Program-made: the position numbers and the translations under genes
Notes under the pieces: model-generated
Databases searched by the model: none
Told to the model about the DNA's origin: nothing
Seen by the model: only the letters and a program-made list of their open reading frames with translations
Shown here: positions 1 through 64,000 of the stretch, piece by piece
How the letters are laid out: the number at the start of each line of letters is the position of its first letter
How positions within the stretch are numbered: position 1 is the stretch's first letter
Source: Mobula hypostoma
Taxonomy: Eukaryota
NCBI RefSeq assembly: GCF_963921235.1
Contig: NC_086097.1
Span: 65,908,001 to 65,972,000, forward strand
Direction: 5' to 3'
DNA length: 64,000 nucleotides

Positions 1-111
1 TTCAGGTTGTTGCTGATTACATCTTGCAAAATCCATATAGACTGTAACTGATTTGCTGAAAATTTTCAAGGTACTCAGTCACTCTATCCTGAATCATCCA
101 TCCAAATATTT

Positions 112-480
112 CAGAATCAAAAGAATCAGGTTTATTATCACTGGCATGTGACATGAAATTTGTTAACTTAGCAGCAGCAGTTCAATGCAATACATAATCT
201 AGCAGAGAGAGAGAAAAAAATAATAAATTAACAAGTAAATCAATTACATATATTGAATAGATATTTTAAAATGAGCAAAAACAGAAATACTGTATATTAA
301 AAAAAGTGAGGTAGTGTCCAAAGATTCAATGTCCATTTAGGAATTGGATGGCAGAGGGGAAGAAGCTGCTCCTGAATCACTGAGTGTGTGCCTTCAGGCT
401 TCTGTTGCTCCTACCTGATGGAGAAAAGGGCTTGCCCTGGGTGCTGGACGCTGCCTTTGTGAGACACTGCTCCCTGAAGG
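112..480 (-). mobile_element. 3' end of Rex1/Babar-type LINE
   Basis: Minus strand ends AATAAACCTGATT..(CTG/TTG)ATT, the same tail type as the + strand element ending near 27372; boundaries approximate. Confidence 0.6.
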
Positions 481-1039
481 TGGCCACTTACTCGACAGTT
501 GGCCTTAGTATAGCAGACCTTTAATTCCCAGACTGAGGAAGTAGTTAAAATAATTATAGCTATGCTCAGTCAACTTACTTTTAAACCCTGGGATTAATGC
601 TTCCTGGTCCTGAGGATTCATCATTTTTAAGTATCATCATTTTGTTTGTTAATCTTGCACATCATTCGTCCCATTACAATTTTTTTGTGGACGTCTATGA
701 TTCTTTTCTCATCCTCTTCTGTAAATATTAATGTAAAGTTGTCAACAAATTTTCATAGTTTATTTTATAATATTCTTATCCTTTCTACTAAGATGGAATG
801 TAAAATAGGTTAGGTTGCAATCAAGAGATTGTTTCTCACACCATGGGTTCTGTGACTGTAGAAATTCAGATTCATTGTGCATGGTGAAAGCAGAGACCAT
901 TTCAAACCATGTTTGGTGAAAGAAATTAGAAAGCTTGCATTTAAATAACCCTTTTTCAGACCTATGCACATTGCTAAGCACTCAAAAACCTATTGTTTAT
1001 TTTCATATAATCATTGTTCTAATATCACAATATGAATGG

Positions 1040-1400
1040 TTAGGCCTTGGATAGTGGGACATTATGCTTGCACAAGACATTGGTGAGACTGCACTTGGAG
1101 TATTCTGTGTGCAGTTTTGGTCACCCTGCTATATGAAAGAAGTTATTAAATTGGAAAAATTTCAAAGAAGACTTATGAGGATGCTTCCAGGACATGAGGC
1201 TTGAGTTATAGGAAGAGGTTGGGCTGGTAGGAGCTTGAGGGGGTGACTCAACAATGGTACAGTATATAAAATCATTAAAAGCTTAGATAGGGTCAACAAA
1301 TACAGTCTTTTTTTATTCCTAAGGAAGGTAAGAGGTTAAGAGGTGAAAGATTTACAAGAGACCAGGAAGCAACTTTTTCATTCAGAGAGTGGTTTATATC
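1040..1400 (+). mobile_element. Old CR1 LINE 3' RT fragment; continues at 5532-5580 and 6751-6900
   Basis: Degenerate LVRPHLEYCVQFWSP-coding sequence; the FTQRVV..WNELP motif is split between 1400 and 5532. Confidence 0.65.
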
Positions 1401-4400
1401 TAGAACATAGAAACATAGAAAACCTACAGCACAATACAGGCCCTTCGGCCCACAAAGCTGTGCCAAGCATGTCCTTACCTTAGAACTACCTAGGCTTACC
1501 CATAGCCCTCTATTTTTCTAAGCTCCATGTGCCTATCCAGGAGTCTCTTAAAAGACCCTATTGCTTCCGCCTCCACCAGCGCCCGGCAGCCCATTCCACG
1601 CACTCACCACTCTCTGCAAAAAAAAACTTACCCCTGACATCTCCTCTGTACCTACTTCCAAGCACCTCAAAACTATGCCCTCTCATGCTAGCCATTTCAG
1701 CCCTGGGAAAAAGCCTCTGACTATCCACATGATCAATGCCTCTCGTCATCTTGTACACCTCTGTCAGGTCACCTCTCATCCTCCCATCACTCCAAGGAGA
1801 AAAGGCCGAGTTCACTCAACCTATTCTTATAAGGCATGCTCCCTAATCCAGGCAACATCCTTGTGAATCTACTCTGCACCCTTTATATAGTTTCCACATC
1901 CTTTCTGTAGTGAGGTAACTAGAACTGAGCACAGTATTCCAAGTGGGGTCTGACCAGGGTCCTACATAGCTGAAAAATTAACTCTTGGCTCTTAAACTCA
2001 ATCCCACGATTGACGAAGGCCAATGCACCGTATGCCTTCTTAACCACAGAGTCAACCTGCGCAGCAGCTTTGAATGTCCTATGGACTTTGGCTCCAAGAT
2101 CCTTCTGATCCTCCACACTGCCAAGAGTCTTGCCATTAATACTATATTCTGCCATCATATTTGACCTACCAAAATGAACCACCTCACACTTATCTGGGTT
2201 GAACTCCATCTGCCACTTATTAGCCTAGTTTTGCATCCTATCAATGTCCCACTGTAACCTCTGACAGCCCTCCACACTGTCCACAACATCCCCAGCCTTT
2301 GTGGCATCAGCAAATTTTCTAACCCATCGCTCCATTTCTTCATCCAGGTCATTTATAAAAATCACAAAGAGTAGAGGTCCTAGAACAAATCTCTGAGGCA
2401 CACCACTGGTCACCAACCTCCATGCAGAATATGACCCATGTACAACCACTCTTTACCTTCTGTAGGTAAGCCATTTCTGGATCCACAAAGCAATGTCCCC
2501 CTGGATCCCATGCCTCCTTACTTTCTCAATAAGCCTTGTATGGGGTACCTTATCAAATACCTTGCTGAAATCCATATATACTACATCTACGGCTCTACCT
2601 TCATCATTGTGTTCAGTTACATCCTCAAAAAAATTCAATCATGCTTGTAAGGCACGACCTGCCTTTGACAAAGCCATGCTGACTATTCCTAATCATATTA
2701 TGCCTCTCCAAATGTTCATAAATCCTGCCTCTCAGGATCTTCTCCATCAACTTATCAACTACTGAAGTAAGACTCACTGGTCTATAACTTCCTGGGCTAT
2801 CTCTACTCCCTTTAGAACATAGAATAGTACAGCACAGTACAGGCCCTTCGGCCCACAATGTTGTACTGACCCTCAAACCCTGCCTCCCATATAAGCCCCC
2901 ACCTTAAATTCCTCCATATACCTGTCTAGTAGTCTCTTAAACTTCACTAGTGTATCTGCCTCCACCTCTGACTCAGGCAGTGCATTCCAAGCACCAACCA
3001 CTCTCTGAGTAAAAAACCTTCCTCTAATATCCCCCTTGAACTTCCCACCCCTTACCTTAAAGCCATGTCCTCCTGTATTGAGCAGTGGTGCCCTGGGGAA
3101 GAGGCGCTGGCTATCCACTCTATCTATACCTCTTATTATCTTGTACACCTCTATCATGTCTCCTCTCATCCTCCTCTCCAAAGAGTAAAGCACTAGCTCC
3201 CTTAATCTTTGATCATAATGCATACTTTCTAAACCAGGCAGCATCCTGGTAAATCTCCTCTGTACCCTTTCCAATGCTTCCACATCCTTCCTATAGTGAG
3301 GTGACCAGAACTGGACACAGTACTCCAAGTGTGGCCTAACCAGAGTTTTATAGAGCTGCATCATTACCTCACGACTCTTAAACTCTATCCCTCGATTTAT
3401 GAAAGCTAACACCCCATAAGCTTTCTTAACTACCCTATCTTGAATAAGGGGACACATCCGCATGCTCCAATCCTCCAGAATCTCTCCTGTCCTCATTGAT
3501 GATGCAAAGATCATCGCCAGAGGCTCAGCAATCTCCTCCCTCGCTTCCCACAGTAGCCATCCAGTCCCGGTGACTTATCCAAATTGATGCTTTCCAAAAG
3601 CTCCAGCACATCCTCATCCTTCATATCCACATGCTCAAGCTTTTCAGTCCACTGCAAGTAATCCCTACAATCGCCAAGATCCTTTTCTGTAGTGAATACT
3701 GAAGCAAAGTATTCATTAAGTACCTCTGTTATCTCCTCCGGCTCCATACACACTTTTCCACTGTCACACTTGATTGGTCCTATTTTCTCACATCTTATCC
3801 TCTTGCTCTTCACATACTTGTAGAATGCTTAGGGTTTTCCTTAATCCTGTTCACCAAGGCCTTCTCATTGCCCTTTCTAGCTCTCCTAATTTCATTCTTA
3901 AGCTCCTTCCTGCTAAGTTTATAATCTTCTAGATTGCTGTCATTACCTAGTTTTTTGAACCTTTCATAAACTCTTCTTTTCTTCTTGACTAGATTTACAA
4001 CGGCCTTTGTACACCACGGTTCCTGTACCCAACCATCTTTTCCCTGTCTCATTGAAACGTACCTATGCAGAATTGTGATCTCTATCTCCAAAACGTTCTC
4101 CCACTGAGAGACCTGACGCCTGACCAGGTTCATTTCCCAATGCCAGATCAAGTACAGCCTCTCATTTTGTAGGCTTATCGACGTATTGTGTCAAGAAACC
4201 TTCCTGAACACACCTAACAAACTCCATCCCATCTAAGCCTCTCACTCTAGGGAGATGCCAATCAATATTTGGGAAATTAAAACCTCCCGCCATAACAGCC
4301 CTGTTATTATTACACCTTTGCAGAATCTGACTCCCTATCTGCTCCTCGATGTCCCTGTTACTATTGGGTGGTCTATAAAAAAACACCCAGTAGATTTATT

Positions 4401-5207
4401 GACCCTTTCCTATTCCTAACTTCCACCCACGGAGACTCCGTAGATAACCCCTCCATGACTTCCTCCTTTTCTGCAGCCGTGACACTATCCCTGATCAACA
4501 GTGCCACGCCTCCACCTCTTTTGCCTCCCTCCCGATCCTTTCTGAAACATCTAAAGCCTGGCAACTGAAGTAACCATTCCTGCCCCTGAGCCATCCATGT
4601 CTCTGTAATGGCCACAACATCAGTTGCTGATCCACGCTCTAAGCTCATCTGCTTTGTTCATAATACTCCTCGCATTAAAATAAACACATCTCAAACCATC
4701 GGTCTGAGCGCGTCCCTTCTCTATCACCTGCCTGTCCTCCCTTTCGCACTGTCTCCAAGCTTTCTCTATTTGTGAGCCAACCTCCCTTTCCTCTGTCATT
4801 TCAGTTCGGTTCCCACCCCGCCAGCAATTCTAGTTTAAACTCTCCCCAATAGCCTTAGCATTATCCCCGCCAGGATATTGGTTCCCCTGGGATTCAAGTG
4901 CAATGCATCCTTTTTTGTACAGGCCACACCTGCCCCAAAAGAGGTCCCAATGATCCAGAAATCTGAATCTCTGCTCCCTGCTCCAATCCCTCAGCCACGC
5001 ATTTATCCTCCACCTCATTCTATTCTTATACTCACTGTCACGTGGCACAGGCAGTAATCCAGAGATTACTACCTTTGAGGTCCTGCATCTCAACTTCCTT
5101 CCTAACTCCCTGTAGTCTGCTTTCAGGACCTCCTCCTTTTTCCTGCCTATGTCGTTGATACCAATATATACCATGACCTCTGGCTGTTCTCCTTCCCACT
5201 TCAAGAT
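1401..5207 (-). mobile_element. CR1 LINE, near full length, frameshifted (ORF1 SGNH/esterase part, ORF2 EN-RT)
   Basis: ORF pieces VAITETW (EN), YRPVSLTSVV, SQHGFVKGRSCL, MDFSKVFDKVPH, GVPQ..LGPLLF..FADATK; ORF1-like VMVYIGINDIG..VVISGLLPVPR; (TTTCTATG)n tail at 1401-1420. Confidence 0.9.
2813..3437 (-). mobile_element. Younger 5'-truncated CR1 nested in the CR1 above
   Basis: Own 3' tail at 2813; clean LVRPHLEYCVQFWSPHYRKD..FFTQRVVGAWNALP frame; host sequence ctactccctt|cttgaataagg rejoins across it. Confidence 0.85.
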
Positions 5208-5219
5208 ATATGAAATGAA

Positions 5220-5531
5220 ATAATATAGGCATCCAGTAGTCTCATGGGACCATGGATTTGTGCCTTGGAAGGTTTCCAGGGCGCAGGCCTGGGCAAGGTT
5301 GTATGGAAGACTGGCAGTTGCCAATGCTGCAAGTCTCCCCTCTCCACGCCACCGATGTTGTCCAAGGGAAGGGCACTGGGGCCGATACAGCTTGGCACCG
5401 GTGTCATCGCAGAGCCATGTGTGGTTAAGTGCCTTGCTCAAGAACACAACACGCTGCCTCAGCTGACGCTCGAACTAGCGACCTTCAGATTACTAGACCG
5501 ACGCCTTAACCACTTGGCCACGCACCAACAC
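5220..5531 (-). mobile_element. tRNA-derived SINE with CORE-like central domain
   Basis: A box TGGCCAAGTGG (5520-5510), B box AGTTCGAGC (5476-5468), CORE-like TTGAGCAAGGCACTTAACC (5441-5423); 12-bp TSD atatgRaatgaa at 5208-5219 and 5532-5543. Confidence 0.8.
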
Positions 5532-5585
5532 ATATGGAATGAACTGCCAGAGAAAATGGTTGAGACAAGTACAGTATTTGGATTT

Positions 5586-6750
5586 AGCATACCTGAATGA
5601 TTGGCGCCCTGTTGCACTCTCCTCAATTATAAGCAAATGTTTTGAGACGCTGGTTAAAGACTACATCTGCAGTATGCTACCACCCACAATGGACCCCCTA
5701 CAATTCGCCTACCAACGGAACTGGTCTACCGATGACGCCATAGCCACAGTACTACACACCATCCTCACTCACCTGGAGAAGAGGGATGCTTACATTAGGA
5801 TGCTGTTCCTGGACTACAGTTCAGCATTCCACACCATAATTCCTTCCAGACTTGACAGGGAGCTCAGAGACCTCAGCCTGCATCCCACCTTGTGCAGCAG
5901 GATCCTAGACTTCCTATCGGTTTGCCGACAGGTGGCAGGGATGGGCTCCCTCACTTCTGTCCCTCTGACCCTCAACACACGTGCCCCCCAGTGTTGTGTT
6001 CTGAGTCCCTTTCTCTACTGCCTTTATACCCACGACTGTACTGCCACAGCTCCAATCTGCTGATCAAATTCGCAAATGACATGACTTTGATCGGCTTTAT
6101 TTCTAGTGGTAACAAGACAGCCTACAGAGGAGAGGTTGATACCCTCACACAGTGGTGCCAGGATAACAACCTCTCCCTCAATGTCCAAAAAACAAAAGAG
6201 CTGATTGTGGATTACAGGAGGAATGGAGACAGGCTCAGCCCAATCAATATCAATGGCTCTGCAGTTGAGAGGATGAGTAGCTTGAAGTTCCTCAGTATAC
6301 ACATCACCAATGATCTCACCTGGACTGTATACACCAGTTTTGTGGCAAAAAAAGCACAACAGCATCTCTTCCACCTCAGGCGACTGAAGAAGTTCAGCAT
6401 GGGCCCCCAAACCCTCAAGACCTTCTATAAGGGCACCATTGAGAGCATACTGACTGGTTGTATCACTACCTGGTATGGAAACCCCTCCACGCTTGATCAC
6501 TGGGCACTGCCCAGCACATCTGTGTGGATGTGACACCAGACATCCCAACCATAATCTCCTTCAGCTGCTTCCATCTGGCAAACGTTACCGCAACATTTAA
6601 GCCAGCACCAACAGGCTATGGGACAGCTTCTTTCTACAAGCCATTAGACTTTTAAATTCACATGTCTGTACATTGCATGGAGTTATAACGCAAAGATTTT
6701 TAATCCCTCACATTCTGGGATGGATGTAAGATTTAAATAAATTATAATTC
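5586..6750 (+). mobile_element. Rex1/Babar-type LINE RT 3' fragment
   Basis: LNDWRPVALSSIISKCFE, DPLQFAY, LFLDYSSAFHTI, KFANDMT, WCQDNNLSLNVQKTKELIVDYRR. Confidence 0.85.
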
Positions 6751-7188
6751 TAAAAGAGGTACTTGGATAAGTACATGGACAAGAAGAGTTTGAAAGAATA
6801 TGGGCCAAATGTGGGCAAATGGAACTAGCTTGGTAGACACCATGGTCAACATAGAGAACTGGGCTGAAGGGCAGTTTCTATGTTGTATTACTCTGGCTCT
6901 ATCTGAAAATGTGATTATCAATTTGCATATAAATTTCACTTAGCACTGTGCTGAAGTGTTCTTAATTTTACTCCTAGCTGGTACAGCTCTCTATTTTAAA
7001 TTGTTTTCACCAATGACTACCACGTACACAGCTCTAATCGTTCCTCAATAAATTGCCTCCATCATTACTAGCTTAAAAATCAATCAAAGATATTTTTGAT
7101 TGTCTGTCCAAAAAGGCTCAAGTCTGTTTGCCTTCTGCCAAAAGTTTATTGGGAATTCATATATTGATTAAGCTGTTATGGTGTGTAC

Positions 7189-7240
7189 TTGTGTGAGTGA
7201 GTGTGTGAGAGAGAGAGAGACAGAGAGATGGACAGACAGA
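7189..7240. repeat. Imperfect (GT)n/(GA)n microsatellite
   Basis: tgtgtgagtgagtgtgtgagagagagagagacagag. Confidence 0.7.
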
Positions 7241-9611
7241 GTAATGGGGGGTGGTAATGGATAGTGGGGTCATTAGGTGTAACACAGTCACTTTACTCAA
7301 CTTAGAGGAAAAAGTCATAGGAAATGGTCTCCATAAGTGCTTGGAAATAGCCATTAGAATGCTAATGCAACTGCAATAATCAAATTGTCTGGTCAAAACA
7401 GGGAGAAATAAAACTAGTTATTAACAAATAATGCTATGCTCTTTGTAATCACAGATATAGTTCTCTATGTGGATACATTCTGGATTTTGAGCTAATATGG
7501 CAAAATAAATTACTGTCTTTCCATAAGGTAACAGAACAAAATTAAGAAACTGATGCAAATACAAAAGACAGAAAAAGACATTTCAAGTGCTATAGTTTGA
7601 GGCCAGTGCAGTTATCCCTGACAGCAGCTCCAGGTCTACAGCACCTGTGTTTACTCTTTAGCTTTTCCTGATTTCCCTGCAAGTAGCCAAAGAATGATAG
7701 TCACTGATATCCAAAACCAAGGGCTTTTAGTAATGTTAATCATTAATGTTACTTTTCTTTGTGACTGTAGGCATTGAGAATGTTTAATTTGCTTTACCTT
7801 CCAAATCACAAGAAGGGTTTGGTCATCATTTACCTGGTGGATCATTCAAATATGAAAAACAAGTCTTCTAATTTAAATTTTTCGTTTTATTGATCAATAT
7901 TTGATACTATTGTATTTGTTTTATAAGCCTACTTTTTAATGCCTTGGTGATTTATAAATTTAAAGATGATAAAATTTAGTTTTAAACAATATGTGAAAGA
8001 AATATAGCAATACATAATAATATTAAAATATGTAAAAGTATATTGCATTTCAACCATTCTTACTTGGTGAAAAATTGATAAATTGATAAAAACTCACTTA
8101 ATTGCATTTTCTTCTACCTCTCATAGACACATTCACAAAATAAGCAAGGACAGTACATTTTTGAATGTCCTTGACATTGTTATGCTACATTGAGGATAGT
8201 TAAAGTAGTATGTCAGATTTTTAAAACTTTAATGGGCACTCCAGTTGGAAGACAGTTTTTGTCAAATGTAAACCAAACTGGTTTCTGCAAGATTTCCATG
8301 TAAGAAAAATGGGAGAGCTGAAACCAAATCTGTGCATCCAGCTTCAGCTCTTAAAAATAAATCTCAGTTCATCAACTGTCATAAGCACACTGATGAAACA
8401 GATGCAGCAATTAGTGAACATTACAATATAACTTACTTGTACTTTTGTTCATGGTTGGGTGAAATTACTGTTTTTTCGATTTTGCACAAATAAATGGACG
8501 ACAATAATCAATGTAAAGCTGCTCACGATCATCTAGGTTCTAAGAAAGTGCTTTGTCTTCATATACTCAAGAAACCCATCGTATCACCCGGAAATGATTA
8601 AAAAATGCATTTAAATTGTTTACATAAATCAAGAGCATTTGCATGTATTTGAAATTGTTAATCCTGCTTTTTATGATGATGAATTACTTTGCTTTTTTTT
8701 GCTTAAGGCAGGGTTTCTATCGAACTCTTCTCAATTATGTTTCAACTTGCCTCCCTATTCTGTGTTTTTAATCATTAACAAAGAGACGGCTCCTGTTACT
8801 CTAGTAACATTTTGTTGCTTGTAGTAGTTGCCAGGTGATATATTCCTCTTGCAATTTTATTTGGAGCAATATTATTTTATGACAGAGCAAAAAGATCTCT
8901 TATCATGCTGTCATCGGTGTGTCATGTTACTGATCCTTTACTTTTTAATTCAATTATGTTAACTTGTAAAGAGAACAGGCTTAATTAGTTCTGCATTACA
9001 ATATTATTCTTTATCTCTAATTCATTTAACTGCATCCTACATCTTTACTGTCTTCATGTTGTCGCAGAAAACTAACTTATCGCTGTTATATTGTTTGTCA
9101 ATATCAAAACAATTTTATGCTGGTATCTCATTACTTTATACTTAAGCAGTGCAAACTTCATGTTCATGTTCTCTTGCTTTTATACTGAACTTTAGAAACA
9201 GGTTTCTATTGGTCTGTGATTCAGACTTAGAGATGAGGATAATGACAAACGTTACATAAATGCAGAGACCACTCTCTTATGTTGGTTCACAAGATTTAAA
9301 GACAGGACTTTGCACTGTAGTGAAGATCCTTAACCTAGCACCTTCATTAAGAATTTGTTGCAGGGTATTTGTTTTGTTGCAGTGCGGTTAAACCAGAAAA
9401 TGTGTTCATGAGAATTCTACATGTGGCATCCAAATAATTAACTATTGCATTCTTAGTAGTATGGGGTTAGAAAAGTATTTGGGGAAGAAATAATGTATTT
9501 GCAAAAAAACTCCATTTGAGGGGTTTCATCAAAAGAAGTATGTGCAATTTTGATAATGTTGATTTTCTAATTCTTTAGTGAAAATACTTTACTTTTTGGC
9601 ATGATAAATGT

Positions 9612-10174
9612 GTTCGTCCATCGTTGACATCGATGAGGACCTCGACACCATTATGATGGTGTCGAGACTAGCGCGTGATTTGGATTTAAGTGAGGGAGAG
9701 TTGCGCAGCGTCAGCCTCACTCTCTCTTCCCAATTCCCATCTGGATCCAGTGGCAAGACAGAGTTGAGACAGCTGGAGATGGGACTAGGCGCAGTGGATG
9801 ACCAGGACATCTTCTGTGTCGTGTCTTGTCCTGCTCTACACGTTCCACGACGCTTGCGGAGACCACTTTCTTGACCGTTGGACCATCCATTGGTTTCGTC
9901 CTCTCAATCAGCCGGAGTCTGTCTTCACATGCTGGGATAGACAACTCCCTATCTCACCGAGGGTTTGAGACCCATCGGCTACCTTCACCTGGTTTAGCCG
10001 GCTTGTCGAAGCCGTTGCCCGGAGTGTGGCCGCTGTCGCATGCCAACAGCTACGGGGAGCCACAGGTGAGAGCTGAGTGCCAGGTGGGGACAAAGGTGGA
10101 CTAACCGCCTTGAAAAGGATGCGACATGCTCCCTCACTAGAGATGCTACCCCTCCCTGACACCCCATACGCCCC
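9612..10174 (-). mobile_element. Non-autonomous RTE-type retroposon (LINE 5' UTR joined to 3' end), no credible coding ORF
   Basis: GC/CpG-rich island in AT-rich DNA; 8-bp TSD ATAAATGT (9604-9611, 10175-10182); 3' end ..CGATGGACGAAC preceded by an 11-bp stem-loop; 5' HDV-like fold. Confidence 0.75.
9985..10165 (-). ncRNA. HDV-like (nested double pseudoknot) self-cleaving ribozyme, predicted
   Basis: P1 GGGGTGT/ACACTCC, P2 TCACCTGT/A-c-CAGGTGA, P3 GGC/GCC, L3 TCCCCGTA plus hairpin, P1.1 CC/GG, GGGCAAC, P4 CGGCTT-cgac-AAGCCG, J4/2 G-C-T-A-A. Confidence 0.8.
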
Positions 10175-12964
10175 ATAAATGTATAAATGTACACTTAAGC
10201 AAATAACATATTTATAGCTTCTTAATGTATTTCATTCAGTGATCCATTCTGATTAAGTAAATTTAAATAATGTAATGGTGGTTAGAATTTTGTTGTAATT
10301 GCTGGTTTTCAAGAGTACTTAGTGATAATGTTTGTGAGAAAATAATTATAATTGCCTTGAAGAGTAGTCCTGCCAACATCTGTTTGATTTCATTCCTCAT
10401 GGTAAGCATTGTCCTACCTATAGTCTTAACATCAGCCACACCCTTAATGTTAATCCTTGATTAATGTGGCAAGAAAATCACAATATCACCTATTAAAATA
10501 TTACTAATTACAAGAATTATTGTCAGATCTCTGAATTTCTACCAAATGTTTTGAAAGAAAAGGAAAATTTGAACAGACAATATATGCAGGAAAAGAATTG
10601 AAACTGCAACATTATTACCAGTTACATTTTCAATCTATAGATCTTTGAGCACTGAGTGAGTAAAATTTATTAATTTAAAAATAATAATAATTGCTTGTTA
10701 AAACTTTATGCAAATCATAAAAGATTATATCTACTACAGTCCTCCAACAAAATGTTGGTATTAGATTGTGCTTTATACTATTCTTAACCAGTTAGCTTGC
10801 GACCTAATTGAAGATTAGTCAAATCTATGAATCCTTAGGTTTTTTGGGCAGTCTTTTCAAATAGTAGACAGGATTATGTTGGAATGGTCATTGTGCAAGT
10901 AGTATATGTATTTCTTAATTAGTTAAAAAATAATTTCCAAGCACTTTAAAAGAGACAAGGGAAGAATACATTGACACCAAAGTTGTTCTCAAATTTATTT
11001 TAGATTTATTTGAAAGTTACGTAAATGTGGACATGTTATTGGATTTATTTCTTGAAATAATCTATGTTTGCTCAAATTTAAGATCTGCTTTTGTTCTGAA
11101 TCTTTAAAGAATTGCTTTGCATAGATTCTAAATATATTTCCAGCTGAGTATGAATCCCTGGCATTGTGAATAATTTTCTGCAAGACTATGCCCTGCTGTC
11201 AAGATTTACCTTTTCTTTGGAGCACTAAATATATGCCCCATTTAGCAATAAAATAAAGTAATGCATAGTTTTCTTGCTTTGTTTCAGCAAAAGTGGCGGT
11301 TTGCGCCCAAAAGTTCCATTTAGCACTGGCAAAGGACAAAAAATGTATTGTGAGATTTGAGATATTGTTCGGTTTGCAGCTAATGCTGGAAAAATATCAG
11401 TTGCACAAGTGCTCAAAGCAATTTCCCAATAAGTCCATTTTTGATAACGCAGTCTTTGTTCAAATCCATTTTTATGCCCAATTTGCACATAGAGCATGAG
11501 CAGTTGCAGGCTTTATTGCAAGCTACTTAAATTAAGGACAACAGGATATACTTGTGGCTAACTTCCTCCATACCAGCAGCTCTCAAGACCTCTTATTAAT
11601 CCAAATAAAAAAGAAATTGAGTCCAAATAGAGAATTCTCACCCGAGTAGAAAAGTCCTTCCATTTGTAGCTTAATGCCGAATAAAACCACCCAATAGAAA
11701 TGAAAATCATTTAGATTATATAATAAATTATATAATAAATATAATAATTATATATATGATTTTGCATCCAAGTACTAAACTGGCAAACTAACCCCATGTC
11801 TGCCCTGACTGCTTATGATTAACCTTTTTCATATTGTGTGCCCAAATTGTAATAATTCTCTGAAAAAAAAGTTACGTTGTTTTCCATGGCAATTTTTTCT
11901 CTTTCTGTAAAGCCATCATAAAGGAAAGGAGCACACTCTAACCATGATTCTTTCACATTTTTCCTATCACTGTCATTTATTGCTTCATTTGGCAGTAAAC
12001 TTAAATATTACGTACCTTTTTTATTATGGGTGGGGTTTGAAAAATCAAGGGGTTGCTCTGCATACTGCATGCCCATAAAACTTTTGCACATGCCATCTTG
12101 GGCATGTATGCCATAGGATCACGACCTATGCCTTCTCTTTGTTGCAAGGTCAACTAAATCCTAGTTCTAGAAAATAAGATGGTTATTCAGTTGGAGGATC
12201 AAGAAATTCCCTTCAATTCTCAACATTCCTTCCAGTATCACATTCCTTTTGTTATTAAGGGGAATTGATACCACACGGGAAAAGAAAGAAGATAGTGAGT
12301 AATATACCAGCAATGCTATCAAAGCTATGGTTGAAAAAAAGGAGTAAGAGATCAGAATATCAAAAGTAGAACTGACTGAAACATCAAAAAATATCAGATA
12401 GGAAGTGAGTGTATTATCATGTCACCATTATGGTGTCAGATAAATCTTGTTCAATCTGAAAGCCTTTAAAACATTCGGTAGCTGCTTAGTTGATTTCAAC
12501 AAAAAGAATATTTGTGAGATTTCACAATCAGGAAGCAAAAAGGAAGATTAAGGGAGCTTCTGGGAAGGGCACCCAAAATATTTTTAGAGAGGAGCGATGA
12601 ATAACGCCATTTCAAATAATTGTAACGTAACGCTTTATGGCTTCTGATTTATTGTGCAGATAAGTAATGTGTTAAAATGTGTGTCCAGAATTAAGCTGTT
12701 TGCTAGAGTGCTTCATTTCATAAGTTGTTTTAATATAGGGGTTTAGCAGACCCATCTTTAATGCAATTTTTGATCTTCTGTTCATCTCAAAAATCACGTT
12801 TACTAGTAATTGACAAATACGTCTGCAAATGAACTGTAAATGCTTCAGATGTTTTACAATGTAAGAAACAAATGCACAGGAAATTTTATCATAGTTCTGA
12901 ATAAAACTATGGTAAATTATAATTACAGGATCAGAGGCTGCAAGTTATCTCAGTAACTCCTGAA

Positions 12965-13055
12965 TACAAGAGATTCTGCAGATGCTGGAAATGAAAGCAA
13001 CACCCCCAAATGTTAGAGAAACTTAGTAGATCAGGCAGAATCTATGGAAATAAGT
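12965..13055 (-). mobile_element. Degenerate Penelope-like pLTR end
   Basis: acaagagattctgcagatgctggaaat..gcaacac, homologous to 13307-13390. Confidence 0.6.
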
Positions 13056-13306
13056 GAGCTGAGACCATGGAATACAGAATTTCAGCATGGAATACAATAG
13101 ACTGTTAGAGTGGATTTCTTTTTGGGTAGATGATTTGTTAACACTTAAATGACTTTGGCCACCAGACTTCTATTTTAACTGTTTGACAAAGGACTGTGGA
13201 TTGAGTCCACCACAATGGGCTTCCTAAAAGGTGTAAATACCAGATGCTTCTGGTGCCTGATGCTGTAGTTTTGAAGACAGTCTTATCTATACATTATAAA
13301 TATTAA

Positions 13307-13970
13307 CAACAGGAATTCTGCAGCTGCTGGAATTCAAGCAACACACATAAAAGTTGCTGGTGAACGCAGCGGGCCAGCAGCATCTCTAGGAAGAGGTGCA
13401 GTCGACGTTTCAGGCCGAGACCCTTCGTCAGGACTAACTGAAGGAAGAGTGAGTAAGGGATTTGAAAATTGGAGGGGGAGGGGGAGATCCAAAATGATAG
13501 GAGAAGACAGGAGGAGGAGGGATGGAGCCAAAAGCTGGACAGGTGATAAGCAAAAGGGATACGAGAGGATCACAGAACAGGAGGTCCGGGAAGAAAGACG
13601 GGGGGGGGGAACCCAGAGGATGGGCAAGGGGTATATTCAGAGGGACAGAGGGAGAAAAAGGAGAGTGAGAGAAAGAATGTGTGTATAAAAATAAGTAACA
13701 GATGGGGTACGAGGGGGAGGTGGGGCATTAGCGGAAGTTAGAGAAGTCGATGTTCATGCCATCAGGTTGGAGGCTACCCAGACGGAATATAAGGTGTTGT
13801 TCCTCCAACCTGAGTGTGGCTTCATCTTTACAGTAGAGGAGGCCGTGGATAGACATGTCAGAATGGGAATGGAATGTGGAATTAAAATGTGTGGCCACTG
13901 GGAGATCCTGCTTTCTCTGGCGGACAGAGCGTAGGTGTTCAGCAAAGCGGTCTCCCAGTCTGCTCAATTA
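13307..13970 (-). mobile_element. Penelope-like element, 5'-truncated (GIY-YIG C-terminus plus pLTR)
   Basis: RLGDRFAEHLRSV..PVATHFNS..RLEEQHLIFRLGSLQPDGMNIDFSNF; 11-bp TSD ATAAATATTAA (13296-13306, 13971-13981). Confidence 0.9.
13399..13436 (-). ncRNA. Minimal type I hammerhead ribozyme motif in Penelope pLTR
   Basis: tagtc CTGACGA agg-gtctcgg-cct GAAA C GTC gactg: core, stem I, stem II and GUC site present; stem III essentially absent. Confidence 0.8.
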
Positions 13971-13991
13971 ATAAATATTAATTGTCTTCTA

Positions 13992-14329
13992 TGTTAGCAC
14001 GTAAAATGCCAAATAAATGTATTGTGGATTGAACTAAAGGCTGTGGATACCAACACAGACATGTTGGCGTCAGAAGGAAAGGATGAAATCTGAAGGTGTG
14101 ATGTTTGTATGTAACTTCAAAAGGAAGCATTACCTGTAACTTTTTAAGTAGCGATTGCGTTTGTGTTTAGCATATAAATATCGAGCCCACATTTTAGCTA
14201 GCAGACCTTTCTGCAGAAAGCGTCTCCTTCCATTTAGATGCCTGCTGTACCTTGTTGTGTCAAATAAAGAAGCTCCTTTGTATCTGCCAGTGACTCTGTC
14301 TCTCCGGTAATTTCATCCACGCTACTACA
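13992..14329 (+). mobile_element. Solo LTR related to the provirus LTRs at 51777 and 56723
   Basis: TGTTAG...ACTACA termini; aligns by eye to the reverse complement of 51777-52218 (aataaagaagct.ctttgtatct.ccagt.actct); no TSD found. Confidence 0.75.
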
Positions 14330-15125
14330 TAGACGACCCCAACAGATTCCAGGGAAGGACTGTTTGGGGACCTGAATGGAGGTAAAAGAGGAAGTGAATG
14401 GGCATGTGTAGCATTTTTGTTGCTTGCATGGATATGTGCTGGTAGTGAGAATGGACAAGGGAATCATAGAGGGAGCAATTCCTGTGGAAAGTGGAGAGCG
14501 GCAGGGAGGTAAAGATGTGTTCAGTGGTAGAACCCAGTTGAAGATGGTGGAATTTGCAGAGGCTCGTGGGGTGGTAGGTGAGGATAAGAGGAACTCTATC
14601 TCTGTTAAGGTGGTGGGAAGATAGAGTGAGCGTGGATGTCTGGGAAATTGAGGAAATACAGGCAAGTGGAGCATCATTGGTGGAGGAAGGGAAACCCGAT
14701 TCTTTGAAGAAGAAGGACATCTCTAATGTCCTGGAAAGAAAAGCCTCATCCTAGGAACAGATATGGCAGAGACGAAGGAACTGAGAAAAGGAAATAGCAT
14801 TTTTACAGGAGACAGGGAGGGAAGAGGTATTATCAAGATGGTTGTGGGAATCTTTAGGTTTATAAAAGATGTCTGTAGACAGTTCGTCTCTAGAGATGGA
14901 GACTGAGAGATCAAGAAAGGGGAGAGAGAGGTCGAAAATGGACCAAGTGAATTTAAGGGCAGGGTGGATATTGGAGGCAAAGTTGAGGAAATTGATGAGC
15001 TCAGTCTGTGTGCGTGAAGCAGCATGAATGCAGTCATCAGTGTCGTGCAGGAAAAGTTGGGGAGGATTACTAGAGAAGGCTTGCAACATGGACTATTCCA
15101 CGTAGCCAACGAAAAGGCAGGCATT
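14330..15125 (-). mobile_element. Penelope-like RT fragment, degraded
   Basis: FLHDTDDCI..FINFASN.HPALKFTW..LPFLDLSV..STDIFYKP.DSH..ISFSQFLRL; CYTCP downstream. Confidence 0.85.
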
Positions 15126-15261
15126 GTAAATCCTACGTACTTTACCATTTTGTGTTCTGTTTAAGGTTCTTTGTGCAAGAATCCAAGACCTCAACATTTA
15201 AGACGAACGCTGCAAATTTTCTGTAGGAGTACAGTGCATTTCTATCTTAAGCAATTTTTTT

Positions 15262-16450
15262 GCTAAATTGGTAAATGGCTTTATTATTATCAGATGTACC
15301 AATATACAGTGAGAAATTTGTCTTAATACTGTTTGTACAGATCAATTCATTGCAGTAGTACATTGAGGTAGTAGATACTAAAGCAATAACAATGCAGAAT
15401 AAAGTGTCACAATACAGAGAAAGTGCAGCGCAGGTAGTAAGGTGCATGGTAGGTTGTGAAGTCAAGATTCCGCCTTATTGTACCAGGGAACCATTCAATA
15501 GGGTTATAACAATGAGATAGCAGCTGTCTTTGAGCTTGTGGTGGTGCATACCTTCAGTCTATTGTAACTGCTGCCCCATAGAAGGGGAGAGAGGAGAGAA
15601 GGTCCAGGCTGCTTTACCAAGACAGCAAGAAGTGCAGACAGAGGATAGTTTCCATGTTGTGCTGAGCTGTGTCTACAATTCTCTGCAATCTCTTGCAGTC
15701 CTGGGCAGAGCACTTGCCATACCAAGCCACAATACATCTAGATAGGTGCTTTCTACATTGTGTCAATAAAAATAGGTGAGAGTCAAAGGAAATATGTCAA
15801 ATTTCTTTCACCTCCTGAGGAAGTAGAGGTGCCGGTGAGCTTTCTAGTCCATGGCATCAATGTAGACCGGGACAGGATTGCTGTTGTTCACTCCTAGGAA
15901 CTTGATACTCTCAACCCGCTCAACAGGAGCTTGACAACATCCCTCTTCCTGAAGTCTGTGACCAGCTCTTTTGCAGTCACTGAAGATGTCGTCATTATTT
16001 GCGATATGACCCATTAAGGTAGTATCAACTGCAAACTTGTAGATGGAATTAGAGCAGAATATAGGCCACGAGTCATGAGTGTACAGGGAGAGTAGAGTAG
16101 GGGCTGATGATACAGCCTTGTGGGGTGCCAGTGTTGACAGTATTCAGACGGATATGTTGCTGCCTAGTCTTACTGATTGCACTCTGTTGGTTGGGAAGTC
16201 AAGGATCCAGTTGCAAAGGAAAGTGTTGAGTCCCCATTTTTGAAGTTTGAAGATGAGTCTTCTTGGAATTACAGTATTGAAGGCAGAGATGTAGTCAAGT
16301 TCAACTTAAAAGTCAAGTTTAAGTTTATTGGCATTCAACCGTATACAAGTATGCCTTCCAAGTAAAAGAACGTTCCTCCGGACCAAGGTGCACAACACAG
16401 TACATATAACTTACACACAACACAAAAAATAACTTTACCATAAATAAATT
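15262..16450 (-). mobile_element. Degraded Rex1/Babar-type LINE fragments (two 3' tails, near 15265 and 16300)
   Basis: Remnants TGTPQGC..SP.LYSLYTHD..YKFA.DTT; short-repeat tails following AATAAA on the minus strand. Confidence 0.6.
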
Positions 16451-16454
16451 AACC

Positions 16455-18045
16455 CATTCCTTTTTGGCTGATTTATTATTCCTCTCAATCCAATTCTCCC
16501 ACCTTCTCCCCTTAATCTTTGATGCCTTGACTAATCAAGTCCACTTTAAGTACACTCGATGACTTTGTCTCCACAGCCATCAGGGGCAATGACTTTCACA
16601 GATTAACCACCCTCCAGCTAAAGAAATTTCTTCTCATTTCTGTTCTAAATGGACGTCCCACTACTCTGAGGCTGTGCACTCTGGTCATTGACTCACCCAC
16701 TATAGGAAACATAAACTCCACATCCACTGCATCCAGACTTTCAATGTTCGATAGGTTTCACTGAATTCTCCCTCATTCTTCTAAACTCCAGCAAGTATAG
16801 GCCCAGAGCCAATAAATGCTCTTCATACCTTAACCCTTTCATTCCTGGAATAATTCCCATAAGCCTCCTCTGGACCCTCCACAATGCCAGTCTCATCTTT
16901 TCTGAGATAAAGGGCCAAAAACTGCTCACATTTCTCCAAGTGCAGGCTGATCAATGCCTTATAAAACCTCAGCATTACATCCTTGCTTTTATATTCTAGT
17001 CTTCTCAAAATGAATGCTAATATTGCATTTGCCTTCCTTACCACTAACTCAATCTGCAAGTTAACCTTTAGGGAATCCTGCACAAGGACTCCCAACTCCC
17101 TTTGCACCTCTGGCTTATGAATTTTCTCCCCATTTAGAAAATAGTCTATGCCTTTATTTCTTCCACCAAATTGTATGCAGACTCCCTGTTTCCTCAACAC
17201 TCCTGCTTCTGCACTTATTTTCATATCAATCTCAACCTTGGCCACAAAGGCACCAAATCTGTCATTCAAATCATTGACATGTAACGTGAAAAGAAGCGGT
17301 CCCAACACCAACCCCTGTGAAACACTTCTAGTCACAAGCAGTCAGCCAAAAAAAGACCCCCTTTATTCACACTGTTTGCCTGTTTCCAGTCAGCCAATTT
17401 TCTATCCGTACTAATATCTTTCTTATAATACCATGGGCTCTTGTTAAGCAACCTCATATGTGGCACAATGTCAAATGCCTTCTGAAAATCCAAGTAAATG
17501 ACATCCACTGACTCTCCTTTGACTATCTTACCTGTTATTTCCTCAAAGAATTTCAACAGGTTTGTCAGGCAAGACTTCCCCTGAAGGAAACCATGCTGAC
17601 TTTGACTTATTTTGATAATGGACTCCAACATCTTCCCAACCACTGAAGTTAGGCTAACTGGCCTATAATTTCCTTTCTCCCTCCCTTCTTAAAGAGTGGA
17701 GGGAGATATGCAATTTTCCAGTTTGCTGGAACCATTCCAGGATTTTGTGATTCTAGAAAGATCACTACTAATGTCTCCACAATCTCTTTAGCTACTTATT
17801 TTAGGACCCTGGGATGTAGTCCATCTGGTCTATGTGAGTGCTTCCCAAGCACCTTCTCCTTAGTAATAGGAACAACATTCACTTCTGTCCCCAGATACTC
17901 TTGAATTTCTAACATTCTGCTGGTGTCTTCCACAGTGAGGATTGTTGCAAAAGTTCGTCCGCCATTTCTTTGTTCTCCATTATTAACTCAGCAGCATCAT
18001 TTTTCAGTGATCCAATATCCATTCTTGCCTCTCATTTACTCTTAA
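16455..18045 (-). mobile_element. CR1 LINE RT fragment
   Basis: SQHGFLQGKSCLTNL, YLDFQKAFDIVPH, QGLVLGPLLF, LGVLVQDSLK. Confidence 0.85.
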
Positions 18046-18301
18046 GGCACATTATCTTGTTTCTCTTAGGTAGTAGGATGATAGTGGTCTCCTTAAAGTA
18101 GCTGGAGCCTCACATTGAAGCAGGGAGGCATTTAAAATATCTCCAAATACACCTGCCAGCTGATCCACACAGGATCTAGGGACATGGCTAGGGATATCAT
18201 TGAGGCCAATTGCTTTCCATGGATTTACTATGACAAATTACGTCACCAAGTATTTCAGTTTATTTACCATCGCACAGCAATAACTGTATTGCTGTACTGA
18301 A

Positions 18302-18558
18302 TCATAAACACAAAATATTCTGCAGATGCTGGGGTCAAAGCAACATGCACAACACGCTGGAGGAACTCAGCAGGTCGGGCAGCATCCATGGAAACGAACA
18401 GTCAACATTTCGGGCTGAGACTCTTCATCAGGACTGAAGAGGGAGGGGGCAGGGGCTTCATCAGTCCTGACGAAGGGTCTCGACCCAAAACGCTGACTGT
18501 TCGTTTCCACGGATGCTGCCCGATCTGCTGAGTTCATCCAGCATGTTGTGCGTGTTGC
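18302..18558. mobile_element. Inverted pair of Penelope pLTR fragments (fold-back mini-element)
   Basis: Arms 18340-18437 and 18461-18558 are reverse complements; each has a decayed hammerhead motif; flanking direct repeat TTGCTGTACTGAA (18289-18301, 18555-18567). Confidence 0.85.
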
Positions 18559-18567
18559 TGTACTGAA

Positions 18568-18790
18568 GACTGGCTGACTGGCAGGAGGCAAAGACTGGGA
18601 ATAAAGGGGGCCTTTTCTGGTTGGCTACCAGCAACAGGGGTCAATGTTGGAACCACTTCTTTTCACATTATATGTGATTGATTTGGATAATGGAATTGAT
18701 GGCTTTGTGACCAAGTCTTGCAGATGATAAAGATAGCTGGAGGGACTGGTAGTGTTGAGGAAGCAGGGAGTAAGCAGAAAGATTTAGTGG
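18568..18790 (+). mobile_element. CR1 RT fragment
   Basis: WLTGRRQR.GIKGAFSGW..QGSMLEPLLF-like remnant. Confidence 0.7.
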
Positions 18791-19034
18791 CTGCAGTAGA
18801 ACCCATTATCTCTGTTTTTGTAAACTACATGAGGAGACAGAAAACTTCTTCTGTTGAAGAGTTCATCAGAGCAAAATTAAGGAAACTTTCAGAATGTGCC
18901 AGAGATCTTGAATAAGAATTTTGCTTCTGCCTTTACTCCAGTAAACAGTTATTGATAATTTCCACCCTCCAAAAACTGGGGTGATCATTAAATGCAGTGT
19001 TTGGTTGCACTTAAAGCTCGTCACAGTGGATGAG

Positions 19035-19440
19035 CACAGAACAAGAGCAGATGTAGGCCATTTAGCTCTTCGAGTCTGCTCTGCCATTCAGTGGGGTTAT
19101 GTCAGTATTCTTGATCACTTCCCACTCCTCTGATGTTTTTATTATGTCCAGAAATCTCTCACCTTAAATACACTTGGTAGCTTATCATCTTTCACCTTTT
19201 GTGGTCGAGAATTCCACAGGTTTACCATCTTCAATGAATAAATTTCTCACCTCAGTCTTACACTGTATTCTGAAACTATGACCCTTCATTCAAGACACCC
19301 CAGCCAGAGGAAACATCTTTCCACATCAAGTAGGCCTGGCCCTGTTCAGAACTTGTACATTTCAGTAAGATCCCCTCCTATTCTTTCAACCTCTGAAGGA
19401 ATATGGGCCTGGTCAGCCAATCACTCCTCTTACTGAGGCC
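19035..19440 (-). mobile_element. Old CR1 3' fragment
   Basis: agaacaagagcagatgtaggccatttagc 3'-end pattern; degenerate C-terminal RT remnants. Confidence 0.5.
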
Positions 19441-20569
19441 CTGCTATTCTAGGAATCTGTCTGCTCCTGTACTTAAAATGTTTTGTAATGAAAACCCACA
19501 TAACATTTGCCTTCTTCTGATTATCACACTTGTATATTTGCTTTCAGTAACTGCTGCACAAGGACACCCATGTGACCTTCGATTCAAATCCATTGGTTGT
19601 CTCTTAACTATTCTACATGTTATATCATAAAAAAAACTCCAGTACCTTTCCAAACATAACTTCCCTTTTATATGTTTATGTTGACTTTGTCAAGTCTTTC
19701 TGATATCTTCTAAGTGCACTGTTATCACATAGTACTTTAATAATAGACTGAAGCAATTTTTATATTACTGACACGAGGCTAAACAATCTGTAGTTCCTTT
19801 TCTTTCTCTTCCTCATTTTGTCCTTATGGCTGCCATTAAAATAAAGGGTTTCATTCAAATTCAGCTATCGTTCTGACAGCATTTGCCCTGAATAGTCAAA
19901 GGAACAGGTGATCTTTTTTCAGGAAACCTCCTATACAGGTATTTACAAATATCCTGGAATCTTTTTTAAATAGACTAGAGATTGCTGAGAAGCCAGTGTT
20001 TAAAAAGGACCACAGGCAGAGCCTGGTAATTATAGGTCCATCATTTTAACCTTAGTTGTAAAGGGATCATTGTTGCAGTCCTACAACTAACCAAATACTC
20101 ATTATGACCACACGCACCCTTACCCTCCCCTCAAGTTCGTCAGTCCATCCATACAAGGTGACATTGTAGTGTCCTGTGATATAAACTTACCTGTGCTTAA
20201 AGTAGAATATTCCATTCTGTATAGAACTGTGGTCAGTGCACTTGAAATGCTACCATTACATAGTACATTCTTGGAGTTCCTCACTGATCATCGTTTTATT
20301 GACGACCGTGAAAATGCAGCGTTTACGTCCAAGTACGCAAAGGCAAAGTAGGACTGCTTGCTTCTGTGCATTCTCCACTGTAAACTCTGACATCACTACC
20401 TGCTTTGGCTCCCTTGTGAAATGTGAAAACCCAGTTGGAATGCAAATATCTACCAGTAAGAACAAACATTGTAATGTTGCAGCTATAGAGGGAATTATTT
20501 TTTTCTGGGGATGTATACTTCATGAAATTATGTAATCCTGTTGTGTGTAACAAGGCTTTCCTTTGGACA

Positions 20570-22290
20570 AGACATAGAATTGGGCCATTTGCCCATCAAG
20601 TTTCCTCTACCATTTCATCATGACTGATTCTTTTACCTCTCAGCCCCTATCTCCTGCCTTCTCTCTGTATCCCTTCAAGGATCTATCAACCTCTTCCTTA
20701 AAGATCCCAGTGACATGGCCTCCACAGCCGCCGATGGCAATGAATTCCACAGATTTACCACTGGATAAAGAAATTGCTCCTCATCTTCCTTTTATTCTGA
20801 GGCAATGTGGTTTGGCCTTAGACACCCTCACCATAGAGAACATCCTCTCCACATCCACTCTATCTAAAGGCCTTTCAACATTCGATAGTTTCAACTAGAT
20901 CCCTCCCTCATTCTTCTGAATTCCAGTGAGTACAGCTCAAGAGCCTTCAACGCTCCTCTTATGATAAGCCCTTCAATCTAGGAATCATTTTCATGGACCT
21001 CCTTTGAACCCTCTCCAATGTCAGCACATCCTTTCTTTGATAAGGAGCTCAAAACCGCTCACAGTATTCCAAGTGAGGCCTGACCAGCACCTTATAAAGC
21101 CTTAATGTTACATGGTTGCTTTTATATTCTAATCCTCTCAAAATGAATGCTAACATTGCATTTACCTTCCTCACCACTGACTCAACCTGCAAATTAACCT
21201 TTAGGGAATCCTGCATGAGAACTTCTAAGTCCCCCTGCATCTCAGATTTTTGAATTTTCTTTCCTTTTAGAAAATAGTCTACACTTTTATTTCTTCTATT
21301 AAAGTGCATGACCGTACACTTCCCAACACCGTATTCCATCTGCCAATTCTTTGCCCATACTCCTAAACTGTCTAAGTCCTTCTGAAGCATCTCTGCTTCC
21401 TCAACACTACCTACTGCTTCACCTCTCTTCTTACAATCCACGTTCTTGGCCACATAGCCATGAATTCCTTCATCGAAATCATTGACGTATAATGTAAAAG
21501 ATATGGTCCCTGTGGAACACAAGGACTCCCTGGCACTACCACTGTCTCTACCCAACCAGAAAAGGCTCCCTTTATTCCCACTCTTTTCCTCCTGCCAATC
21601 TATCCATGCTAGTATCTTTCCTGTAACACCATGGGCTCTTAAGTTGTTAGTCGTTTTATTATTGGCACCTTGTCAAAGGCCTTCTGAAAATCCAAGTACA
21701 CAACATCCACTGATTCTTCTTTTTATTTTGCTTGTTATTTCTTCAAAGAATTCCAACAGATTTGTCAAGCAAGATTTTCCCTTGAGGAAACCATGCTGAC
21801 TTTGGTCCATTTTGCTATGTGCCTCCACAGGCGACTCCAACATCTTCCTATCCTCTAATTTCCCACTAATTTTTACTCTATTTTATGCCCTCTCTTTGGC
21901 TTTTATGTTGGCTTTGACTTCTCTTGTCAGCTGAGTTTGCATCATCTTGCCTTTAGAATAATACTTTTTCTTTGGGATGTATGTATCCTGTACCTTCCAA
22001 ATTGCTTCCAGAAACTCCAGCCGTCATTGCTCCACCATCATCCCTGCAAGTGTCCCTAAACAAACAATTTTGGCCATTTCCTCTCTCATGCCTCGAATTC
22101 CCTTTACTCTGCTGTAATACTGATAGCTTCTGACTTTAACTTCTCCTTCTCAAATTGCAGGGTCAATTTTATCATATTATGATCACTGCCTCCTAAGGGT
22201 TCCTTTACCTTAAGCCCTCTAATCAATTCCGGTTCATTGTACAATACCCAATCCAGAATCCCCTAGTGGGCAAACACAACTGCTCTCGTT
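20570..22290 (-). mobile_element. CR1 LINE fragments
   Basis: WAKNWQMEY, LVRPHLEYCERF, QHGFLKGKSCLTNLLEFFE remnants. Confidence 0.85.
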
Positions 22291-23343
22291 AGAACAGGGT
22301 GTTGCAACTTCATTATAAAGATGATATTTTCTGCTAAAGTTAAAACTGAAGTTTTATGACATATATGGATATCAACAGCTAGCTGCATGGACCCGATATC
22401 TGATGGCTGGGCACAATGAAGTTTTGCTGATCTCCATTCCTTCCTCTGCAGTCGTTAGCAGTATGATTTGTGGACAACCAGCTCAGATATCTTTCTCTCA
22501 TATGTTAAACCAAAGAGCTGAAATATGAGTGTGTTATGGACATGATAAATTGAATGTAGTTGATGCAAATGACTTGTCAAGGAAAACTAGGAAGATGGAA
22601 AAGATTAGCGATGAGTGAAAATGGCGTGTGTATAGCTAGCAATATGTAGAAGTGCGCAGAATGAAATTAATATGTATGCATAAGAGTTGGTGTTGTAGCA
22701 AAGTGATGGAGTAGGCTCAACAAGTGAGGTTAGGGTAACACACATTGTCTCATTTAGGTGAATGTGCATTTTGTCCAAATCTGAGCAAAGCATAATGTTC
22801 CTACACTTGGCCTCATGGAGATATCTCCAGCTACAATACTTTCTGTGCTAGCAACAGGTTCTTTCCTCCAAATGTTGCCCTGGTACCAGTTCAGCAGTCC
22901 AAGGGAGATACCAATGAAACATACACAGATTTTGGCTGCATTGTCTCCACTTTCATATTCATCCTCTCTTGATATCCCAAATATTAACTCTTAAGAGTTC
23001 TCAATTTGAAGTACTTTTACTTCTGTTTCTAACATCTGCAGAGTTTTTTTTGTTTCAATTTAACAAGAAATTGTACTAAGCTCATAGGATTTTAAAATTA
23101 AGGAAGTCTTACCAATGGGGCAATGCCTACAATAAACCAGGATTCACTTGATATATCAGCATTACGTTGATTCTCATTAACAACTTTCATAAATATTTTT
23201 TAATATACCTGTCGCTGTACAAATGGACACATTTATTTTTATTTATTTTAATAATCACCCAGATGGTTGGATGCAAATGTAAATTCACTTGACATTGAAG
23301 TGAGCTTAGACTAGATGGATCTAACTAGTTATAAACAGAATCT

Positions 23344-23470
23344 CGGGTCTCGGCCTGAAACGTCGACTGTACCTCTTCCTAGAGATGCTGCCTGGCCTGC
23401 TGCGTTCACCAGCAACTTTGATGTGTGTTGCTTGAATTTCCAGCATCTGCAGAATTCCTGTTGTTTGGTT
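23344..23470 (+). mobile_element. Short Penelope pLTR insertion truncated inside the hammerhead
   Basis: Near-identical to the reverse complement of 13307-13423; perfect 16-bp TSD GTTATAAACAGAATCT (23328-23343, 23471-23486). Confidence 0.9.
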
Positions 23471-24210
23471 GTTATAAACAGAATCTGTTTCCTTTCTTCA
23501 GCTTGTGCAGTTAGTATTGATCAGCCTGAAATATAACAAAGTGTGAATTATCATTCAGAAAGGTGAACTTTTATATTGCCCCTGTGTTAGTTTCATTAAA
23601 AATGTAAAACAGTGCAGATGTTTCTGCCATGTAAAATGTTAACACTGTTTGCTGTTGTTATGGTCTGTCTGTGAGTAAATGTTCTACATATTTGTCATGG
23701 AAGAAATTTGAATTGTGTCTTAGTTGCTGGATGATTTACACCATTCCATCATTGCTCCTGTGAGACACCCACTGTCAATCCGATAAGTTATTAATTGTAC
23801 ATGTTAAAATGTATGAAACTCACTCAGTGCTTCATTCTCCCTGCTGTTTGTTAAAATATTAGGCAGCTATTCATTAGAGCTAATACATTTTACTTCAGTT
23901 GCAAGCTATAAGTTTAAGTTTGTAACCTAAACATTTCAAACTGTAAATTATATGAACATTTCTATTGAAGAGAACACATGAGCAAAGGTAATGCAAACAC
24001 CTGGTAAATGGTAATGCTGGTAACAAGCCCCTGCTGAGCTGGTTTTCATCCCAATTGTCAATTGACAAAAGTCCCATTTTTCGCCATTTGATAATTCACG
24101 CAACCACTCCATCCAATCAAATAAGCATTTGTACTCCCCTTACCATTTTTCCCTCTCTCCTACAACTCATGGACTCAATTTCAACTACTCTACAGCTCAT
24201 GTTCTTAGTA

Positions 24211-25118
24211 CAGGTGTCCCCCGATTTTTGAACGTTCACTTTACGAAACCTCACTGTTACGAAAGACCTACATTAGTACCCTATTTTCGCTAACAGAGGG
24301 TGTTTTCACTGTTACGAAAAAAGCAGTGCGTGAAAAAAGCAGCGCGCGAAAAAAATCAGCACGCGATAAAAGGCAGCGCGTGCCCCAAGCAGCTGCTCTC
24401 CCCCGGATTCGGAACTGCAATCTCGCCGGCATTGTTTAAACACATGCCTGTGAGCTGCCGTTTGCAAGATGAACTCTATGGTATCGGAAAAGTCTGAAAG
24501 AGCTCGTAAGGGTGTTAACACTTAGCGTAAAACTAGACATAATTAAGCATTTTGATCGTGGTGAACGAAGTAAGGACTAAGTGAGTTTGGCTTGTGGAAG
24601 CCGACGAAGATGATGTTGAAGAGGTTTTGGCATCCCATGACCAAGAACTGATAGATGAGGAGCTGATGCAATTGGAAAGGATAACAATCGAAACCGAATG
24701 AGTAATGATAAAGTACAACTATAATTTTGAAAGGGTACATCAGCTTAGGGGATATTTGCAGGATGGTTTGAGTGCTTACATAGAACTGTATGATAAAAAA
24801 TGCGCAAGGCTCAGCAGTCAAGCAAGCCTTCCACATCAGCCACACCAGATGACGAACCTCGACCTTCGACATCAAGGCGGGCAGTCATAGGAGAAGATGA
24901 GCTGCCTGCTCTAATGGAAACAGATGACGAGATGACACCCCAGTGACCCACCACCCCAACACCCAAGCCGCGGACAGATACCGATTCGCGGAGAATGCAG
25001 CAGTAGCCGGGAGACACACAGCACATCTTCAAGAAAAAAGCCGAAATAAACATGCTAATTAATTAGGTGCCGCCCGACACGTAATTGTCGGCCCAGATCA
25101 GAGGCGATGCAATCAGCA
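24211..25118 (+). mobile_element. Tigger/pogo-type non-autonomous DNA transposon, right end missing
   Basis: TA|CAGGTGTCCCCCG terminus; remnants RKGVTLSVKLDIIK.FDRGE and EDDVEEVLASHDQELIDEEL; same family as 29830-31315. Confidence 0.8.
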
Positions 25119-26329
25119 ATTTTCTTTAAACTTAGAGTTATTCCCTCATTTGCCAAAATGATGGCTGATGGTCAGTGGGTTAAGTAAGCTGCTAAGTACA
25201 TTAAATATGCAGTCCACATATGACATGAGAACTGGATAAGACACCAGGACTTAAGTACAGTGATCTTGGTGGATTTGTAGGTTTGATTCAATCACAAAGA
25301 AATGGAAAGTTGAGACTGAGGAGGAATGTTAATACAAGGATAGCAAAATGAGCAGCAACAAAAGAATACTTCCAAATTCAGAATTTGCTGGTCCCGAGCC
25401 TACATAATCTGCAAGCATGGAGGTAGTAGGAGATGAGCATTGGAGTTTGGGAAGTGTTCAGATCACTAGTTGGTGGAAATAAGAGGCCAACCAGAAGTCT
25501 ATTCTAATAGTCTTGAGATTATAAATAGTGTGAAAGTAGAAAACTAAAATAGAGAGGTTCATGTCAAATTACTAATTCTTTGTTGATTGTAAACACAAAG
25601 ACTAGATCAGCACAATGTGAAGAGAAATATGGTTTCATTGGCAAAACTGGATTACCGTGCTTAATTACACTAGCTACATAGCATGCACACAGGTAGACAA
25701 AAATTCGGTTGTGCCGTAATGTTTATTTCAGAGCTGTTCAGTCAAAAATGAGCTTTTCTGGTGTGCTTCATTTCATCCTGGAAATTCAACTAGATGCTTT
25801 ACAGGAATTGCATTCTTGTATTTGATGCAAATACTACTTCACCTATTCACTAGATGATGTTTTTCCCCCATACAGAGATGCTTTTGACATTGCTAGGGAC
25901 ATAGGTCAATTTTGTCACTGAAGTAGCCTCTGTTTGCTACACTGAAGCCAATTCGGTTTAAATAGTACCACTCTGACCATCAAAGAATGTTCCACTATCT
26001 GTTCTTTCGTATACTGTGCAAGAACAGAAAAAAAGGTATCTAATGACAATTTGGGCATAGATGTGACCCCACCTAACTTTGCTGCAAGGGATAGCAACTG
26101 AATTCATTGTCAGCATGCTGAAGAATTAACTGGTGCCTTGTTTTCCATAATGTACCTTAGTTCCTTTACACAGCGCTTCGTCAGTTTCACAGTGTATTGA
26201 TGGCAAGCACTGCCATTTCTTGAGAAGTTAAAATCATGAATTTCAAGTCCTGTTCTTGAATTATTTTCAGTTTATATGCTCAAATTGGCTTTAATTTTTC
26301 TTTATAGTCTTTCTGTGTTAAATAACAGT

Positions 26330-27372
26330 TTTATCAACAAGCTTCAAAACTTGGCCTTCTGTACCTCCCTCTGCAAGTAGATCCATGGCTTCCTCATGGA
26401 TCTAATTGCAAATTAATAATAACATCTCTTCATCACTGATAATCAACACAGGCACACCTCAAGGATGCGTGTTTAGCCCACTGCTGCACTCTGAATAAAC
26501 TCATGACTGTAAACACAGCTCTCAGACACCATCTATAAATTCAGCAATGACACCATTGTTGTTGGCAGAATCTCAGATGGCATGAGGAAGTGTACAGCAA
26601 GGAGATAGATTGGCCGGTTAAGTGCTGTCATAACAACATTCTTGCACTCAGTATCAGCAAGACCAAGGAATTGACTGTGGACTTCAAGAAGGACAAGTTG
26701 GGAGAACACACACCAGTCCTGATCGATGGGACAACGGTGGAAAGGGTGAACAGTTTCAAATTCCTGGGCATCAGCACCTCAGAGGATCTATCCTGGGCTA
26801 AACACATAGGTGCAATCACGAAGAAGGCATGCCAGCAGCTTTCCGTCATGAGGAGTTTAAGGAGATTTAGAATGTCACCAAAGACTCTTTGCAAATTTCT
26901 ACGAATATATGGTGGGAAGCAGTCTGACAGGTTACATCACCTTTTAGTATGAAAGTTCCAATGCACAGGATCAAAAGAGGCTGCAGAGGAATGTATACTT
27001 AGCCAACTCTATCACAGGCACAGCCCTCCCTATCATCGATGGCATCTTCAAATGGCGGTGCCTGAGGAAGGCACATCATCATTAAGAAACCTCACTATCT
27101 GATATATGCCCTCTTCTCACTACTAAAATTGGGGAGAAAGTATAGGAGTCTGGTGACCCACATTAAACATTTTGGGAAAAGATTCTTATCCTACGCCATC
27201 AGATTTCTGAATGGTCCAGAAACCCACAAGCATGACTTTGCCATTCCCCTTTTGCACTTTTTATTTATTCATTTATTGTAACTTGTAGTAATATTTATAT
27301 CTTCCACTGCACAGTGAACACAAAATTGCACAACATACCATATGTTAGTGTTAATAAACCTGAGTCTGATTC
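26330..27372 (+). mobile_element. Rex1/Babar-type LINE 3' part
   Basis: SKTKELTVDFKK..VERVNSFKFLGI..EDLSW; tail AATAAACCTGAGTCTGATT. Confidence 0.85.
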
Positions 27373-27739
27373 GATGTGGCTGTGACGGAGAGCACTCTGT
27401 AAATGCTCTTCTTACTCACATACATTCACTCACACACAAACATTGCCTTGTCAGTGTCTGTATGTACTTCATTGTCTTCCCTGATATATTACCATAATTA
27501 ATCCACTGTTTTCTCTCACATTGCTACATACATTCAGAGTCAGAAACCAAAGTTTAGTCTAATTTCATTCTTTATTTGTGCTTAAATGTAAGTGTCGATT
27601 GTGATGAGCTTTCTGCTGTTTCACACTGTCGTTTCCTGGCAGTCACATGGTGTCCATTGGGTCCTAAACTGAGCTGATGCACTTGGGTTGGCTTTATGGT
27701 GCCTTTCCCGTCAAACACGGTGGAATATTCCATTTCTTT

Positions 27740-28139
27740 AGTAATGGGGATGTGTATATGTTGTTTCTATATTGTACTTAATGTAGATACTAACATTTAT
27801 TTTGAAATATGATTGTAACTACTATGTGGGGTGCATCAAATTAACTTTGGTATTTAAAAATGGTATGTCCTAGTACCAAAAAAAGGCTCTTTGTCTTCAG
27901 TAGGAGAGAGGGATAGGGGCTGCCAGGAGTTCACACTGAACAAGAATAAATACAATGCTATTATTGTGTTTTGTTGTACATATCATTTTGTAAATATTAG
28001 CATTTTTTCTTTTCAGTATTGCCACTAATTTTTGCCACTAACTAAGTTTTGATTTTGACTCACCTAATAAACACCCTAATAAGCACCTAATAAGCAACTC
28101 CAGCACTTTTATCTTTGATCATAATCCATGTTTCTAACA
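27740..28139 (+). repeat. Probable 5' LTR of the Gypsy element (left boundary uncertain, may start near 27381)
   Basis: Ends ..CTAACA two nucleotides before the PBS; AATAAA near 28066. Confidence 0.5.
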
Positions 28140-28141
28140 TA

Positions 28142-28159
28142 TGGTGGCAGCTGTGGGAT
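28142..28159 (+). other. Primer binding site, tRNA-Leu (AAG/TAG type)
   Basis: TGGTGGCAGCTGTGGGAT, 17/18 match to the complement of the tRNA-Leu 3' end as recalled. Confidence 0.8.
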
Positions 28160-29259
28160 GGTCAGTTGCAAAGGGGTGCATTTAACTCGGAGAAGAGTGG
28201 GATTGCAGTCCCAAGTCAGGAAATCACTGAGGCTAAAAATAAAGCAAATGCCTGGTAAACAGTGGAGACTTCAGAGGAGGAAAAACTTCAGCCCAGGACA
28301 AACTCAAGCCAGAAGCAGAAGGGCCTTCAGGTGGCACCACCTCCAAATCCTCCCTGGCAAATGCATTCAGAGACTTTTTGTCTGCAAAGTAAAGGAGAGA
28401 TGATGTTTTAGAAAGGACCTCCAAACCCTGTGGAGGTCTGCTGAGGCTATCACCCAGCCTGTGTCACCTGCCTTCTCATCTGACCAACCCTTCAACACCC
28501 ACTGCTCTGCTACAGTAGGGTCCCAAGATGCCTTCTCATCAACGAGGTGATAATATTGGGAACTATCTCCTCAAGTTCAAGAGGATGGCCTGGATATGGC
28601 AATGGCCAGAGGAGGATTGGGCCTGCCAGCTGATGCCTCTGCTAGTGGGTAAAGCTTTTGAAGCCTACGAGGCAATGGATGAAGAGAGGTCCAACAACTA
28701 TCCTGACCTGAAGAAGGCACTGCTGAATAAATTTGATATCTCACCAGAAACCTATCACCAACACTTCTGTTCGAGTACTCCACCACTAGGGGAGTCACCC
28801 ACTGAGACATATCATCACCTGCAGTGTCTCTACCACTGATGGATTTGACCAGAGTAGAAGTCCAAGGAGGAGCTTGGTGAGGCCATTATTCTTGAGCAGC
28901 TGCTGCAGGTTCTTCCTCCAGACACCAGAACATGGGTCCAAGATCAAAAGCCAGCAGATGGGCTCACTGTGGCCCAACTTGCCCGGCAGTACCTCAGTGC
29001 CCACAAGGGGGGCGTCATGATGGCCATCATTCTGAAGCAACAGAGACTCTAACCTTCCCAGGGACTCTTAGCACAACTCTGTGGAGGTGAGTCGGGGGGT
29101 GGGGGGGGATGGAGAAAAGAGGGCAAAGAACCTTTGGTAGTTTCTTCTAAGACTTTTGTTTGCTACTATTACCCGCAGCCCAGTCAGTCATAAGTCCTCT
29201 GTGTCCTCTTAAAAAGCCCTAATTGTCAGATACGTGCTAAGCACCAAGAGAGGGATAAT

Positions 29260-29283
29260 ATGATGATGATGATGATGATGATG
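29260..29283. repeat. (GAT)n microsatellite
   Basis: atgatgatgatgatgatgatgatg. Confidence 0.9.
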
Positions 29284-29829
29284 GTAAGAACTGTAATGAT
29301 TGTGAGTATAGTAATGGAGAACAAGCGGAATGTGAGGAGAAGGAGCCTGTGTTTATTATTGTCAAAGTTAATGGAAAACCTGGTAAAGCTCTTTTAGATT
29401 CTGGTAACTCAGTGTCATTTATTACAAAAAGTCATGCCACAAGTAGGTTGCCACAATCTTTTTATGAAGCTTCTATTTCGCTTATTCTTAAAAAGAATAA
29501 GAACCCTACCGAATGCTCTTTATACAGACCAATCTCTTTACTTAATGGTGATACTAAAATCCTATCCAAAGTTCTGGCCCTTCGAATTGAAAATATTTTT
29601 CCATCTATCATTTTTGATGACCAGACAGGATTTATTAAAAATCGATACTCCTACTTTAATCTTCGTCGTTTATTAAATGTTATTTATTCCCCTTCTAAGG
29701 AGATATCGGAGTGTGTGATTTCTTTGGATGCTGAGAAGGCTTTTGATCAGGTTGAATGGAATTATTTATTTAGAGCTTTTGAAAAATTAATTTTGGGCCT
29801 GATTTTATTCAATTGATTAAATTACTTTA

Positions 29830-31315
29830 CAGGTGTCCCCCGCTGTTACGAAAGACCTATATTAGTACCCTGTTTTCGCTTTCAGAAGGTGTTTCCACTG
29901 TTACGAAAAAAATCAGCGCGCGATAAAAGGCAGCACGTGCCCCAAACAGCCACTCTCCCCTGGATTCAGAACTGCATTCTAGCCGGCATTGCTTAAACAC
30001 GTGCCTGTGAGCAGCCGTTTGCAAGATGAGTTCTGAGGTATTGGAAAAGCCTGAAAGAGCTCGTAAGGGTGTTACACTTAGCGTAAAACTAGACATAATT
30101 AAGCGTTTCGATCGTGGTGAACGAAGTAAGGACAACGTGAGTTTGGCTTGTAGAAGCTGACGAAGATGATGTTGAAGAGGTTTTGGCATCCCATGACCAA
30201 GAACTGATTGATGAAGAGCTGATGCAATTGGAAGAGGAAAGGATAACAATCGAAACCGAATTCAGTAGCGAAATGAACATGAAGCAACTGTGTGAGATTT
30301 TCACTGCAATGGTAAAGTACGACTTTAATTTTGAAAGGGTACGTAGGTTTAGGGGATATTTGCAGGATGGTTTGAGTGCTTACAAAGAACTGTATGATAG
30401 AAAAATTCGCGAGGCTCAGCAGTCAAGCAATCCTTCCACATCAGCCACAGCAGACGATGAACTTCGACCTTCAACATCGAGGCAGGCAGTCATAGGAGAA
30501 GATGAGCCGCCTACTCTAATGGAAACAGACGACGACGAGATGACACCCCAGTGTCCCACCATCCCAACACCCAGGCCCCAGACAGATACCGATTCGCGGA
30601 GAATGCAGCGGTAGCCGGGACGCACCCAGCACATCTTTAAGAAAAAAGCCAAAATAAACAAGCTAATTAATTAGGTGCTGCCCGACAATTACCTGTCGGG
30701 CGGCACCTAATTAATTAGCATGTTTATTTCGGCTTTTTCCTCAAAGATGTGCTGTGTGCCTTCTGGCTACCGCTGCATGCTTCGCAGCAATGTATCGGTT
30801 GGCGGCCTGGAGGGTGGGGGCCACTGCACCACCCCAACCTGCAACGACTCAGTCTAACACACCATCATCAGTGTGCTTTGCGCTGTCTTCCCAATTCCAA
30901 TAAGTGATACTACACTGTACATACATTATTTCTACTTTATATCGGCTGTGTATTTTTACGTGTTATTTGGTATGATTTGGCAGCTTCATAGCTTAAAGGT
31001 TACTGGAGAGAGTGTTTTTGCTGACGGCGCTTGCGTGAGATTTTCGCTTCGGAGAACAGTGCCGGCAATGATTGTGGAAAAGTGTTTCTACTTTATATAG
31101 GCTGTGTATTTATCATATCATTCCTGCTTTTACTAAATGTTACTGTTATTTTAGGTTTTATGTGTTATTTGGTATGATTTGGTAGGTTATTTTTCGGTCT
31201 GTGAACGCTCACAAAATTTTCCTATATAAATAAATGGTAATTGCTTCTTTGCTTTATGACATTCGGCTTATGAACCTCATAGAAACGCTTACCTTCGGAT
31301 GGTGAGGGAAACCTG
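29830..31315 (+). mobile_element. Tigger/pogo-type non-autonomous DNA transposon with both ends
   Basis: TA|CAGGTGTCCCC ... GGGAAACCTG|TA; transposase HTH and acidic C-terminal remnants; long internal palindrome. Confidence 0.85.
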
Positions 31316-32635
31316 TATCTATATCCTTCTGCTAGGGTTCTTACTAATTTTCAGTATTCCAAACCTTTTAAACTTCAACGTGGAACTAGACAAGGTTGTC
31401 CCCTGAGTGCTTTGCTCTTTGATTTGGCTTCAGAACCCTTAGTCATTGCTTTTCGAGAATCTAATGATATTTCTGGTATTCTAAGGAGAGGGAATGTTCA
31501 TCAAGTTTCATTTTATGCTGATGACCTATTGCTTTTTATTTCTTTTTTTGTAATTTATTTTTTATTGAAGTTCATCATCAAACAAACTTTCCATAAGATG
31601 TATTTCAGATACTGTACACATATATCATATAGTCATATTTGTCACAAATCAAATAATATTTATCTGAGCTATACACCTATAGAAAGGAGAGGAAAGAAAG
31701 AACAATCAAAAGAAGAAAACTATGTAAGTAGGGAGTGGTCTTTTTTTTACAACATATTCATTGACTTGTGATATTCATTGCCATAACACCATTAGTTTCA
31801 ACTTGATCATGGACAAGGATAGATCTGGTCCTAGGTTTGAGGTTCTTAACTGGAAGAAGGCCAAATTTGAAGAAATGAGAAAGGATCTAAAAAGCGTGGA
31901 TTGGGACAGGTTGTTCTCTGGCAAGGATGTGATCAGTAGGTGGGAAGCCTTCAAAGGAGAAATTTTGAGAGTGCAGAATTTGTATGTTCCTGTCAGGATT
32001 AAAGGCAAAGTGAATAGGAATAAGGATCCTTGGTTCTCAAGGGATATTGCAACTCTGATAAAGAAGAAGAGGGAGTTGTATGACATGTATAGGAAGCAGG
32101 GAGTAAATAAGGTGCTTGAGGAGTATAAAAAGTGCAAGAAAATACTTAAAAAAGAAATCAGGAGGGCTAAAAGAAGACATGAGGTTGCCTTGGCAGTCAA
32201 AGTGAAGGATAATCCAAAGAGCTTTTACAGGTATATTAAGAGCAAAAGGATTGTAAGGGATAAAATTGGTCCTCTTGAAGATCAGAGTGGTCGGCTATGT
32301 GCGGAACCAAAGGAAATGGGGGAGATCTTAAATAGGTTTTTAGCGTCTGTATTTACTAAGGAAACTGGCATGAAGTCTATGGAGTTAAGGGAAACAAGTA
32401 GTGAGATCATGGAAACTGTACAGATCAAAAAGGAGGAGGTCCTTGCTGTTTTGAGGAAAATTAAAGTGGATAAATCCCCGGGACCTGACAGGGTGTTCCC
32501 TTGGACCTTGAAGGAGACTAGTGTTGAAATTGCAGGGGCCCTGGCCGAAATATTTAAATGTCGCTGTCTACAGGTGAGGTGCCGGAGGATTGGAGAGTGG
32601 CTCATGTTGTTCCGTTGTTTTAAAAAAGGATCGAA

Positions 32636-32923
32636 GTCCTGAAGGAAAACAACATCAGATTCCAGACCCTGTATCCAGCTCGGCTGAGAGTCTTTTACGA
32701 CGAAGGGACAAAAACTTACGCTACGGTGGAGGAGGCAACGTCGGACCTGGCGGACCGGGGACTACCTATTAAAGTTATCACCCAACCGGAGTCGCTACTG
32801 GAGAGGATTCGGCAGAAGTCGTGGCAGTTAGTGGGGCGAGGACGCTCCACTCGAACCAGAGTGTCAAACTACAAGGAAAAGCTGCAAATATTCAGACGCG
32901 AATGTACAGAGAATACAGATTAA
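32636..32923 (+). pseudogene. L1 ORF1p C-terminal fragment
   Basis: VLKENNIRFQTLYPARLRVFYDEGTKTY.. (YPA.L motif of the ORF1p CTD), open to the stop at 32923. Confidence 0.8.
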
Positions 32924-33285
32924 TTAAGAGAAATGACTGAAAAGAGTAAATCGGACTTAAAAGTAAAATGAAAACTGGTAACTGAAAATAAACTAGGCGG
33001 AATAACTTGAATGATAGCAATATGGTCGAGACATAAATAGGAGAAAATTCTCTATGATTATTCAAACTGCTGAGGGCCCTCTAACACAGGGTGAAGATAG
33101 AGGTTATCCCTCTGAACTGAGGCGGGTCGGTGCTCAGGCCTCACTGTGGGAAGTCGGGAAAAATTTTCAAATGTTATACGTTCAGAAATGTCTAGGGTGT
33201 GGTTATATGTCTTGGTTTACTGTTGAGAAGGGATTGCTTACTGTTTGGTTAGAAAAGGAGAGTGCTTTTTTTCTACTAGAGAAAA

Positions 33286-36200
33286 ATGCAAACTGAATTG
33301 GTAAAAATAATTTCCTATAATGTTAATGGGGTTTTGAATCCAATTAAAAGAAATAAGATTATGTCTAAATTGAAAAAAGAGAGGGCACAAATAGCTTTCC
33401 TCCAGGAAACACATATGAGCCAATCTGAACATGGAAAATTAAAAAGAATGGGCTTTAAGCATGTATTTTATTCATCATATAAATTGAGTCACAAAAGAGG
33501 GCTAGCTACTTTAATATCAAGTACTCTTAATTATGAACATATTTCAGAGACTAGAGACAAAGAAGGACGGTTTGTAAAAATCACAGGAAGAATGGAAGGT
33601 ACAGAAATAACATTGCTGAATGTTTATGCTCCTCCAGGTAGTGAATGGTCATTTTATAGACACATTTTTGACCTAATGGTCAGTTCTCGAGGGGTAGTAA
33701 TTTGTGGAGGGGATTTTAATATTAGATTAAATCCTATATTAGATTCTTCAAGAATAGTTATTCAGAATAAACCTCTGACTCGGAAAGTGAATTCATTGAT
33801 GGAGGAGTTGGGAATTATAGATGTCTGGAGGGAATTACACCCTACTAGTAAAGATTATACATATTACTCTTTCCCTCATTCAGCCTATTCAAGGATAGAC
33901 TATTTCTTTATCTTTAATACAGATAGACTCAGGATAAAAAACTGTAATATTGCAATAATTGATCTGTCGGATCATAGCCCAGTCTCTATGTCTCTAATCC
34001 TGGAAAGGAAAATGAGGAAAACACTATGGAGGCTAAACTCACATATACTCAATAACCCGAAAGTAATGGAGAGATTAAGGGGAGAAATCAAAGAATATCT
34101 AGACCTTAATGACACGGGAGAAACATCACCAGTGATTTTATGGGATACCTTGAAAGCTGTACTGAGAGGGAAAATTATTTCCATTACTACTCACATGAAA
34201 AAAATCAATGCACAAAAATTAGCAGACCTTCAAGGAAAATTAAAACGACTTCAAGTTGTAGATAGCAACAAAAGTAATTCAAATCGAAAACAGGAAATTA
34301 GGAAATTGCAAAGTGAAATTGATGATATTTATACATTGGAAACTCAAAGAAATTTTCTTTACCTGAGACAAAAGAATTATGAAGTAGGAGGTAAATCAAC
34401 TAGATTATTAGCATATAAATTACGAAAACAACAAGCAGACAATACAATTCATAAAATAAAGAATCCAAAGACAAAGATTGTGGAGAGTACAATAGGGAAA
34501 ATTCAAGAGAGTTTTGAAACATATTATCGAGAGCTGTACTCCCAACCCCGGGCCCCCAATGAGCAGTGTATAGACAGTGTATTGAATTTTTTAGATCTAC
34601 CTAAACTTACAGATTTACAAAATGAAAGTTTATTAGAACCAGTAACTGTCAAAGAACTGAACGTGGCCATCTCCAGGTTAAAGGCTGGAAAGTCCCCGGG
34701 TTCTGATGGGTTTACCTCAGAGTGGTACAAGTCCCTGAAGACACAGTTAGCCCCATTACTACTTAACACCTTTAATTGGATCTTGCAGAGAGGAGAAACT
34801 CCACCTTCCTGGAGAGAAGCGATTATTTCAGTTATTCCTAAAGAGGGTAAAGATAAACTAGAATGTGGCAATTATCGGCCAATTAGTGTTCTTAATTTAG
34901 ATTACAAACTATTTACATCTATATTAGCGCGCAGATTGGAAAAGCTTTTACCTGGCCTAATCCATTTAGACCAGACTGGATTTATTCAACAAAGACAAAC
35001 ACAGGACAACATAAGGAGAACTCTGCACATATTAGAACAGGTTAATAAGAACGAGACAGAGACAATGGTAGTAGGATTGGACGCTGAGAAAGCTTTTGAT
35101 TCGGTTAGTTGGGCATTCCTATACAGAGTGTTAGGAAGATTCGGCTTTCAAGAAAGGTTTATTAAAGTAATTCAGACTCTATATGACAGCCCTACAGCCC
35201 GAATTAAGATAAATGGGGACCTCTCTGACTCCTTCATTTTAGAGAGAGGCACTAGACAGGGATGCCCAATTTCTCCTCTCCTTTTTGCGCTATATATTGA
35301 ACCACTTGCCCAACTAATAAGACAGAGCGAAATCGTAAAAAGTATCAAGGTGGCAGGGATTGAACAGAAAGTGGCGTTATTCGCAGATGATGTTTTGGTC
35401 TATCTGAGTGAACCAGAAAAATCATTTATAGGATTGTTTACACTGTTGGATGACTTTGGGAAAATATCAGGTTATAAAATAAATGTAAAGAAAACGCAGG
35501 TTATGTCCCTAAATTATACACCATCCAAAAAATTGCAGGATACATACGATCTTAAGTGGGAAGCTAAATCATTAAAATATTTAGGAATAACCCTGCCGAA
35601 GGATCTTTCAACACTGTCACAGGTAAATTATGGGCCATTAATCTCAGAGATAAAAGCAGATATGCATAGATGGAATCTTATCCCCTTGTTAAGTTTAAAT
35701 TCAAGGATAAATACTATAAAAATAAATATTCTTCCTCGGTTATTATATCTTTTCCGTACTTTACCAGTGGAGGTGGATGATAATCAATTCAGGGAATGGG
35801 ACAAATGGATTTCCCGCTTCATTTGGCAAGGAAGGAAACCCAGAATTCGATATAACACCTTACAGTTAGGGAAGGAAGGAGGAGGTATGGTTCTTCCTTG
35901 CCTGAGAAATTATTTTTATGCCTCACAGATAACCCCTCTGTTATATTGGTGTAATAGGGAATATAAGGCTAGATGGAAGGAAATAGAATTTGGATTAGTT
36001 GACAGTTTTCCTCTTCAGGCCTCAATAGCTGACAAAGGATTGATGGCCCAGTTGGAAAAATTTAATAATGCTTGGATAAATCTTACATTAAAAGTATGGC
36101 AGAAGGTGGTTAATTCATGTGGAATTAATAACATGTTAAAACTCTTTAGATGGTGTGCATATGATACCGAATTCCTTCCCAACAGAGGAGATAAAAGATT

Positions 36201-37074
36201 TGAGCTATGGATAAAGAAAGGTCTTACAACCTACCTCTCATTTATAGATAAAAGAGTATTACAAAGTTTCCAAATCCTGCAGGACAAACATGGCCTAGAA
36301 CATAATGACTTTTTTAGGTACTTTCAAATACGAAACTATGTTAACCAGAGTTGTAGATATACAGACCTATCAACAGTAGAATTAGAATTTTTCAAGATTC
36401 TGAATTCGGCTTGCAGTTCAATACCTAGTAAATCAGTTTCTCGCCTATATAATGCACTCTCCCATGCTAAAAATGTAAATACACTGTATATTAAAGAGAA
36501 GTGGGAGAAAGAAGCGGGGTTGGTACTTTCAGAGGAGGCTTGGGGGGAAATCTGCAGCTTTCAATGGTCCTCGACTAATTCTTTGACTTGGAGAGAACAT
36601 TGTTGGAAAAACATTATAAGATACTTCAAGACCCCATATCAGGAAAAATATAAAGATACAAATGTGATGTGTTGGAGAAGGTGCGGCTCCAAGGAGGCAA
36701 ATCATTTTCATATTTTCTGGGATTGCCCTAAATTAAGTCTATTTTGGGAAGGTATTCATAGAACATTAGTTAAGGTACTTAGGTCCCAGATACCTCTGAA
36801 CTTTGAGACGCTCTATTTGGGGCATGTATTGTTCCTTGAACAGAAGGAAGATATAAAGTTGCTGCAGGCCCTCTTAGCGGCAAATAAGAAATCAATCACT
36901 AGAAAATGGCTAAATCCAATACCACCTACATTAGAAGATTGGTACGAAATTATCTTGGAAATATTTAAAATGGAAAAGTTGACTTACTCCCTGAGAACTC
37001 AAAAAGAAACATTTTATCAAATCTGGAATAAATGGATTGAATATATAACCCCACTGCGAGCAGACTTTAGATGA
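33286..37074 (+). CDS. L1 ORF2p, 1262 aa: APE endonuclease, reverse transcriptase, C-terminal CCHC region
   Basis: SYNVNG, LQETH, NVYAP, GGDFN, SRIDY, SDH; KSPGSDG, YRPISVLN, LDAEKAFD, GTRQGCPISP, FADD, YLG; CWRRCG..HIFWDC. Confidence 0.95.
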   Translation: MQTELVKIISYNVNGVLNPIKRNKIMSKLKKERAQIAFLQETHMSQSEHGKLKRMGFKHVFYSSYKLSHKRGLATLISSTLNYEHISETRDKEGRFVKITGRMEGTEITLLNVYAPPGSEWSFYRHIFDLMVSSRGVVICGGDFNIRLNPILDSSRIVIQNKPLTRKVNSLMEELGIIDVWRELHPTSKDYTYYSFPHSAYSRIDYFFIFNTDRLRIKNCNIAIIDLSDHSPVSMSLILERKMRKTLWRLNSHILNNPKVMERLRGEIKEYLDLNDTGETSPVILWDTLKAVLRGKIISITTHMKKINAQKLADLQGKLKRLQVVDSNKSNSNRKQEIRKLQSEIDDIYTLETQRNFLYLRQKNYEVGGKSTRLLAYKLRKQQADNTIHKIKNPKTKIVESTIGKIQESFETYYRELYSQPRAPNEQCIDSVLNFLDLPKLTDLQNESLLEPVTVKELNVAISRLKAGKSPGSDGFTSEWYKSLKTQLAPLLLNTFNWILQRGETPPSWREAIISVIPKEGKDKLECGNYRPISVLNLDYKLFTSILARRLEKLLPGLIHLDQTGFIQQRQTQDNIRRTLHILEQVNKNETETMVVGLDAEKAFDSVSWAFLYRVLGRFGFQERFIKVIQTLYDSPTARIKINGDLSDSFILERGTRQGCPISPLLFALYIEPLAQLIRQSEIVKSIKVAGIEQKVALFADDVLVYLSEPEKSFIGLFTLLDDFGKISGYKINVKKTQVMSLNYTPSKKLQDTYDLKWEAKSLKYLGITLPKDLSTLSQVNYGPLISEIKADMHRWNLIPLLSLNSRINTIKINILPRLLYLFRTLPVEVDDNQFREWDKWISRFIWQGRKPRIRYNTLQLGKEGGGMVLPCLRNYFYASQITPLLYWCNREYKARWKEIEFGLVDSFPLQASIADKGLMAQLEKFNNAWINLTLKVWQKVVNSCGINNMLKLFRWCAYDTEFLPNRGDKRFELWIKKGLTTYLSFIDKRVLQSFQILQDKHGLEHNDFFRYFQIRNYVNQSCRYTDLSTVELEFFKILNSACSSIPSKSVSRLYNALSHAKNVNTLYIKEKWEKEAGLVLSEEAWGEICSFQWSSTNSLTWREHCWKNIIRYFKTPYQEKYKDTNVMCWRRCGSKEANHFHIFWDCPKLSLFWEGIHRTLVKVLRSQIPLNFETLYLGHVLFLEQKEDIKLLQALLAANKKSITRKWLNPIPPTLEDWYEIILEIFKMEKLTYSLRTQKETFYQIWNKWIEYITPLRADFR

Positions 37075-38980
37075 CTCTCCTAATGATTTATATTGCTCTT
37101 CTCATCAACACAGTAATATTGCTAACGTAAGCACCCCTAGTCTAAATGTTTGTTGTTTTTTTTTGGAAAATAGAGAATTAACACAAGTAAAGGGAAAGAT
37201 TTGGGAAAGGGATAAAAAAAAATGAAAAAATTAAGTAAATAAGTACATAGGGATTGGATAATTATGTCTGCGGGCAGGAACACGCACGAACAAATTGGGA
37301 TATAAACACCTACAATGGTTGGTATATAGGCTTGTATGCAACATTTTGGACCAGTGGAAATGGTCCAGAAGGGTTGTATGGAAACTATTATTACCATTTT
37401 TCTTAACAACTAATTTCATTACTTAGCCTAATAGGTTAGATTTACCACAGTACATAATTATCTATTTAAATGTTTATTTTCCTTTTATATCATCTCAATG
37501 TGTACTTAAGAATGTATAAATAATTGTAGTTTTATACATATAAAAAAATGGAAAAGGTAAAAAAAAAAGGATCGAAAAGTAATCCGGGAAATTATAGGCC
37601 AGTAAATTTAACGTCGGTGGTAGGTAAGTTATTGGAGGGAGTACTAAGAGACAGAATCTACAAGCATTTGGATAGACAGGGACTTATTAGGGAGAGTCAA
37701 CATGGCTTTGTGCGTGGTAGGTCATGTTTGACCAATCTATTGGAGTTTTTCGACGAGGTTACCAGGAAAGTGGATGAAGGGAAGGCAGTGGATATTGTCT
37801 ACATGGACTTCAGTAAGGCCTTTGACAAGGTCCCACATGGGAGGTTAGTTAGGAAAATTCAGTCGCTAGGTATACATGGAGAGGTGGTATATTGGATTAG
37901 ATATTGGCTCAATGGAAGAAGCCAAAGAGTGGTAGTAGAGAATTGCTTCTCCGAGTGGAGGCCTGTGACTAGTGGTGTGCCACAGGGATCAGTGCTGGGT
38001 CCATTGCTATTTGTCATCTATATCAATGATCTGGATGATAATGTGGTAAATTGGATCAGCAAATTTGCTGATAATACAAAGATTGGAGGTGTAGTAGACA
38101 GTGAGGAAGGTTTTCAAAGCCTGCAGAGGGACTGGGACCAGCTGGAAAAATGGGCTGAAAAATGGCAGATGGAGTTTAATACAGACAAGTGTGAGGTATT
38201 GCATGTTGGAAGGACAAACCAAGGTAGAACATACAGGGTTAATGGTAAGGCACTGAGGAGTGCAGTGGAACAGAGGGATCTGGGAATACAGATACAAAAT
38301 TCCCTAAAAGTGGCGTCACAGGTAGATAGGGTTGTAAAGAGAACTTTTGGTACATTGGCCTTTATTAATCAAAGTATTGAGTATAAGAGCTGGAATGTTA
38401 TGATGAGGTTGTATAAGGCATTGGTGAGGCCGAATCTGGAGTATTGTGTTTAGTTTTGGTCACCAAATTACAGGAAGGATAGAAATAAGGTTGAAAGAGT
38501 GCAGAGAAGGTTTACAAGGATGTTGCCGGGACTTGAGAAACTTAGTTACAGAGAAAGGTTGAATAGGTTAGGACTTTATTCCCTGGAGCGTAGAAGAATG
38601 AGGGGAGATTTGATAGAGGTATATAAAATTATGATGGGTATAGATAGAGTGAATGCAAGCAGGCTTTTTCCACTGAGGCAAGGGGAGAAAAAAACCAGAG
38701 GACATGGGTTAGGGGTGAGGGGGGAAAAGTTTAAAGGGAACATTAGGGGGGGCTTCTTCACACAGAGAGTGGTGGGAGTATGGGATGAGCTGCCAGACGA
38801 GGTGGTAAATGCGGGTTCTTTTTTAACATTTAAGAATAAATTGGACAGATACATGGATGGGAGGTGTATGGAGGGATATGGTCCGTGTGCAGGTCATTGG
38901 GACTAGGCAGAAAATGGTTCGGCACAGCCAAGAAGGGCCAAAAAGGCCTGTTTCTGTGCTGTAGTTTCTATGGTTCAATG

Positions 38981-39297
38981 GTCTCGCACCCACTACATAA
39001 TGTACTGGTTGGGCACAAGAGTACATTCAGCCAGAGACTCATTCCACCGAAATGCAACACAGAGCGTCATAGGAAGTCATTCCTGCCTGTGGCCATCAAA
39101 CTTTACAACTCCTCTCTTAGAGAGTCAGACACCTTGAGCCAATAGGCTGGTCCTGGACTTATTTCCTGGCATAATTTACATATTACTATTTAATTCTTTA
39201 TGGTTTTATTACTATAATTATTTATGGTGCAACTGCAACGAAAACCAATTTCCCCCGGGATCAATAAAGTATGACTATGACTATGACTATGACTATG
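38981..39297 (+). mobile_element. 3' end of Rex1/Babar-type LINE with (TATGAC)n tail
   Basis: HPLH..TERHRKSFLPVAIKLYN C-terminus; AATAAAG(TATGAC)n; second copy at 46631-46834. Confidence 0.8.
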
Positions 39298-42200
39298 AGG
39301 TGTTATGTAGTTAAACCATTTTTCCCAGTATGAATCAAATTGTTCCAACTTATGATTAACAGATGCTGTTATCTTCTGCATTTTGTAAATGTCAATTAAT
39401 TTCCATCCATACATTTAAAGTTGGGCTCTCCTGTGATAACCATTTCCTGGTAAGGGTCTTTTTACCAGCCACCAGCAGTATGTTCATTAAATATTTATCT
39501 CTTTTCAACCATTCTTGAGGTATATACCCAAAATATATGGACTTACTTTCTAAGGGTATTTCACATTTAAAGATATCTTGCAGGGCATTGTGTTATCCAC
39601 TCCAATAATCTTTGATACGGGACATTCCCAGAAAATATGATAATATGCATTTTGATTTCCACAATTTCTCCAGCAAACAGGGAGGTTACTATCTTAATGG
39701 GATTTCTGAGAGAGTATAATAAAATATCTCATCAAGTTTTTCCACCTGAACTCCCTCCATTTCTGTGACTGGTATGCTTTTTATTTATAATGTCGAGACT
39801 TCACTACCTCCTGTGCTTTCTCTACTTTCTTGTTTTTGCCAATTTTCAGGATACAAACTGAATTTACGTAAGAGTAAACTTTTTCCTCTGAATAATTTGT
39901 TATCAATTAATATTAACCTTCCTTCTAAAATTGTAAGAAATCAATTTATCTATTTGGGTGTAATAATTACCACGAATTATAAATACCTATTTAATGAAAG
40001 TTTTCTTACCTTACTGAATTTTGTAAGAAGGACACTATCGAACTGGTCGACTTTTTCGTTATCCTTGATTGGCCAAATCAGCTCTATTAAAATGAACATT
40101 TTACCTAAATTTATATACCTTTTCAGGCATTACCGTTTTTATTCCTAAATCTTTTTTTAATTCTCTCAATTCTATTATATTTTCTTATATATGGAAAAAC
40201 AAACATTCTTGACTAAATAAAGTTCACCTTCAAAAATCTAATAAGAATGGAGGTTTAGCTTTACTAAATTTTAGGTTTTATTATTGGGCAGTCAATATAC
40301 GAAATCTTACGTTTTGGACATATTATATTAACCGTGAAGACTGTCCGATATGGGTTTCTTTAGAAGCTAACTCTGTTAATAAAGTTTCTATTATTTCTCT
40401 TCTCGAATCCTCACTCACTTTATCTTTAGTAAACTAACTGAAAATTTGGTAGTTAAACATACTTCGAGGATCTGGGTACAAACCTTCGATGACCAATTCA
40501 GTTTTTAAAGAATGGGATAGATTGAGTATTAAATACTTCCAGGATTTATTTGTTGGAGGAAATCTTCTTTCGTTTGAGCAAATGTCAGCTAAATATAGTT
40601 TACCCAAAACTCACTTTTTTCATTATTTACAAATTAGAGACTTTCTGCATTCTCAACTATATACAGTTTCTCTAAGTTCCAGTAAGGACTTATTAGATGT
40701 CATTTTTAATTTGAAACCTTTTTATAATGGTTCAATATCCAATATTTATGGTATGTTGCTAGGAGTGAGAAATGCTCCTATAGACAAAATTAAAAATCTT
40801 TGGGCACAAGATTTACAGACTTCAATCTCTGAGGAAACTTGGAATGAAATGTTTTAATTGGTTAACACTTCATCGTTATATGCCCGTCATTCCCTCTTAC
40901 AATTTAAAGTGGTTCATAGGGCTCACATATCTAAAGATAAGTTATCTCATTTTTATTCGGATATATCTCCTTTCTGTGATAGATGTAATAATGGAGAAGC
41001 TTCATTAGTTCACATGTTTTGGACATGTCCGAGCCCTAAAAGATACTGGAAGGAAGTATTCCAAACTTTCTCAGTACTTTTCAAGGTAAATTTTAAGCCT
41101 AACCCTTTGACTGCATTATTTGGTATTGTTGGAGGAAAAGACTTTATTTTGGAGATACCTGACTTGCATATTTTGGCTTTTATTTCTGTTATAGCTAAGA
41201 GGGCGCTCTTGCTTAAATGGAAGGATGCTGTTCTGCCTACTCAGGCTCAATGGTTACGTGATGTTATGTCATGCTTAAATTTAGAGAAGATCCATTGTTC
41301 AGTTTTTGAATCTAGCCAAGACTTTTATACATTGTGGGGACCATTTTTGAATTATTTTCAAAACCTTTGATTTGTTGTAAAAGTACAGATGGTGGCTAAT
41401 AATATATTTTATTATATGATCAGGGTTTTTTTCCCTTTTTTCTTGCTTTTCCTAACAGCTCCGACTTTGGTAGTGGGTTTAGATTTTCTTTTTCTGTATA
41501 ACAAAATTATTATATTTCAATATTACGATTTAATTTAATTTTTATGAATACAGGGTTTTGTGATTGTAACCGTACTTTAATACAATGTATTTGGTACTAT
41601 TTTATTTTTTTCTTTTGACTTATAATATATATCTTCTTGTACTCTGTATTCTTCTATGCAGAAACAAATAAAAATATTGAAAGAGAAAGTCATGCCCTGC
41701 CTTTGGTGTTGACTACATTTACCAAATACCTGCCCAATGTGTCATGGTGACTGGAAGTCTAAATCACTGGCAGGACTCACTACTGAACTGGATGACAACA
41801 AGTATTTGATGAAAATGTGGGTGCTGCAGAAACTACCTGTTGACATGATTCTAGAAAGAGATTTGCCTGTTACATGAGCTACTGAGAAAGGGTAATAACC
41901 AATTATAACCATCTGTTACTCCAGGTGGAGACTATTTTGTCATGACTTGTGTTAAAACCAAAGCAATGGCCGGGTTACAATCTCTGCCTGACTTGGATGC
42001 TATTCTGTGCAAGCGAGAAACTAAAGGGTCTAGGTAGTCACTCCAGCAATGGCCTTGAGAAATATGCCAGTTCTCCTGCCTCTGTTAAGATTTGTACAGA
42101 TAATGTACTCATTGATGATGATATTGAAGGGATGTTAAATGCGATGTACCAATGAGTAAATTGTTAAAAAAAGGTTGAAATTTCTATGCAAATCTTTCGT

Positions 42201-42399
42201 TGAGTGACTGTATGTAGTATGATTTTACCTAAAATTGACTGTTTCATTCCACTTGACATTGGGCAGATAAGGGGTAAAATAGACTTTACCCAAGTCACAG
42301 TGGACAGGCATGGATGTATCTGAAAAGTAAGATTTATTTATGCCAAAGCTGTATATAGAAGAGTACAGCTCAGTACGGGCCCCTTGGCCAACCACTATA

Positions 42400-44880
42400 A
42401 GCCTGCTCCACAATCAATATAACCTTTCCCTCATACACAACCCATAATCCTCCACTTTTCTTACATCCATATGCCTATCTAAGAGTATCTTACATGTCGC
42501 TATTGTATCAGCATCTACCATCACCAGCAACAGTGTGTTCCTGGCACTCATCACTCTGTGTAGGAAACCACTTCAGACATCTCCCCTAAAACTTTACTCT
42601 ACTCACCTTAAACAGATTATCTCTGGTATCAGCCATTGCTGTCCTGGGAAAAAAGCGCCAGCTCTGCGCTCTGTCTATGCCTCTCATAATCTTATATGTC
42701 TACCAAGCAATTGCTCATCATCCATCATTCCAAAAAGGAAAGCTAAAGCTCACTCTACCTTTCTTCATAAGACATGTTCTCTAATCCAGGTAGTTTCCTG
42801 GTAAATTTCCTCTGCATCCTCTCTAAACCTTCCATATCCTTCCTGTAGTGAGGTGACTATAACTGAACACAATACTCCAAGTGTGGTCTAACGAGTTTTA
42901 TAGAGCTACAACATTCCCTCAAGGCTCTTGAACAATCCCCCAACTAATGAAGGCCAGCATTCCATATACCACCTTAGCCACCCGATTAATTTGCACAACA
43001 TTTTGAGAGATATATAGACCTGGATCCCAAGATCATTTATTCCTCCTCACTGCTAAGAATCCTGCAGTTAACCTTGTTGTCTGCCTTCAAGTTTATTGAA
43101 CTCCATCTGCCACTTCTCAACTTAACTCTGCATCCTTTCTATATCCCATTGTAAACTACAGAAACGTTCTACACTATGTATAACACCTCCGACCTCTATG
43201 TCATCTGAAAACTAACTAACCCATACACACCCTCTGAAAGCCATGCTGTCTATACCTAATAAGATGTTGCTTCTCCAAATGCCCATAAATCCTGTCCCCT
43301 AAGAATACTCTCTGATAGTTGTCCCACCACTGACGAGACGTACTGCTCTATAGTTCCCAGGGTTATCCCTATAACTTTTCTTGAACAATGAAACAACATT
43401 TGCCATCTTCCAAACAGATCATCATCAACAAACCTTTCCCTTGCTTCCTGTATTAACCTTAGGTATATCCCATTCAGCCCTGGAGACTTAACTCATGTTT
43501 TTCAGAAGCTCCAACACTATTCTTTCTTAATCTCAGCATGCTGCATTATATTAGCCTGTTCTGCCCTGACCATAAAGTCCATCTTCCTGAAGAAAAAGAT
43601 TCACTAAAGACTTTGCCTACCTTCTTCGTCTTCAGGCACAGGTTTCCCTCTTTATTTGTGATCAGTCCTACTCTCACACTTGTTATCCATGTGCATGTAG
43701 AGCACCTTGGTGTTTTCCATACTCTTGCTTGGAAAATTTTTCATGTCCGCTTCTAGCTCTCCTCAGTCCATGCTTAAGATCCTTTCTGACTACCTTGTAA
43801 CTCTGTATGTCTGATCCTTGCTTCTAAAACCTTAGATATTTGCTTTCTTCCTTTTGACTAGATGTTCTTCCTCTTGCCAACCATGATTCCTTCACCCTAC
43901 CATCGTTTTCCTGTCTCAGTGGGTCAGATCTATGCAGAACCCCACGCAAGTCATCCCTTAGCAGAAAGTGGTGGCTGTGTGGAATGCACTGCCAGCGAAG
44001 GTGGTAGAGGTGGATACAATAGGGTTTTTCAAAGAAACTTTCAGATAGGTACATGGAGCTTAGAAAAATAGAGGGCTATGCGGTAGGGAAATTCTAGGTA
44101 GTTTCTAGAGTGGCTACATGGTTAGCACAACATTGTGGGCTGAAGGGCCTGTAATGTGCTGTAGATTTCTATGTTCCTATGTTAAACAACCTCAACATTC
44201 CTGCTGTGTAATTCCCTGAGAACATCTATTCCCAATTATGCTCACAAGATCCTGCCTAATACCATCATAATTAGCACTCCCCCAATTAAGTACTTTCCCA
44301 TATTGTCCTCTCCTATACTTGGCCAAGGCTATGCAGCTTAGGGAATGTAGTCACTATCTCCAGAATGCTTGCCCATCAAGAGAACTGTCATCTGACCAAG
44401 TTCATTGTCTTGTTCTAGATCCAACATGGCCTGTCTGTGTACACTGTCTGAATCCTTCCTGGACACACTTAACTAACTGTGCCCCATCGAAACATTTAGG
44501 AATAAATAAGGATAAATATTTAGGAAGTTGAAGTCCCTCATGACAACAATCCTGTCATTTTTGCACCTTTCCAAAATTTGCCTGTTTATCTGCTCCTCAG
44601 TTCCAGTGACTACTAAGGGGTCTACAGACTACTCCCAATAGAGTGATTGTTTCCTTCCTTCCTATTTCTGGCTTCAACCTATACTGACTCAGTAGGTGAT
44701 CCTTCCACGATCTGCAGCTGTGATACTAACACTGATTAGTAATGCACTCGCCTCCCCCCCACCCGGTTTCTTATCTCCTTCCCTATCCCTTTAGTTCCAG
44801 GTACCTATCCATGCTCTAAGCCCTTCAACCGTATTCTTAATACTTCTCCTATTAAAGTAAACACATTTCAACCCATCCAA
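42400..44880 (-). mobile_element. Degraded CR1 LINE with internal deletions
   Basis: Homologous to 1401-4700 (LVRPHLEYCVQ, WQMEFN and EN-region remnants). Confidence 0.75.
43960..44182 (+). mobile_element. CR1 3' end nested in opposite orientation
   Basis: tggaatgcactgccagcg..ggatacaataggg..tttctatgttcctatg tail; similar to 48200-48410. Confidence 0.8.
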
Positions 44881-46326
44881 CTAACTGCATTTAATCCTGA
44901 TCGACGGTCCATCTTTCCTCACAGTTTCTGTATATTGCATCTATCTTTGCACCAACTGCTCAATCGTGTTATATATTTTCCATCTGCCTTCATAGATCTA
45001 TAAACCAGATTGACTTGGTATGTTATATTATATTTTTATGTGCAATCTTGTTTGTTATATTATGACTTGACAATGTAACATTTAAACATTTCTCATTTTC
45101 TCACTTCTAATTATTTCAGCTATGAGTCGACTGCAGCAGGTACTGGAATAAGTAAATGATTTCTTTCAATTTGAAGAATATGTCTTCAAAAACATTTTCA
45201 GCTGATTTGGAATAAACAAGGAAACTTAAAAGACTGAAGTTGCATCATTAAAATGAGTCACGGCTTAATGGTGTTGTAGTTGAGCGATAATTAGCTACAA
45301 ATCAGAAATCAAGATATTTAGTTGGCATTTAATATTCAATACATTTAGAATAAACATCATGCTATGATAATTGACAATCAATTCATGTTTACAGACATTA
45401 TTTACAATGTATTGCTTCTGTAAGATTTCTGTCCTTGTCTCCTCTAATATTTACATGACCTATTTCACAGTTAATATTGTTCAATAGATTAGCATAGTAT
45501 GAATGATATTACACACGTGATTTAGTTTTAACAATCCCTAATGACCCAATGCTGCATATAAGCATGTGATGTTTTTAATAATTAAAACAATTGGCCTACT
45601 AATTATGGAACTCCATTATGACACTTTAACACCACTACTGTAGACTTCTCCATGATTTTAATGATGCAATTTTATGATAACTTCCTGGTCACCCTCTGCT
45701 TTGAAGTAAATGTCTAAATTATTTCACTCTTTTTTGTGGTAGTATTATATGTGTACTCTCACTATCAAGTAGAAATTGTTTTCCCAGTTACCTAGATTGT
45801 CTGTCACAATTTGAAATACCTCTATCGAAATTTTCTTCCTTGAGTCTCTTCATAATGAAAACATCTACTGAAATTTGTTTAAGGAAGTAACCATAGTTAT
45901 GAAGAAGAGTGACGTGCTCAAAAGATCAATAAATGAAGCTCAGTGGGTTGAACCAAGTCAGTTACAATGCCCTGATTGAGCTCTAAAATCCAGTCAAAAG
46001 CAGAATCGAGCAAATCTACAAATCAATTGCAGAAAAGTGCAAAGCTGAAAAGGAAGTGATCCCAAGGTATTTCAAATCTCTTAATACTAACTGGACTGTA
46101 GCAGTAAATTACTGTGTATAGAAGGTGTAGATATATAACAGATATAGAATTTCCCTCAAACAGTATGTTGCATGCTCAACAAGAGAAGCAGCAATTGGGA
46201 GGAAATGGTCATATGATTTAACAATGTTTCAAAAATGAACAAATATAAACCAGAAGTAAAACTAAACTGGAGCAAGATGATATCAAGCAGTAGTAAATCA
46301 AGGCAATTGGACTTGCAGTAGTGTCT

Positions 46327-46368
46327 AGAAGACATTTCACCACTCATCCAAGAGGCTTCTTCAGTTCT
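46327..46368 (-). ncRNA. Hammerhead ribozyme motif, partly decayed
   Basis: agaa CTGAAGA agcctcttggatgagtggt GAAA T GTC ttct. Confidence 0.65.
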
Positions 46369-46630
46369 GAACCATAGTGAGTAATTTTCCAGCTTGTCAA
46401 CTCTGTGAGTTGTTTAAAGGTACAGCAATCACATGAGGGTCATTAGGAGTCATAGAGGTAATGAAAGGGTCATTAGTCTTATCTTTGCATGAATGGAGAT
46501 GTGAACTGTTGTGGAGACGCTAGGTTAGAGATGTTAGGACTGCATTGTAAGTAGCTGATAGGTGTTGTGCAATCCCACCCCCTCTGTTCATAAGCCAGAA
46601 AACTACCCCCCATGGATCAGAACTGAAGAA

Positions 46631-46834
46631 GCCATCGAACTTTACAACTCCTCCCTTGCAGGGTCAGACACCCTGAGCCAATAGGCTGGTCCTGGACTTA
46701 CTTCATAATATACTGGCATAATTTACATATTACTGTTTAACTATTTATGGTTCTATTACTATTTATTATTTATGGTGCAACTGCAACGAAAACCAATTTC
46801 CCCCAGGATCAATAAAGTATGACTATGACTATGA
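46631..46834 (+). mobile_element. Rex1-type 3' fragment with (TATGAC)n tail inserted in the pLTR
   Basis: Near-identical to 39092-39297. Confidence 0.85.
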
Positions 46835-47829
46835 ATTGAGTGGTGAAATGTCTTCTAGACAACACAGCAAGTCAGTTGCCTTGATTTACTACTGCTTGAT
46901 ATACAATGACCTGCGTGACTGAGAACCTTAATAGACATGGTGCAAGGCCAATTTTAGTAGCCTGGTATTTGTTTTATCATACGTGGCTGTCAGGAAAAGA
47001 TAATGAGGATTCAGATCAAATATGCTTCCAATAATAGAAAAGGAGGTTTTCAGCGATATTAAGGAACATATAGTATGTGACAAATGAGGAATCATCACAA
47101 TTACCCAGGGCTCATCACTATGGAAAGTCTAGAAGAATGAGAAATTAAAAAGGAAAGAGGATTCAGAAAAAAAAGTATAACATCAAGGAAAACCATAACA
47201 CATTTTGTAAAGACAGTGCAGTACATGAAGGTCTGGTTACCAAAGAGGTATACTAAGTTGGAAACCAGGTGACTTGTGTAGTTGAGAATAAATAATACTC
47301 ATTGATCTTCACAGAAAAGGAGAAATTATATATATTGACATTAAGAAGGAAGAAAGGAGACCAACATCTTCAAAAGCAAATAACTGACTGTGGCTTAGAT
47401 ATCTCAGGATCCAAAAAGAAGCAAAGGAGTATATCATGCAAATTTTATCATTTTCTAATGTTTGACTACAGGATAGTATAAATGCACTGTGATTGAAATA
47501 ACAACAAGGCTAACCATGTATTACAAGCAGATTAATTAAGAATGTAAAAATCCATGGAATTGATGAGAAAATGGCAAGTTGCACTAAAAATAGATTTAGT
47601 AGCATAAAACAAAGATAATAATGAACAAGAGTTTTAGTAACTGGAAGGTGGTGTGTGGTGGGGCATCACAGAATGTAGGAGTTTACTGTATACTGTTTGT
47701 CAAGGATTCAGTTGCAAAGAGGGGTGTTTAGCCCAGGTCTTGGAGTTTGGAGATGAATTTGCTTGGAATTGTAGTATTGAAGCTGGAGCTATGGTCAATA
47801 AACCATAAAATCTTTACTGCCCAAAGTTT

Positions 47830-48410
47830 AAGAGCCAAGAGGTTACAGCTATTTCGGACCCTGGACAGATCCCACTTGGAGTACTGTGCTCAGTTCTGGT
47901 CATCTCACTACAGGAAGGATGTGGAAACTATAGAAAGGGTGCAGAGGAGATTTACAAGGATGTTGCCTGGATTGGGAAGCATGCCTTATGAGAATAGATT
48001 GAGTGAATTCAGCCTTTTCTCCTTGGAGCAGTGGAGGATGAGAGGTGACCTAATAGAGGTGTATAAGAAGATGAGAGGCATTGATTGTGTGGATAGAAGC
48101 TTTTTCCCAGGACTGAAATGGCTAACACGAGAGGGCACAGTTTTAAGGTGCTTGGAAGTAGGTACAGAGGAGGTGTCAAGGGTAAGTTTTTTACGCAGTG
48201 ACTGGTGAGTGTATGGAATGGCCTGCTGGCGACGGTGGTGGAGGCGGTTACAATAGGGTCTTTTAAGACACTCCTCGATAGGAACATGGATCTTAGAAAA
48301 ATAGAGGGCTAAGGGTAACTCCTAGGTAATTTCTAAAGTAAGTACATGTTCTGCACAGCATTGTGGCCGAAGGACCTGTATTGCGCTGTAGGTTTTCTGT
48401 GTTCTGTGTT
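47830..48410 (+). mobile_element. CR1 3' fragment
   Basis: HLEYCAQFWSSHYRKDVETIERVQRRFTRMLPG; tail ttttctgtgttctgtgtt. Confidence 0.88.
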
Positions 48411-49990
48411 CAATGCTCCAAAGATGAGAGTAGGGCCAGAGAGATGGCATCCATCATGGATCTGTTTCAGCAGTAGGTGCGTTGTAGTGGGTCACATTTG
48501 TGCAGGAGGTTGAAGTTAATACAAACCATGACCAGCCTCTTGAAGCACTTCATGATGTTGAACGTCAGAGTCACCAGGTGACGTTTCCATGTTTTCCTAG
48601 ATACTGGGATAGTAGTGGTCTTCTTAAAGCAGGTGGGAACTTCTGATTGAGACAGGGAGAGGAGGTTAATAATATCTGCAAATACCCCCATCAGCTGATA
48701 TGTGAAGCATTTAAGGACACAACCAGGATCACTATCAGGAGCAGATGCTTTCCGCAGTTCACTCTCTGGAAGGTAGTCTATGGGTTCAGTTGCACTGGAA
48801 ACTGTCAGGACAAGGGGCGGGTGTATTTCAATTACTTTCTGTTCAAACCATGCATAGAGTGTGTTAAATTCATTGGGAAGGAATATTCTGTTGTCCATAA
48901 TACAGTCAGTCCTCCGTACCCGCGGGTTCCGCATCCGCGGATTCAACCAACTGTGGATCGGGATTGGAAAAAAAACCCGGAAGTTCTCTCTCCAGCGCTT
49001 GTTGTTTGAGCACAGATCCTGACGTTAGTATTATTAAGCCTCCTCCAAAGCATCCTTATTCCCTAAACAATACAGTGCAACAACTATTTACATAGCATTT
49101 CCATTGTATTAGTTATTATAAGTACTGTAATCTAGAGATGATTAAAAGTATTACTAGTTGTTTGAGCATTGTTTGCCTCGCGTCTCGTTCATTCGCTTAC
49201 CTGTGTTGTGAGCAAGAGGAAGGAGTTTAAGGCTAGTAAGGGATGGCTGGCTAGCTATGTAAAGCGCTACAGCCTCAAGAACTTAAAGATCACGGGAGAA
49301 TCGGCATCGGCCGATGCCAAGGCAGCATCAGCGTTCCCAGAAGAGCTACAATAGGTGCACCTGTACTGAACATGTACAGACTTTTTTTTCTTATCATTAT
49401 TCCCTAAACAATACAGTAATATTGTACAGTAATAACTATTTACATAGCATTTCCATTGTATTAGGTATTATAAGTAAGCTAGAGATGATTTAAAGTATAC
49501 GGGAGGATGTGCGTAGGTTATATGCAAATACTATGCTATTTTATATATGGGACTTGAGCATCCGCGGAATTTGGTATCCGCGGGGGGTCCCAGAACCAAA
49601 CCCCCGTGGATACGGAGGGCCGACTGTACTGCCCAAATTCATTTTGTAGCCTTTTACAGCATGTAAGCCTTGCCACAATTGATGGTTGGTCTAAGACTCA
49701 GTTTTGAACAGGTATTGTGTCTTGGCATTCCTGAAAGCCTTACAAAGGTCAAATCTCAATTTCTCGTATTGGTTAGGGTCACCTGATTTGAACACCACAG
49801 TCATAGACTTTAATGGGGAGCAGATCCCCTTGTTTATCCATGGCTTCAGTTTGGGAACACGGTCCTCAAAACACTTGTTGATAGACTCCCTGACAGTGGT
49901 AACATACTAATCTAGGCTGGCTGCTGAATCTTTGGACAGGAACCAGTCTACTGACCCAAAGCAGTTGCATTAAAGCTCAACTATTTTCTC
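48411..49990 (-). mobile_element. Degraded Rex1/Babar-type LINE, split by a MITE
   Basis: QSEVPTCFKKTTTIPV, KCFKRLV, DPLQ remnants. Confidence 0.7.
48903..49626 (+). mobile_element. Tigger3/MER2-like non-autonomous DNA transposon
   Basis: TA|CAGTCAGTCCTCCGTACCCGCGG ... CCGTGGATACGGAGGGCCGACTG|TA TIRs; CENP-B HTH remnant FKASKGWL..GESASAD; internal ~100-bp duplication 49057-49152 vs 49397-49498. Confidence 0.88.
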
Positions 49991-50149
49991 AGACCAAAAC
50001 AATACTTAATAAACTTAATAGTTCTGCATCCATAGCTCTCTAAAGTGGAGAATTTCAACAATTCATAACCTTCTAAATCTTCAAATGATATCTCTGATAT
50101 CTTTGATATCTCTGAAAGGAGGTACTCCGTACAAACATATTGCCAATGC

Positions 50150-50500
50150 AACTGAAGATTTAATTGAGGTTTAAAAATTATGAGGAAATTAAACAGGGCG
50201 AAGAAGCTTGACTTAATTCACTAGGCAGAGAACTAGATTACTAGAAGAAATAGAAATAAGTTTATCAATGGAAGGGTTAGAAAGAAGTTTAAGAAAAATG
50301 TCTCTGAATGTATCTCATTACTGAAAGGACGATGGAGGCTGAAGCCCCCTTTGCATTTAAAAAAAGGGTAAGAGTGAAGGGCCATGACATGCAAAGCTGC
50401 TGAAAACAGCTTGGGGATGTGACTAACTCTATTAGCTCAGTTACTGGCTAGTATGGACATGATGGATCAAATGACTGCATTCTACACTACATTCTATGAG
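50150..50500 (+). mobile_element. Very old CR1 3' fragment
   Basis: gaagatttaattgaggtttaaaaattatgagg (DLIEV.KIM) remnant and 3'-end pattern. Confidence 0.5.
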
Positions 50501-51776
50501 TCAATAGCTGTAACTTTCTGGGAAATACCAGAGCATTTATTCCACCCGTATCCAGTCAAAGAACAAATATTAACTCCAATTTTTTAAAATTCCTATCCAA
50601 GTTGACATACGCTGTTTTGAAAAAGTCAGACAATGTTTGTGGAAAGAGCAGAGGAAGTAACATTGCTTCTGACAAAAACCTGAAAGCAAAGGGCACACAC
50701 CCAAAATGTCAGCTCCTCTAATTTCTATACTGATTTTTCTTGACCTTTTGGAGGAATGGAGTAGAGGCCAGGAAGAGAATTATGGTTGTGTGTGGTTACT
50801 GATTTTATATATCATTCGTATTATCAATTGATTTTTTTTCCTTGTTGGTCAGTTAATACTTCATTTTATCTAATAAGTAATGTAGTGTTGTCAGTATTGC
50901 CAAGTAGCAAAGGCGGTCTTCCTGTCACAGACATGTCATTACATTTTCATGAACTTTTGTTACACTTGGAACTCTGTAATTAGATATAATTTTACTTTTT
51001 GTTATTTGATCTTTATATAGTATGCTTAGGAATAACTGCAAATTCATTTCACACTCAAACTAATTCACAGTAGATGCGTGTAACTAGTAAAAACAGGATC
51101 TATTTCCTGTTCTGGGATTATCAAAAAAAAATTCTTTAAAAAATTGCAAATTGGATTGATTCATGCAATCAGATGGATCATCAGCTTTCTGCTGGGTTTA
51201 CAGTCTTGAGCTTCATGCAGGTTTCCCTCTGTTAGTTGAAGAAATTCTGTTGATTGAAGGCAGTGTGGATTTCAGCCTTTATTGAGACTTCTGAAATATG
51301 GAATTAGAACCACATTGGCCAACATTAGCAAACCAAAGTGGAGCTTTGGTTGTGGAATGTAACACCCATTCTCTTGATGATATAGAAGTCAGCCTCCGGA
51401 GGTGTACATACCGAGGAGTTGTTAGTGTGTTGCAATTTAATGACTGAGGTTGGAGTGGCCTTGTTTCCGGGGTAAGGTAGAGTGTACAGTTTCTATTGGT
51501 CCTGTAAATTTATCTCAGCAAATAACCACTTGAAAATGTCCTTTCTGGTATTGTCACCTAGACTCAACAAAATCATTGTTTCAGTGTTTAGTTTCTGAAA
51601 AGAAATGCTTAATATTTCACAATTTACAACCTGCATTTTCAATGCTCCAAGATATTCAGGTGACTTACAAAAGAAAGAATGAAGTAAAGAGCATACAATC
51701 TCACTCATGAAATTGCAACAAATATGCCATACCATTTTCAACGGATATTAAATGTACAAGCAGATAAAGTGCACCA

Positions 51777-52218
51777 TGTTGTTGCATGAATGAAATCACC
51801 GGAGAGAGTTACTGGTAGATACAAAGCAGCTTCTTTATTCGACAAAACCAGGTACAACAGGCATCATACCAAGACGCTTTCAGTGGAAAGGTCTGCTGGC
51901 CCGATGTGGGGCTTGATATTTATTTACTAAACACAAAGGACAATTCCATATTTACAAGTATAGACAATGCTTTCTTTTGAAACTACATGCAAACTTCAAC
52001 ACCTTCTGGTTCACACCCATCCCACAGGCGCCAGCAGTGTCTGGACTGGTATTCACAGCTTTTAGGAAATGCATTGTTACAAATGGACTGGGATTCACAG
52101 CTTTTAGGAAATGCATTGTTACAAACAAAATCCACAGTACATTGCCAGGGAACAGAAGACTGGTGGTCAAAGCCATTTGCTAAATGTAAATGGCCTAAAC
52201 CCAAAAATCACTCTAACA
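51777..52218 (-). repeat. 3' LTR with an internal 42-bp tandem duplication (52042-52125)
   Basis: Minus TGTTAG...CAACAACA, AATAAA at 51839-51834; shares both ends with 56723-57094. Confidence 0.9.
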
Positions 52219-52230
52219 GTCCCTCCTCTT
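52219..52230 (-). other. Polypurine tract
   Basis: AAGAGGAGGGAC directly before the TGTTAG of the 3' LTR. Confidence 0.85.
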
Positions 52231-53189
52231 GGCCCTCCTGGACAAAAATAAATTTGTACCAAGAAAGGCCAACCTAGGAGGATCTACTCAAATAGGGCAG
52301 CAAAGACACCCTGCCTCAAAAATCCCCCCCCAATTTTGTGTGCCTTGATATCTACCCTAGCATTCCCTAATTGCTACCTACCAAATGTTAAGCAGAGAGG
52401 CTGCTCCAGAAATTTGAACAAGTCTTTAGAAATGCGGCTTCCTTCGTGTGCCTGTCCGCTCTTTCCCTACAGGCTGATTGCAGCTTAATCACATTACTTT
52501 CTCTTCACCCCTTCATTCTCTTGTCGCCGAAACTCTCTTTCCAGGAATACCCACAGGCCCTCTCATCAATGTACAGGAAGGGGTTGGGGTGGTTTCTATG
52601 TAAATGTCTGCAAGGACCTCTCCCCGGTGGCACCCCGTTCCGAACTGTCCGGTCAATCACTGGCCCAACTGCTGAAAGGGCCCAGCTCCTCATTCAGACT
52701 GAGGGTGACTGTCTTCAGAAGCCATGTGCAGTCTGAAATGTCATCGAAGAGGTGGAACTTGCTGTCTCTGTTTTAACTTAAAATCCCTTCCCATCTATTT
52801 TCCAATCTTTTCTATTCTATGCTACGAAACTAATCATCTACCTTCAACAACCAGCCTTCATTACAGAGTACCATCATCATCACACTTTAGCATGCTATCC
52901 ACAGATTTCCGTCATGCTCTCAGTGTCTTCTGCCACGCTCTCGGTGTTCTCTGCCTTTGCATTTCCTCCAGGTATGTTTTCATCAGCTGTGGTCAGGTCT
53001 GGCATGGCCGGCTGGTGTTCCTCTCTTAGGGTCTCTTTAATTACATGGTTACAGGGTACGCTTGATCCCCCGCTCTGTCTGTGAGAGCAACAAGAGGGTG
53101 AATCGTATGCTTTAACCTGAGTCCAGTGTTTCCACTGGCTGCCTCACCGAGTCTGCACACAGACACGTGTTATCATTGGTTAAGAGTAC

Positions 53190-53861
53190 TGTAGTGTTCT
53201 CATGCGGTGTGTTGAAACTCTGACTAAACACCAAGTTAAACCGGAGCCAATGAAGACAGCGTCGTAGTAAGGTTAACCATTTACTGTTCACCCTTCCACA
53301 TTAACATCGTATGGTGAAAACTGTTGATAAAAAAATACAAACATATACAGCGTCTGTTTCATTCTGGAGACCACGCGCGCTCTCTTCTTTTAGCGAGTGT
53401 CTCCAGCCGCCCCAAGTAGCGGGCAAGGAGGGGGTTGTGTCAGACCGCCATCAGGCTAGAGCCCACCCCGCGTTTTAAATTGAAAAGCCGGCACATGTGC
53501 CGCCCCAACCGCCGCTTCCTTAACAGAAACCATGTTAATAGTTTTACTTCAAATACATTCTTATGAACTTACGGCGTTGCTTCTATAATGTTTCTTTGTG
53601 GGTAGAAACAGAGCTCTTCACGATCACGCTGCACGCATGGCACCCACCTTCACACCTTCTCCGAACCGGAGGTTACACATAAGACGTGGCGAAACCAAAG
53701 GTGACGTCATCACATGCCACAATATACCATAGTCAATGAATTTACCTTTGTTATACTGTAACTTAATTATCAACCTTTAACTTTAACTAGAAAATAGTTA
53801 CAAACAAATCATTTAAAGCATAGACCCAACAAAGTCAAATAAATGCCTTAAGGGCCACACA
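53190..53861 (-). mobile_element. Unrelated solo LTR inserted in the integrase C-terminus
   Basis: TGTAGTG...CCACACA termini; 5-bp TSD AGTAC/AGCAC (one mismatch); removing it restores WIGPQTVLLTND. Confidence 0.75.
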
Positions 53862-54460
53862 AGCACCGTCTGTGGTCCTATCCACCTGGGGAAAACCCTG
53901 GCCTTTCTGGCAGCACCCTCACCATAACTTGGTCACCGAGCTGTGGAAGGACTATCTCCTTTCCTCTGGCTCTCCCTGATCAGCGATTCGCTGCTGTTGT
54001 TTCACTTGGTCCTTCAACACTTTAAGTTGGTTACAAAGGTCTTTCAGATATTATGTCATTCTATCCCTGTAAGCCCCAGGCTCCCCGCAACCCATAGTTA
54101 CCCCATAAGGGAGTTGCATTGCTCGCTCCATCAATAATTCGTAAGAGTTGAGACCCAACGTGCAGATCGGGGTTGCGCGCAATCTCATCAAGATTCCTGG
54201 TAATAATTCAACCCATGTCTTTCCTGTCTCAGCTATAGTTTTGGCTAACACATTCTTGATTGTTCAGTTCATCCTTTCTACCATCCCTGAACTCTGGGTG
54301 TGGTAGGGTATGCAGAACCGTTGTCGAATCCCTAGCAGTTGGCACATTTCCTTCATCGCTTTCCCTGTGAAGTGTACTCCCTGATCCGGGTCCACCTGAA
54401 CGGGGGTTCCCCACCTTGGGAGGATTTCCTGAACTAGGATCCATGCAGCAGTGCTCACCC
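53862..54460 (-). pseudogene. Integrase core and C-terminal part
   Basis: LVQEILPRWGTPVQVDPDQGVHFTG..IPYHTQSSGMVERMN..TWVELLPGILMRLRATP; one stop codon. Confidence 0.88.
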
Positions 54461-54539
54461 CAACTAGAAAAACGTTATGTTCTGGAGACAAGCCATTCAG
54501 GATTGTTGCAGGGCCCACCACTTTGGGAGGCAATCTCGG

Positions 54540-55240
54540 CCTGGTCTTAAAGGCGGTATAGCCTGTTGTTAATGGACATGATCCACTGGGCTTTACTGGC
54601 CATATAGGCAAGCTAGTAGTGGCTGCAGTCCCTTTGAGTATCCCCTGGTGTTTTTGTTCCCTCGCTATACCCTGAGCAGCAGTCAGTGCGTCAGCTTTTA
54701 TAGGGTACTGCTTCTGGGGTTTATACGGACCCTCCTCTGTTTTAACTAGGTTTACCTTTACTCAGCCACAATCTTGCTTGTGTCTAGCCCACACTGCTGG
54801 GAACTGCTGACAAAGTAACCCATAGACACCATCCTGGCTCCAGTCTCTGGTGATCGGGGCAGCTGCGACTATGCTAGCCAGGTTGTGTATTCTGTTGGTT
54901 GTATGTGTTCGCTGCCCCTGACTTGTCCATATTATTTCTCCCTTTCCCGAATCTGTAACAGCTTCTGCTTCCCTTAGAATGTCTATTCCAAGGATAGTGC
55001 CCTCGATATTTGGACATACCCAGAAATACACTGGAAGCTGCACTCCCCCAATTTCTAGTATTTGCAACTCGCTTCTTTCTGCTTTCACTGTTTTCCCTCC
55101 TACACCCCGAGATAAATGGCCTGTCCGGTTGATGGCAAGGGTAAGTCGGTTATCGATACCGATGTCCCTGTGTCCACTAACATATTGCATTGTCGTCCCC
55201 TTAACGTTGCTATTGTGTATATCTGCGGGTCACCAGCGCT
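54540..55240 (-). pseudogene. Aspartic protease and RT N-terminus, frameshifted; most of RT and RNase H deleted
   Basis: MLVDTGTSVS, TILGIDIL, VWARHKQDCG, QKQYPIK, PIWPVKP.G. Confidence 0.85.
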
Positions 55241-55279
55241 GGCTGTGGGGCCCGCCGCCACATCTTTTTCTGACCTAGG

Positions 55280-56322
55280 AGCCGTCTTTACTAGCTCTTT
55301 AATCTGATCAACAGTCAGATTGGGCACCGATGGGGTGAGGGATTGCGTGTCTGCTGTGATGTTCACCTGTTTTTCTTTCATCTGTTTTGGACACTGCCTC
55401 CAACCATGTCCCAATAGGCCTCATCTGTATCATATCAACTCCTTTACCCTCCCACGTCTATTCCAGCAATTCCCTGCTTCGTGCCCTGGCTGCCGGCAAG
55501 CAAAACAAACCCTCTGGGACATCACAGCAGCTGCATCCGCTATAGCCACTTTACGATCTCTCTTGCACTTTCTTCATTCTATCTCACTGGCCCAGGAAAC
55601 TATCGCAGAGTAGGTCAACCCCACCGTTATGCCTAAATCTAAAACTTCCTGGTGGGCTGAGCTCAGGCCTTCCTTCAGCATTTTCAGGAAGACTGGGTCG
55701 TCCCTCCCTGGATTATCCAACCCTGAATACTCCTCATATGCTCGATATTTACGCTCTGCATAATCCATGGCCGTCTCATCAGCTTTTTGAATTACTGCCA
55801 TTATCGTTCCCCAGTTACTCTCACCTCCCCCCAGTCGCTGCCTCACTTCCCCTTTCAAAAAGCGATATCTTTCTTCATTGCTGGCGTTCCCGATAGTTGC
55901 CCAGGTACCATCCCGCACCCCCGGGCCATCCTGTCCCACATATTCCTCGGGCACTTCACTTTTACCAACACGTGTGTATCTTTAGGGTGCATCTGGTGAA
56001 TTTCAACCATTTCCTCAAGCTTACACCAGTATTCTGAATTCCCACAGGTGACTTTATGTGAGGGCAACTCTGACAAAATGCTCTGTTTCTCCCCGGGTAT
56101 GAAGGGCTTATGAATGGTCATAATCATTGTCAAGGGTTGGCTTGGATCATCGGAGTTCTCAACCCGACGTTGCCTGACCTCAATAGGTACCATCCTGGCA
56201 GATATATCTGGGTAAAACCTCTTCCTGAGATATCTCCACACTAATTCCCACACTATGCAAAATATAAAAGATGGGTACCAGTTAAACAGCACATACTTAA
56301 AATGGCAAAGTATATACTCCAC
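55280..56322 (-). pseudogene. gag with two CCHC knuckles (second one decayed)
   Basis: Q..DE...DYAER motif (MHR-like); CFACRQPGHEAGNC and ..GLLGHGWRQC. Confidence 0.8.
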
Positions 56323-56702
56323 AATCTGCCACTTTTAAGCACCTGAACTCATGATGCCTGCTGTATTCCTTCGCATCACACTTCCAAAACGTGTACACTA
56401 AAATGCAGCCCCCGAACGAATATACATGCCCCCACTCTGGCGTCCCGAACCGTCGGTTACCACCTTTCACAACTGGTGGCTCCGTCTCACCAAGTTAACA
56501 CGCAAAGTTTCCTCATTTACATAAACACACATACACGCACGCACACTACTTTTATATCTACTAGTTCAGCTCTCCGCTTTTGTGATACTTCGCGTTCTCG
56601 TGTACCACCGACCCGAACAGATCCAAGTGTGAGTTCTATTTTAGAAAATACTCACCCACTTAGACTGCTAAGGTTGCTGGCCACACAATGGGTCACAAAG
56701 GT

Positions 56703-56720
56703 ATCCCACTCCTGACACCA
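56703..56720 (-). other. Primer binding site, tRNA-Leu(CAG)
   Basis: TGGTGTCAGGAGTGGGAT, two nucleotides after the LTR end. Confidence 0.88.
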
Positions 56721-56722
56721 AA

Positions 56723-57094
56723 TGTTGTTGCATGAGTGAAGTCACCAGAGAGAGAGTTACTGGTAGATACAAAGCAACTTCTTTATTCTGGGCTTTTAGG
56801 AATCCATTGTTCCAAACGGATCCACAATACATTTATTTGGTATTTTACGTGATTAACATGAAGGACAATCCATATTTACAAAGTATAGATAACGCTGTCG
56901 TCGAAAACTACATGCAAACTTCACACCTTCTGGTTCACATCCATCCCACAGGCGCCAGCAGTGTCTGGACTAGGATTCACAGCTTTTAGGAAATGCATTG
57001 TTACACACTAAATCCACTTTGTCAGGGAACAGAAGACTGGTGGCCAAAGCATTTGCTAAATGTAAATGACCTAAACCCAAAAATCACTCTAACA
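56723..57094 (-). repeat. 5' LTR, composite of two LTR subtypes
   Basis: 57094-56861 matches the U3 side of the 3' LTR; 56858-56790 matches the start of the solo LTR at 13992; 56789-56723 matches the U5 end. Confidence 0.85.
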
Positions 57095-57684
57095 CACCAC
57101 ACCCTCAAATAAAACAAGGTGCCATGTGAGCACAGTTAGCCTGTGTAAGTAGCCTTTAATTAGGAAAGCTGGTGGATTCTATCAGGATGTGAGATATTCA
57201 TGAGCAGAGATGATTGGTTGAGTTAGGAACCTGGTGATTGGAACTGCGTCAGAGTTCGACTAGGGAGATATCAACTATGCCAGTAAAATAACCCAGCCTA
57301 AAATGTGCCATTCTAAATAGATGCAGTTTTAATTTTAAAGATGGATTATTGCATTGCTCCCCAGAAAATCATTCATTTCAAGTTTTTACATTTTACTTTC
57401 AAAGTGTTTGCTTTCAGGAAATGAGCATTTTTTACGTTTATGCACTGGATATGAAAAATCCAAGCAATGCCAGTATTTAATACTCATCCATTATTGCCTT
57501 TCGGAGGGTAGCAGTGAACTGCCTCATTAACCTATTGCATTCCTCCAGTGCAAGTGCTGTTAGTTCCAGACTTTTGCCCAAGTTGACTAAGTAAGAATTT
57601 TTAAATGTTTCTAGGCCAGTATTGTGTGTAGCTGGGTGCGGGGGGGGGGGGGGGGCGGGGGAGGTGTAGGTAGGACTGAGGTAC

Positions 57685-58080
57685 CATAGAGTCATAGAAC
57701 AATACAGCATGAAAACAGGAAACAGGCCCTTTCACCCAACCAGTCTATACCAATCACAGTGTCCACCCAGCTAGTCCCAAATTCCTGCATGTCTTTGAGA
57801 TCCCAATAAGCCTTACTCCTTCATTTACCTATCCAAGTGCTTCTTAAATTATTCTATTGTACCTGCGTCTCCTCTACAGCTTGTTCCATATATTCACCAC
57901 CTTCTGCATGAAAATGTTGCCCCTCTGGTCCCTTTCCAGTCTTTCTCTTCTCACCCTAAATTTATGCCTCTAGCTTTGGACTCCTCTACCCGAGAGAAGA
58001 GATTGCTGCCATCCACACTCTCTATGCCCCTCATGATTTTATGTCACCCCTTAATTTCCCATGGTCCAAGCAATAAAGAG
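57685..58080 (-). mobile_element. Old CR1 3' fragment
   Basis: catagagtcatagaacaatacagcatgaaaacagg..ggccctt 3'-end pattern. Confidence 0.7.
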
Positions 58081-58084
58081 CCTC

Positions 58085-61000
58085 TCCACCTCTGATTCCC
58101 CAATGAGGGCTGCTCATGGAACTCCAGTTTCCTCCTCAGTTCTTTGGTCTTGCTAACAGAGAGAGGTTGTTGTTATGGCACCACTCAGCCAGATTTTCAA
58201 TCTCCTTCCTATATGCTCATTCATCACCACCTTTGATTCAACAGTGGTGTTGTCAGCAAACTTAAATATTGCATTGGAATGCTGCTTAGCCACACAGGCT
58301 TAAGTGTAAAGTGAGCAGGACTAAGAACACAGCCTTGTGGTGCACCTGTGCTAATGGAGATTGAGGAAGAAATGTTGCCAATGCAAACCGAGTGGGGTCT
58401 GCAAATGAGAAAATTGAGAATCCAGTTGCATAAGAAGGTATTGAAGCCAATGTCTTGAAACTTATTAATTAGTTTCGAGGGGATGATAGTATTGAATGCC
58501 AAGCGGCAGGCAAAGAAGAGTGTCTTGATGTGATGTTCCAGTGAAGAGCAAATGAAATTACATCTGCTTATCATCTGTTGTGACGGTAGGCAAATTGGAA
58601 CCAATCCAAGTCACTTCTCAGGCAAGAGTTGATATGTTTCATCACCAACACCTTTCAAAGCACTTCATCACATGGATGTAAGTGCTATTGGACGATAGTC
58701 ATTGCGGCAGGTTACCACATCCTTCTTAGGCACCGGTATACAGTGATGCTAGAAAGTTTGTGAACCCTGTAGCATTTTCTCAATTTCTGCACAACTATGA
58801 CCTAAAATGTGATCAGATCTTCACGTAAGTCTTAAAGCTAGATAAAGAGAACCCAATTAGATAAATAACACAAAAAAACATTATACTTGGTCATCTATTT
58901 TTTGAGAAAAATGATCCAATATTACATGTATTTGTTGGAAAAAGTGTGTGAACCTTTGCTCTCAGTAATTGTTGTGACCCCCTTGTACAGCAATAACTTC
59001 AACCAAACATTTCTGTTAACTGTTGATCAGTCCTGCACATCGGCTTGGAGGAATTTTAAGCCATTCTTCCTTACAGAACTGCTTCAACTCTGGGATGTTG
59101 ATGGGCTTCCTTCGATGAACTGCTTGCGTCAAGTCCTTCCACAGTATTTCTATAGGATTACGGTCAGGACTTTGACTCGATCATTCTAAAACATAAACTT
59201 GCTTCTGTTGTTGATTCACTCTTGTCTTCCAGATCATTGTCTTGTATTATCCAACTTCTATTAAGCTTCAGTTGATGGACTGCTACCCTGACATTTTCCC
59301 GTAAAACATCTTGATACAATTTTGAATTCATTATTCCCTCAATGATTGCAAGCTCTTCAGGCTTAGTAAGTTCCAGAGATTTCTGCAGGTCTTTTGCTGT
59401 TACCCTTGGGTTCTTTTTCACCTCCTTCAGCATTGCACATTGTGTTCTTTGTGTGATCTTTGCAGCATGCCCACTCTTAGGGAGAATAGCAACAGTACTG
59501 AGTTTCTTCCATTTGTAGACAATTTCTTTTACTGTGGGCTGATAAACACTCAGGTCTTTAGAAATGCTGTTGTAGCCTTTTCCAGTTTCATGCATCCTTA
59601 CAATTCTTCTTCTATGGTCCTCTGAAAGTTGTTTTAATTGAGGCATGGTGCACATAAAGAGATCTTGCTGGAGAAGAGCAGGCTCTGTCAGTAACTTGTC
59701 ATTTTTATAGGACAGGGAGACTCTACTACCCACACCTCCAATCTCATCTCATTGATTAGAACACCTGACTCCAGATAGCTTTTGTAGAAGGTATTACCCC
59801 AGAGGTTCACATACTTTTTCCAACAAATGCACATAATATTGAATCATTTTTCTCAATAAACAAATAAACAAGTATAGTGTTTTTGTGTTATTTATTTAAC
59901 TTGGTTCTCTTTATCTAGTTTTTGGACTTGCATGAAAATCTTGCATATTTATGCAGAAATAGAGAAAATTCTATAGGGTTCATGAACTTTCAAGCACCAC
60001 TGTAATTGAAGCCTACTTGTAGCAAGTGGGTACCTCAGGCTGCCAAAGCAAGAAGTTAAAGATCTCAGTGCACACTCCAGCCAGTTGATCAGCACAGGCC
60101 TTTGGTACTTGTATCTCGTCTAGGCCGGGTGCTTTCCATGGGTTCACCCTCCTGAAGGATGCTCTCACGTGGGCCTCAGAGGCTGAAATCACAGGGTCTT
60201 CGAGGACTGTGGGAGGTCGTGAAGGTTCATCCATGTTTTGACAGTCAAAGCAAGCATACAAAGCATTGAATGTCACAACCACAGGTCTGTGCGCCCTTGT
60301 AGGCAAGCTACAGAATGGGTATGGCAATCAAGCTCATGCATATGCCAATTAGTGTTTCATTTCATTGTGGTGATATTTTATTACTTTCCTCTCATTTGTC
60401 TTGTTGAAACTTGACCAAAAGCAAACCAACGGCAACACTTCCTGCTTACTGTTGTCCTGGTTCCAGGAAAGAAGACTCCATTTAGTGTGATGCTCTTAAG
60501 GAGGGGTATTAATTTAGTATTAGGCTACTATTACTGAGCCACTGTATCAGTGTTAACTTTAGTTTGAAAGTACTACTTAACAGCCCTGTTGAACTAGTGT
60601 TACTGTTTTTCTTTTATTTCTGCATAGTTCCTATTAAAAGTCAGTGAACTGTTGATCGGCTTCAGTGAATCTGTCTCAGGATTTGGGCCATAACTGCACA
60701 TTTCTGTCACTGAGCTCATTTGAGAATGAAGCCTTGTTGTCACCTATATCACTTGGTTTCACTTTGTAAGAGGTAATAGCATTCAAGCCAAGCCACAGTT
60801 TTCTGGAGATCGTACCTGGACTTCTTGTACTTTACTTGGTCACCATACCTGAATGCCACTGATCTGGCCCTCAACAGATTGTGGATCTCATGGTGCATCT
60901 AGGACTTCTGGTTGGGGAAGACTCTGAATGATTTTGTGAGGACACACTCATCTATGACTGTTTTTATAAAGTCCATCACAACCATGGTGTATTCATTCAG

Positions 61001-62003
61001 ACCTGATGAGTCTTTGAATAAGACCCAGTCAATCAACTCAAAACAATCCTGTAGCCACCCGCCTGCCTTCCACGATCACCTCTTTGTTGACCTTATCACT
61101 AAAGCCTTGCTTTTTAGTCTCTATCTGTATGCAGGTAGGAAGAGGACAGCCAAATAATCAGATTTGAAATACGGTCTTGGCATGGAACAGTAAGCATCAT
61201 AATTGGGCAGATTTCTACAAATAAGCCTGAATGAAGCCCCCAACAATGATTTGAAAGGCGTCAGGGTAGGCTGTTTCGTGTTTGTGATGGCAGTACTTAG
61301 TACCTCGAGTGTCTGCATATTGTCAGCTTTTGGCAGTATGTAAACTGCAGTCAGGATCATGAAGGAGAACTTTTTTGATAAGGAGAATGGTCAACACTTA
61401 ATTATTAGATGTTCCACGTCGGGAGAACACAAGTGTAATAAGACCACTGCTTTGGAGCACCACAATCAGCTTATCATGAAACACAGATCCCACCTCGCCA
61501 AATCAGAAGCCCATTCTGTCCTGTGTATCAAGAAACCCTCTGGTCTTACCAAAGTATCCGGCTTGTCTGGAGTGAGCCATGTCTCTGTGGAACAGAGAAC
61601 ACAGCAGTTCTTCATTTCCCTCCGATACAGCAATCTTGCCCTTGGGTCCTCAATCTTGTTCTCCAGCAACTGTATATTTGCTAACAAGTTACTGGGTTGA
61701 GGAAGTTTCATACCACGGCATTTTAGCCTGGCTTGGAATCCTCCTCTTCTTCCTCTCTTCTGGCCATGGTGATGTACCTTTGTCCGCTTAAAAGTACCGT
61801 ACCTGCATGTTTGAGTGTTAAGTCTGCCAAGTCTTTCAGAAGATCGTGGAATTGCTAGTCTGTTAAGATGGTTCAAAAGTTCATTACTTAAAGAGAAATT
61901 ACAGGCTGCAGATTGCAGTGAGAGAAGTTCAGAAGAAGTATATTTAGAAATTTTAAAAGTTGCCCAGAACATGTTGCTGTGGTTCACCAGCACCATCTTA
62001 CAA
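58085..62003 (-). mobile_element. Rex1/Babar-type LINE, fragmented, including 5' end, EN and RT
   Basis: KRGRRGG..RL, LLANIQLLENK, VLCSTETWL, ILTAVYI, KAPGLD, ACADQLAGV.TEIFN, AFNTIIPSKL, STGAPQGCVLSP; 5' AAGATGGTGC; 60330-60780 unassigned. Confidence 0.8.
58741..60002 (-). mobile_element. Tc1-like DNA transposon, internally deleted, long TIRs
   Basis: TA|CAGTGATGCTAGAAAGTTTGTGAACCC ... GGGTTCATGAACTTTCAAGCACCACTG|TA; ~200-bp TIRs; KQLSED.RRRIV.MHETGKGY.SISK.L, KKNPRVTAKDLQ, IEGIMNS..Y, QDND remnants. Confidence 0.92.
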
Positions 62004-62007
62004 TGAT

Positions 62008-62816
62008 CAAAGGTTTCAAAGGTACATTTAATGTCAGGGATATGTGTACAATATACATCCTGAAATGATTTTCTTCACAACCATCCACGAAAACAGAGGA
62101 GTGCCCCCAAAGAATGAATGACAGTTAAATGTTAGAACCTCACAGCCTCCCCCCCCCAGCTCCTCCCTCCCACACATAAGCAGCAGCAAAGCAACAATCC
62201 CCCCTCTCTCACCAGGAAAAAAAAGCACCCAATACCAAGTACTCAAGCATACAGCAAAGCAACAGCAAAGGCACAGACTTGCAGTACCCCAAAGACTACT
62301 TGTTCACCCAGTATTCAACATACCACAGGCTCTCTCTCTCCTTAATAAGGGAGAGAGAGGTGTCTCCATTTTACAGCAAGAAAGGAGACATAGCAAACAA
62401 TTCACTGAATTATGATGTTAAAATTCCGTTGCGTTGCTTTTTCCGAGCTCTGTGCCCAAAGATCTCGGGTCTTTGGGCACACAGTCAGAGATCTTCCGTC
62501 TCCCACGACACACTAATTTCCTGCCGGGACACCGACCTTCGGTCCGCCCGTCTGCAGAGCCATGAAATCCGGGAACTCTGAAGATGAGCTAATCTCTTTG
62601 GCCGCATCATTGGTACATCGAATAATGACAAGTCGTGAAACCCCAAGAGCGGGTCCTATTCCCACAAAAAACCGAAGTCAGCATGTAACTCCAGGTCAGG
62701 GTCTTCAAAGGAATCCTGAAAGAGAAAAATAGAGATATTAAAGATGGAAATAGAGCTATTTCTGAAGATGCAAGCAAAGGAGTCTCTGTTAGGCACCATT
62801 GTCTCCTCCTAAGCTC
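62008..62816 (-). mobile_element. Probable non-coding non-LTR retroposon with (ACCTTTGAA)n-like tail
   Basis: Minus strand ends ATTAAATGTACCTTTGAAACCTTTGAT; CpG-containing body; no recognisable ORF. Confidence 0.5.
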
Positions 62817-62844
62817 TTACCTTGATCACTAATTCACCTTTGGG

Positions 62845-63685
62845 TCTGAATGAATATGCCACAACTGTCACTGATTTAATTCAGACCTGTGTGGATAAGT
62901 AGATGACTTTGAGAGCATACTGAGTGTTCCCAAACTGGAAAACTTGAATGAACCAGGAGCTACTCAGTCTGATGAGGCTAGATCTACAGTGCTCAAGACC
63001 AGTGATCCAAAACCCTATAAAAAGTCCAGGTATGACCTGCAGAAGATTAATTATAAAAGTGAAAATGCAATTCCTTACGAAGTTAGAAACACAATCAGAT
63101 GCACAACAGCTGTGGCAGGGTTTGCGTGCAATTACTTCCTGTAAGTCAAAACCTAACAGCATGAATGGCAGTGATGCTTCACTTCCCAATTAGCTCAATG
63201 CCTTTTATGCATGCTTTTAAAGGGAGAATAATACCACACCTGTGAGATAGGTTGGCTGGTTGAGTAGTGTCACAATAACAATCTCGCACTCAAAGTCAGC
63301 AAGACCAAGGAATTGATTGTGGACTTCAGGAAGGGGAAGCAGGAAGAACATACAGTACACTAGTCCTTATTGAGGGATCAGTAGTGGAAAGGGTAAGTAG
63401 CTTCAAGTTCTTCGGCACCAGCATCTCAGAGGATCTGTCCTGGGCCCAACATATTGGTGCAATGCCAGTGGCTGTGCTTCATGAGGAGTTTGAGGAGATT
63501 TAGAAGGTAACCTGACTGGTGGCAGACTATATGGTATGAAGGCCCCAGTGTACAGGATTGAAAGAAGCTCCAGAGGGTTGTACACTCAGCCAGTTCCATC
63601 TCTGACACAGCCCTCCCCACGATCAAGGACATATTCAAGAAGTGGTGACTTGGAAAGGTGGCATCCATCATTAAAGACCCTGTGT
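62845..63685 (+). mobile_element. Degraded Rex1/Babar-type fragments
   Basis: DAQQLWQGLRAITSCK, SKTKELIVDFRK remnants. Confidence 0.75.
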
Positions 63686-63739
63686 TATAGCTTTGTGAGT
63701 TTAGCAGCTTATTTTTAAGCATACCTTTGTTGCAATAAG

Positions 63740-64000
63740 TCAAAGTCAGCATGGTTTCTGTTAAGGGAAATCTTGCCTGAAAATCTGTTAGAGTTCTTCA
63801 AGGAAGTAACAAGCAGGGTGGACAAAGAAGGGGCAGTAGATGTCATATACTTGGATTTTCAGAAAGCGTTTGATAAGGTGCCATACATGAGGCTGCTTAA
63901 CAAGATAAAATCCTATAGCGTTACAGGAGAAATACAGGCGTGGATAACGGAATGGCTGACAGGCAGGAGGCAGCGAGTGGGAATAAAAGGGGCCTTTTCT
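63740..64000 (+). mobile_element. CR1 RT fragment running off the window
   Basis: SQHGFC..KSCL.NLLEFF, YLDFQKAFDKVPY, WLTGRRQRVGIKG. Confidence 0.85.

What the first reader, a model, noticed from the sequence alone, without database searches (positions are those of the whole stretch)
9985..10165. HDV-like ribozyme with an extra hairpin in L3 at the 5' end of a non-coding retroposon
Seen on the minus strand: P1 GGGGTGT (10165-10159) pairs with ACACTCC (10027-10021). J1/2 is about 89 nt. P2 TCACCTGT (10069-10062) pairs with A-c-CAGGTGA (9993-9985). P3 is GGC/GCC. L3 begins TCCCCGTA, keeping the U20, C21, C22 and G25 equivalents. P1' is followed by GGGCAAC, as in the genomic HDV ribozyme, then P4 CGGCTT-cgac-AAGCCG and J4/2 G-C-T-A-A with the catalytic C equivalent at 9997. 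Unusual feature: a 7-bp hairpin GCTGTTG-gcatg-CGACAGC (10050-10032) lies between L3 and P3', where L3 is normally only 7-8 nt, so standard descriptors would likely miss it. The predicted cleavage site (G1 at 10165) is 9 nt from the TSD. Established: HDV-like ribozymes process the 5' ends of R2, RTE and L1Tc-type retrotransposons. Inference: a promoterless retroposon that releases itself from host read-through transcripts with a structurally variant ribozyme. Caveat: CACCTGG in J1/2 (10086-10080) could compete for P2' and modulate or block folding.
Basis: partly seen in the sequence, partly recalled or inferred. Interest (0 to 1): 0.88.

Follow-up and report, generated by a model that had tools for sequence, protein, structure and literature searches.

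The report
Variant HDV-like ribozyme heading a retroposon

Summary
The described helices are all present at the stated coordinates on the minus strand. They sit at the 5' end of a 564-nt non-coding retroposon (window 10174-9611) with a 7-nt target-site duplication, an (ACA)n-type tail and an empty site in two related organisms.

- **Copy number:** the family has at least 1,865 copies.
- **Sister family:** an older ~540-nt family carries the same RNA module.
- **Differences between the families:** the core differs only in two L3 positions, one hairpin-loop base, J1.1/4 and P4, and every P4 change keeps its pair. The surrounding sequence is 28-77% alike.
- **J1/2:** it is a structured domain with compensatory changes.
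- **Extra hairpin:** it lies between L3 and P3' and is constant in both families.
the element starts with a tandem repeat, GGGGTGTAT GGGGTGT. Copies begin at the first repeat, so P1 and the cut belong at 10174.
- **Not shown:** there is no cleavage assay, no RNA evidence, no covariation in P1, P2 or P3, no Rfam hit at threshold, and no LINE partner.

Verdict: a probable new structural variant of the known retrotransposon HDV-like ribozymes.

The parts
9611..10174 (-). Whole non-autonomous retroposon copy (564 nt), main family
   Evidence: 29 other loci align to window 10175/10172-9611 at 87.5-94.2% identity. One contig in each of runs X20 and X21 joins 9611 to 10197 at single-copy depth, which marks an empty site. 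The stop-to-stop frames have no Pfam domain.
10175..10181 (-). 5' target-site duplication CATTTAT
   Evidence: The same 7 nt follow the tail at 9610-9604.
9604..9610 (-). 3' target-site duplication CATTTAT
   Evidence: Duplications of 7-14 nt are seen at most of the 27 sampled copies that have a recognisable tail.
10168..10174 (-). First repeat, my revised P1 5' strand (GGGGCGT here, GGGGTGT in the family). The predicted cut lies 5' of G10174.
   Evidence: Copy 5' ends. Pairing with P1' holds in 85.1% of cells over 49 copies. This copy has a C-A mismatch at pair 5.
10155..10165 (-). Second repeat. I read 10164-10155 (GGGTGTCAGG) as the 5' strand of a P1.2-type helix.
   Evidence: It pairs with 10084-10075 in the unconstrained minimum-energy folds of 4 of 4 copies folded. 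94.3% of cells are paired for the 7 shared pairs.
10075..10084 (-). 3' strand of the P1.2-type helix (CCTGGCACTC), 5 nt upstream of P2
   Evidence: The sister family has CCGGACACTC and GGGTGTCC-A-GG, so the helix is kept through different letters.
10085..10154 (-). Interior of the structured J1/2 domain (hairpin plus interrupted stem)
   Evidence: RNAalifold. 96.5% of cells are paired. Two family-level compensatory pairs: GC 28 / AU 16 and AU 28 / GC 11. 0 of 500 shuffles reach the observed values.
10063..10069 (-). P2 5' strand, TCACCTG
   Evidence: 95.0% of cells paired; invariant between the family majorities.
10059..10061 (-). P3 5' strand, GGC
   Evidence: 97.9% of cells paired.
10051..10058 (-). 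L3, TCCCCGTA. Its C2 and C3 pair with GG 10020-19 to form P1.1.
   Evidence: Positions 4-5 vary in 100 listed copies of the two families (hand count): CC 54, AA 19, CT 16, TC 7, AG 3, GA 1.
10032..10050 (-). Extra hairpin between L3 and P3' (GCTGTTG-gcatg-CGACAGC)
   Evidence: Present in both families. 3,157 exact hits for the L3-plus-hairpin-start word, against 2 exact hits for a hairpin-less junction.
10028..10030 (-). P3 3' strand, GCC
10021..10027 (-). P1 3' strand (ACACTCC here, ACACCCC in the family)
10015..10020 (-). P1.1 GG, then J1.1/4 (GCAA)
   Evidence: J1.1/4 is TACA in the sister family.
9999..10014 (-). P4 hairpin, CGGCTT-cgac-AAGCCG
   Evidence: Family-level compensatory change at pair 2 (GC 30 / CG 14), and UA/UG at pair 5.
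9992..9998 (-). J4/2, G-C-T-A-A-A-C, with the candidate catalytic C at 9997
   Evidence: Identical in both family majorities. It aligns to the GGCUAA of Rfam RF02682 in a sub-threshold match.
9985..9991 (-). P2 3' strand, CAGGTGA
9641..9666 (-). 3' stem-loop, CTCGACACCAT-cata-ATGGTGTCGAG
   Evidence: Read. It is conserved in the main-family copies and is presumably the handle for the partner's reverse transcriptase (inference).
9611..9622 (-). Tail GATGGACGAACA, followed by (ACA)n in other copies
   Evidence: The 16-mer CGATGGACGAACAACA has 768 exact hits, control 0.

Best explanation
The first ~190 nt of this 564-nt non-coding, LINE-dependent retroposon family encode a large HDV-like self-cleaving ribozyme. 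I think it works as follows.

1. A copy is transcribed as part of a longer RNA (inferred).
2. The first seven bases (GGGGUGU) pair with ACACCCC as P1, and the RNA cuts itself immediately 5' of the element's first G (window 10174). This gives the retroposition template its exact 5' end.
3. The second GGGGUGU repeat, plus CAGG, pairs with CCUGGCACUC just upstream of P2. That closes the ~90-nt J1/2 insert as a P1.2-type 'pinch' helix.
4. A constant 6-7-bp hairpin protrudes between L3 and P3'.
5. The 3' stem-loop and (ACA)n tail recruit the reverse transcriptase of an unidentified LINE.

Shown here: the anatomy, the copy ends, conservation across the two families, and covariation in P4 and J1/2. 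Inferred: catalysis, the choice of P1, and the source of transcription. The window copy has a mismatch in the first-repeat P1, so it may be a weakened copy.
For: **It is a retroposon.**
- 29 other loci align at 87.5-94.2% identity over ~565 nt.
- Target-site duplications are present, and two related organisms have an empty site.
- The 21-mer at the second repeat has 1,865 exact hits, control 0.

**The fold is not chance.** My descriptor hits only this site in the window. It gave 0 hits in 100 random 128-kb sequences with P1 required and 6 without.

**Copy 5' ends.**
- Of 100 copies listed in genome order (hand count), 73 carry the whole first repeat with at most 1 mismatch, 16 are truncated 1-4 nt into it, and 11 lack it, 7 of which keep TAT.
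- Duplications end exactly at G1 in L002, L003, L005, L012, L018 and L029.
- So the template RNA starts with the 7 nt that are a perfect complement of the P1' strand, which lies between P3' and the GG of P1.1.

**Sister family.** It has 506 hits with at most 1 mismatch, is ~540 nt long and has a different tail. Comparing the family majorities:
- 0 differences in P1, P1', P2, P2', P3, P3', the P1.1 pairs and J4/2.
- 9 differences in 85 core positions: 2 in L3 positions 4-5, 1 in the hairpin loop, 3 in J1.1/4, and 3 in P4 that all keep their pairs.
- The rest of J1/2 is 77% alike, and the downstream sequence 76% falling to 28%.

**Pair counts on 49 copies.**
- 93.2% of cells pair, against 29-51% when the partners are slid.
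- P4 pair 2 is GC 30 / CG 14.

**J1/2 domain.**
- 96.5% of cells pair, with two compensatory pairs.
- The second repeat pairs with the stretch before P2 in the minimum-energy folds of 4 of 4 copies folded, leaving nt 1-9 free.

**Rfam.** The best weak match on the right strand and place is an HDV family, RF02682, covering P1.1, J1/4, P4 and J4/2.

**Literature.** Structured J1/2 helices that activate large HDV-like ribozymes are described in PMC4908430 (passages read). J1/2 loops of 216-498 nt in R2 ribozymes are described in PMC3774820 (passages read).
Against: - No cleavage was tested.
- No run is on record as RNA.
- P1, P2, P3, P1.1 and the extra hairpin never covary. They are simply invariant between two lineages, which fits but does not prove the pairing.
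- Rfam gives nothing at gathering score. The best HDV match is 13.2 bits against a cut-off of 44, E = 4.1.
- A 20-nt insert between L3 and P3' lies next to the active site. I found no precedent, so it might abolish catalysis.
- The pair at the cut site is G-C, not the G-U wobble that I recall for HDV and CPEB3.
- Nested minimum-energy folds of about -80 kcal/mol tie up L3 and P1' in other pairings.
- The second repeat is an equally good partner for P1': 95.0% of its P1 cells pair.
- The base before G1 is T in 52 of the 73 full-length copies (hand count). I cannot explain this from cleavage.
- No LINE partner with the same head was found.
Confidence: 0.68

Rival explanations
1. One reading: the same ribozyme, but P1 is the second repeat (10165-10159) and the cut lies 5' of G10165, leaving a 9-nt leader behind.
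For: In the window copy this P1 has 7 of 7 pairs, while the first repeat has a C-A mismatch. Across 49 copies, 95.0% of the second-repeat P1 cells pair, against 85.1% for the first repeat.
Against: An RNA cut there would lose the first repeat, yet 89 of 100 sampled copies keep all or part of it and at most 4 start at the second repeat (hand count). Duplications abut the first repeat. The second repeat pairs with the stretch before P2 in all four minimum-energy folds. The lower first-repeat figure comes largely from 5' truncation of old copies.
Confidence: 0.1
2. A conserved, structured 5' RNA module that has HDV-like shape but does not cut. For example, it could be a former ribozyme disabled by the L3 insert and kept for reverse-transcriptase handling, stability or as DNA promoter sequence. 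The 5' end would then be set by transcription initiation.
For: Only P4 and J1/2 covary. The L3 insert has no precedent that I found. The cut-site pair is G-C. There is no RNA or cleavage evidence. L1Tc shows that one 5' module can be both promoter and ribozyme (PMC3383444, abstract seen).
Against: Between the two families, every core strand of the HDV fold and the J4/2 C are untouched, while neighbouring sequence drifted to 77% or less. The first 7 nt of the RNA are exactly the complement of P1'. A non-catalytic role does not predict that coincidence.
Confidence: 0.17
3. An ordinary Pol III SINE head (tRNA, 5S or 7SL-derived), with the HDV-like fold arising by chance.
For: The element has SINE-like size and copy number. 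It contains a loose box-A-like TAGCACC...GGTGG string (my reading).
Against: ARAGORN finds no tRNA. Rfam finds no small-RNA family at threshold. The B-box-like GGGTCTCAAACCC is not kept in the sister family. The chance rate of the fold is under 1 in 100 windows.
Confidence: 0.04

Closest known systems
HDV-like ribozymes at the 5' ends of non-LTR retrotransposons (R2, R4, RTE, Baggins, L1Tc)
   Same: Same topology (P1, P2, P3, P1.1, P4, with a C in J4/2). Same position at the very first base of the element. Same presumed job of freeing the element RNA from a longer transcript. 5' junctions vary by a few bases, as described for R2s that cut at the element's end (PMC3774820, abstract and passages).
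   Different: A 19-nt hairpin plus one G sits between L3 and P3'. The P1 5' strand is tandemly duplicated. The carrier is a short non-coding element, not a LINE. There is no match at Rfam thresholds.
Large HDV-like ribozymes with a structured J1/2 (the P1.2 domain of drz-Agam-2; PMC4908430)
   Same: A helix closes a long J1/2 insert right next to P1 and P2. Here it is 10 bp, two bases after P1 and five before P2. [quoted passage not shown]
   Different: Here the 5' strand of that helix is a copy of the P1 strand, so it can also compete for P1'. Its effect on activity is untested.
Non-autonomous elements that keep a LINE's ribozyme: NARTc of Trypanosoma cruzi (PMC3383444) and R2-derived SIDEs (PMC3414825)
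   Same: Short non-coding retroposons with an HDV-like ribozyme head and a LINE-type 3' end (abstracts seen).
   Different: Those have a known parent LINE with the same ends, and SIDEs are rDNA-specific. Here there are two dispersed families of roughly 10^3 copies each in a 3.48-Gb genome, and no parent LINE was found.
Rfam RF02682, the HDV ribozyme of Faecalibacterium prausnitzii
   Same: The 3' half aligns (consensus AGGCAACGg...cCGGCUAAG against GGGCAACGG...GCCGGCUAA) at 13.2 bits.
   Different: The score is far below the 44-bit cut-off, and the model has to skip 31 positions of the 5' half.

Membership tests
HDV-like self-cleaving ribozymes | Nested double pseudoknot in the order P1-J1/2-P2-P3-L3-P3'-P1'-P1.1-J1.1/4-P4-J4/2-P2' | tested here: met
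   All strands are present in that order. 93.2-95.5% of cells pair over 49 copies, against 29-51% when slid.
HDV-like self-cleaving ribozymes | Catalytic C in J4/2 (C75 in the recalled numbering), followed by N-A-A | tested here: met
   GCTAA with C at 9997. It is identical in both family majorities.
HDV-like self-cleaving ribozymes | L3 with U, C, C and G at positions 1, 2, 3 and 6, the two Cs forming P1.1 with the GG after P1' (recalled definition) | tested here: met
   TCCCCGTA here and TCCAAGTA in the sister family. Only positions 4-5 vary. P1.1 cells are 93.7% paired.
HDV-like self-cleaving ribozymes | L3 of 7-8 nt closed directly by P3 (recalled; PMC3774820 calls odd L3 spacing in one R2 a substantial deviation) | tested here: not met
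   20 extra nt (hairpin plus G) lie between L3 and P3' in both families. Only 2 exact genome hits exist for a junction without them.
HDV-like self-cleaving ribozymes | 6-7-bp P1 that starts with G at the cut site, with a G-U wobble as its first pair (the wobble is recalled) | tested here: inconclusive
   P1 has 7 bp starting with G, but the first pair is G-C in the family and in this copy.
HDV-like self-cleaving ribozymes | Score at or above the gathering cut-off of an Rfam HDV-type model | tested here: not met
   No hits at gathering in the window. The best match is RF02682 at 13.2 bits against 44.
HDV-like self-cleaving ribozymes | Site-specific self-scission 5' of G1 | not testable with these tools
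   This needs a cleavage assay. Indirect support: copy 5' ends fall at G1.
Retrotransposon 5'-terminal ribozymes | The predicted cut coincides with the element's 5' boundary | tested here: met
Met with the first repeat as P1. 73 of 100 sampled copies are full-length (hand count), and duplications abut G1.
Internally deleted LINE derivatives (SIDE or NARTc type) | A parent LINE that shares the 5' head and 3' tail | tested here: inconclusive
   No such LINE appears in the 363 kb held. The abundant LINE that is present does not share the tail.
Pol III SINEs | A head derived from tRNA, 5S or 7SL RNA with internal promoter boxes | tested here: not met
   ARAGORN finds none. Rfam finds none.

The most novel reading that the evidence does not exclude
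This is a distinct structural subclass of HDV-like ribozymes in which a helix grafted onto the L3/P3 junction is part of the working fold. In addition, the duplicated P1 strand acts as a built-in switch. When the second copy closes the J1/2 domain (P1.2), the first copy forms P1 and the RNA is cut exactly at the element's end. When the second copy captures P1' instead, the RNA is cut 9 nt further in or stays uncut. If so, current descriptors and Rfam models miss a whole class of ribozyme-headed SINE-like elements in large animal genomes.
Probability: 0.3. Interest if true: 0.78.

Novelty: new variant of a known kind. Interest (0 to 1): 0.6.

Why it matters
HDV-like ribozymes are defined by a very tight active-site loop.

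- **Fold tolerance:** a natural, high-copy family that keeps a hairpin grafted next to that loop would widen what the fold is known to tolerate.
- **Search methods:** it would show that descriptor and covariance-model searches under-count these ribozymes.
- **Element biology:** it would add a dispersed, SINE-like, ribozyme-headed retroposon family in a 3.5-Gb genome to the few known non-autonomous cases.
- **Testable switch:** the duplicated P1 strand that doubles as a P1.2 strand offers a simple way to test how peripheral helices steer the choice of cleavage site.
- **Ready material:** the two families already provide natural variants for the assays.

Tried and rejected
- **Rfam:** nothing at gathering score over the whole window. 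In E-value mode over 9300-10400 only chance matches appeared (CncR1, snoZ162).
- **Hammerhead look-alike:** CTGATTGAG...CGAAAC at 9911-9893 is not in the family majority and has no Rfam match, so I treat it as chance.
- **RNA evidence:** no RNA holder is listed. All four runs laid were contigs, so no RNA starts could be read (table 6: none).
- **LINE partner:**
  - The RVT_1 search returned only one very abundant APE+RT LINE family (150 scored of 332,531 candidates). It shares neither the head nor the tail.
- **Core fold alone:** the minimum-energy fold of the core gives P2 and P4 but a different nested centre, z = -2.78. This is as expected for a pseudoknot and says nothing either way.
- **Earlier findings of this scan:** none near the place or by sequence.
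- **Literature:** four searches turned up no L3 or P3' hairpin insert and no such element. The library lacks most subscription papers, so this is weak evidence that it is unpublished.
- **Hairpin-less relatives:** 7 hits with at most 1 mismatch, 2 of them exact. They look like scattered singletons rather than a family, but I could not fetch them to check.

Full report
**Observation.**
- P1 GGGGTGT / ACACTCC (7 bp with one G-U).
- P2 TCACCTG / CAGGTGA.
- P3 GGC / GCC.
- L3 TCCCCGTA.
- A 7-bp hairpin at 10050-10032, then one G before P3'.
- GG after P1', which can pair with the two Cs of L3 to form P1.1.
- P4 CGGCTT-cgac-AAGCCG.
- J4/2 GCTAA with C at 9997.

I wrote a descriptor from recalled family features: P3, a TCC..G L3, an optional insert of up to 30 nt, P3', a 7-nt P1', GG, P4, C-N-A-A, P2, and a G-initiated P1 upstream. 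It hits only this site on either strand of the window. In 100 random 128-kb sequences with the window's dinucleotide make-up it gave 0 hits with P1 required and 6 without. The fold is therefore not a chance pattern.

**What carries it.** The module is the 5' end of a 564-nt repeat at window 10174-9611.
- 29 other loci from the same 3.48-Gb, 200-contig genome align over this span at 87.5-94.2% identity.
- The copy is flanked by CATTTAT on both sides. Duplications of 7-14 nt are seen at most of the 27 sampled copies that have a recognisable tail.
- It ends in GATGGACGAACA, followed in other copies by (ACA)n, and is preceded by an 11-bp stem-loop.
- In two public runs of related organisms, one contig each joins 9611 to 10197 at the depth of the unique flanks. 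The insertion is therefore absent there.
- Its stop-to-stop frames hit no Pfam family. ARAGORN and Rfam find no tRNA or other small-RNA head.
- Exact-word counts give at least 1,865 copies with the second-repeat 21-mer and 768 with the tail 16-mer, with controls of 0.

**The 5' end, and a correction.** The family starts with a tandem repeat, GGGGTGTAT GGGGTGT, and the family's P1' is ACACCCC. Either repeat is a perfect partner.

If the RNA were cut there, the first repeat could not be inherited. I listed 100 copies in genome order, chosen only for an exact 21-mer at the second repeat and a non-A base 14 nt upstream, and counted them by hand:
- 73 carry the complete first repeat with at most one mismatch.
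- 16 are truncated by 1-4 nt within it.
- 11 lack it. Of these, 7 still keep TAT, and at most 4 begin at the second repeat.

Target-site duplications end exactly at the first G in several copies. A few copies carry part of a third repeat inside the duplication, for example L011. The template RNA therefore begins at the first G of the first repeat. This is what cleavage by a ribozyme whose P1 is nt 1-7 would produce. In the window copy that P1 has a C-A mismatch (GGGGCGT) and P1' has a C-to-T change, so this particular copy may be weakened.

**Comparative evidence.** Contigs from other organisms left the window copy at 10091 and 10024, which pointed to a relative that shares only the core. An 18-nt pattern from that lead found 506 sites with at most 1 mismatch in this genome, control 0.

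These sites belong to an older ~540-nt non-autonomous family. It has many 5'-truncated copies and a different tail, GATGGACAACCA(CCA)n. It has the same plan, including the tandem 5' repeat and the extra hairpin.

Comparing the family majorities on 30 main plus 19 full-length sister copies (the 11 truncated sister loci were left out):
- No difference in P1, P1', P2, P2', P3, P3', the P1.1 pairs or J4/2.
- 9 differences in 85 core positions: two in L3 positions 4-5 (CC against AA), one in the hairpin loop, three in J1.1/4, and three in P4.
- The P4 changes turn G-C into C-G and U-A into U-G, so every pair survives.
- The rest of J1/2 is 77% alike, and the downstream sequence falls from 76% to 28%.

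Pair counts show 93.2% of cells paired with the first repeat as P1 and 95.5% with the second, against 29-51% when the partners are slid. The only covarying core helix is P4 (GC 30 / CG 14). The others are invariant, which is compatible with the fold but is not proof of it. There are effectively two lineages, so 'events' are few.

**J1/2.**
- RNAalifold finds a hairpin and an interrupted 11-bp stem inside J1/2.
- On my count 96.5% of cells pair, with two family-level compensatory pairs (GC 28 / AU 16 and AU 28 / GC 11). None of 500 shuffles reaches the observed values.
- The second repeat plus the next bases (GGGUGUCAGG) pairs with CCUGGCACUC, which ends 5 nt before P2.
- The sister family keeps this helix with other letters, GGGUGUCC-A-GG with CCGGACACUC.
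- This helix appears in the unconstrained minimum-energy fold of all four copies that I folded (two main, the window copy, one sister). Those folds leave nt 1-9 unpaired.

This matches the P1.2 'pinch' helix reported to activate large HDV-like ribozymes (PMC4908430, passages read). It also explains the second repeat without making it P1.

**The extra hairpin.**
- It is constant. The word that spans P3, L3 and the hairpin start, with L3 positions 4-5 left free, has 3,157 exact hits. A junction without the hairpin has 2 exact hits and 7 with at most one mismatch, and these look like scattered singletons.
- In the first 100 listed hits, L3 positions 4-5 read CC 54, AA 19, CT 16, TC 7, AG 3 and GA 1 by hand count, while the flanking U-C-C and G are fixed by the pattern.
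- The apical pair varies: U-C in most main copies, G-C in the window copy, L004 and L023.
- I found no description of such an insert in the papers seen. PMC3774820 notes that odd L3 spacing in one R2 'deviates substantially' (passages read).

**Rfam.**
- Nothing reaches threshold.
- On a family-typical copy, the best weak match on the correct strand is RF02682, an HDV-type family. It scores 13.2 bits against a 44-bit cut-off, aligns GGCAACGG...CCGGCUAA, and skips the 5' half.

**What is not shown.**
- There is no cleavage assay and no RNA evidence (no RNA holder is listed).
- There is no covariation in the ribozyme-specific helices.
- The cut-site pair is G-C rather than the recalled G-U wobble.
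- Strong nested alternative folds exist.
- T is the base before G1 in 52 of the 73 full-length copies by hand count, which I cannot explain.
- No parent LINE was found. The only LINE family I retrieved is a very abundant APE+RT family with a 1,262-aa frame in the window, and it shares neither end.

**Comparison and verdict.**
- HDV-like ribozymes at retrotransposon 5' ends, long structured J1/2 inserts and non-coding derivatives that keep the ribozyme are all known: PMC3774820 and PMC4908430 (passages read), PMC3383444 and PMC3414825 (abstracts seen).
- New here are the hairpin at the L3/P3' junction, the duplicated P1 strand that doubles as a P1.2 strand, and the setting in two dispersed SINE-like families.
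- One defining feature of the family, a short L3 closed directly by P3, is not met, and catalysis is untested.
- I therefore file it as working like an HDV-like ribozyme and as a probable new structural variant, not as a proven member.

Noticed in passing
window 33286-37074 (+), 37548-38453 (+): An intact 1,262-aa LINE ORF2 (Exo_endo_phos plus RVT_1), followed by a second RT fragment. It belongs to a very abundant family: 332,531 first-look RVT_1 candidates in the genome, 150 scored, all near 157 bits, many with open frames of 1,264 aa. It shares neither the head nor the tail of the retroposon studied.
   Followed up: partly
window 9893-9911 (-): CTGATTGAGAGGACGAAAC resembles a hammerhead core. 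The family majority reads differently there, and Rfam gives no hammerhead match at E up to 10.
   Followed up: yes
base before G1 of family copies (window 10175): The base just upstream of the first repeat is T in 52 of the 73 full-length copies sampled (hand count). It could reflect a target-site preference or an extra templated U. This is unexplained.
   Followed up: no
L008 and L011 5' junctions; rows with TGTAT before the first repeat: Some copies carry a partial or whole third GGGGTGTAT unit inside the target-site duplication. This suggests that the reverse transcriptase slips on the repeated 5' end.
   Followed up: partly
run X20, joint 10175 to 9611 with 5 letters between (table 5c): One contig (depth 6.4) joins the 3' end of one copy to the 5' start of another, head to tail. 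It could be a single tandem locus or a neighbouring insertion.
   Followed up: no
L002 1724-2113 (+), which corresponds to the 3' 340 nt of the element: A 129-aa stop-to-stop frame runs through the element's tail and has no Pfam match. I did not check whether it stays open in other copies.
   Followed up: partly
L3 positions 4-5 across the genome: TC occurs in 7 of 100 listed copies (hand count). That is high for a non-CpG change and may mark a subfamily with a UCCUCG loop.
   Followed up: no
Parts of the stretch, presumably the repeat, are held by 24 runs from 13 coded organisms in 15 studies. The element family is therefore shared by several organisms.
   Followed up: partly
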